A DNA stretch of 34,539 bases from an uncultured Eubacterium sp. (GTDB taxonomy: Bacteria; Bacillota; Clostridia; Oscillospirales; Acutalibacteraceae), in the NCBI GenBank assembly GCA_964538695.1, contig CAZIEH010000001.1, positions 1-34,539 of the forward strand, given 5' to 3'. The notes under the pieces are model-generated. The model was given only the letters and a program-made list of their open reading frames with translations, made no database searches and was not told the DNA's origin. The stretch's first letter is position 1, and each line of letters opens with the position of its first letter. The position numbers were made by a program, and so were the translations under genes. Positions 1-34,539 of the stretch are shown one piece after another.

Positions 1-19
1 TTACGACTATGCCGATATT

Positions 20-232
20 TTACAGGATTATAAATCCCTTATTGAGTTGCCCTTGCGGGCAATCCTTATCTTTTAGTTCGAAAGTGGTTTTACCCTTGGC
101 GATAACGGTCGTATCCCTACCGTAACGCTTATCCATTTTGTATACAAAGCAGTTTCTGCAACCCTCGCTGACTTTTTTACAGCCGTGCCACGGGTTCCAA
201 GGGATAGCTTTATCGATTTCATTGTTTTGCAT
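20..232 (-). pseudogene. DUF5131 (phage Gp37/Gp68-like) N-terminal fragment, about 70 codons, apparently truncated
   Basis: The translation has WNPWHGCKKVSEGCRNCF, the W-x-P-x-x-GC...GC-x-x-C aromatic signature at the N-terminus of DUF5131 proteins. As I recall, these are normally well over 200 aa. Here TAA lies at 20-22, and the other two minus-strand frames also hit stops within nt 1-40. The likely start is ATG 230-232, behind GGGGTGGA; the track start GTG 241 has no spacing to an SD. Confidence 0.45.
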
Positions 233-335
233 ATTATCCACCCCATTCTTTTAAAAAAGATTTTAGCACAAAAATGTAAACTTTTCAACAATCAATATAG
301 ATTTTACACAAACTGCATTTTTTAAATCTCTCCAC

Positions 336-364
336 TTGAATTAAGCGATATAATATGATAAAAT
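336..364 (+). promoter_or_regulatory. sigma-A-like promoter for the XRE regulator gene
   Basis: TTGAAT (336-341), a 17-nt spacer, then TAAAAT (359-364), about 37 nt upstream of ATG 401. Confidence 0.35.
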
Positions 365-400
365 TGTATGTACTTTATCGGTAAAGCAAGGGGGTACGGT

Positions 401-991
401 ATGACGGAGCAGCAATTGCGCGAAAATGTTGCAAAAAATTTGGTGGCTTACAGAAAGCTTAACCATATGACACAGTTAGAGCTTGCGGAAAAGCTTAACT
501 ATTCCGACAAATCGGTTTCGAAATGGGAACGCGGTGACGGGTTACCCGACTTGTATGTTATAAATCGCATTGCCGAGCTGTTTGATATAACTGTAAACGA
601 TTTAATTTCGCCCAAAAGGCCTAAAAAATATCTGTCCTCGCGCAGAAAACAGCACATAATAATACCGCTGTTGTCAATCGCCCTTGTTTGGCTTATCGCA
701 ACGGTCGTTTATATGGTTGTGGCAATGTTGCCGTTTTTCGTGCCGATGAAGTGGCTGACCTTTATTTATGCAATACCCGTTTCGTCAATACTTTTGGTTG
801 TTTACACCGCACTTTGGTGGTCGCAAATAAGTAAGCTTTTAAGCATAAGCCTGCTGACATGGTCGGTTGCGCTTTCTGTTTTCGTAACTGTTTCCATACA
901 CGGCATTTCGCTTATATGGGCAGTTGCCGCGGTTTTGCAATTGATGGAAATACTGTGGTTTATATTGAGATACAGAAAAACAAAAGAATAG
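401..991 (+). CDS. membrane-tethered XRE-family helix-turn-helix transcriptional regulator
   Basis: The N-terminus has a Cro/C1-type HTH (MTQLELAEKLNYSDKSVSKWERGDGLP). It is followed by a basic linker and about four hydrophobic helices. RBS AAGGGGG at 387-393 sits 7 nt before ATG 401; the track start at 368 has no RBS. Confidence 0.8.
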   Translation: MTEQQLRENVAKNLVAYRKLNHMTQLELAEKLNYSDKSVSKWERGDGLPDLYVINRIAELFDITVNDLISPKRPKKYLSSRRKQHIIIPLLSIALVWLIATVVYMVVAMLPFFVPMKWLTFIYAIPVSSILLVVYTALWWSQISKLLSISLLTWSVALSVFVTVSIHGISLIWAVAAVLQLMEILWFILRYRKTKE

Positions 992-992
992 C

Positions 993-1036
993 AAAATCGG
1001 CTGTAAAAACTAAAATTTTTACAGCCGATTTTTTAT
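993..1036. terminator. bidirectional rho-independent terminator between convergent genes
   Basis: AAAATCGGCTGTAAAAA / TTTTTACAGCCGATTTT is a perfect inverted repeat, with an A-run on one side and a T-run on the other. Confidence 0.75.
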
Positions 1037-1043
1037 ATTTTCT

Positions 1044-2195
1044 TTATTCGGTCAGCTCTTTTGCAAGGGCTGTTATTTGTGCGCGGCTTTCGTCGGAAAG
1101 TGCCGATTTTACAGTAACAACATTCTCGGCAAATGAAATATCCTTTGCGTTCTCAAATGCTTTTTTAATAACATTTGCCGCGGTAGGTGCCCAACTGCCG
1201 TTTTGTATAATGCCTATCTTGCGATTTTTATAGCCGCGCTCTGAAAGCTGTGCCATAAACTCGCGCATAAAGGGAAACACCTCGCCGTTGTAGGTTATGC
1301 TTGCCAGCACAAGACGGTCATAACGGAACGCATCCTCCACTGCCTCTGCCATATCACAGCGTGCAAGGTCGCAAACCGCGACTTTTTCGCCGTTTTTCTC
1401 AAGCTCGGCTGCCAAAAGCTCTGCGGCGGCTTTTGTATTGCCGTAAACCGAGGCGTAGGCTATAACAACGCCCTTATCCTCGGGCATATATTTTGACCAA
1501 GTGTCATATAAGCCGATATAATATTGCAGATTTTCGCTTAAAACAGGCCCATGCAAGGGGCAAATAATTTTAATATCAAGTGTGGCGGCTTTTTTAAGCA
1601 ATGCCTGCACCTGTGCGCCGTATTTGCCGACAATGCCGAAATAGTATCTGCGCGCTTCGCAAGCCCAAGCCTCATCGGCATCGAGTGCGCCGAACTTGCC
1701 GAATCCATCGGCAGAAAACAATACCTTTGCCGTTTCGTCGTAGGTAACGATAACCTCGGGCCAATGCACCATAGGTGCGGTAAAAAATTTAAGCGTGCGC
1801 CCACCGAGTGTGAGTGTTGCGCCCTCGCCGACGACTACGGCACGGTCGGAAAAATCCGTACCGAAAAACTGCTTCATCATTTTAAAAGCCGCGGCAGATG
1901 CAACAACCTTTGCATCCTTGTACTTCTCGCAAAAAACGGCGATATTTGCCGAATGGTCAGGCTCCATATGCTGTACTATAAGATAATTCGGGGCTTTGTC
2001 TTTCAAAACCGTTTCAATATTGTCAAGCCACTCGTCACCGAAGGCGGCATCAACTGTATCCATAACGGCGATTTTTTCGTCGCAGATAACATACGAATTA
2101 TACGCCATACCGTTAGGCACGATATATTGACCCTCGAAAAGGTCAATTTTTTTATCATTTACACCGACATAGTGTATGTTGTTTGGTAAATTCAT
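1044..2195 (-). CDS. fprA: FprA-family A-type flavoprotein (flavodiiron protein: metallo-beta-lactamase-like domain plus flavodoxin domain)
   Basis: The N-terminal MBL-like domain has the H-x-E-x-D-H diiron motif (QHMEPDHS). The C-terminal flavodoxin-like domain has VIAYASVYGNTK. The 383-aa length fits the family. AGGAGAG RBS precedes the ATG. Confidence 0.85.
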   Translation of the reverse strand: MNLPNNIHYVGVNDKKIDLFEGQYIVPNGMAYNSYVICDEKIAVMDTVDAAFGDEWLDNIETVLKDKAPNYLIVQHMEPDHSANIAVFCEKYKDAKVVASAAAFKMMKQFFGTDFSDRAVVVGEGATLTLGGRTLKFFTAPMVHWPEVIVTYDETAKVLFSADGFGKFGALDADEAWACEARRYYFGIVGKYGAQVQALLKKAATLDIKIICPLHGPVLSENLQYYIGLYDTWSKYMPEDKGVVIAYASVYGNTKAAAELLAAELEKNGEKVAVCDLARCDMAEAVEDAFRYDRLVLASITYNGEVFPFMREFMAQLSERGYKNRKIGIIQNGSWAPTAANVIKKAFENAKDISFAENVVTVKSALSDESRAQITALAKELTE

Positions 2196-2218
2196 ATTTT
2201 CACTCTCCTTATATATAA

Positions 2219-2247
2219 ATTATATGCTATTTTCGTTGATAAATCAA
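2219..2247 (-). promoter_or_regulatory. sigma-A-like promoter for fprA
   Basis: On the minus strand: TTGATT (2242-2247), a 17-nt spacer, then TATAAT (2219-2224). Confidence 0.45.
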
Positions 2248-2301
2248 TATCGCATTTTTGTTACCATTATATTTTTCAGCATATATCAGTGTTGCTTGCA
2301 T

Positions 2302-2333
2302 AAAAAAGGCAAGGCGATTAACCACCGCCTTGC
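2302..2333 (-). terminator. rho-independent terminator of the lipoprotein gene
   Basis: On the minus strand, GCAAGGCG...CGCCTTGC forms a hairpin followed by TTTTTTA. Confidence 0.65.
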
Positions 2334-2344
2334 AGAGTTTATGA

Positions 2345-3094
2345 CTATTTAAGCAGCTTTACAAAATCTACCTCGTCAATTTGCAGTACGCTATCGGCAC
2401 TTTTTCCCGTCGTTATGCCACCGAACTTGGTATTTAAGCTTTCGTAAAGCGGTTCTTCGACAAAAATTGCCGCATTTTGCACCTTGCCGTCCTGCAACTT
2501 AAATGTGCCCTGATAGCCGTACAAAGCATACATTTCGCCGTCATCGTTTTTCTTTATGTATTCGTCGCCGACCTGTATAAAATACGAATCGTCAACAGCT
2601 TGCTCAACATACTTCGGCTGGTTGCAGTTTTCGCGACCCGACAGTGTTTTTTTAATGTGTTCGTTCTTTACATATTCCGAATAAAGCATTTTACCGCCGT
2701 TAGCATACAGCTTTTCGCCGTTGTAGCTACCCTTATATATTTCAATGACTTGCGGTGTAACCTCGGTGTTAATAAGATAGTTGTCTGCAATAAAGCCTTT
2801 AGCTTCCTTTACCTTTATTTTCACAACCAAATCGGCATCCCCGACAAGCTCGTCAAAATTTAATGCAATCTTACTGTAATTGCATTTGGTTGAAATTTTC
2901 AAAGCCGATGCATCATCTACGCCTTTTTCTGAGCTTGTTTTTGAGCTTATTTCGGAGCTTGAGCTTGCGGCGGCTGTGCCTGCTTTAGATGAGCTTTGAG
3001 CCTTTTCCTTGTCCGAGCAGGCACAAAAACAGGCTGTAAGCAGCAATGCAACTGCGACGGATAATATTTTCAATTTTTTACTCAATTCAAGCAC
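2345..3094 (-). CDS. hypothetical lipoprotein with a Ser-rich linker
   Basis: Signal peptide with Cys-containing lipobox-like LLLTACFCAC, then a Ser/Ala-rich low-complexity linker. I recognise no family. The start is uncertain: GTG 3094 abuts the SD, while TTG 3085 has better spacing to AAAGGGTG. Confidence 0.6.
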   Translation of the reverse strand: MLELSKKLKILSVAVALLLTACFCACSDKEKAQSSSKAGTAAASSSSEISSKTSSEKGVDDASALKISTKCNYSKIALNFDELVGDADLVVKIKVKEAKGFIADNYLINTEVTPQVIEIYKGSYNGEKLYANGGKMLYSEYVKNEHIKKTLSGRENCNQPKYVEQAVDDSYFIQVGDEYIKKNDDGEMYALYGYQGTFKLQDGKVQNAAIFVEEPLYESLNTKFGGITTGKSADSVLQIDEVDFVKLLK

Positions 3095-3141
3095 ACCCTT
3101 TCTGTTTTTATGACAACTTATATTGCGGTATAAGTCAATAT

Positions 3142-3174
3142 AAAAAGCAAACCCACCGTATAAAACACGGTGGG
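3142..3174 (-). terminator. rho-independent terminator of the symporter gene
   Basis: On the minus strand, CCCACCGT...ACGGTGGG forms a hairpin followed by TTTGCTTTTTATA. Confidence 0.65.
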
Positions 3175-3181
3175 CAATTCG

Positions 3182-4612
3182 CTACTTTTCTATTTTACAA
3201 CGAATTCTGTTGTGATACGCGCGTGTTTCTTTGGAAACCACACCGCCGAGTGCGATTAACGCGATAAGGTTTGGCAGTGCCATAAGGCCGTTGAAAATAT
3301 CGGCAATTGTCCAAACGGCAGACACCGTGAGGTAAGGACCGATGAAAACAGCGGCAATGTACAGCCAACGGAATGCAATCATAATAAACTTTTTGCCGCC
3401 TGTAAGATATTCAAGGCAACGCTCGGAATAATAGTCCCAACCGAGAATGGTGGTAAACGCAAAGAATGCAAGACACAGCATAAGCAAGAAGGACGAAACA
3501 TTTTCGTTCCACGGCAAGCCATTTTGCCAAGCATAGTTGGTAACCTGAACACCCTCAAGACCTTTTACATCATATGCACCTGTAAGGACTATTGAAAGAC
3601 CTGTCATAGTACAAACAACGATGGTATCTATAAAAGTACCGGTCATTGTAACAAGACCCTGACGAACAGGCTCGTTAGTCTGTGCCGCCGCAGCCGCAAT
3701 AGGTGCAGAGCCGAGACCTGCCTCGTTCGAGAAAATTCCGCGACCGATACCCTTTTGCATAGCCATTTTTATACTGATACCGACAAATGCGCCGCCTGCC
3801 GCCTCGGGGGTGAATGCGCTTTTTACAATTAAAACGATAGCGGACGGTATCTCTTTAACATTGCAAAAAACAATTACAAGTGCCAAAACAACATATGTAA
3901 TTGCCATAAACGGAACAACAACCTGCGCAACACTTGAAATACGCTTAATACCGCCGATAATGACAAGTGCCACAAACAGTGTTACTATAATACCGCCGAT
4001 AACGACCGACCATGTGTAGGAATTATCGCCGATAGAGAAAGCGATGTTTGTTGCATCCTTGTCGAAAAAGTTTTGTATAGCAGAGGTAATACCGTTAATT
4101 TGCGTAAATGTACCGATACCGAGAAGACCGACGAAAATACCGAAAAACGCAAATAGCTTTGCAAGCCATTTCCAGTTTTTACCCATACCCTTTTCTATAT
4201 AATAGAACGGACCGCCGAGAAAGTGACCGTCGCCCTTATCCTCGCGGTATTTTACCGCCAAAAGACCCTCGGCATATTTGGTCGCCATACCGAAAAATGC
4301 GGCGACAATCATCCAAAAAAGCGCACCGGGGCCGCCGGCACAAATGGCAGTTGCAACACCGACGATGTTACCCGTGCCGATAGTCGCCGAAAGCGCGGTA
4401 CACAACGCACCGAAGCTTGAAACCTCGCCCTTTCCGCCTTCTTCATTCTTTACCATAAATTTCAGTGCTTTGCCGAGGTGAAAAACCTGTACAAAGCCCG
4501 AACGCACGGTCAAATAAAGACCCGCACCGAGAATGAGGACTATCAAAAACCATCCCCAAATAAAATCGTCAATACTGACAAGCCAGTCGTTGAACCATTC
4601 CACACCGTTCAC
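3182..4612 (-). CDS. alsT: alanine/glycine:cation (sodium) symporter, AGCS family
   Basis: Polytopic membrane protein with the family-typical block SFGALCTALSATIGTGNIVGVATAI. Its length is about 470 aa. The SD GAGGAG fits the second GTG at 4603 better than GTG 4612. Confidence 0.85.
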   Translation of the reverse strand: MNGVEWFNDWLVSIDDFIWGWFLIVLILGAGLYLTVRSGFVQVFHLGKALKFMVKNEEGGKGEVSSFGALCTALSATIGTGNIVGVATAICAGGPGALFWMIVAAFFGMATKYAEGLLAVKYREDKGDGHFLGGPFYYIEKGMGKNWKWLAKLFAFFGIFVGLLGIGTFTQINGITSAIQNFFDKDATNIAFSIGDNSYTWSVVIGGIIVTLFVALVIIGGIKRISSVAQVVVPFMAITYVVLALVIVFCNVKEIPSAIVLIVKSAFTPEAAGGAFVGISIKMAMQKGIGRGIFSNEAGLGSAPIAAAAAQTNEPVRQGLVTMTGTFIDTIVVCTMTGLSIVLTGAYDVKGLEGVQVTNYAWQNGLPWNENVSSFLLMLCLAFFAFTTILGWDYYSERCLEYLTGGKKFIMIAFRWLYIAAVFIGPYLTVSAVWTIADIFNGLMALPNLIALIALGGVVSKETRAYHNRIRCKIEK

Positions 4613-4636
4613 TCCTCAAAAGTATAAATATTGATT

Positions 4637-4665
4637 ATTATACATTATTTTTCGCTGTTTTACAA
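4637..4665 (-). promoter_or_regulatory. sigma-A-like promoter for the symporter gene
   Basis: On the minus strand: TTGTAA (4660-4665), a 17-nt spacer, then TATAAT (4637-4642). Confidence 0.45.
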
Positions 4666-4825
4666 CTTGAAATTGCATAATTGTTAAGAAAAACCGCAAA
4701 AAATTCATAATTTAATGTATATCGCAATTATCGCTGTTTTATTTTAAGTTTTGCAGCGTGCTTGCCGAAAAATGTTCGGTCGGTGTCGTATAAAACGATA
4801 TTTTTTCGCAGAATATAAAAAACAT

Positions 4826-4854
4826 TTGACTATTCACCACATCTGCCATATTAT
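4826..4854 (+). promoter_or_regulatory. sigma-A-like promoter for malQ
   Basis: TTGACT (4826-4831), a 17-nt spacer, then TATTAT (4849-4854), 30 nt upstream of ATG 4884. Confidence 0.45.
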
Positions 4855-4883
4855 AATATGTATAGTGTGAAAGGTAGGATTGT

Positions 4884-6377
4884 ATGAGAGAAAACGGAAT
4901 TTTAATGCCGATATTTTCGCTACCGTCAAAATACGGCATAGGCACTCTTGGCGAGGCGGCATATAATTTTGTCGATTTTTTGCAAAAGGCAGGTCAGTCA
5001 TATTGGCAGATTTTGCCCATAGGCAGAACAGGCTTCGGTGACTCGCCCTATCAGTCTTTTTCGGCATTTGCGGGCAACCCGTATTTTGTGGATTTAACTA
5101 TGCTGTGCGACGACGGACTTTTGCTTGAAAACGAGTGTAAAACAGCGGATTTCGGTGACAGTCACTTTGCTGTTGATTACGGCAAGCTGTATGAAAACCG
5201 TTTGCCGCTTTTAAAGAAAGCCGCCGAAAGCTTTAAAGAACAAAAAAACGCAGAATACGAAATATTCTTAAAGGAAAACTCCTTTTGGCTTGACGATTAT
5301 GCGCTGTTTATGGCAATAAAAAACCGTGAGGGGTGTGATATTTCGCACTTCCCAACACCGCTTTTACACCGTGATGCCGCGGCGTTAAATACAGCATTTA
5401 ACGAGCTGTATGAGGAAATAGAGTGTGAAAAAATTATACAGTACTTCTTTTTCTCACAATGGAAAAAGCTGAAAAAGTACGCCAACGACCGCGGTGTTAA
5501 AATAATCGGTGATATTCCCATATATGTTTCGTACGACAGTGCCGATGTTTGGGCGGCGCCCGAAATGTTTTTACTTGATGACGACCTAAAGCCCACCTTA
5601 GTTGCAGGCTGTCCGCCCGATGCCTTTTCTGCCGACGGTCAGCTTTGGGGCAATCCGCTGTACGATTACGACGCAATGGCGCGCGACAACTTTTCTTGGT
5701 GGTGCAGGCGTTTACACCACGCCGTGACGATATTCGATGTTGTTCGCATAGACCATTTTCGCGGCTTTGAAAGCTTTTACGGTATCCCATACGGCGACAA
5801 GACGGCGGCTAACGGAAAATGGTACAAGGGTCCAGACTGCAAGCTTTTCGATGCCGTTCACAAAAAGCTTGGTGCCTTGCCTGTTATTGCCGAGGATTTG
5901 GGTCATATAACCGCGCCCGTCCGCAAGCTTTTACAGCACACCGGTTACCCTGGTATGGCAGTTTTGCAATTTGCGTTTGACCCAAACGGCGACAGTCGAT
6001 ATTTACCACACAACATTACAAAAAACACCGTGGTTTATACGGGAACACACGACAACGACACTATTGCAGGCTACATTGCAAACGCCGACGAGGACGAGCG
6101 CCGATTTTGTATTGACTATCTGCGCCTTAACCAAAGCGAGGGGTGGCACTGGGGTATGATACGCAGTGCTATGCAAACGGGTGCGGATATTTGCATAATT
6201 TGTATGCAGGACTTTATGGGTCTGGGTAGTGAGGCGCGAATAAACACACCCTCTACCGACAGCGGCAATTGGCAGTGGCGCATTGACGGCGGCTGTATTA
6301 ACGATTGGCTTGCAGGTATTATTAAAGACTACACCGCACTGTACCGCCGACTTGGCAAAAACGGCGACGAGGTTTAA
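4884..6377 (+). CDS. malQ: 4-alpha-glucanotransferase (amylomaltase, GH77)
   Basis: Has GILMPIFSLPSKYGIGTLG at the N-terminus, plus VRIDHFRGF and YTGTHDNDT blocks typical of GH77 MalQ. Length 497 aa. RBS AAAGGTAGGA. Confidence 0.9.
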   Translation: MRENGILMPIFSLPSKYGIGTLGEAAYNFVDFLQKAGQSYWQILPIGRTGFGDSPYQSFSAFAGNPYFVDLTMLCDDGLLLENECKTADFGDSHFAVDYGKLYENRLPLLKKAAESFKEQKNAEYEIFLKENSFWLDDYALFMAIKNREGCDISHFPTPLLHRDAAALNTAFNELYEEIECEKIIQYFFFSQWKKLKKYANDRGVKIIGDIPIYVSYDSADVWAAPEMFLLDDDLKPTLVAGCPPDAFSADGQLWGNPLYDYDAMARDNFSWWCRRLHHAVTIFDVVRIDHFRGFESFYGIPYGDKTAANGKWYKGPDCKLFDAVHKKLGALPVIAEDLGHITAPVRKLLQHTGYPGMAVLQFAFDPNGDSRYLPHNITKNTVVYTGTHDNDTIAGYIANADEDERRFCIDYLRLNQSEGWHWGMIRSAMQTGADICIICMQDFMGLGSEARINTPSTDSGNWQWRIDGGCINDWLAGIIKDYTALYRRLGKNGDEV

Positions 6378-6400
6378 TTGGTGCGGCGAGACTTGCGTAA

Positions 6401-9253
<2,853 letters not shown>

Positions 9254-9265
9254 TTGATTGTTATA

Positions 9266-9297
9266 AAAAGGGTGAACCCGTGCGGTTCACCCTTTTT
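9266..9297 (+). terminator. rho-independent terminator after the GH2 gene
   Basis: GGGTGAACC (9270-9278) pairs with GGTTCACCC (9284-9292), followed by TTTTT. Confidence 0.75.
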
Positions 9298-9315
9298 CAT
9301 GCTTGTATACATTAA

Positions 9316-9362
9316 GCAAAAAACGAAAGCGTCGACAAAAAAGTGCAATTTTCTGTCGACGC
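9316..9362 (-). terminator. rho-independent terminator ending the minus-strand orphan transcript
   Basis: The minus strand reads GCGTCGACAgAAAAttgcacTTTTtTGTCGACGC followed by TTTCGTTTTTTGC. This is a 9+4 bp stem followed by a T-run. Confidence 0.7.
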
Positions 9363-9557
9363 CGTTTCACTGTATTCATTTTTAATTTTTTAACTGATTT
9401 AACTGTATCTTTTTAATATATCATCGGACCAAGACGCTCCGTTATAATATTAAACAAGCAGGTTTAAAGTCTCTGTTGCTGCATCTTATTTTTTTGACGG
9501 CGCAGTCACCGCTGCGCGAATGCGTTAATCACGATAATTATATGCCCTAACAGCAGC

Positions 9558-9584
9558 TTATACCCGATAATCTTCGTGGTACAT
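9558..9584 (-). CDS. micro-ORF MYHEDYRV (8 codons) behind SD-like repeat copy 4
   Basis: AAAAGGTGAGTCCG precedes the ATG, with 5 nt between GGTGA and ATG. Stop is TAA at 9558-9560. Translation is purely hypothetical. Confidence 0.15.
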   Translation of the reverse strand: MYHEDYRV

Positions 9585-9585
9585 C

Positions 9586-9755
9586 GGACTCACCTTTTCT
9601 TAAAAGAATTTTTGATAAACAGTTAATAACAAAATTTTGGGACTCACCCTTTTTCAAAAATTTGTCGAGATCAATTTCAGTAAATCTTTGGACTCACCCC
9701 TTTAATTTATTTTGTCGATTTAACAGGTGGTTCGTTCTGCATCGGTCTCGGCTCC
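9586..9755 (-). repeat. four copies of an extended Shine-Dalgarno-like motif at 54/50/54-nt spacing (decayed tandem array)
   Basis: The plus strand has GGACTCACC at 9586, 9640 and 9690, and the related GGTCTCGGCTCC at 9744. On the minus strand these read AGAAAAGGTGAGTCC, AAAAAGGGTGAGTCC, TTAAAGGGGTGAGTCC and AGAAAGGAGCCGAGACC. Flanks also align (TCGACAAA-type block upstream of each). A weaker fifth copy lies at 9426-9440. Confidence 0.7.
9707..9742 (-). CDS. micro-ORF MQNEPPVKSTK (11 codons) behind SD-like repeat copy 1
   Basis: AAAGGAG lies 9 nt before ATG (9740-9742). The TAA stop at 9707-9709 sits immediately before the next SD-like repeat. Translation is purely hypothetical. Confidence 0.15.
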   Translation of the reverse strand: MQNEPPVKSTK

Positions 9756-9773
9756 TTTCTTTTTGTTGTCTTT

Positions 9774-9802
9774 ATTATAGCAATAAAATGCAAGTTTGTA
9801 AA
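9774..9802 (-). promoter_or_regulatory. sigma-A-like promoter of the orphan transcript
   Basis: On the minus strand: TTTACA (9797-9802), a 17-nt spacer (aacttgcattttattgc), then TATAAT (9774-9779). Confidence 0.5.
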
Positions 9803-9887
9803 GATGGCATTTTACACAAAGATTTGCCCAAATTTTCTACTACCACCCTTGTGCTGAAATGTGGTATAATATTGTTGTTATGATGGT

Positions 9888-9922
9888 ATCGGGGCTGTAA
9901 AAGATTTACAGCCCCGATTTTT
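9888..9922 (+). terminator. 13-bp hairpin with a T-run on the plus strand only, abutting the DUF11 stop codon
   Basis: ATCGGGGCTGTAA (9888-9900) pairs with TTACAGCCCCGAT (9906-9918), then TTTTT. Read on the minus strand, the sense of the DUF11 gene, the hairpin is followed by ATACCATC with no U-run. Confidence 0.5.
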
Positions 9923-10772
9923 ATACAGTGCCCGTTACGGTAAGCGTTACCGCCGATGGTATTACAACCACACTGCCGTCTGCAACACTTTGGGTATAGC
10001 TTGCGGCAGGAACAGTGATTTGCCCTGCAACAGTAGAAAACTCGCCCGTTGCGGTGTTATAGGTGTACCCTGTTCCCTCGGCAAGTGCAGTACCTCCGAG
10101 TGCTACCGCAAGGTCGGAAAGCAACGGATTAAAGGTATCGGTTACGGTTACATCAGCCGCCGCATCTGCCGCGGTATTGCCATAGTTTTGTATGGTGAAG
10201 GTATAGGTCAATCTGCCGTTTTCGCTGACAGGCACGGGTGAAATCGATTTTACTATATTAAGCAGCGGTGCCGATACCGTTCCAACAGTTTCCACAGCTG
10301 TGACAGGTGTTATGCCTCCGCCCGAAACCGTGGCGGTGTTTACTATCGTCGACTCTGTACCAAGCGGCGCAAACCTGTTTGCACGCGCCTCATAAGCTAT
10401 GGTTGCATTACCGTCTGCCGGCACGGAAATGCCGTTTACGGTTAAGGGGTTGGTTTCGGCAACTGTGGGTTCTGCCTGCAAAACGCCGTTTATATAATAC
10501 TTAACCGAGCCCGCAACATAGTCAAGCGGGGTTAAGGTAAGCTCGCCCTGCGTATACTGACCCAAGTTGTCTGTAACGGTCAGACCGTTTATCGCGCTCT
10601 CGCCCGAGTTTACTATGCTAATGATATAGCTTACGGTATCATCGCGACCGTATGAGTCATCAAGTGCGGTTTTGGTAGCAGACAAAACCTCTAAAATCTC
10701 GCCTTCGGCTATATTAGAGTCGGTTGTGCCGCCACTGTAAGAAAGCTGTGCCCTGTTTGTAAATCTTGCCAT
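9921..10772 (-). CDS. DUF11 (conserved repeat domain, TIGR01451-like) protein with two repeats and no signal peptide
   Basis: Two blocks resemble the DUF11 repeat: DDTVSYIISIVNSGESAINGLTVTDNLG and GRLTYTFTIQNYGNTAADAAADVTVTDTF. There is no N-terminal hydrophobic segment, no LPXTG and no TM. GGAGG RBS lies 7 nt before ATG 10770-10772; the 17-codon extension in the track has no RBS. Confidence 0.7.
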   Translation of the reverse strand: MARFTNRAQLSYSGGTTDSNIAEGEILEVLSATKTALDDSYGRDDTVSYIISIVNSGESAINGLTVTDNLGQYTQGELTLTPLDYVAGSVKYYINGVLQAEPTVAETNPLTVNGISVPADGNATIAYEARANRFAPLGTESTIVNTATVSGGGITPVTAVETVGTVSAPLLNIVKSISPVPVSENGRLTYTFTIQNYGNTAADAAADVTVTDTFNPLLSDLAVALGGTALAEGTGYTYNTATGEFSTVAGQITVPAASYTQSVADGSVVVIPSAVTLTVTGTV

Positions 10773-10826
10773 ATTACATTCCTCCGTAATTTTAATATCG
10801 GATATGCATATGCACACCCACACGAC

Positions 10827-10856
10827 ATTTTATGCTAAAGCTCCTCTTTGTGACAA
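10827..10856 (-). promoter_or_regulatory. possible sigma-A-like promoter for the DUF11 gene
   Basis: On the minus strand: TTGTCA (10851-10856), an 18-nt spacer, then TAAAAT (10827-10832). Confidence 0.3.
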
Positions 10857-10863
10857 AATGCTA

Positions 10864-10892
10864 TTGACATATTTTGCGACTTGTAATATTAT
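10864..10892 (+). promoter_or_regulatory. sigma-A-like promoter for the MFS transporter gene
   Basis: TTGACA (10864-10869), a 17-nt spacer, then TATTAT (10887-10892). Confidence 0.45.
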
Positions 10893-10932
10893 TGGAGTTG
10901 TGGAATTTTACACTCAAAGCGGAGGGAATAAA

Positions 10933-12132
10933 ATGAAAAGCCAAAGTCGAAAAAGCGCAACCCTACTTACCGTTTTATTTACGCTTACTTATATGATAAG
11001 CTACATTACGCGGATTAATTACGGGGCGGTTATTTCGGAAATAGAAGCCGAAACCGGCTTTTTAAAAAGCAGTCTTTCGGCGGCACTTACGGGTAGCTTT
11101 ATAACCTACGGTGTCGGTCAGCTTGTAAGCGGATTTTTCGGTGACAGATTTTCGCCCAAAAAGCTTGTTGCGGCAGGGCTTGTGACTACCGTGGCAATAA
11201 ATATTGTTTTGCCGTTTTTTACAGACCCCGTAATTTGGACGGTGCTGTGGTGTATTAACGGCTTTGCACAAAGCTTTATGTGGCCGCCGATGGTAAAGCT
11301 TATGGCGGTTATGCTGAGTCACGAAGAATACAACAACGCCTCGGCAAAGGTTTCGTTCGGCGCAAACTTCGGCACTATTGCGGTTTACCTGCTTTCTCCG
11401 TTAGTTATAATAACAGTGAGTTGGCGCGCGGTTTTCGTCATAAGCGCGGTTTTCGGCATAATTATGACGGTTATCTGGTGCCTGTTTTTAAAAGAGCCAA
11501 CGGATATTGCAAAAAATGCACCTGTTAAGTCAAACGCACAAAAGCCGCGGATTATCTGTGGGGTAATTGTCGCCGCGATGACTGCAATAGCCTTGCAGGG
11601 TATGCTACGCGACGGCGTTACGACCTGGATGCCCTCTTATATTTCCGAAACCTATAATTTCAGCAATGCCGCCGCCATTTTAACAGGCGTTATTTTACCG
11701 ATTTTCAGCCTTGTTTGCATACAGCTTGCCTCAAAGCTTTACATACGGAAATTCAACAACCCCTTGGAATGTGGCGGAATTTTGTTTGCAGTCGGTACTG
11801 CCGCGGCGGTGATTTTGATTTTTGCAACAGGCAGAAGCCCACTGCTTTCGGTAATCGGTGCGGCACTGCTTACAGGTTCTATGCACGGTGTTAATTTTTC
11901 ACTGATATGTATGATACCGCCGTACTTTGCCAAATACGGCACCGTTTCCACCGTATCGGGTATACTTAACGCCTGCACATATATCGGCAGTGCGGTATCA
12001 TCATACGGTATCGCGATATTTTCGCAAAGCTTTGGGTGGAGCAAAACCGTTTTACTGTGGTTGATAATCGCAGTACTCGGCACGCTTGTTTGCGCCGTTG
12101 CCGCAAAGTCCTTTAAAAAGAAATATATGTGA
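10933..12132 (+). CDS. MFS transporter (organophosphate:Pi antiporter/GlpT-UhpC-like)
   Basis: About 12 TM segments. The loop GQLVSGFFGDRFSPKKL matches the MFS G-x-x-x-D-R-x-G-x-(R/K) type motif. GGAGGG RBS lies before ATG 10933; the upstream 43 codons in the track lack an RBS and overlap the promoter. Confidence 0.75.
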   Translation: MKSQSRKSATLLTVLFTLTYMISYITRINYGAVISEIEAETGFLKSSLSAALTGSFITYGVGQLVSGFFGDRFSPKKLVAAGLVTTVAINIVLPFFTDPVIWTVLWCINGFAQSFMWPPMVKLMAVMLSHEEYNNASAKVSFGANFGTIAVYLLSPLVIITVSWRAVFVISAVFGIIMTVIWCLFLKEPTDIAKNAPVKSNAQKPRIICGVIVAAMTAIALQGMLRDGVTTWMPSYISETYNFSNAAAILTGVILPIFSLVCIQLASKLYIRKFNNPLECGGILFAVGTAAAVILIFATGRSPLLSVIGAALLTGSMHGVNFSLICMIPPYFAKYGTVSTVSGILNACTYIGSAVSSYGIAIFSQSFGWSKTVLLWLIIAVLGTLVCAVAAKSFKKKYM

Positions 12133-12161
12133 TTTACGACATACGAAAGGACTGTAAACAT

Positions 12162-13190
12162 ATGGAACAAATCACAAAAAAGAATTACGATGCAATAGAC
12201 CTGCTTAAATTTATTCTGTCTATAATGGTCGTGGCAATTCACACGCGCTTTTTAAAGGAATACACCTTTCCGTGGCTACGCTTGGCGGTGCCGCTGTTCT
12301 TTATTATTTCTGCTTACTTTTTCTTTAAAAAAATTAAGGACAAGTCCGCCGATATACAAAAATCCGCACTTTGGAATTTTACAAAACGCAACCTTGCCCT
12401 TTATTTGTTCTATTTTATACTGTTTTTGCCCGTCACGCTGTACCTTAAACGCGAGGTTATCGCGCGCGGCATTGGGTACACCGTTTTAATATTTTTGCGT
12501 GATTTTTTGCTTGGCGGCACTTTTCGTGCATCTTGGTTTATTATTGCAAATATAATAGGTGTGGCAATAATTTATATGCTGTCCAAAAAGCTCGGCAACG
12601 AGATTATTCTTTTAATTTCGTTTATCATTTATGCCGCAGTCACCGTAAGCTCAAGCTATATGAACTGTTTTTCGGAAAACGGCACAGCCGCCGAGTTTTT
12701 GAAATTCTATATTAAAACCTTTTGCGAGCCGTACAACAGCTTTCCTGCAGGGCTTGTTTGGATAGCGATAGGCAAATGCTTTGCCGACGGCACCTTCAAT
12801 ATAGTGGGCAGAAAGCTGCAAATCGTGCTGTCGATAATCGGCTGTGTAATGCTTTTGGGCGAGCATTACATAATTCAGCAGGTTTTAAAAGTGTCCGATT
12901 ACAGCGACTGCTACTTTGCACTGCTTATCGCCTGCCCACCGATTTTCGCACTTTTCCGCGATATGAATTTACACCTAAAGTCCGCCAAGGCTCTGCGAAA
13001 GCTGAGTGTTATGATATATGCAATACACGGTTCGATAATAATTATCGTTCGTATTTTATTTAAGCCTTTGGGCATTTACCACACGATGTGGGAATTTTTC
13101 GTATCGCTTTTGTTTACCTTTGTTTTATTGCTGATTATATTGGGGATTGAAAAGCTTACAAAGCTTAAATTTTTTAAATATTCGCACTGA
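12162..13190 (+). CDS. acyltransferase family 3 (OatA-like) integral membrane protein
   Basis: The N-terminus DAIDLLKFILSIMVVAIHT resembles the acyltransferase-3 motif (R/D-x-x-D-x-L-(R/K)...H). About 10 TM segments, 342 aa. Confidence 0.65.
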   Translation: MEQITKKNYDAIDLLKFILSIMVVAIHTRFLKEYTFPWLRLAVPLFFIISAYFFFKKIKDKSADIQKSALWNFTKRNLALYLFYFILFLPVTLYLKREVIARGIGYTVLIFLRDFLLGGTFRASWFIIANIIGVAIIYMLSKKLGNEIILLISFIIYAAVTVSSSYMNCFSENGTAAEFLKFYIKTFCEPYNSFPAGLVWIAIGKCFADGTFNIVGRKLQIVLSIIGCVMLLGEHYIIQQVLKVSDYSDCYFALLIACPPIFALFRDMNLHLKSAKALRKLSVMIYAIHGSIIIIVRILFKPLGIYHTMWEFFVSLLFTFVLLLIILGIEKLTKLKFFKYSH

Positions 13191-13197
13191 TATTCCG

Positions 13198-13241
13198 AAA
13201 AAACCACGGTCAGTTCAGCCTTTGAACCGTCCGTGGTTTTT
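13198..13241. terminator. bidirectional rho-independent terminator
   Basis: AAACCACGG (13201-13209) pairs with CCGTGGTTT (13231-13239), flanked by an A-run and a T-run. It serves the convergent acyltransferase and lipoprotein genes. Confidence 0.7.
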
Positions 13242-13668
13242 ATACAATACTGAATTTTGCGTGAAAAACAACGCCTTTTCCGTCACGCAATATTACCTTA
13301 CCGTTTTTATAATTGTGTGCGCTTTTTGAAACTCTCCAATTCCAAGTCACATAGCCGTTTTTGTCGCTTTTCTTGTCACACAATGCCTTAGTATTGCTTT
13401 CGCCCGAGCTGTAAAAGACGCTTATATCATACACTGTTTCCGGCTTGCCGCAGACCGTAAGTGTTGCGGTTTCACCACGCTTAACAACATCGGTATACAT
13501 AATAACGCGAACCGTGCTTAAAACAATGCTTTGCTTGTTATATTCCGAAACCACAGACAAGGCGGCATCGTCGGCACTGCTTGTAAAAACCGATTTTTGC
13601 GCGCAAGCCGCTAAAAGTGTAAACGCCGAAACCAAAAGCAGAGCTGAAATTTTTCTTAATGCCGTCAC
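13240..13668 (-). CDS. small lipoprotein, unknown function
   Basis: Signal peptide with lipobox LLAAC. GTG start behind AGGTGA, which overlaps the stop of the upstream gene. Confidence 0.6.
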   Translation of the reverse strand: MTALRKISALLLVSAFTLLAACAQKSVFTSSADDAALSVVSEYNKQSIVLSTVRVIMYTDVVKRGETATLTVCGKPETVYDISVFYSSGESNTKALCDKKSDKNGYVTWNWRVSKSAHNYKNGKVILRDGKGVVFHAKFSIV

Positions 13669-13676
13669 ACCGTCAC

Positions 13677-14543
13677 CTACCAGTCAGCCTCTTTAACCAT
13701 TTTGCAATAAACAAATGCGGTCAAAACAACAGACAAAGCCACAAGCACAATGCCGACAAGTATCATATACCCAAGCGCGCCGTCTATGTACGAGGTAAGC
13801 ACCGAGGCAATAAGTCGGTTAGATGTAAAACCGCTGTATGAATCGGCACTTAACAAATAAAACGCCATGGGTGCCATAAAAACAATAAGTCCCGCCGCGG
13901 TTATACCGTAAATTACATACCGTAAGGCACGGTGCGGCCAATCATTCAAAATGAACTGTACCACGCCCAAGCCGACAGCCGCAAGAACAAGCACCGCAAG
14001 CGTTATTTTTAGCGGCGTTGCAAGTCTTTCAAATATTGCCGTATAGGCTTCAAGCGCGGGTATTTCAACATAATAACCGTACCTTTTGGCAGCCGCATTT
14101 GCCGCCTGCTTTAAAACAGCACGCTGATTTTCAGTAAGCTTAACGCCGCTGTCTTCAGCAAAATTACACGCCGAAGAATAAAAACCGTCCGTCAGTTTTT
14201 CGGTATCAACAGTATACTTTTCACCTGAAAAACAGCCTCGCACAAATGCGTTTACATCATCATAAATCATTTTTCTGTCAACATTCGCCGCCATAATCGA
14301 GGTGCTTTCGTCCACCTTTTCGGTCGCCGCCACAGCCGCAAGGGTTTTGTTTTCTATTTCGGCAATATCCTTTGTTACCGCGGTGTAAGCACCTGTATAA
14401 TACTCGCTTTTCGAAAAGCAGGATATAAAGTATTCGCCGCGAAACACGGTGGCAAGCAATACGGCAATTATAACCGCGGCGGCAAGGAAATACGCAATCG
14501 CGGCAGAGCGCAGCAGATTGCCTGCTTTTTTACCAATCCTCAT
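13677..14543 (-). CDS. integral membrane protein, unknown function
   Basis: N-terminal TM, an extracytoplasmic domain of about 150 aa, then 3-4 C-terminal TM helices. GGGGGTG RBS overlaps the stop of the upstream 45-codon ORF. Confidence 0.6.
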   Translation of the reverse strand: MRIGKKAGNLLRSAAIAYFLAAAVIIAVLLATVFRGEYFISCFSKSEYYTGAYTAVTKDIAEIENKTLAAVAATEKVDESTSIMAANVDRKMIYDDVNAFVRGCFSGEKYTVDTEKLTDGFYSSACNFAEDSGVKLTENQRAVLKQAANAAAKRYGYYVEIPALEAYTAIFERLATPLKITLAVLVLAAVGLGVVQFILNDWPHRALRYVIYGITAAGLIVFMAPMAFYLLSADSYSGFTSNRLIASVLTSYIDGALGYMILVGIVLVALSVVLTAFVYCKMVKEADW

Positions 14544-14553
14544 ACCGCACCCC

Positions 14554-14691
14554 CTAAATCACAAACAGCAAAGCCGCAATGAACACGGCGGCATATGCTA
14601 TAAGCAAAAAAACAAGCGGTACGGTGAAAAATCCAAACAAAGAAATATGATCGTTATTATCCTGATTTTTCAAAATCATCTTACCTTTCAT
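14554..14691 (-). CDS. 45-codon single-TM membrane peptide (below the ORF-track length cut-off)
   Basis: The minus strand reads MKGKMILKNQDNNDHISLFGFFTVPLVFLLIAYAAVFIAALLFVI. Its TAG stop is embedded in the RBS of the next gene. The internal ATG (Met5, behind AAAGGTAAG) is an alternative start. Confidence 0.35.
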   Translation of the reverse strand: MKGKMILKNQDNNDHISLFGFFTVPLVFLLIAYAAVFIAALLFVI

Positions 14692-14737
14692 TAGGCTTTA
14701 CAGAATAATATTATCACATTTTGAAAATATGTCAACA

Positions 14738-15010
14738 CTAAATAAGCGTTATGACAAGTGCCGCGACAACCGCCACCACCGCCGCGCCGACAATTGCAAC
14801 AACCACACCTGCGCCGCCCTTGCTTTGTGCTTCTTTTACGGGCGGCTTCTCACCAAGCGAAAGCTCGTCAAGATATGCCGCGGCATTCGAGCGAAGCTTG
14901 TTTTCGGCAGTATCGAAGCATTCGGGGCGTATATACAAAATCGCCTTTTCGAAATATGCGTTTTCCATACTGTTTATTTCTATAATCTGCTTGTTTACAC
15001 CACGCAACAT
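14738..15010 (-). CDS. 90-aa C-terminally membrane-anchored protein, unknown function
   Basis: AGGAGG RBS lies 8 nt upstream. The soluble N-terminal ~60 aa is followed by a Gly/Ala/Val-rich TM segment (GAGVVVAIVGAAVVAVVAALVITLI). Confidence 0.6.
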   Translation of the reverse strand: MLRGVNKQIIEINSMENAYFEKAILYIRPECFDTAENKLRSNAAAYLDELSLGEKPPVKEAQSKGGAGVVVAIVGAAVVAVVAALVITLI

Positions 15011-15112
15011 AATACAAAACCTCCTATTTATACTAATTATCGGTAAATATTTTTCGGTTTATTCGAAAAAATCAGCACTTTAAAAAATTTACATTTTAAT
15101 ACTTTAATTTTG

Positions 15113-15141
15113 TTGTACGACAACGGTTTTTATGTTATATT
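15113..15141 (+). promoter_or_regulatory. sigma-A-like promoter for the PpiC foldase genes
   Basis: TTGTAC (15113-15118), a 17-nt spacer, then TATATT (15136-15141). Confidence 0.35.
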
Positions 15142-15183
15142 ATATATGTATAAATAAAAAAGCATAAAGCGGAGGTTTATATA

Positions 15184-16734
15184 ATGGGAAAAGGCAAACG
15201 CACAAAGCAAAACAGTATTGACGAGCAACAGCGCATATCACAGCAGGCGGCACAGGAAAAGCAGGAAACCCGAAATAGCCGCCGAACTGAATATATTGCG
15301 GTAGGCGCGGTTGTTCTGTTTTTTGTTATATGTATTGCGGCAAGTGTGATATATACTTCACTTGACAAAAGCGGCTGGATTGCGCGCAGAACCACGGTTG
15401 CGAAAACTGCGGATTTTAAGGTTGATACCGTTATGGCGCAGTACTTTTTTAACACTGCGGTAGATAACTTTACAACCGAAAACGAAAGCTATGCAACACA
15501 GCTTGGGTTCGACGCAAATGCCGATTTGAAAGAACAACAAATTCCTTATGACGGCACCGATTATGAAACCTGGTACGACTATTTTCACGCAAACACAAGC
15601 GCGCAGATAACCGAGTATCTTACCCTTTGCCAAGCCGCCAAGGACGAGGGAATTACACTTGAAGAAAGCGACAATGCCATTATAGAAAAAACACTTTCGG
15701 CAATTTCAACGGTTGCGGAAGAAAACAATATGACCGTTGACGAATACATTACCGAAACCTACGGTGAAAAAGTCAAAAAAGACGATATTCGCCGTTGTCT
15801 TGAGCTGTCACAGCTTGCATCAAAATATTATTCCAAGCACAGTGCGGACCTTAAATACAGCGACAGTGAAATAGACAGCTATTACACCGAAAATAAGGCA
15901 GACTTTTTACAGTGCGAATATATAACCTACACCTTCACCGCCTCGCAATCGGGCACCGCCAAAAAAATAGCAAGCGCAAAAAGCTATACCGACTTTAAAA
16001 CGATGTTCGAAAGCTTTATTGAAAAGCAAATTTCGTCGGGTGAAGATGCACCGACGGGTGACGACTTGGCCGATGCGGTTGAGGAGGCACTTGACGACTG
16101 CGTTACCACTATGAGCTATGATGTTTCCACAGATGCAGGTGAATGGCTTTTTGCCGAAGGTCGCAAAACGGGCGATATCACGCTTATAAAAGAAAGCGGC
16201 GGCTACCACCTGTACTATGTCACCGAGCCTGCAACGCAGGAAACCTACAAAACCAAAAATGTACGCCATATACTAATCGGCGTGACAGATGACGACACCG
16301 CAGATAAAAAGCGTGCCGATACACTGCTTAAAGAATGGCGCAACGGTGAAAGAACAGAAGAAAGCTTTGCTCTGCTTGCAACCGAAAACACCGATGACAG
16401 CGGTTCTGTTTCGACCGGCGGTCTTTACGAAAATGTTGAAAAGAACCAAATGGTTACCGAGTTTAACGATTGGATTTTCGCCGCAAAGCGTAAAGTAGGC
16501 GACAGCGAGGTCGTAAAGAGCGACTACGGTTACCACATTATGTACTTTGTCGGTGACGGCGTGGTTGCTTGGAAAGCACCTGTAATATCGCAAATGAAGG
16601 AAGAAGACTATAACGAAAAATTAAGCGAGCTTGAAGAAAAATACAGTGTGACCGTAAGTGACAAAAAGCTTGCGAAAATCAAACAGATATTCGACGAAGA
16701 TGCCGCAAGCGATACCGACAGCACGGCGCAGTAA
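15184..16734 (+). CDS. PpiC/parvulin-type peptidyl-prolyl isomerase, TM-anchored (PrsA-like foldase)
   Basis: Basic cytoplasmic tail plus one TM. The C-terminal parvulin domain has VRHILIG, GGLYENVEKNQMVTEFNDWIF and GYHIMYF. GGAGG RBS. Confidence 0.8.
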   Translation: MGKGKRTKQNSIDEQQRISQQAAQEKQETRNSRRTEYIAVGAVVLFFVICIAASVIYTSLDKSGWIARRTTVAKTADFKVDTVMAQYFFNTAVDNFTTENESYATQLGFDANADLKEQQIPYDGTDYETWYDYFHANTSAQITEYLTLCQAAKDEGITLEESDNAIIEKTLSAISTVAEENNMTVDEYITETYGEKVKKDDIRRCLELSQLASKYYSKHSADLKYSDSEIDSYYTENKADFLQCEYITYTFTASQSGTAKKIASAKSYTDFKTMFESFIEKQISSGEDAPTGDDLADAVEEALDDCVTTMSYDVSTDAGEWLFAEGRKTGDITLIKESGGYHLYYVTEPATQETYKTKNVRHILIGVTDDDTADKKRADTLLKEWRNGERTEESFALLATENTDDSGSVSTGGLYENVEKNQMVTEFNDWIFAAKRKVGDSEVVKSDYGYHIMYFVGDGVVAWKAPVISQMKEEDYNEKLSELEEKYSVTVSDKKLAKIKQIFDEDAASDTDSTAQ

Positions 16735-16751
16735 GAAAAGAGGGTTATTCT

Positions 16752-18218
16752 GTGAATTTTAAAAAAATTACGGCTCTTACCGCGGCGGTATGCATTGTTG
16801 CCTCTTGCTTTACCGCCTGCAGCAAAGCCAAAATCGACTATACAGACTCTGCAATGTATACCGAAAACTGTAACATAACCGCAGGTATGACGGAATTTTG
16901 CTTTAACTCGAAATACATTGCGTTTTTAAAAAGCTGTAACGGTTATTTCGACACGGTGGGTATAGACCCCGCAGAGCCGCTGTCGAAACAGGAATGTACC
17001 ATCGACAACAGCTGTGCCACTTGGTACGACTATTTTATGAACGCGGCAAAGCAACAGCTTAAACAAGGCGCGGTTGTTTACGAAAATGCCGTTAAAAACA
17101 ATAAAACCCTAACCGCAGAGGAAAAGAAAAAAGCCGCCGAGGTTTTGGATGAGCTTGAAAATGCGGCAAAGGAGTCCGACATTTCACTTAAAAAGTATTT
17201 ATCGAATAATTACGGTAAAAATGTTACCGAGGAAGATGTTATTCGCTGTTCCGAGCTTGATATGCTTGTGCAAAAGTATTACAGCGATTACAGTAAAAAG
17301 GTTGATACCTCCGACCTTGCGCTTGAAGAATACTTGCTGAACCGTAAAAAAACCTACTGCACGGTAAGCTATATTTTCTTTTCAATACCGGCTGAGGATA
17401 TAACCCCCGGCGCAATGGTTACCGCGAAAGAAACCGCTGATACAATGCTGAAAGATACGACCCCCGAAAAGCTTATAAAAGACATCGGCGATTATGCCGA
17501 AAACTACTATGCAAAAGAGGGTAAAAAAGGCAAGGAGCTTAAAAACAAGGTAACCGAAATTAAAGCCGCGGCGCAAATTACCGATGCCCCCTATGCTTCA
17601 AATGATTTTTCGGTATGGGCATTTGACGATAACCGCGCGCTTTACGACACAATGGTTACCGAAAATTCTGAAACCAACAGCTGCGACTTTTATATGCTGA
17701 CAAAGCTGCCCGAAAGAAAAAATTACCGTGCGGTAAATATGCGCCAAATACAGTTTGATATAGGCGATTACGGCGACAGTGCAAATGCCGAAAAGAAAGC
17801 GAAAGCCTGTCTTGAACTGCTGAAAGAAAACAATTTTGACGACGAAACCTTCACCGATTTCGCAAAGCTGTATTCCAGTGACCAAGCAACCGCAAAAAGC
17901 GGCGGCAAATACACCGCCGTTAAAAAAGGTGAGCTTGTAAAAACACCTGAAATTGAAAAGTGGCTTTTCGATGAAAACCGAAAAGAGGGCGACAGTGCCG
18001 TAATGAAAACAGCAGAATACGGCTGGCATATCGTTTGCTTTGAAAGCTACGGCGAATATGTTTGGAAAACCGAGGTTGCCGCCGACAAAAAAGCCGCCGC
18101 CTTTAAAGCCTATACCGAGGATTTGGGCGACGACACGATGCTGTACGAAAACACTAATGTAATTTACGCCATCAGCGAAACCGACCAATCAAAAAGCTTT
18201 AAAACAACAGAAGAATAG
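16752..18218 (+). CDS. PpiC/parvulin-type peptidyl-prolyl isomerase lipoprotein (PrsA-like), paralog of the upstream gene
   Basis: Lipobox VASCFTAC. Parvulin-like C-terminus (MRQIQF ... GGKYTAVKKGELVKTPEIEKWLF ... GWHIVCF). It shares the WYDYF and YGxxVxxxDxxRCxEL blocks with the upstream gene. GTG start behind AAGAGGG. Confidence 0.75.
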   Translation: MNFKKITALTAAVCIVASCFTACSKAKIDYTDSAMYTENCNITAGMTEFCFNSKYIAFLKSCNGYFDTVGIDPAEPLSKQECTIDNSCATWYDYFMNAAKQQLKQGAVVYENAVKNNKTLTAEEKKKAAEVLDELENAAKESDISLKKYLSNNYGKNVTEEDVIRCSELDMLVQKYYSDYSKKVDTSDLALEEYLLNRKKTYCTVSYIFFSIPAEDITPGAMVTAKETADTMLKDTTPEKLIKDIGDYAENYYAKEGKKGKELKNKVTEIKAAAQITDAPYASNDFSVWAFDDNRALYDTMVTENSETNSCDFYMLTKLPERKNYRAVNMRQIQFDIGDYGDSANAEKKAKACLELLKENNFDDETFTDFAKLYSSDQATAKSGGKYTAVKKGELVKTPEIEKWLFDENRKEGDSAVMKTAEYGWHIVCFESYGEYVWKTEVAADKKAAAFKAYTEDLGDDTMLYENTNVIYAISETDQSKSFKTTEE

Positions 18219-18238
18219 GAAGTGGAAATTTTTAAAAA

Positions 18239-20449
18239 ATGAAGCAAGAATTTAAAATTACGGGAATGACCTGCGCCGCCTGCTCGGCAAGGGTTGAAAA
18301 GGTTGTAAAAAGACTTGACGGTGTAGAGCAATGCGTCGTTAATCTTATTTCGGCACGAATGACGGTTGAAACCACAGATGCGGTAACCGCAGAGGCTATT
18401 ATCGCCACTGTCGAAAAGGCAGGCTTCGGCGCGGAAATATACACCGCAAAAAAGGATAACAGCCGCGAGAACGACCTGAAAAAGCGCAAGAAGCGCCTTG
18501 TGTTCTCGGCGATTTTCGCATTGCCGCTGTTATATATCGCAATGGCACCTATGATAGGCTTGCCCGTACCGCAAATAATATCGCCCGATATACACCCCTT
18601 GCGATATGCGCTTGCACAGCTTGCACTTACACTGCCCGTAATTGCCGCAGGATACAGATTTTACACTGTCGGTGTTAAAGCACTGATTACAAGAAGTCCG
18701 AATATGGACAGTCTTATCTCGGTCGGCACAGCCGCCGCCTTCGGTTACAGTATTTACTCTGTTTTCGAAATAATAGGCGGTAACAGCCACGCGGTTCACG
18801 GACTGTATTTCGAATCTATCGGCGTTATAATAACGCTGATTATGCTCGGCAAAACGCTTGAGGCTATATCGCTTGGCAAAACCTCTGGCGCAATTAAAAG
18901 ACTTGTATCGCTTACGCCCGAAACCGCGGTTGTTCTGCGCGACGGGACCGAGCAGACAATATCTGTCGGCGATGTCGAAACGGGCGATACGGTAATAGTA
19001 AAGCCCGGCGCACGTATACCGGTTGACGGAACGGTTATAAACGGTTCATCGACTGTTGACGAGTCTATGCTGACGGGCGAAAGCCTGCCCGTAAAAAAGA
19101 CAGCAAATGACAATGTTTTCGCCGCAACAATAAACCAAAACGGCGCACTTGCCGTTCGTGCCGACAAGGTTGGTCGTTCGACCGTGCTTTCGGGAATAGT
19201 CGAGCTTGTTGAAAATGCACAGGGCACAAAAGCACCTATCGCACGCGTTGCCGACAGGGTTGCAGGCATTTTTGTGCCGACGGTAATGTGTATTGCCGCG
19301 GCGGTTTTTATAATATGGCTGCTGTGCGGCGAAAGCGTGCAAATGGCACTTACCGCGACCGTTTCTGTTCTTGTTATCGCCTGCCCCTGCGCGCTTGGAC
19401 TTGCCACACCGACCGCCATTATGGTAGGTACAGGTAAGGGTGCGGAAAAAAGCATTCTTATAAAAAGCGGTGCCGCGCTTGAAACGGCACACAAGCTTAC
19501 CACGGTCGTGCTTGACAAAACAGGCACGGTAACCTGCGGCACACCGTATGTTACCGATATTCGTACGCTTGGCACCGAAAGTGAAAACGAATGTCTTAAA
19601 AAGCTTGCGGCGGCAGAGCTTTTGTCGGAACATCCTATTGCAAAAGCGGTTGTGCGCACCGCCGAGGAGCGTGGACTGTCTTTCACTCACGCGGAAAGCT
19701 TTGAAAGCGTTACGGGCAAAGGCATTTCGGCTGTTGTCGATGGCAAAAAGCTGCTTATAGGCAACACCGCACTGCTTACGGAAAACGGCGTTAATATTTC
19801 TGCCGCAGAAAGCACGGTAAATGAATTTGCCCAGAGTGGTAAAACACCGCTTATCGCATCTTCAGACGGTACTTTGCTTTGCGTTGCCGCGGTTGCCGAT
19901 GCAATAAAGGACACAAGTGCCGAAGCAATTGCCACCCTTAAAAAATTAGGCATAAAAACCGTTATGCTTACAGGTGATAACGCCAAAACAGCCGATGCCG
20001 TAGCAAAAACCGTCGGCATAGACACCGTTATTGCAGGTGTTCTGCCCGACAAGAAAGCGGCAGAGGTTGAAAAGCTTATGCAAAACGGCGAAACCGTGGC
20101 AATGGTAGGTGACGGTATAAATGATGCACCTGCGCTCGCCGCGGCAGATGTCGGCATAGCCATCGGCAACGGTACGGATATCGCACTTGAGTCTGCCGAT
20201 ATAGTGCTTATGCACTCTGACCTACGCGATGTCGGCGAGGCGGTTAGGCTTTCGAAAGCCACCATAAAAAATATACGGCAAAATCTTTTCTGGGCATTTG
20301 CCTATAACTCTGCGGGAATACCGATTGCGGCAGGTCTTTTGTACGCATTCGGCGGACCGCTTTTGAACCCGATGATAGGGGCTGCGGCGATGTCGCTGTC
20401 ATCAATATCGGTACTGTGCAACGCATTGCGACTGCGCAATTTCAAATGA
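18239..20449 (+). CDS. copA: copper-translocating P1B-type ATPase
   Basis: N-terminal HMA domain [13 protein letters not shown], the TM CPC motif ([11 protein letters not shown]), the DKTGT phosphorylation site and the GDGINDAP hinge. Confidence 0.92.
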
Positions 20450-20475
20450 TTTCAGTTTTAAAGGAGAATAATATT

Positions 20476-20694
20476 ATGAATAACACAGTAACAACCAAGC
20501 TTCACACACCCGAAATGATGTGCGCACATTGCGAAAGCAATATTAAAAACACCGTGTCGGCACTTGAATTTGTCGAAAGCGTGCAGACCGATTTGGCAAC
20601 CAAAACCGTTACCGTACAGCACAGCGATTTACTTGAAATAAATGCCATTGTCGCCGCGCTTGACGATGCAGGCTATGATGCCGAAATTATCTGA
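20476..20694 (+). CDS. copZ: heavy-metal-associated (HMA) domain copper chaperone
   Basis: A 72-aa protein with the M-x-C-x-H-C metal site (EMMCAHCESNIK). AAGGAG RBS lies 9 nt before ATG 20476; the 92-aa track version overlaps copA. Confidence 0.75.
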   Translation: MNNTVTTKLHTPEMMCAHCESNIKNTVSALEFVESVQTDLATKTVTVQHSDLLEINAIVAALDDAGYDAEII

Positions 20695-20713
20695 TTTTTA
20701 AAGGGTGACCGAT

Positions 20714-21307
20714 ATGTCTACTTTTACAGTCGGCTTAACAGGCCCAACGGGCGCAGGCAAATCCACCGCGGCACTTGCCGCGAAGGATAACGGATTTGCG
20801 GTTATCGATGCAGATGTTACTGCAAGACAGGCAACCGAAAAGGGCTCGCCGCTTTTGGAAATCCTATATCGACAGTTCGGCGATGTTTTAAATCCCGACG
20901 GCACACTTGACCGCAAGCAGCTTGCCACGCGCGCCTTTTGCGACCGCGAAAGCACCGAAAAGCTTAACGGCATTATGCTGCCGTATATCAAAAGCTTAAT
21001 TACGGCGCAGATAGATGCTTTGAAAAAAGAGGGTAAAAGCCTTATTTTGCTTGACGCACCCACACTTTTCGAGGCAGGTGCAGATGATATTTGCGACACC
21101 GTTATAGGTGTGCTTGCGCCGCTTGAAAATCGTTTACAAAGAATAATAAGCCGCGATAATATGACAAAGGGTGCCGCGCTTATGCGCATAAACGCAGGCA
21201 AAACCGACGAATATTACAAACAGCGCTGTGCATACATTCTTGTAAATGACGGCGATATTTCACATTTTTATGATGACTGCGACAAGCTTTTTAAAGCTTT
21301 AATTTAA
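20714..21307 (+). CDS. coaE: dephospho-CoA kinase
   Basis: P-loop VGLTGPTGAGKST followed by IDADVTARQ, about 197 aa, typical CoaE. ATG 20714 is preferred over GTG 20705 because of its spacing to AAAGGG. Confidence 0.85.
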   Translation: MSTFTVGLTGPTGAGKSTAALAAKDNGFAVIDADVTARQATEKGSPLLEILYRQFGDVLNPDGTLDRKQLATRAFCDRESTEKLNGIMLPYIKSLITAQIDALKKEGKSLILLDAPTLFEAGADDICDTVIGVLAPLENRLQRIISRDNMTKGAALMRINAGKTDEYYKQRCAYILVNDGDISHFYDDCDKLFKALI

Positions 21308-21342
21308 AAACTGCGCGCAAATTTTTAAGGGGGACAAAAAGC

Positions 21343-21924
21343 TTGAAACTGTTACCAAGACCGATTATGCGGATTTTAAGGCGTTTTTTGATTTTTGCCC
21401 TTTCCATCGCCGTGGCGCTTTTGCTTGCAGACCGCGCTGTTTTGCAAATCGGAAAATGGCTTTACCCTACAGATTACGGCGAATATATAGAAAAATACTG
21501 CACCGATTACGGCGTTGAAAAAGCATTCGGCTATGCTATGGTAAAATGCGAAAGCAATTTCGACGCGAATGCCGAGTCATCGGCAGGTGCCGTCGGGCTT
21601 ATGCAATTAACACCCGACACATTCGACTGGCTTTGCGAGCGCTTGGACGGTGAAAAAGCCGACCATGCCCTGCTGTACCACCCCGAAACCAACATTCGGT
21701 GCGGCATATACTATATCTCGTATTTACAGACCATTTTCGAAACCGAAACCGAGGTAATTGCCGCCTATAACGCAGGCCCTGCGCGTGTTAAAGAATGGCT
21801 TGGCGACGACAGCTACTCTTACGACGGTACCACACTTTACACCACGCCGTATAACGAAACCGAAAATCACATAAAAAAAGTTATTAACGCAAAAATAAGG
21901 TATACCAAGCTATATAACTTTTAA
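21343..21924 (+). CDS. lytic transglycosylase (SLT domain), membrane-anchored
   Basis: N-terminal TM. Has the SLT catalytic block CESNFDANAESSAGAVGLMQL and AYNAGPARV. TTG start lies 8 nt after AAGGGGGA. Confidence 0.8.
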   Translation: MKLLPRPIMRILRRFLIFALSIAVALLLADRAVLQIGKWLYPTDYGEYIEKYCTDYGVEKAFGYAMVKCESNFDANAESSAGAVGLMQLTPDTFDWLCERLDGEKADHALLYHPETNIRCGIYYISYLQTIFETETEVIAAYNAGPARVKEWLGDDSYSYDGTTLYTTPYNETENHIKKVINAKIRYTKLYNF

Positions 21925-21951
21925 TATATAACCGTGAAAGGATATGATTTT

Positions 21952-23349
21952 ATGAGCGATACACAAAATCTGCAACAAATGCGTGACCGCCTTTTGCTTA
22001 ACCGCAAAAACGGCAGAATGACCGCAAGCGCGGCTGAGCTTTGTGAATGTGACGCATTTTGCGAGGACTACAAGCAGTTTTTAAACGCCGCCAAGACCGA
22101 GCGCGAGGCGGTTACTACCGCGGTAGAGCTACTTGAAAAAGCAGGCTTTAAGCCTTTAAAGCAGGGCGTTAAGTACACCGTCGGTGACAGGGTTTATTTC
22201 AACAACCGCGGCAAAGCACTTGCGGCGGCGATAATAGGCAAAAAGCCGGTTGAGGACGGTGTCAGAATAGCGGCGGCGCATATCGACTCTCCCCGACTTG
22301 ATTTAAAGCCCAATCCGCTTTACGAAAGTGATGAGCTTGCGCTTTTCAAAACACACTACTACGGCGGCATCAAAAAATATCAGTGGACGGCAATTCCCCT
22401 TGCACTTCACGGTGTTGTGTGTAAAAAAGACGGTACGGATGTTACCGTTTGCATAGGCGAGGACGAGTCTGACCCCAAATTTGTTATAACCGACCTTTTG
22501 CCGCACCTTGCGCAGGAGCAAAGCAAGCGCACCTTGAACGACGGCATACGCGGCGAGGAGCTAAACATTCTTATAGGCAGTCACCCCATTGCCAACGACG
22601 AGGGCGGCGACCTTGTTAAGCTGAATATACTGAAAATTCTGAACGAAAAGTACGGCATTACCGAAAGTGACTTTTTGTCGGCAGAGCTTGAATGTGTGCC
22701 TGCGACAAAGGCGTGCGATATAGGTCTTGACCGTTCTATGATAGGCTCGTACGGACAAGATGACCGCGTTTGCGCATATCCTGCACTGCGTGCCGTGCTT
22801 GATACAAAGGAATGTGAATATACCGCTGTTACCATACTTGCCGATAAAGAAGAAACAGGCTCTGACGGCAATACGGGTATGAATTCCGCGTGGCTTAAAT
22901 ACTTTATCTACGACCTTGCAAATTCGCAGGGCGGCGATATTCACCACGCATTAAGCAATTCAAAATGCCTTTCTGCAGATGTCAACGCCGCATACGACCC
23001 CACCTTCCCCGATGTTATGGAAAAACGCAACGCATCTATGCTGAATTACGGCGCCGTGATAACCAAATATACAGGCGCGCGCGGAAAATCGGGTACTTCC
23101 GATGCATCTGCGGAATATGTACGCGAAATACGCGCAATGCTTGACAATGCAGGTATTGCTTGGCAACACGGCGAGCTTGGCAAGGTTGACCTTGGCGGCG
23201 GCGGTACGGTTGCAATGTATATTGCAAATCTCGGTGTCGATGTTGTCGACCTCGGTGTCCCTGTGCTTTCAATGCACGCCCCGTTCGAGGTCGTCGGCAA
23301 GCTTGATGTCTATATGACCTACCGCACAGTGTGCGAATTTTATAAATAA
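21952..23349 (+). CDS. M18-family aminopeptidase
   Basis: Has AAHIDSPRLDLKPNP, the LADKEETGS acidic block and a SMHAP C-terminal block typical of M18 (aspartyl/aminopeptidase 1-like) enzymes. ATG 21952 lies behind AAAGGA. Confidence 0.8.
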   Translation: MSDTQNLQQMRDRLLLNRKNGRMTASAAELCECDAFCEDYKQFLNAAKTEREAVTTAVELLEKAGFKPLKQGVKYTVGDRVYFNNRGKALAAAIIGKKPVEDGVRIAAAHIDSPRLDLKPNPLYESDELALFKTHYYGGIKKYQWTAIPLALHGVVCKKDGTDVTVCIGEDESDPKFVITDLLPHLAQEQSKRTLNDGIRGEELNILIGSHPIANDEGGDLVKLNILKILNEKYGITESDFLSAELECVPATKACDIGLDRSMIGSYGQDDRVCAYPALRAVLDTKECEYTAVTILADKEETGSDGNTGMNSAWLKYFIYDLANSQGGDIHHALSNSKCLSADVNAAYDPTFPDVMEKRNASMLNYGAVITKYTGARGKSGTSDASAEYVREIRAMLDNAGIAWQHGELGKVDLGGGGTVAMYIANLGVDVVDLGVPVLSMHAPFEVVGKLDVYMTYRTVCEFYK

Positions 23350-23426
23350 AAGTACAGAATTAAAATTAAAAAAGCTTCCACCTTCGTTTTACACGAAATT
23401 TTTATCGTGTCGGCTTTTCTATCACA

Positions 23427-23469
23427 CAAAAACTGCTGTTCCGTCAAACCAACGGAACAGCAGTTTTTT
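23427..23469. terminator. bidirectional rho-independent terminator
   Basis: CTGCTGTTCCG (23433-23443) pairs with CGGAACAGCAG (23453-23463), flanked by AAAAA and TTTTTT. Confidence 0.75.
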
Positions 23470-23487
23470 ATCTGTGAAATATAATTT

Positions 23488-24276
23488 TTATTCGGTATCG
23501 GTCATAACCGCTTGCTCGTCATACTCTATAAGTCCCAGCTCGCGCAGGGTGCGTTCGCCCTCGCCCGGGTGGTCGCGCATAAACGGCTCTATCATATTTT
23601 TATACATTACTGGGTAAATATGGTACTGTACCGTAAAATAGCGCAGTGCAGGTATAAGCAGTATATAAAGACTTATTGCTATACCCAACCCTACATAAAA
23701 GTTGAAAAGCATAGGCAAGCATATAATCGTAAGCGATGCGGCGTGAATAATTAAAATTAAAAAGTTTCTGCCTATGCCTGCGAAAGAAAGTATCAGCGCG
23801 TTTTTGTAAAGCTGACCGAGCGTTACATTAAAGGTTATAAGAATAGCAGGGGTGTAATATCTTATAAACATTACAAGAAAAACCGCCGCCATAGACACAG
23901 CAAGCATTATGAAATTTACGCCGCTTTGGGGGTCGTTATAAATATAATACGCCGAAAAAAGAGATACCGCCGATAAAAGGTTGTTGATTATACCCATTGG
24001 CAAGGCTTTTTTCCAATTTTCGCGTATTGCTTCGAAATATTCCGAAATAAAACAATGTCGGTCGCGAACCGCAAGCCGCGCAAGTCGCGCAGAGCCGACT
24101 GCACCCAAGCCGTGTGCGATAATGCTAATATTGAAAAGCGCAGTAAGCAAGCCAACCTCAAGCATTTTGCCATAATGCCTTTTGAAAAGTGAAAAAAACT
24201 TTACGAATCCCCTATAATGCGGCTCGTTTTTAGAAACGCCTGCGCCCACTTTTTCGGGCGACGAAAATAATGCCAT
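23488..24276 (-). CDS. DUF624/YesL-family membrane protein
   Basis: Six hydrophobic segments. The N-terminal region (FVKFFSLFKRHYGKMLEVGLLTALFNI) resembles the YesL family. The start could be ATG 24276 or ATG 24288. Confidence 0.6.
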   Translation of the reverse strand: MALFSSPEKVGAGVSKNEPHYRGFVKFFSLFKRHYGKMLEVGLLTALFNISIIAHGLGAVGSARLARLAVRDRHCFISEYFEAIRENWKKALPMGIINNLLSAVSLFSAYYIYNDPQSGVNFIMLAVSMAAVFLVMFIRYYTPAILITFNVTLGQLYKNALILSFAGIGRNFLILIIHAASLTIICLPMLFNFYVGLGIAISLYILLIPALRYFTVQYHIYPVMYKNMIEPFMRDHPGEGERTLRELGLIEYDEQAVMTDTE

Positions 24277-24324
24277 ATGCTTCACCATCGTACAAAATTA
24301 TTTACCGTCAACACGGCAAATAAT

Positions 24325-24353
24325 ATGATAACACAAAAAACATCGGTTGACAA
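24325..24353 (-). promoter_or_regulatory. sigma-A-like promoter for the DUF624 gene
   Basis: On the minus strand: TTGTCA (24348-24353), a 17-nt spacer, then TATCAT (24325-24330). Confidence 0.35.
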
Positions 24354-24532
24354 GTGGCATAGCGAAAGATTACAAATTAGTTACAATTTTTCGCCCCAAA
24401 AACCGAATTTTTCTCGGCTGTGCATAATTGATATTTAGCACGACTGTTTAAATGTATAATTTAGGGTCTTTTTTGCGAAAATGTTCATTTTATTAACTTA
24501 AATTACAATTTTAAACACCGCTTGATTTTAAA

Positions 24533-24651
24533 TTATACAAATAGTAATCCACCTTTTCCACAGGGTTTTCCACATATTTGCGGTAGTAAAACAGCTTATT
24601 AACGCGATTTAGGGGTTAGAATGTTAGTAACTATGTGGAAAACTTGGAAAA
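24533..24651. repeat. cluster of TTTTCCACA (DnaA-box-like) 9-mers arranged as nested direct and inverted repeats
   Basis: Perfect TTTTCCACA at 24554-24562 and 24566-24574, with the inverted copy TGTGGAAAA at 24634-24642. Degenerate copies are TTATACAAA (24533), TAATCCACC (24545) and TTGGAAAA (24644). GTTTTCCACATA / TATGTGGAAAAC form a 12-bp inverted repeat separated by 55 nt. Confidence 0.6.
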
Positions 24652-24804
24652 CTTCAGGGGTAATTTACTTTACATAATTTTTTACACCAACTGCAAACGA
24701 ACATCACTTTACATTTTGTATAATTTTTATATTAAGCTATCAATTTTGGCGACAAAAAGGTTAAAAATAGGTTAAATTTAGGTTGCAATTAAATAAATTT
24801 ACAA

Positions 24805-27105
24805 TTAAAGCTTGCCGTTAAGTATTGTCACCATAACCGTTATATCGTCTGGGTGGTTCGGGTCGGCGCGGCGTACCGCCGCCTCGGCAAGCTGTTCGGA
24901 AAGCTGTTGCGCCGTACCGCCGTCAAAATTTTCAATTTCGGTACACAACCAATCGGTACCGTCGTAACAAGCACCGTCCGACACAAGTACAACAATATCA
25001 CCTTTTTTAAGCACCACACCCGAACGGTCAAAGCCAATGTCACGCAAAATGCCCACAGGCAACGACTTGCTTTCTGCCCTGCCCACACGCATACCGCGGC
25101 GCACAAGTGTCGGCGCGGCACCTGCCTTATAAAATTTGGTTTCACCCGTGTACAAGTCCATAACCGCAATATCTACGGTAGAAAGTGATTCCTCGGTCGA
25201 TTTATATAGCAGTGCCGAGTTTACAATCCGCAGTGAACAGTCGGCACCGAAGCCTGCTTTCAGCAGTCTTTCCATCAGTCCTGCCGTCATAGCACCGTCG
25301 ACAGCGGCTGCTCCACCCGTTCCCATACCGTCAGCAAGCAACATATAATATCTGCCGCAACCGTCACCGAAGGTGCGGTACGCATCGCCGCAAATTCCCG
25401 TTTCCTCTGCCTGAATTTGTGTAACACCGATTTCGGGTGTCAGCTTTGCCGCCTCGCAAACTGTCATATACAGTATATCGCCAAGCTTTTTAAAACGCGG
25501 CGGCTCAAAGCTTCTTTCACAAGCGCCTTGCAGTCTGTCGCGCAGTTGCTTGCGGTTAATTATATGGTCACCGACATTGTGCAGCTTTGCCTCTATCATC
25601 ATTCTGCCGAACTTGTCGACAGAACATCCGCAATCGGTTGTAAGCAGTCCCATCTCGCGCAGTACGGCAACCACGCGTTCAGCCATATCAAGGTCGTACT
25701 TTCGTGCAGTTTCAAACTCGTCGGCAAGGTCAAGAAGCATATCCGAAATGCCGTCGAATTGGTCTGAAACAACGCCGCGCACCTGTGCAATGCGCTCGTC
25801 GGCGCGCTTGCGTGAAAGATAATCGCCGTAAACCGATTTCAACGCCGCCTCTACACCGTCGGCGCGCAGGCATTTTTCGGCAAAGTCGGGTACGACATCT
25901 GCAAGCTTTGCATCACCTTTTCTGAATTCATCTGCAAACGCCCCAAGTGCGCGCAGGGTTTCATCGCGTTTACTTTCCCAACAGCTTATTCTGAACGAAC
26001 AGCCCATACACGCGCGTTCCTCGCACCGCGCGAAAATATCCGCCCTTTGTGGCGACTGTATTCGTTTAAGCCGCTTTGCAACCTCCTCGATAGTCCCAGA
26101 AACATCGCCGAGTGCAGAGCTGGCATATTTCAGCCGCACAACAAGGCTTTTTCGCATACCCTCAAGACTTTCAAGCTTTACGGGCGGCGTGAAAAAGCCC
26201 GCTATAACAGCGCAAAGCTGTCGCGGCAACACCAAAAACACACCGACACCTAATATAATCTCTACCACCTGTGCAATACTTCCGACACCCGAGCCGAACA
26301 TTATTAAAGATATTATCGACGGTACCGTAAAACCGATTATCGCCATCGCTCTGCCACCGCCCGAGAAAAGCCCTGAAATCATACCGCCGACGGCATAAAT
26401 GCAAATTGCCCTTGCATCGTTTTGCGATATTGCCGCCGCAAAGCCGACAGCAGTGCCTGCAATCGCACCGCCGCTAACGCCGCCAAATCGCGCCGCCACA
26501 AGTACCGTTGCAACAATAATAACACGCCCGAGCGAAAATCCCCATAAGGTTATCGGCACAAGTGCCATTAGCACCATATCAGCCGTTACTATTACCGAGG
26601 CAAGCTCCTCTCCGCCGAGTCCGACACCACTGAAAGGGTTTATTTCAAAAGTGCGCGCCGCGAAATATGTAAGCCCACCCGAAAGCACACCCTCGCAAAG
26701 AAGTAACAGCGTGTTTTCGGAATCACTCATACAATATACAAGGTTACACACCGTTACCGCCGCAAGCGAAATTACCGAGCCAAACGCCGCACCCGTTGCA
26801 AGTCGCCCTATACCGCTTGTCAACAGCCGTATGCTTACCACCGCAAAAAGCGCCGCTATATACCTAAACGGTGTTTCCGCGCCGACAAAAAACAAATACC
26901 CCAAAAAAGAGCCTATTGAAGCACTTAAAACATACCTTTTATCTACCGATGCCGAATACACAACCCCCAGCGGCGTAAGCACCGACATTAGCTTTACCTG
27001 CGCGCAGGCGATGCCGCAAACGGCGTAAATCGCGTAAATCATCATTTTTCGCACGATATCTGGTATATGAACGCCCTGTACCGTCGATTTAATATCTTCC
27101 CTCAT
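24805..27105 (-). CDS. spoIIE: stage II sporulation protein E (PP2C-type serine phosphatase with a polytopic membrane domain)
   Basis: About 10 N-terminal TM helices, a central regulatory region and a C-terminal PP2C domain (GDAYRTF ... MLLADGMGTGGAAAVDG ... VLVSDGA). Length 766 aa. AAAGGAA RBS. Confidence 0.9.
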   Translation of the reverse strand: MREDIKSTVQGVHIPDIVRKMMIYAIYAVCGIACAQVKLMSVLTPLGVVYSASVDKRYVLSASIGSFLGYLFFVGAETPFRYIAALFAVVSIRLLTSGIGRLATGAAFGSVISLAAVTVCNLVYCMSDSENTLLLLCEGVLSGGLTYFAARTFEINPFSGVGLGGEELASVIVTADMVLMALVPITLWGFSLGRVIIVATVLVAARFGGVSGGAIAGTAVGFAAAISQNDARAICIYAVGGMISGLFSGGGRAMAIIGFTVPSIISLIMFGSGVGSIAQVVEIILGVGVFLVLPRQLCAVIAGFFTPPVKLESLEGMRKSLVVRLKYASSALGDVSGTIEEVAKRLKRIQSPQRADIFARCEERACMGCSFRISCWESKRDETLRALGAFADEFRKGDAKLADVVPDFAEKCLRADGVEAALKSVYGDYLSRKRADERIAQVRGVVSDQFDGISDMLLDLADEFETARKYDLDMAERVVAVLREMGLLTTDCGCSVDKFGRMMIEAKLHNVGDHIINRKQLRDRLQGACERSFEPPRFKKLGDILYMTVCEAAKLTPEIGVTQIQAEETGICGDAYRTFGDGCGRYYMLLADGMGTGGAAAVDGAMTAGLMERLLKAGFGADCSLRIVNSALLYKSTEESLSTVDIAVMDLYTGETKFYKAGAAPTLVRRGMRVGRAESKSLPVGILRDIGFDRSGVVLKKGDIVVLVSDGACYDGTDWLCTEIENFDGGTAQQLSEQLAEAAVRRADPNHPDDITVMVTILNGKL

Positions 27106-27154
27106 TTTTACCGTTCCTTTCGAAAAGCAATATTTAACGCTGTTTTTCGTTATA

Positions 27155-27187
27155 CATTATACCCCCCTGCGGCGGCACAATTTGTCA
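27155..27187 (-). promoter_or_regulatory. spoIIE promoter with an overlong 21-nt spacer (Spo0A-activated architecture)
   Basis: On the minus strand: perfect TTGACA (27182-27187), a 21-nt spacer (aattgtgccgccgcagggggg), then perfect TATAAT (27155-27160), about 50 nt upstream of the ATG. Confidence 0.5.
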
Positions 27188-27280
27188 ACTAATAAATGCC
27201 GAAAGCTATAATATTGCAGTTCTTTTTGTTGCGGCTTGTCGCAATACGGTTTTGCGGCGAAATATGCTGTTTTTCGCACC

Positions 27281-27311
27281 CTTAACAAATTTTACGGCTG
27301 TTGCATATAAT
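27281..27311 (+). promoter_or_regulatory. promoter for the cysteine-rich protein gene (readable as sigma-A-like or sigma-K-like)
   Basis: TTAACA (27281-27286), an 18-nt spacer, then TATAAT (27305-27310). The same bases read AC-N17-CATATAATA, which fits the AC / CATAnnnTA mother-cell sigma-K pattern. Confidence 0.3.
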
Positions 27312-27385
27312 ACCTGTGACGGTACAGAAAAACTGTCTTATAACAAAGCTTTTCAGGCTTTAATACTATTCGGGAGGATTACCTT

Positions 27386-28207
27386 ATGGCAGATGTCAGA
27401 AACAATACCCAATCACCAAACAGCGCCTTTAAAGAAGCCGTGTGCATCGACGCCGGCAGAGTTTATGATTCGTGCTGTGACAGAGATTGCCTTGAAGATT
27501 TACGGTGCTACTTCACGGCAGAGGGACAAAGCATTATAGACACCGCACTTAACATACGCGCAAAAAACGCGGAAGTACTGAATGTATATATAGATGTTGA
27601 ACCCGTTACCTTTAACCGCGGCTACTACTCTTGCAGTCTTAACTTTTTCTTTTTGGTCGATTTTGATATATTTACCTCGCAATGCGCAAAGCCGATTGGC
27701 GTAAAAGGCTTTTGCTTTTACGAAAAGAAGGTTATTTTATACGGCAGTGAGGGCAATGTCAAGGTGTTTTCAAACAACAGCTCGATTTGCGCGGAAAGCA
27801 CACAGCAAAACGATACCGCAAACTCGCCGCGTTGCATAGTTCAGGCTGTCGACCCGATTGCACTTTCGGCAAGGGTTTGCGAGGTAAGAAGCACTTGTGA
27901 AAACAACTGCTGTGTACCGCAGTGCGTTTGCGATGCAATCGGCGGCGCGGCAGATATGTCGCAGGAGCTTGGCACACCGACAGTGCTTGTAACACTTGGG
28001 CTGTTTTCGATTGTTCAGCTTATTCGCAATGTACAAATGCTTGTTCCCGTTTACGACTTTTGCATACCCGAAAAGCAGTGTCAGGACTCTACTGACCGAC
28101 CCTGCGATGTATTTTCGAAAATACAGTTCCCGACCGAGGAATTTTTCCCGCCCCGTGCGGCTGAAAACGGCTGTGGCTGTGGTTGCTCGGCGACAGCGTG
28201 CGAATAA
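27386..28207 (+). CDS. cysteine-rich protein of unknown function (candidate spore coat/exosporium component)
   Basis: GGGAGG RBS lies 8 nt before the ATG. The 273-aa product has more than 20 Cys, clustered as CIDAGRVYDSCCDRDCLEDLRC near the N-terminus, CENNCCVPQCVC centrally and CGCGCSATAC at the C-terminus. There is no signal peptide. Confidence 0.7.
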   Translation: MADVRNNTQSPNSAFKEAVCIDAGRVYDSCCDRDCLEDLRCYFTAEGQSIIDTALNIRAKNAEVLNVYIDVEPVTFNRGYYSCSLNFFFLVDFDIFTSQCAKPIGVKGFCFYEKKVILYGSEGNVKVFSNNSSICAESTQQNDTANSPRCIVQAVDPIALSARVCEVRSTCENNCCVPQCVCDAIGGAADMSQELGTPTVLVTLGLFSIVQLIRNVQMLVPVYDFCIPEKQCQDSTDRPCDVFSKIQFPTEEFFPPRAAENGCGCGCSATACE

Positions 28208-28211
28208 AAGC

Positions 28212-28252
28212 AAAAAATCAGGCAAACCTTTTAGGGCTTGCCTGATTTTTTT
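28212..28252. terminator. bidirectional rho-independent terminator
   Basis: ATCAGGCAA (28217-28225) pairs with TTGCCTGAT (28238-28246), flanked by AAAAA and TTTTTTT. The T-run overlaps the stop codon of the AraC-family gene. Confidence 0.7.
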
Positions 28253-29087
28253 ATTTTGTTTTGTTTTCTTTCGGCGTTATGCCGAAGTATTCTTTGTAAA
28301 GCTTTGAAAAATATGCGGCACTGTTAAAACCGCACGCAGATGAAATTGCCGAAATTTTCGTATTCCCCTTTTTCAGCATCGCTTTTGCTTTTTCAAGGCG
28401 AAAAATATTTATATACTTTACAGGCGTAAGACCCGTTATTGCTTTAAACCGTCGGCAAAAATACGGCTCGCTGTAACCGAATTCGGCACTTAAAATCGAT
28501 GACGATACGGCACTTGCGTAATTTTCGGCTATATAATCGAAAACTGCGCCGAAATTATTATCGGCAGGCTGTGTCGCGCCGATGCTTAAAAGGCATTTAC
28601 GGTATAGCATACCAAGCAGTGTGTATATTTTCCCAATTACGGTTAATGCCGAATATTCATCGCCGCAAAGCTGTTCGTTCACAAGTGATTTTACCGTATT
28701 TGCAATTTCAAAATCATCAGTTATTGGCACAAACTCGGTTTGCAAGTTTGCAATCGGCTTCAGGTACTTTTCGCTTGCATAGCTTGAATTGTAAAAGTAC
28801 GATATATCGAACATTACCGTATAATATTCCACGCCACGCTCGCCCGAAATTGCCGTGTGATTTTTTTCGGGCGGTATTATTGCTACCGAGCCCTCGCGTA
28901 CGGTAAATTCCTCGTCCTCTAAACGCAGTTTCATACTGCCCGAGGAAACAAAGCACAGCTCCATTCTTTCGTGCCAATGAACGCCGAAACAGGTCTTGTT
29001 TTTCTCCGGCACGGCAAAATGCAGTATCCGCACCGCACTGTCGCCGTATAAAACAGGCGTAAGCTCTTTTTTGCCGTCTATTTTCAC
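28251..29087 (-). CDS. AraC-family transcriptional regulator (cupin sensor domain plus C-terminal double HTH)
   Basis: N-terminal cupin-like domain (FGVHWHERMEL). The C-terminal AraC HTH has YFCRRFKAITGLTPVKY and GFNSAAYFSKLYKEYFGITP. GTG start behind GAGGTGA. Confidence 0.85.
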   Translation of the reverse strand: MKIDGKKELTPVLYGDSAVRILHFAVPEKNKTCFGVHWHERMELCFVSSGSMKLRLEDEEFTVREGSVAIIPPEKNHTAISGERGVEYYTVMFDISYFYNSSYASEKYLKPIANLQTEFVPITDDFEIANTVKSLVNEQLCGDEYSALTVIGKIYTLLGMLYRKCLLSIGATQPADNNFGAVFDYIAENYASAVSSSILSAEFGYSEPYFCRRFKAITGLTPVKYINIFRLEKAKAMLKKGNTKISAISSACGFNSAAYFSKLYKEYFGITPKENKTK

Positions 29088-29099
29088 ACAATCACCTCG

Positions 29100-29129
29100 G
29101 GTTAAAATAATATATAAAGTGGTTAAAAT
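29100..29129. promoter_or_regulatory. direct repeat GGTTAAAAT x2 spaced 21 bp apart: candidate AraC-family operator
   Basis: GGTTAAAAT occurs at 29100-29108 and 29121-29129, in the divergent promoter region. The second copy lies inside the spacer of a minus-strand TTGTAT-17-TATATA promoter (29111-29139). Both copies are upstream of a plus-strand TATAAT (29163-29168). Confidence 0.35.
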
Positions 29130-29199
29130 CGTTATACAATTTTCTTTTAGTTAATGTTATCATATAATTAAAGAAAAATCAATACGGGGTGCATAAATT

Positions 29200-30036
29200 A
29201 TGAAAATCGGCGTATGTGTTATTTTTGACGGAATTGAACAATTACCTAAAAAGCTGGATATGCTTAATACCGAGGGGTTTGACAACTGTCAGCTTGTTTC
29301 CTGGAAGCCCGAGCTGTGGACGGAAGAAAATGCCGCGGTAGTCAACAAGCTTACAAAAGAAAAGGGCATAACGATTTCGGCATTCTGGTGCGGCTGGGAA
29401 GGCCCTTGCGTATGGAATTTTTATGAGGGACAAACCACACTTGGCTTGGTACCGCCCGAATACCGCACGATAAGAATTAAAAATCTATGTGACGGCGCGG
29501 ATTTTGCAAAAAAACTCGGAGTCGAAAAGGTTGTAACCCATATGGGCTTTATACCAGAAAACCCGAATGATGCACAATTTATACCGTTTTGCGATGCCGT
29601 TCGCACGGTTGCCGAGCATTTAAAGCAAAACAATCAGTACCTTTTGTTTGAAACGGGTCAGGAAACGCCTGTTACAATGCTACGCTGTTTTGAACAGGTC
29701 GGTTGCGACAATTTGGGGGTAAACCTCGACACCGCAAACCTTATTCTCTACGGCAAGGCAAACCCCGTAGATGCTTTAGAGGTTTTCGGGAAATATGTTA
29801 TGAACATACACGCCAAAGACGGCAAATACCCCGTAAACGGGCACGATTTAGGTGCAGAAGTACAAATTGGCAAAGGTAAGGTTGACTTCCCCGCCCTGTT
29901 CAAAAAACTGCAAAAACTCGGTTACGACTCGTATGTTACCATAGAGCGTGAAATTGACGGTGAACAGCAAATAAAAGACATTCGCGACTCTAAAAATTAT
30001 CTGCAATCAATTATAAATGAGGTTTACGGAGGTTAA
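29200..30036 (+). CDS. sugar phosphate isomerase/epimerase family protein (xylose-isomerase-like TIM barrel)
   Basis: A 278-aa protein with the family-typical pattern: HMGF, LLFETGQE, NLDTANL, NIHAKD and TIERE blocks (metal-ligand-like E/D/H/E positions). Confidence 0.75.
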   Translation: MKIGVCVIFDGIEQLPKKLDMLNTEGFDNCQLVSWKPELWTEENAAVVNKLTKEKGITISAFWCGWEGPCVWNFYEGQTTLGLVPPEYRTIRIKNLCDGADFAKKLGVEKVVTHMGFIPENPNDAQFIPFCDAVRTVAEHLKQNNQYLLFETGQETPVTMLRCFEQVGCDNLGVNLDTANLILYGKANPVDALEVFGKYVMNIHAKDGKYPVNGHDLGAEVQIGKGKVDFPALFKKLQKLGYDSYVTIEREIDGEQQIKDIRDSKNYLQSIINEVYGG

Positions 30037-30040
30037 GAAT

Positions 30041-30988
30041 ATGTTGAAAGTTGCACTTGTAGGCGTAGGCGGTATCAGCGGCGCGCACATTCCCGCTTGG
30101 GAGAAACGAGAGGATACAGAGATTGTTGCACTTTGTGATGTCAGACCCGAGCAAATGGAGAAGTATCCCGATAAAAGGCGTTATACAGATTTTGACGAAA
30201 TGCTGCAAAAAGAAGAAATAGATATTTTGGATATTTGCCTGCCGACATACCTGCATGCCGATTTTTCGGTTAAAGCAATGGAAAAAGGTATAAATGTTAT
30301 ATGCGAAAAACCTATTTCTCTGAACAAAGCAGATGTCAAACGCGTTTTCGATTGTGCCAAGAAAAACTCGGTCAAATTTATGGTTGCACAGGTTTTGCGC
30401 TTTTGGCCCGAATACGAAATTGTTAAAAGCATATACGACAGCGGCAAATACGGCAAGCTGTTGTCGGGTTCTATGCGTAGGCTCGGTCAACGCCCGAAAT
30501 GGAGCTGGGACGGTTGGATGATGGACGAAAACAGAAGCGGACTTGTTCCGTTCGACCTGCATATCCATGATTGCGACTTTATGGTTTACGCGTTCGGTAA
30601 GCCTAACGACACGGTAAGTTACAGGGCAAAACGACCCGAGCAGGATTATATAAACGCAGTTTACCGTTATGATGACTTTTTCTTAACAACCGAGGCATCT
30701 TGGTACGACTCACCCTATCCTTTCGCGGCGGATTTTCGCTTTCAGTTTGAAAAAGCAATTGTTGCATGGGAAAAGAATGAGATGAAAATTTATGAAGCAG
30801 ACGGCGAGGTTTTCTGTCACATTTCGAATGATGCCGCACTTGACACAGGCAACATAGGCTTGCCCGCAAGTGACGCGTATGCAAACGAAATCAACTATTT
30901 CACCGACTGCGTTATCGGTGACACCTGCCCCGATAAGGTTAAGGCAGAAGAGCTTGAAACGGTTATAGATATTCTTAATAATCTGTGA
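30041..30988 (+). CDS. Gfo/Idh/MocA-family NAD(P)-dependent oxidoreductase
   Basis: N-terminal Rossmann motif KVALVGVGGISGAH and an EKP motif (VICEKPISL). GGAGG RBS before ATG 30041, which is 4 nt after the upstream stop. Confidence 0.85.
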   Translation: MLKVALVGVGGISGAHIPAWEKREDTEIVALCDVRPEQMEKYPDKRRYTDFDEMLQKEEIDILDICLPTYLHADFSVKAMEKGINVICEKPISLNKADVKRVFDCAKKNSVKFMVAQVLRFWPEYEIVKSIYDSGKYGKLLSGSMRRLGQRPKWSWDGWMMDENRSGLVPFDLHIHDCDFMVYAFGKPNDTVSYRAKRPEQDYINAVYRYDDFFLTTEASWYDSPYPFAADFRFQFEKAIVAWEKNEMKIYEADGEVFCHISNDAALDTGNIGLPASDAYANEINYFTDCVIGDTCPDKVKAEELETVIDILNNL

Positions 30989-30997
30989 GGAATGATA

Positions 30998-32035
30998 ATG
31001 AAAAAGTTGAAAGTCGCCGTTATAGGCTGCGGCAGTATTTCTGTAATGCATTTAGAGGCGATTGTCGCACTTGAAGAAACCGAGCTTGTCGCTGTTTGCG
31101 ATATAAAGCCGCAACGCGCAAATGATACGGCAAAAAAATACGGTGTCAAGGCATATACCGACTACAAGCAGATGTTTAAATGTGAAAAGCTTGATGCGGT
31201 GCATTTGTGTCTGCCGCACTATCTGCACACCCCTGTTGCAACAGAGGCGTTTAAAGCCGGCATAAATGTTTTAAGCGAAAAGCCGATGAGTATACACTAT
31301 GCCGATGCCGTTAATGCCGTTGAAACCGCAGAAAGCTGTGGCTTGCAATACGGTGTTATTTTCCAGTGCAGATACAACACCCCCTCAATGCTTGTTAAAC
31401 AGCGCATTACAGACGGCACACTCGGTGCGGTAAAATGCGGCAGAACCACCCTTACTTGGTACAGACCCGACAATTATTATGACGGCTCTGACTGGAAAGG
31501 CACTTGGGATAAAGAGGGCGGCGGCGTTGTAATAGACCAAGCAATTCATTCACTTGACCTTGCAAACTGGATGATTGACAGCAAGCCTTGCGAAATACAG
31601 TCGTCGTTGCATAACAGAAACCACAGCTGTATGATTGTCGAGGACTCTGCCGAGGGCTTGATAAAATATGAAAACGGAGCACTGCTGTCATTTTACGCTA
31701 TGAACAACTATTTGGTGGACGAGCCTATCGAAATACGCCTTTTGTGCGAAAACGGAAAGGCTACCTTCTCATACGATAAGGCGGTTATAGAATATAACGA
31801 CGGCAGAACCGAAACGGTGAAAAACGCACCGCAGAAAATTGTTTCGTATTCGGGCGGTAAGGATTATTGGGGCACACAGCACGCTGTTCAAATACGCCAA
31901 TTTTACCGCGCTCTTGCAGGAGAGGAAAAGCTTGAAATTTCAGGCAAAGAGGCATTGAAAATTCAAAAAATTGTTTGCGATATTTACAAAAACAACGATA
32001 ATAAAGCCATTCGCACACCACAACCGAAGGAATGA
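30998..32035 (+). CDS. Gfo/Idh/MocA-family NAD(P)-dependent oxidoreductase (second, non-identical copy)
   Basis: KVAVIGCGSISVMH Rossmann motif and VLSEKPMS. GAGGA RBS lies 6 nt before ATG 30998. Confidence 0.85.
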   Translation: MKKLKVAVIGCGSISVMHLEAIVALEETELVAVCDIKPQRANDTAKKYGVKAYTDYKQMFKCEKLDAVHLCLPHYLHTPVATEAFKAGINVLSEKPMSIHYADAVNAVETAESCGLQYGVIFQCRYNTPSMLVKQRITDGTLGAVKCGRTTLTWYRPDNYYDGSDWKGTWDKEGGGVVIDQAIHSLDLANWMIDSKPCEIQSSLHNRNHSCMIVEDSAEGLIKYENGALLSFYAMNNYLVDEPIEIRLLCENGKATFSYDKAVIEYNDGRTETVKNAPQKIVSYSGGKDYWGTQHAVQIRQFYRALAGEEKLEISGKEALKIQKIVCDIYKNNDNKAIRTPQPKE

Positions 32036-32039
32036 AAAA

Positions 32040-32750
32040 ATGAAATTTATAACAGTTGAAAACTACAAAAAAATGAGCCGTCAAGCGGCAAATATTATTT
32101 CGGCGCAGGTTATTTTAAAGCACGATAGTGTGCTTGGTCTTGCGACGGGTTCATCACCGCTTGGCACTTACGAACAGCTTATTAAATGGCACGAAAAGGG
32201 CGATATAGATTTCAGCGGCGTTACCTCGGTCAATCTTGACGAATATGTCGGGCTTGCCGCAGAAAACGAGCAAAGCTATCGTTATTTTATGAACGAAAAC
32301 TTTTTTAAAGATATAAATATCGATATAAACAACACCTTTGTTCCGAACGGCTGTGCCGAAAATCTTGAAAAGGAATGTCACAATTACGACGAAAATATTA
32401 AACGGCTTGGCGGCATTGATTTACAGCTTTTGGGCATAGGTCTTGACGGTCATATAGGCTTTAACGAGCCTGACAAATACTTTGTAAAAAACACGCATAT
32501 CGTCGATCTGCACGAAAGCACTATTAAGGCAAATGCGCGTTTTTTCACCTCCTGCGACGATGTACCGAAACAGGCGATTACTATGGGTATGGTTTCGATA
32601 ATGCACGCCAAAAAGATAATTCTTATAGCAAGCGGCGAAAACAAGCGTGACATTTTAAACAAGGCATTTTTCGGTCCCATAACTCCTGAAATTCCTGCCT
32701 CTATTTTACAGCTGCACCCCGATATTACCGTAATTTACAGTGAAAAATAA
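32040..32750 (+). CDS. nagB: glucosamine-6-phosphate deaminase
   Basis: Has GLATGSSP, NLDEYVGL and GIGLDGHIGFNEP blocks, 236 aa. ATG 32040 lies behind AAGGAA; the longer track ORF overlaps the upstream gene. Confidence 0.9.
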   Translation: MKFITVENYKKMSRQAANIISAQVILKHDSVLGLATGSSPLGTYEQLIKWHEKGDIDFSGVTSVNLDEYVGLAAENEQSYRYFMNENFFKDINIDINNTFVPNGCAENLEKECHNYDENIKRLGGIDLQLLGIGLDGHIGFNEPDKYFVKNTHIVDLHESTIKANARFFTSCDDVPKQAITMGMVSIMHAKKIILIASGENKRDILNKAFFGPITPEIPASILQLHPDITVIYSEK

Positions 32751-32837
32751 ATGAAACCGTACTGAAAAGCGTACCTACATTTTTAGCATTTTGCAAAGCA
32801 ACGCTAACTATTCTTTTCTGAAAGACAAGGTGATTTT

Positions 32838-33908
32838 ATGCTAATTTACAACGCGGATATCGGCGGCAAGCTTAAATCGGTTAAAATAAGCGACGGTAAA
32901 ATTGAAAAAATCGCCGAAAACACAGCTTGCGGCGATTTTGATGCCCACGGCAATCGGCTTATTTCGGGTCTTATAGATATTCATACACACGGCTGTATGG
33001 GTATGGACACTATGGATGCGGATTTTGAAAAAATGTGCAAATATTACGCCGACCACGGCACAACCGCATTTCTGCCCACCACAATGACAATGGGCTACGA
33101 TGCACTTAAAAAGGTTACAACAGCCAAAACCGATTTTTTGGGTGCCAAAATATTGGGCTTTCATTTCGAGGGCCCGTACATTTCGAAAAAGCGCAAGGGT
33201 GCGCAAAACGAGCAATACATTAAAAATCCGTCGGCAGAGGAATTCGGACAGTTTGAAAATGTAAAAATGGTGACACTCGCGCCCGAGCTTGAGGGTGCCG
33301 AGGATTTTATAAAACAGGTTTCACCCTACTGTGCGGTGTCAATCGGTCATACCGATTGCGATTACGAAACAGCCTTTAATGCCATTGAAAGCGGCGCAAG
33401 CTGTCTTACACATATCTATAATGCTATGCCGCCGTTGCACCACCGCAACCCCGGTCCTATCGGCGCGGCAATAGAAAAAAACATTTATGCACAGCTTATT
33501 TGTGACGGATTGCACATTTCAAAGCCCGTGGTGCTTGCAACTTACAGGGCTTTTACAGCTGGCAAGCTTATTCTTATAAGCGACAGCATAAGAAGTGCAG
33601 GTCTTCCGGACGGCATATATGACTCGGGCGGATTGCAGGTTACACTTAAAAACGGTGTTGCAAGGCTTCAAGACGGAACACTTGCAGGTAGCAGTGCAAT
33701 GCTTATAGATTGCGTTAAAACAGCAGTAAAATTCGGTATTCCTTTCTATGATGCATTGAAAGCGGCAAGTGAAAATCCCGCAAAGCTACTCGGGCTGAAT
33801 AAAGGACGAGTAGCCGAGGGATATGATGCGGATTTACTTATAGTTGACAGTGAAATCAACATAAAAACCGTTATTATCGGCGGTAAAGTTTATAAAAACG
33901 AGCAATAA
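32838..33908 (+). CDS. nagA: N-acetylglucosamine-6-phosphate deacetylase
   Basis: Has the GLIDIHTHG metal-binding motif, HFEGPYIS, GHTD and THIYNAM blocks of the amidohydrolase NagA family. Length 356 aa. Confidence 0.85.
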   Translation: MLIYNADIGGKLKSVKISDGKIEKIAENTACGDFDAHGNRLISGLIDIHTHGCMGMDTMDADFEKMCKYYADHGTTAFLPTTMTMGYDALKKVTTAKTDFLGAKILGFHFEGPYISKKRKGAQNEQYIKNPSAEEFGQFENVKMVTLAPELEGAEDFIKQVSPYCAVSIGHTDCDYETAFNAIESGASCLTHIYNAMPPLHHRNPGPIGAAIEKNIYAQLICDGLHISKPVVLATYRAFTAGKLILISDSIRSAGLPDGIYDSGGLQVTLKNGVARLQDGTLAGSSAMLIDCVKTAVKFGIPFYDALKAASENPAKLLGLNKGRVAEGYDADLLIVDSEINIKTVIIGGKVYKNEQ

Positions 33909-33944
33909 AAAAGTGCTTTGGCAATATGTCAAAGCACTTTTTGT
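33907..33944. terminator. bidirectional rho-independent terminator
   Basis: AAAAGTGCTTTG pairs with CAAAGCACTTTT, flanked by A-runs and T-runs. Confidence 0.7.
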
Positions 33945-34370
33945 TTATTTATAACAGCGACTGCAAGGTGTATAGCCCCTTGCGGTTGCTTCATCGACAG
34001 TCAACTCGACAGGCTCTTTCATAGAACTGCAAGTAGGCTTGGAATGATACTTTTTACCCCTTAATGAAACCCACACCGTTGCGCCGTTATATTGCGTTTC
34101 GGTGTATGAGCTTTCACTCACCGTAATTCTGTCTGGTGAACTGTCATAAGATGAGTTTTGCACGACAGACGATGCTTCGGCAGAAGATGTATCCGTATCA
34201 CGCGAATAAACAAAATCACTGCTTACGGCAGATGAAACAGCACTTGTCGCGGTCGATGAAGAGTCAATATAAATGAATTTTTGTGATTTTTCCGCCTTGG
34301 TATTTTCGCAGGCACAAAACAGCATTGCCGTTGTTATGCACAGTATGTCGGAAATCAACTTTTTATGCAT
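33945..34370 (-). CDS. lipoprotein with a Ser-rich linker and a C-terminal Cys/His motif domain
   Basis: MHKKLISDILCITTAMLFCAC is a signal peptide with a lipobox. The C-terminus GKKYHSKPTCSSM...GYTPCSRC is a Y-H-x(4)-C...C-x-x-C motif common at the ends of secreted Firmicute proteins. The 17-codon extension in the track overlaps the tuf terminator, so ATG 34368-34370 (behind GGTGG) is preferred. Confidence 0.6.
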   Translation of the reverse strand: MHKKLISDILCITTAMLFCACENTKAEKSQKFIYIDSSSTATSAVSSAVSSDFVYSRDTDTSSAEASSVVQNSSYDSSPDRITVSESSYTETQYNGATVWVSLRGKKYHSKPTCSSMKEPVELTVDEATARGYTPCSRCYK

Positions 34371-34381
34371 AAGGAACCACC

Positions 34382-34419
34382 AAAGAAAAATGCAGTCGGC
34401 ATTTTTCAATACCGACCGC
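34382..34419 (-). terminator. rho-independent terminator of tuf
   Basis: On the minus strand, GCGGTCGGTA...TGCCGACTGC forms a hairpin followed by ATTTTTCTTTG. Confidence 0.65.
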
Positions 34420-34432
34420 ATAAAAAGACGAA

Positions 34433-34539
34433 TTATTCGTTAACCTTTGTAACAACACCCGAACCAACGGTACGGCCGCCTTCACGGATAGCGAAACGCA
34501 AGCCTTCTTCGATAGCGATAGGTGTGATAAGCTCAACAT
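34433..34539 (-). CDS. tuf: elongation factor Tu, C-terminal 34 codons (partial; continues beyond the window)
   Basis: The minus-strand translation [34 protein letters not shown] matches the highly conserved EF-Tu C-terminus. Confidence 0.9.

Follow-up and report, generated by a model that had tools for sequence, protein, structure and literature searches.

The locus described here raises the question of what a bacterial transcription unit is for when it has a promoter and a terminator, contains no conventional ORF, and carries a row of Shine-Dalgarno (SD)-like words. It lies on the minus strand of a 34,539-nt stretch of DNA from an uncultured Eubacterium sp. (Acutalibacteraceae), referred to throughout as the window. 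A sequence-only reading of this DNA had offered three options: a polycistronic micro-peptide array, an RNA that titrates 30S subunits or an SD-binding protein, and decaying duplicates of a tiny gene start. The analysis below places the unit in an RNA gene family that is conserved among gut Clostridia and has apparently not been described before, and the evidence favors a function via ribosome engagement.

A minus-strand unit without a conventional ORF

The proposed promoter-to-terminator unit without a conventional ORF was borne out by our analysis, with about 450 nt between a promoter at 9802-9774 and a terminator whose stem occupies 9363-9328 (Table 1). The promoter was present as read, matches the consensus at 11 of 12 positions, and is TG-extended; transcription is predicted to start near position 9767. 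The strong minus-strand terminator was also found, with a stem of 15 pairs rather than the 13 bp originally assigned. The array at locus L015, clearly orthologous to the window unit, has its own terminator of different sequence, and the distances from the last canonical unit are 262 vs 263 nt (L015/window comparison). A box located upstream of the -35 element was also found in L003 and L037; its sequence includes an imperfect inverted repeat (TACCAC/GTGGTA), and the box may be an operator.

The next gene past the terminator is convergent, so the unit has no downstream gene to regulate, and the same-strand regulated gene that follows the terminator of a leader attenuator is missing from the window. 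A coupling of the unit to the neighboring DUF11 gene had been suggested but was not upheld: DUF11 homologs with 72-73% identity are situated between rplQ and sbcD and lack the unit, and the orthologous units in L015 and L037 adjoin other genes. DUF11 synteny was also abandoned as a route to relatives, as these 72-73% relatives are without the unit and L003, the closest contig, breaks off within unit 2. The best homolog of the beta-galactosidase exhibited 69% identity, so no close relatives were reached by that route. A 73-aa antisense ORF on the plus strand (9662-9883) was rejected as an artefact of the purine-rich sense strand; it is broken by stops in L037, and its intact state in L015 reflects DNA conservation only. 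Folding of the whole unit provided z scores of -2.55 for the minus strand and -2.96 for the plus strand, and because these values are similar, folding has no power to tell the strands apart.

Table 1. Features of the unit and its surroundings, in window positions.
Feature	Position	Strand	Remarks
Box upstream of -35 (candidate operator), TTATACCAC ... GGGTGGTAGTAGAAAATT	9831..9870	-	72% identity to L015; adjoining 28 nt 57%
Predicted sigma-70-type promoter, TTTACA-17-TGnTATAAT	9774..9802	-	86% identity to L015; near-identical in L003
Unit 1, GGAG-type SD AGAAAGGAGCCGAGACC-G + ATG	9743..9760 (9760-9740 with ATG)	-	diverged copy; serves ORF1; signature CC-N-ATG kept
ORF1, MQNEPPVKSTK*, 11 codons	9707..9742	-	family-wide first cistron MxxE(E)P(Q/P)...
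Unit 2, TTAAAGG-GGTGAGTCC-A-AAG	9686..9705	-	start-less (SD-only); exact motif; family model E = 6e-6
Unit 3, AAAAAG-GGTGAGTCC-C-AAA	9636..9654	-	start-less (SD-only); exact motif; family model E = 5.4e-5
Unit 4, AGAAAA-GGTGAGTCC-G-ATG	9558..9600	-	opens 8-codon MYHEDYRV* (9584-9558); family model E = 2.4e-7
Middle domain	9451..9557	-	poorly conserved, 45% identity to L015; hairpin GCGCA..TGCGC 9517-9500
Unit 5, ACGGAGCGTCTTGGTCC-G-ATG	9413..9442	-	opens 3-codon MIY* (9424-9413); diverged copy; family model E = 1.3, below threshold
Predicted intrinsic terminator	9317..9363	-	15-pair stem, 6-nt loop, T-rich tail TTCGTTTTTT to ~9317
GH2 beta-galactosidase gene	6401-9253	opposite to unit	next gene past terminator, convergent

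Motif copies and micro-ORFs of the window unit

Minus-strand positions 9698-9690, 9648-9640, and 9594-9586 carry exact copies of the 9-mer GGTGAGTCC (spacing 50 and 54 nt), which occurs nowhere else in the 34.5-kb window. A rough analytic estimate puts the chance of three copies like these, all on the same strand and inside 110 nt, at ~2e-8. The spacing of copies 1 to 4, read as 54/50/54 nt from start to start, was confirmed, and a fifth copy is present as claimed, although at 9442-9422 instead of 9426-9440. The suggestion of a tandem duplication of a ~50-nt unit was correct in that the modules are tandemly duplicated, with a repeat search of the unit yielding 37 nt at 76% identity and 20 nt at 85%, but Tandem Repeats Finder calls no array because the repetition is limited to the motif and short blocks.

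Unit 1 has a motif PWM score of only 11.7 and a predicted 16S-tail duplex of -15.9 kcal/mol; together with the leader, it exhibits 94% identity to L015. The micro-ORF assigned to copy 1 (ORF1) was read correctly and is conserved at the codon level, with orthologs in L015 (MQSEPPVNSKK) and L037 (MQKDPPKMQTK) that likewise have 11 codons. Unit 2 starts 8 nt past the ORF1 stop. Micro-ORFs had been assigned to copies 2 and 3 as well, but these copies are instead start-less modules whose state is conserved: AAG is kept in L015, L037, L026, L008, and L019 for unit 2, and AAA is kept in L015 and L037 for unit 3. Of the readings that had been offered here, the TTG-initiated ORF after copy 3 is missing from L015, whereas for copy 2 the ATT reading is retained in L015 and absent from L037. 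The micro-ORF of copy 4 was recovered as read. For this unit the SD and ATG are 95% identical to those of L015 and the ORF body 71%, and the ORF has 8 codons both in the window and in L015 and 7 in L037, with differing residues.

In the middle domain, the hairpin stem is kept in L015 with a different loop, and there is a possible enclosing stem. A two-sequence alifold of the window and L015 provided 5 compensatory pairs of 32, which is too few for us to claim a structure for the 3' domain. Unit 5 forms an island of 90% identity to L015, where the corresponding ORF is MYRF*, between flanks of 40-45%. The window ORFs comprise 11, 8, and 3 codons, and the 8 codons of the ATG-module ORF are at the long end compared to a family norm of 2-3. 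No window module has the strong SD, AUG, one sense codon, and stop of a two-codon minigene. With two of its three canonical modules start-less and its ORFs exceeding the usual family length, the window unit makes a weaker case for minigenes than the family does.

A family of arrays across Clostridia

A scan for two copies of the motif identified 48 loci. Thirty-nine of these are Clostridia arrays of the same architecture, from 39 species genomes, compared to a chance expectation of ~6 hits by our own estimate; their hosts include Acutalibacteraceae, Ruminococcus bromii, and R. callidus, and the family spans Acutalibacteraceae, Oscillospiraceae, and Ruminococcus-type Clostridia. The loci were collected by the exact 9-mer, so the invariance of the 9-mer is partly an ascertainment effect, and many units are orthologous, so the unit counts given below are not independent events. 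An independent family model, built without the window unit or its orthologs, matches window units 4, 2, and 3 (E values in Table 1). The window unit has the traits that define the family: two or more A-rich + GGTGAGTCC modules on the same strand at 41-63 nt (three in the window), the register SD core-GUCC-N-(ATG/GTG or AAG/AAA), in which start-bearing modules soon meet an in-frame stop (A-AAG, C-AAA, and G-ATG in the window), a first cistron with the core MxxE(E)P, and predicted promoter and terminator signals of its own. Across the family, the arrays contain 2-10 modules, the module spacing has a minimum of 41 nt, a median of 54, and an interquartile range of 50-61, and the sequence signals include a promoter with at least 10 of 12 positions for 27 of 40 arrays and a terminator for 31 of 40.

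Sixteen of the 39 arrays are divergent to DUF1292-6S RNA at 520-900 nt from the 6S gene (1,355 nt in L019), making this location a frequent feature but not a defining one; in the window, neither a 6S match nor the DUF1292-6S location was found. A metagenome scan provided 24 hits, comprising 16 unrelated Gly/Glu/Lys repeat proteins and 8 family members, with no new ortholog of the window unit.

Two identities that the sequence-only reading had allowed for, a known Rfam family and a phage or mobile-element remnant, were not supported. The window has no Rfam 15 hit at the gathering score, a permissive search of 9240-9940 returned sub-threshold noise only, and no Rfam family covers the arrays in the 39 related loci. 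A 6S-Flavo alignment (E = 0.61) was dismissed as an artefact of two motif copies. A pattern search of viral contigs returned nothing, and blastn matched neither phages nor plasmids. No description of the family turned up in literature searches that covered the motif, arrays of SDs, ribosome sponges, minigenes, start-stops, sRNAs of R. bromii, and large RNA-motif surveys. Gene callers and Rfam do not see the array loci.

The repeats might have no function at the RNA level and instead be decaying gene-start duplicates, as in the third option of the sequence-only reading, or protein-binding repeats in DNA (an iteron or operator array). Direct repeats with a spacing of about five helical turns, and the blank result of Tandem Repeats Finder, are consistent with this. 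We nevertheless regard such an explanation as extremely improbable: the architecture is conserved and positionally orthologous across 39 species genomes, motif hits are strand-specific (187 for the array strand vs 22 for the opposite strand), the stops are frame-specific, the unit has its own promoter and terminator, and phages and plasmids lack similarity.

Ribosome-binding-site character and minimal ORFs

The family unit consists of an A-rich tract, GGTGAGTCC, one further nucleotide, and then ATG or GTG in 68% of cases (77 of 113 units) or AAG/AAA in the remainder. The extended SD-like word was confirmed to lie in the right register for a start codon; its GGTGA core is at -10, which is also where ordinary genes of these loci have it (193 starts). 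The match to the complement of the 16S 3' tail was likewise substantiated, with predicted duplexes of -13.4 to -17.3 kcal/mol vs medians of -10.2 to -10.5 kcal/mol for ordinary genes (-10.5 for the best SDs of the 28 long window ORFs), the canonical 16S 3' tail being assumed for all these organisms. Extended, start-proximal SD helices are at work in Bacillota (PMC13009471).

The short ORFs proved to be a real feature. Of the 77 units with a start, 55 have an ORF no longer than 3 codons, with 31 of 2 codons (the two-codon minigene arrangement) and 23 of 3, whereas other-frame controls have medians of 10 and 13. Their stops are TAA (48), TGA (18), and TAG (11), and one L049 unit is a literal ATG-TAA. 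From species to species, each position keeps its ORF length class. With regard to whether conservation follows codons or the SD-like core, a distinction drawn by the earlier reading, the mini-ORFs conserve lengths and stops but not residues, and ORF1 is codon-constrained. It is conceivable that formylated di- to octapeptides from a polycistronic array are the functional products, given that starts, frames, and stops are conserved. However, the peptides at orthologous positions differ (MA/MAL/MAY/MVC, MK/MR, and MYHEDYRV/MYLANCRL/MDSEVFN), a start codon is lacking in one third of the units, and there are no linked export or processing genes; we consider this explanation very improbable.

Other properties distinguish the units from ordinary ribosome-binding sites. 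The GUCC spacer of the units hardly varies, CC at -3/-2 occurs in 2% of ordinary starts, T at -1 is nearly excluded in units but preferred by ordinary genes, and the perfect anti-SD complement GGTGATCC is absent from the units. A plain-SD model does not explain the spacer, the CC, the T-avoidance, or the missing GGTGATCC, and another ligand could be involved. The RNA might thus be a sponge in the style of CsrB-CsrA, in which GGUGAGUCC-N-A binds an RNA-binding protein or a trans RNA with GGACUCACC, the SD likeness and mini-ORFs being secondary. These unit-specific properties agree with such a sponge, as do the motif with its fixed AAG or AAA kept in start-less units and the layout of a stand-alone RNA with a repeated short motif, which is that of sponge sRNAs. 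On the other hand, a protein site needs neither GGTGA in the exact SD register, nor ATG/GTG at a fixed distance, nor an early in-frame stop of any of the three types. The complementary GGACTCACC was not found in the window, and partition-function folding of 40 arrays revealed no enrichment of the motif in unpaired regions or predicted loops (predicted unpaired probability 0.43 for the motif vs 0.48 for the rest), a result that also counts against the ribosome reading. We view a non-ribosomal ligand as unlikely. No conserved intramolecular partner for the motif was found in the arrays, and its complementarity to downstream sequence is slightly below that of shuffles (p = 3e-4), a point in favor of the ribosome reading.

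The first ORF and the genes downstream

ORF1 is under codon-level constraint. Most arrays open with a conserved short ORF of this kind. Twenty-two first ORFs (that of the window and 21 others) share the E-P core, the Pro codons are CCA, CCG, CCT, and CCC, and the core shifts by whole codons only. As this constraint is family-wide, the ORF1 peptide or its translation could be the real output, with the SD modules being cis stabilizers of the STAB-SD type or part of a leader/attenuator for a neighboring gene. Start-less SD-like elements are reportedly a known 5' stabilizer in Bacillota, and a TauE gene is positioned ~100 nt past the array and its terminator, in the same orientation, in seven related genomes. 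In contrast, the window terminator faces a convergent gene, the genes downstream of arrays vary, and the ORF1 tail ranges from 9 to 36 residues with little similarity. In addition, up to 10 modules is far beyond stabilizer needs, and the modules are 3' of ORF1 whereas STAB-SD works from the 5' end. On this balance we think it improbable that ORF1 is the output.

A proposed mechanism

Strong ribosome-binding sites that open tiny ORFs or none make the RNA look built for ribosome engagement and not for protein. The explanation that we prefer, with confidence and doubt about equally weighted, is that an mRNA-like RNA uses SD-only and minigene modules to load ribosomes. Minigenes are most potent with a two-codon ORF, a strong SD (re-initiation without dissociation), and a UAA stop (PMC8708949). 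In the ribosome-loading model, the promoter and terminator would yield a stand-alone transcript of ~450 nt (~700 nt for the R. bromii array) that is not meant for protein production. Its 5' start would be a short translated ORF with the conserved N-terminal core MxxE(E)P..., followed by a row of modules ~50-55 nt apart, each presenting an unusually strong ribosome-binding site in the proper register, made of an A-rich tract, GGUGA that would pair with the 16S 3' tail, and the GUCC-N spacer. The start-less AAG/AAA modules would hold a 30S subunit without initiation. At AUG/GUG modules, translation would stop within a few codons (2-3 in most relatives; 8 and 3 in the window), and the strong SD with a minimal ORF would leave the ribosome at the stop still SD-tethered, allowing re-initiation in place. 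The array RNA may titrate 30S/70S subunits or the anti-SD tail, or it may load the peptidyl-tRNA, release, and recycling systems in the way of phage minigenes; the micro-peptides would not be its product.

A more specific version, which we put forward tentatively and hold to be possible though doubtful, is a ribosome-directed counterpart of 6S RNA. An abundant mRNA mimic would sequester 30S subunits at start-less modules and engage 70S ribosomes in futile initiate-terminate cycles at minigene modules, setting the free ribosome/anti-SD pool at a growth transition, with ORF1 and its E-P core as an opening/closing sensor.

Comparison with known systems

The array modules resemble the lambda bar and two-codon minigenes in having a strong SD, AUG, one or two sense codons, and a stop (usually UAA); in those systems the act of translation matters rather than the peptide, and the ribosome re-initiates in place thanks to the strong SD. 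Known minigenes, however, are single and reside inside phage or leader regions, whereas the arrays have multiple modules in a dedicated conserved chromosomal gene, mix in start-less modules, and place a conserved short ORF ahead; the window ORFs are also longer. The cryIIIA STAB-SD of Bacillus (Agaisse and Lereclus 1996) is said to be an SD-like element without a start codon that acts as a 5' mRNA stabilizer. It is thought to bind 30S, and window units 2 and 3 are similar in having no start codon at a functional distance. STAB-SD is a single 5' element of the long mRNA that it protects, whereas the array elements are repeated, 3' of a short ORF, and followed by no long mRNA, the window unit ending in its terminator (9363-9317) ahead of the convergent gene.

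Like the CsrB/RsmZ sponges, the array would be a stand-alone RNA with many SD-like words that could titrate a factor meeting the word on mRNAs. The sponges use A(N)GGA, multiple copies of which lie in hairpin loops, whereas the array motif is GGUGAGUCC, is not loop-favored, and is coupled to start/stop codons, and in the window GGA occurs in unit 1 only; the candidate ligand is the ribosome. 6S RNA (RF00013), to which 16 arrays are physically linked, is alike in concept as an own-gene nucleic-acid mimic of a machine's normal substrate, but it targets RNA polymerase and has no sequence or structure similarity to the arrays. Retapamulin profiling in E. coli reportedly identified start-stop or minimal ORFs, initiation sites with a near-immediate stop (bioRxiv 10.1101/520783); these are isolated, in or beside genes, whereas the arrays are conserved and tandem and share a signature SD. 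Leader-peptide attenuators and regulatory uORFs share the short conserved 5' ORF and a transcript with an intrinsic terminator, but the window unit has no downstream gene, no regulatory codon run, and no alternative terminator/antiterminator pairing that we could identify.

We know of no bacterial RNA that targets the ribosome by mimicking an mRNA start, the nearest cases being 6S RNA for RNA polymerase and CsrB for CsrA; if the ribosome-loading model is true, the arrays would represent a new class of regulatory RNA. To our knowledge, minigene effects have so far come only from phage lambda and artificial constructs, and natural chromosomal minigene arrays, if such they are, would show whether cells use these effects physiologically. 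Abundant gut bacteria have the family, among them Ruminococcus bromii, a keystone starch degrader, and a cultured strain of R. callidus, which makes experiments feasible. The GUCC spacer, the CC at -3/-2, and the start-less AAG/AAA modules suggest rules by which 30S and mRNA interact in Bacillota that are hidden in ordinary genes. Without its bulged G, the motif reads GGUGAUCC.

Signals and conservation of the window unit

The array lies on the minus strand of a 667-nt gap between two convergent genes, and its promoter was the sole promoter-like site found in 1.2 kb. The exact motif GGTGAGTCC occurs three times in the 34.5-kb window, always on the minus strand of the array gap and 50 and 54 nt apart. 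The sequence-only reading had described the gap correctly, promoter, terminator and motif copies all being present on the minus strand. Its word "decayed" is misleading, as the array belongs to a conserved family and is not decaying; the finding is real and reaches beyond that first view. The fifth copy, which had been called weak, exists, and its identity to the orthologous unit in L015 indicates that it is under constraint. Tandem Repeats Finder called no array at the window unit, and by repeat comparison its units have only the motif and short blocks in common.

Features of the window unit and its surroundings, with nucleotide identity to the ortholog L015
Feature	Position	Strand	Remark	Identity to L015
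GH2 beta-galactosidase gene	6401-9253	plus	array-flanking, convergent to DUF11 gene	
Predicted terminator	stem 9363-9328	minus	15 pairs, then TTCGTTTTTT	45%
Remainder				40%
Unit 5	9442-9422	minus	diverged	90%
Middle domain				45%
ORF4 body				71%
Units 2-4 and spacers				73-95%
ORF1	9742-9707	minus	first cistron	89%
Leader and unit 1	9760-9740 (unit)	minus	unit diverged	94%
Promoter TTTACA-17-TATAAT	9802-9774	minus	TG-extended, 11/12 positions matched	86%
Box upstream of -35	9831-9870	minus		
Hairpin	9888-9918		directly after DUF11 stop	
DUF11 gene	9921-10772/10823	minus	other array-flanking gene	
SD-like word	30707-30723	minus		

L015 retains a GCGCA/TGCGC hairpin of the middle domain, with a different loop, and an alifold analysis gave compensatory pairs at 5 of 32, too few to claim structure. 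Trained on 100 units, with the window and the orthologous units L015 and L037 excluded, a family model matched window units 4, 2, and 3 (E = 2.4e-7, 6e-6, and 5.4e-5, respectively) and nothing else in the window below E 0.05. The SD-like word AAAGGATAGGGTGAGTC scored E = 0.069; it is a weak, unit-like match followed by G-TAC, not CC-N-ATG, and probably serves as an ordinary ribosome-binding site. The window array departs from the family type: it has one canonical start-bearing module only, and its ORFs are longer than the family norm.

The box upstream of the -35 element, TTATACCAC ... GG(T/C)GGTAGTAGAAAATT, is conserved in the window, L015, L037, and L003 (the closest DUF11-bearing contig) and contains the imperfect inverted repeat TACCAC/GTGGTA; a regulator of the window subgroup could use it as an operator. 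The hairpin after the DUF11 stop has a perfect 14-bp stem kept with few changes in L003; because only the plus strand carries its T-run, it was scored as a plus-strand terminator.

Extent of the array family

Scanning one genome per GTDB species with the pattern GGTGAGTCC-N30-50-AARRGGTGAGTCC returned 48 loci, against about 6 expected by chance on our estimate. Nine were unrelated (coding G-E-S or other repeats in Planctomycetes, Bryobacterales, cyanobacteria, and others). The remaining 39 were Clostridia arrays, distributed among Acutalibacteraceae (14), Ruminococcus (5, including R. bromii and a cultured R. callidus), "Ruminococcaceae" (4), Oscillospiraceae (2), less precisely named MAGs (13), and an Anaerovoracaceae outlier (1); the loci were ascertained via the exact 9-mer, so that part of its invariance, and of these apparent taxonomic limits, follows from the search design. 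NCBI taxonomy places the array-bearing families in Eubacteriales; GTDB assigns them to Oscillospirales. The outlier array (L018, reverse-complement coordinates 1541-2041) has units of the form GGTGAGTCC-A-CCA without any start codon; it could represent a separate family branch made of SD-only units, or be unrelated.

Outside Clostridia, GGTGAGTCC (L014, L052-L054, L056-L062, L064, L065, L067, L068, L072, L075) mostly encodes Gly-Glu-Ser in low-complexity repeat proteins of environmental bacteria (GEGKCGESK-type, GGESK-type); L062 and L068 resemble repeats of other, non-protein kinds. The matches to this pattern were rejected as members of the RNA family, being unrelated and mostly protein-coding repeats. 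No Rfam family matched the window or covered the arrays at the related loci, phage and plasmid DNA gave no match for the array, and an antisense protein gene at the array was rejected. The array fits no described family; searches of open-access full texts and of large RNA-motif surveys yielded no description of it, which is absence of evidence, not proof.

Anatomy of the modules

Family anatomy was measured on 113 exact-motif units, a count that overstates independent events because many units are orthologous. The five bases 5' of the motif read (G/A)AAA(A/G), and the base 3' of it was A, C, G, or T in 50, 42, 20, and 1 units, respectively, T being nearly absent. The triplet after that base was ATG (68), GTG (9), AAG (16), AAA (12), ACA (5), or another (3). 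Of the 77 units with a start, 31 had a mini-ORF of 2 codons and 23 one of 3 (median 3), compared with median ORF lengths of 10 and 13 in the other two frames of the same sequences; this contrast is fair since the between-frame controls share the orthology dependence. Stops in the 77 units were TAA (48), TGA (18), and TAG (11). A lenient matrix scan found 187 units on the array strand versus 22 on the opposite strand, and GGTGATCC, the perfect complement of the 16S tail, was never found among array units in that scan. The variants GGTGGTTCC, GGTGGTACC, GGTGATTCC, GGTGAGACC, and AGTGAGTCC all keep GGTG-N3-CC. Arrays hold 2 to ~10 units, spaced at least 41 nt apart (median 54, interquartile range 50-61).

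Between orthologous positions, mini-ORFs were conserved in length class but not in residues. Seven genomes share the order VN / MA, MAL, MAY, or MVC / a 10-11-codon ORF / MK or MR, and six share MYR / MCM, MYM, MYR, or MYW (/ MYW), each of these peptides ending at a stop. That the modules serve to make functional micro-peptides is very unlikely. The start-less units carry AAG or AAA at the same array positions across genera, and in 25 of 36 an in-frame stop still follows 3-5 codons later. They are not random wrecks, and an array with no RNA function at all is highly improbable.

In the TauE-linked arrays (L006, L012, L023, L034, L045, L047) the third module opens a 10-11-codon ORF, (V/M)GQVEERTP.., containing a small hairpin, GGAGCGUACUCC, that is conserved and shows compensatory variants; this module has extra structure.

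The motif as a putative ribosome-binding site

A set of 193 ordinary long-ORF starts taken from the array loci served as comparison for the units. GGTGA, when present in ordinary starts, lies at -10 or -9, which is its register in array units; by this sequence comparison, the motif core is a canonical SD, and it is canonically placed. On the basis of pairing with the canonical 16S tail GGAUCACCUCCUUUCU, assumed for these organisms, the five window units had predicted energies of -13.4 to -17.3 kcal/mol, compared with medians of -10.5 and -10.2 kcal/mol for ordinary genes. The predicted helix has a bulged G, then UCC:GGA, and would stop one base short of the start codon. The motifs are not displayed in predicted loops, and we found no conserved intramolecular partner sequestering them. 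GGTGAGTCC itself occurred in 0/193 ordinary starts and CC at -3/-2 in 4/193 (2%), versus all array units, and the T at -1 that ordinary genes prefer (99/193) is excluded in array units. The spacer is a family-specific signature avoided by ordinary genes, and it keeps alive the main rival explanation, a non-ribosomal ligand for GGUGAGUCC-N-A, which we regard as unlikely.

Minigenes affect the cell most strongly when the ORF has two codons, UAA is their most potent stop, and a strong SD allows re-initiation without dissociation after release (PMC8708949). The array family has the same features (short ORFs, strong SD, UAA), multiplied in tandem behind strong predicted promoters. As work in S. aureus shows, Bacillota make use of extended, start-proximal SD-anti-SD helices, which hold the start position rigidly in place (PMC13009471). 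Together these points suggest an RNA built to be occupied by ribosomes. Start-less modules would be occupied by 30S and minigene modules by 70S in short abortive or futile cycles, and the minimum unit spacing would permit one ribosome per module. The output could be titration of ribosomes or anti-SD tails, a load on peptidyl-tRNA, release, or recycling systems, or extreme stabilization of the array RNA itself. We consider the case evenly poised as to whether the RNA functions via such ribosome engagement, not via peptides.

The first cistron

Most arrays open with a short ORF that has a GGAG(G)-type SD, again ending CC-N-ATG. The N terminus of this ORF1 is conserved: MASEESQLHM (R. bromii group, where it spans 20-23 codons in R. 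bromii-type genomes), MYDEEPQK, MNSSEPQS, MNMDIEPQ, MYQEEPHS, MKTEAKPD, and MTWEIEPN, with MQNEPPVKSTK, MQSEPPVNSKK, and MQKDPPKMQTK in the window group. All four proline codons (CCA, CCG, CCT, CCC) are used in the core, the E-P core is displaced by whole codons only, and the tails run from 9 to 36 residues. Synonymous proline codons and whole-codon shifts are a coding-type constraint, so ORF1 of the window is very probably translated. ORF1 might be the real product, with the modules acting as cis stabilizers or a leader, although we think this improbable. EPP and DPP typically act as EF-P-dependent slow spots; any relevance of EF-P dependence to these tripeptides in ORF1 is speculation.

Genomic context

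L015 (UMGS1532) carries an ortholog of the entire window unit. L003, the sole close DUF11 relative (97% amino-acid identity), ends within unit 2, and its promoter, unit 1, ORF1, and unit 2 start are nearly unchanged (~4 differences in ~113 nt versus ~14 per 100 nt just upstream). A link between the array and the DUF11 gene, raised from their adjacency, does not hold: no array unit lies beside DUF11 homologs of 72-73% identity, which sit between rplQ and sbcD, and the window, L015, and L037 units are in three different neighborhoods. The beta-galactosidase had no homolog above 69% identity. One neighbor is recurrent among arrays, a DUF1292 gene followed by 6S RNA, upstream and divergent at 16 loci, with 520-900 nt from the 6S end to the first unit (1,355 nt in L019). 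No 6S RNA was matched in the window; given this and the three different neighborhoods, the window/L015/L037 subgroup is a relocated or second copy, unconnected with DUF11.

Predicted promoters matching at least 10/12 positions were present within 400 nt of 27/40 arrays, many at 12/12 with TG and A/T-rich upstream repeats, and predicted terminators (hairpin plus T-run) within 450 nt of 31/40. Downstream genes vary (TauE, NAD synthase, rplM, a NuoE-like gene, PFL, and others). The predicted RNA is longer in R. bromii-type genomes, ~700 nt (promoter at L007 3440-3468).

The DUF11/CLIPPER protein (283 aa; also in L001 and L002) has thousands of same-length homologs of ~60% identity in gut Clostridia; its gene follows rpsD-rpoA-rplQ and precedes sbcDC in relatives, and in the window is relocated beside an MFS transporter gene. 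The DUF1292 gene, the 6S RNA immediately downstream, and the divergent array make up a three-part locus conserved across 16 species genomes (L008, L009, L011, L012, L013, L019, L023, L027, L034, L040, L041, L043, L045, L046, L047, L048). Directly upstream of -35, 6S-linked arrays carry A/T-rich repeats, either AAAAGTTCACAAAAAG in two copies or the palindrome AAAAGTTTTCAACTTTT (L012, L027, L034, L047, ~60 nt upstream of the array -35; L011, L019, L040, L041, L043), which could be a UP element or a regulator site. At L013, RNase P RNA (2877-3226) lies immediately downstream of an array with 6S RNA upstream, placing three non-coding RNA genes in ~2.3 kb.
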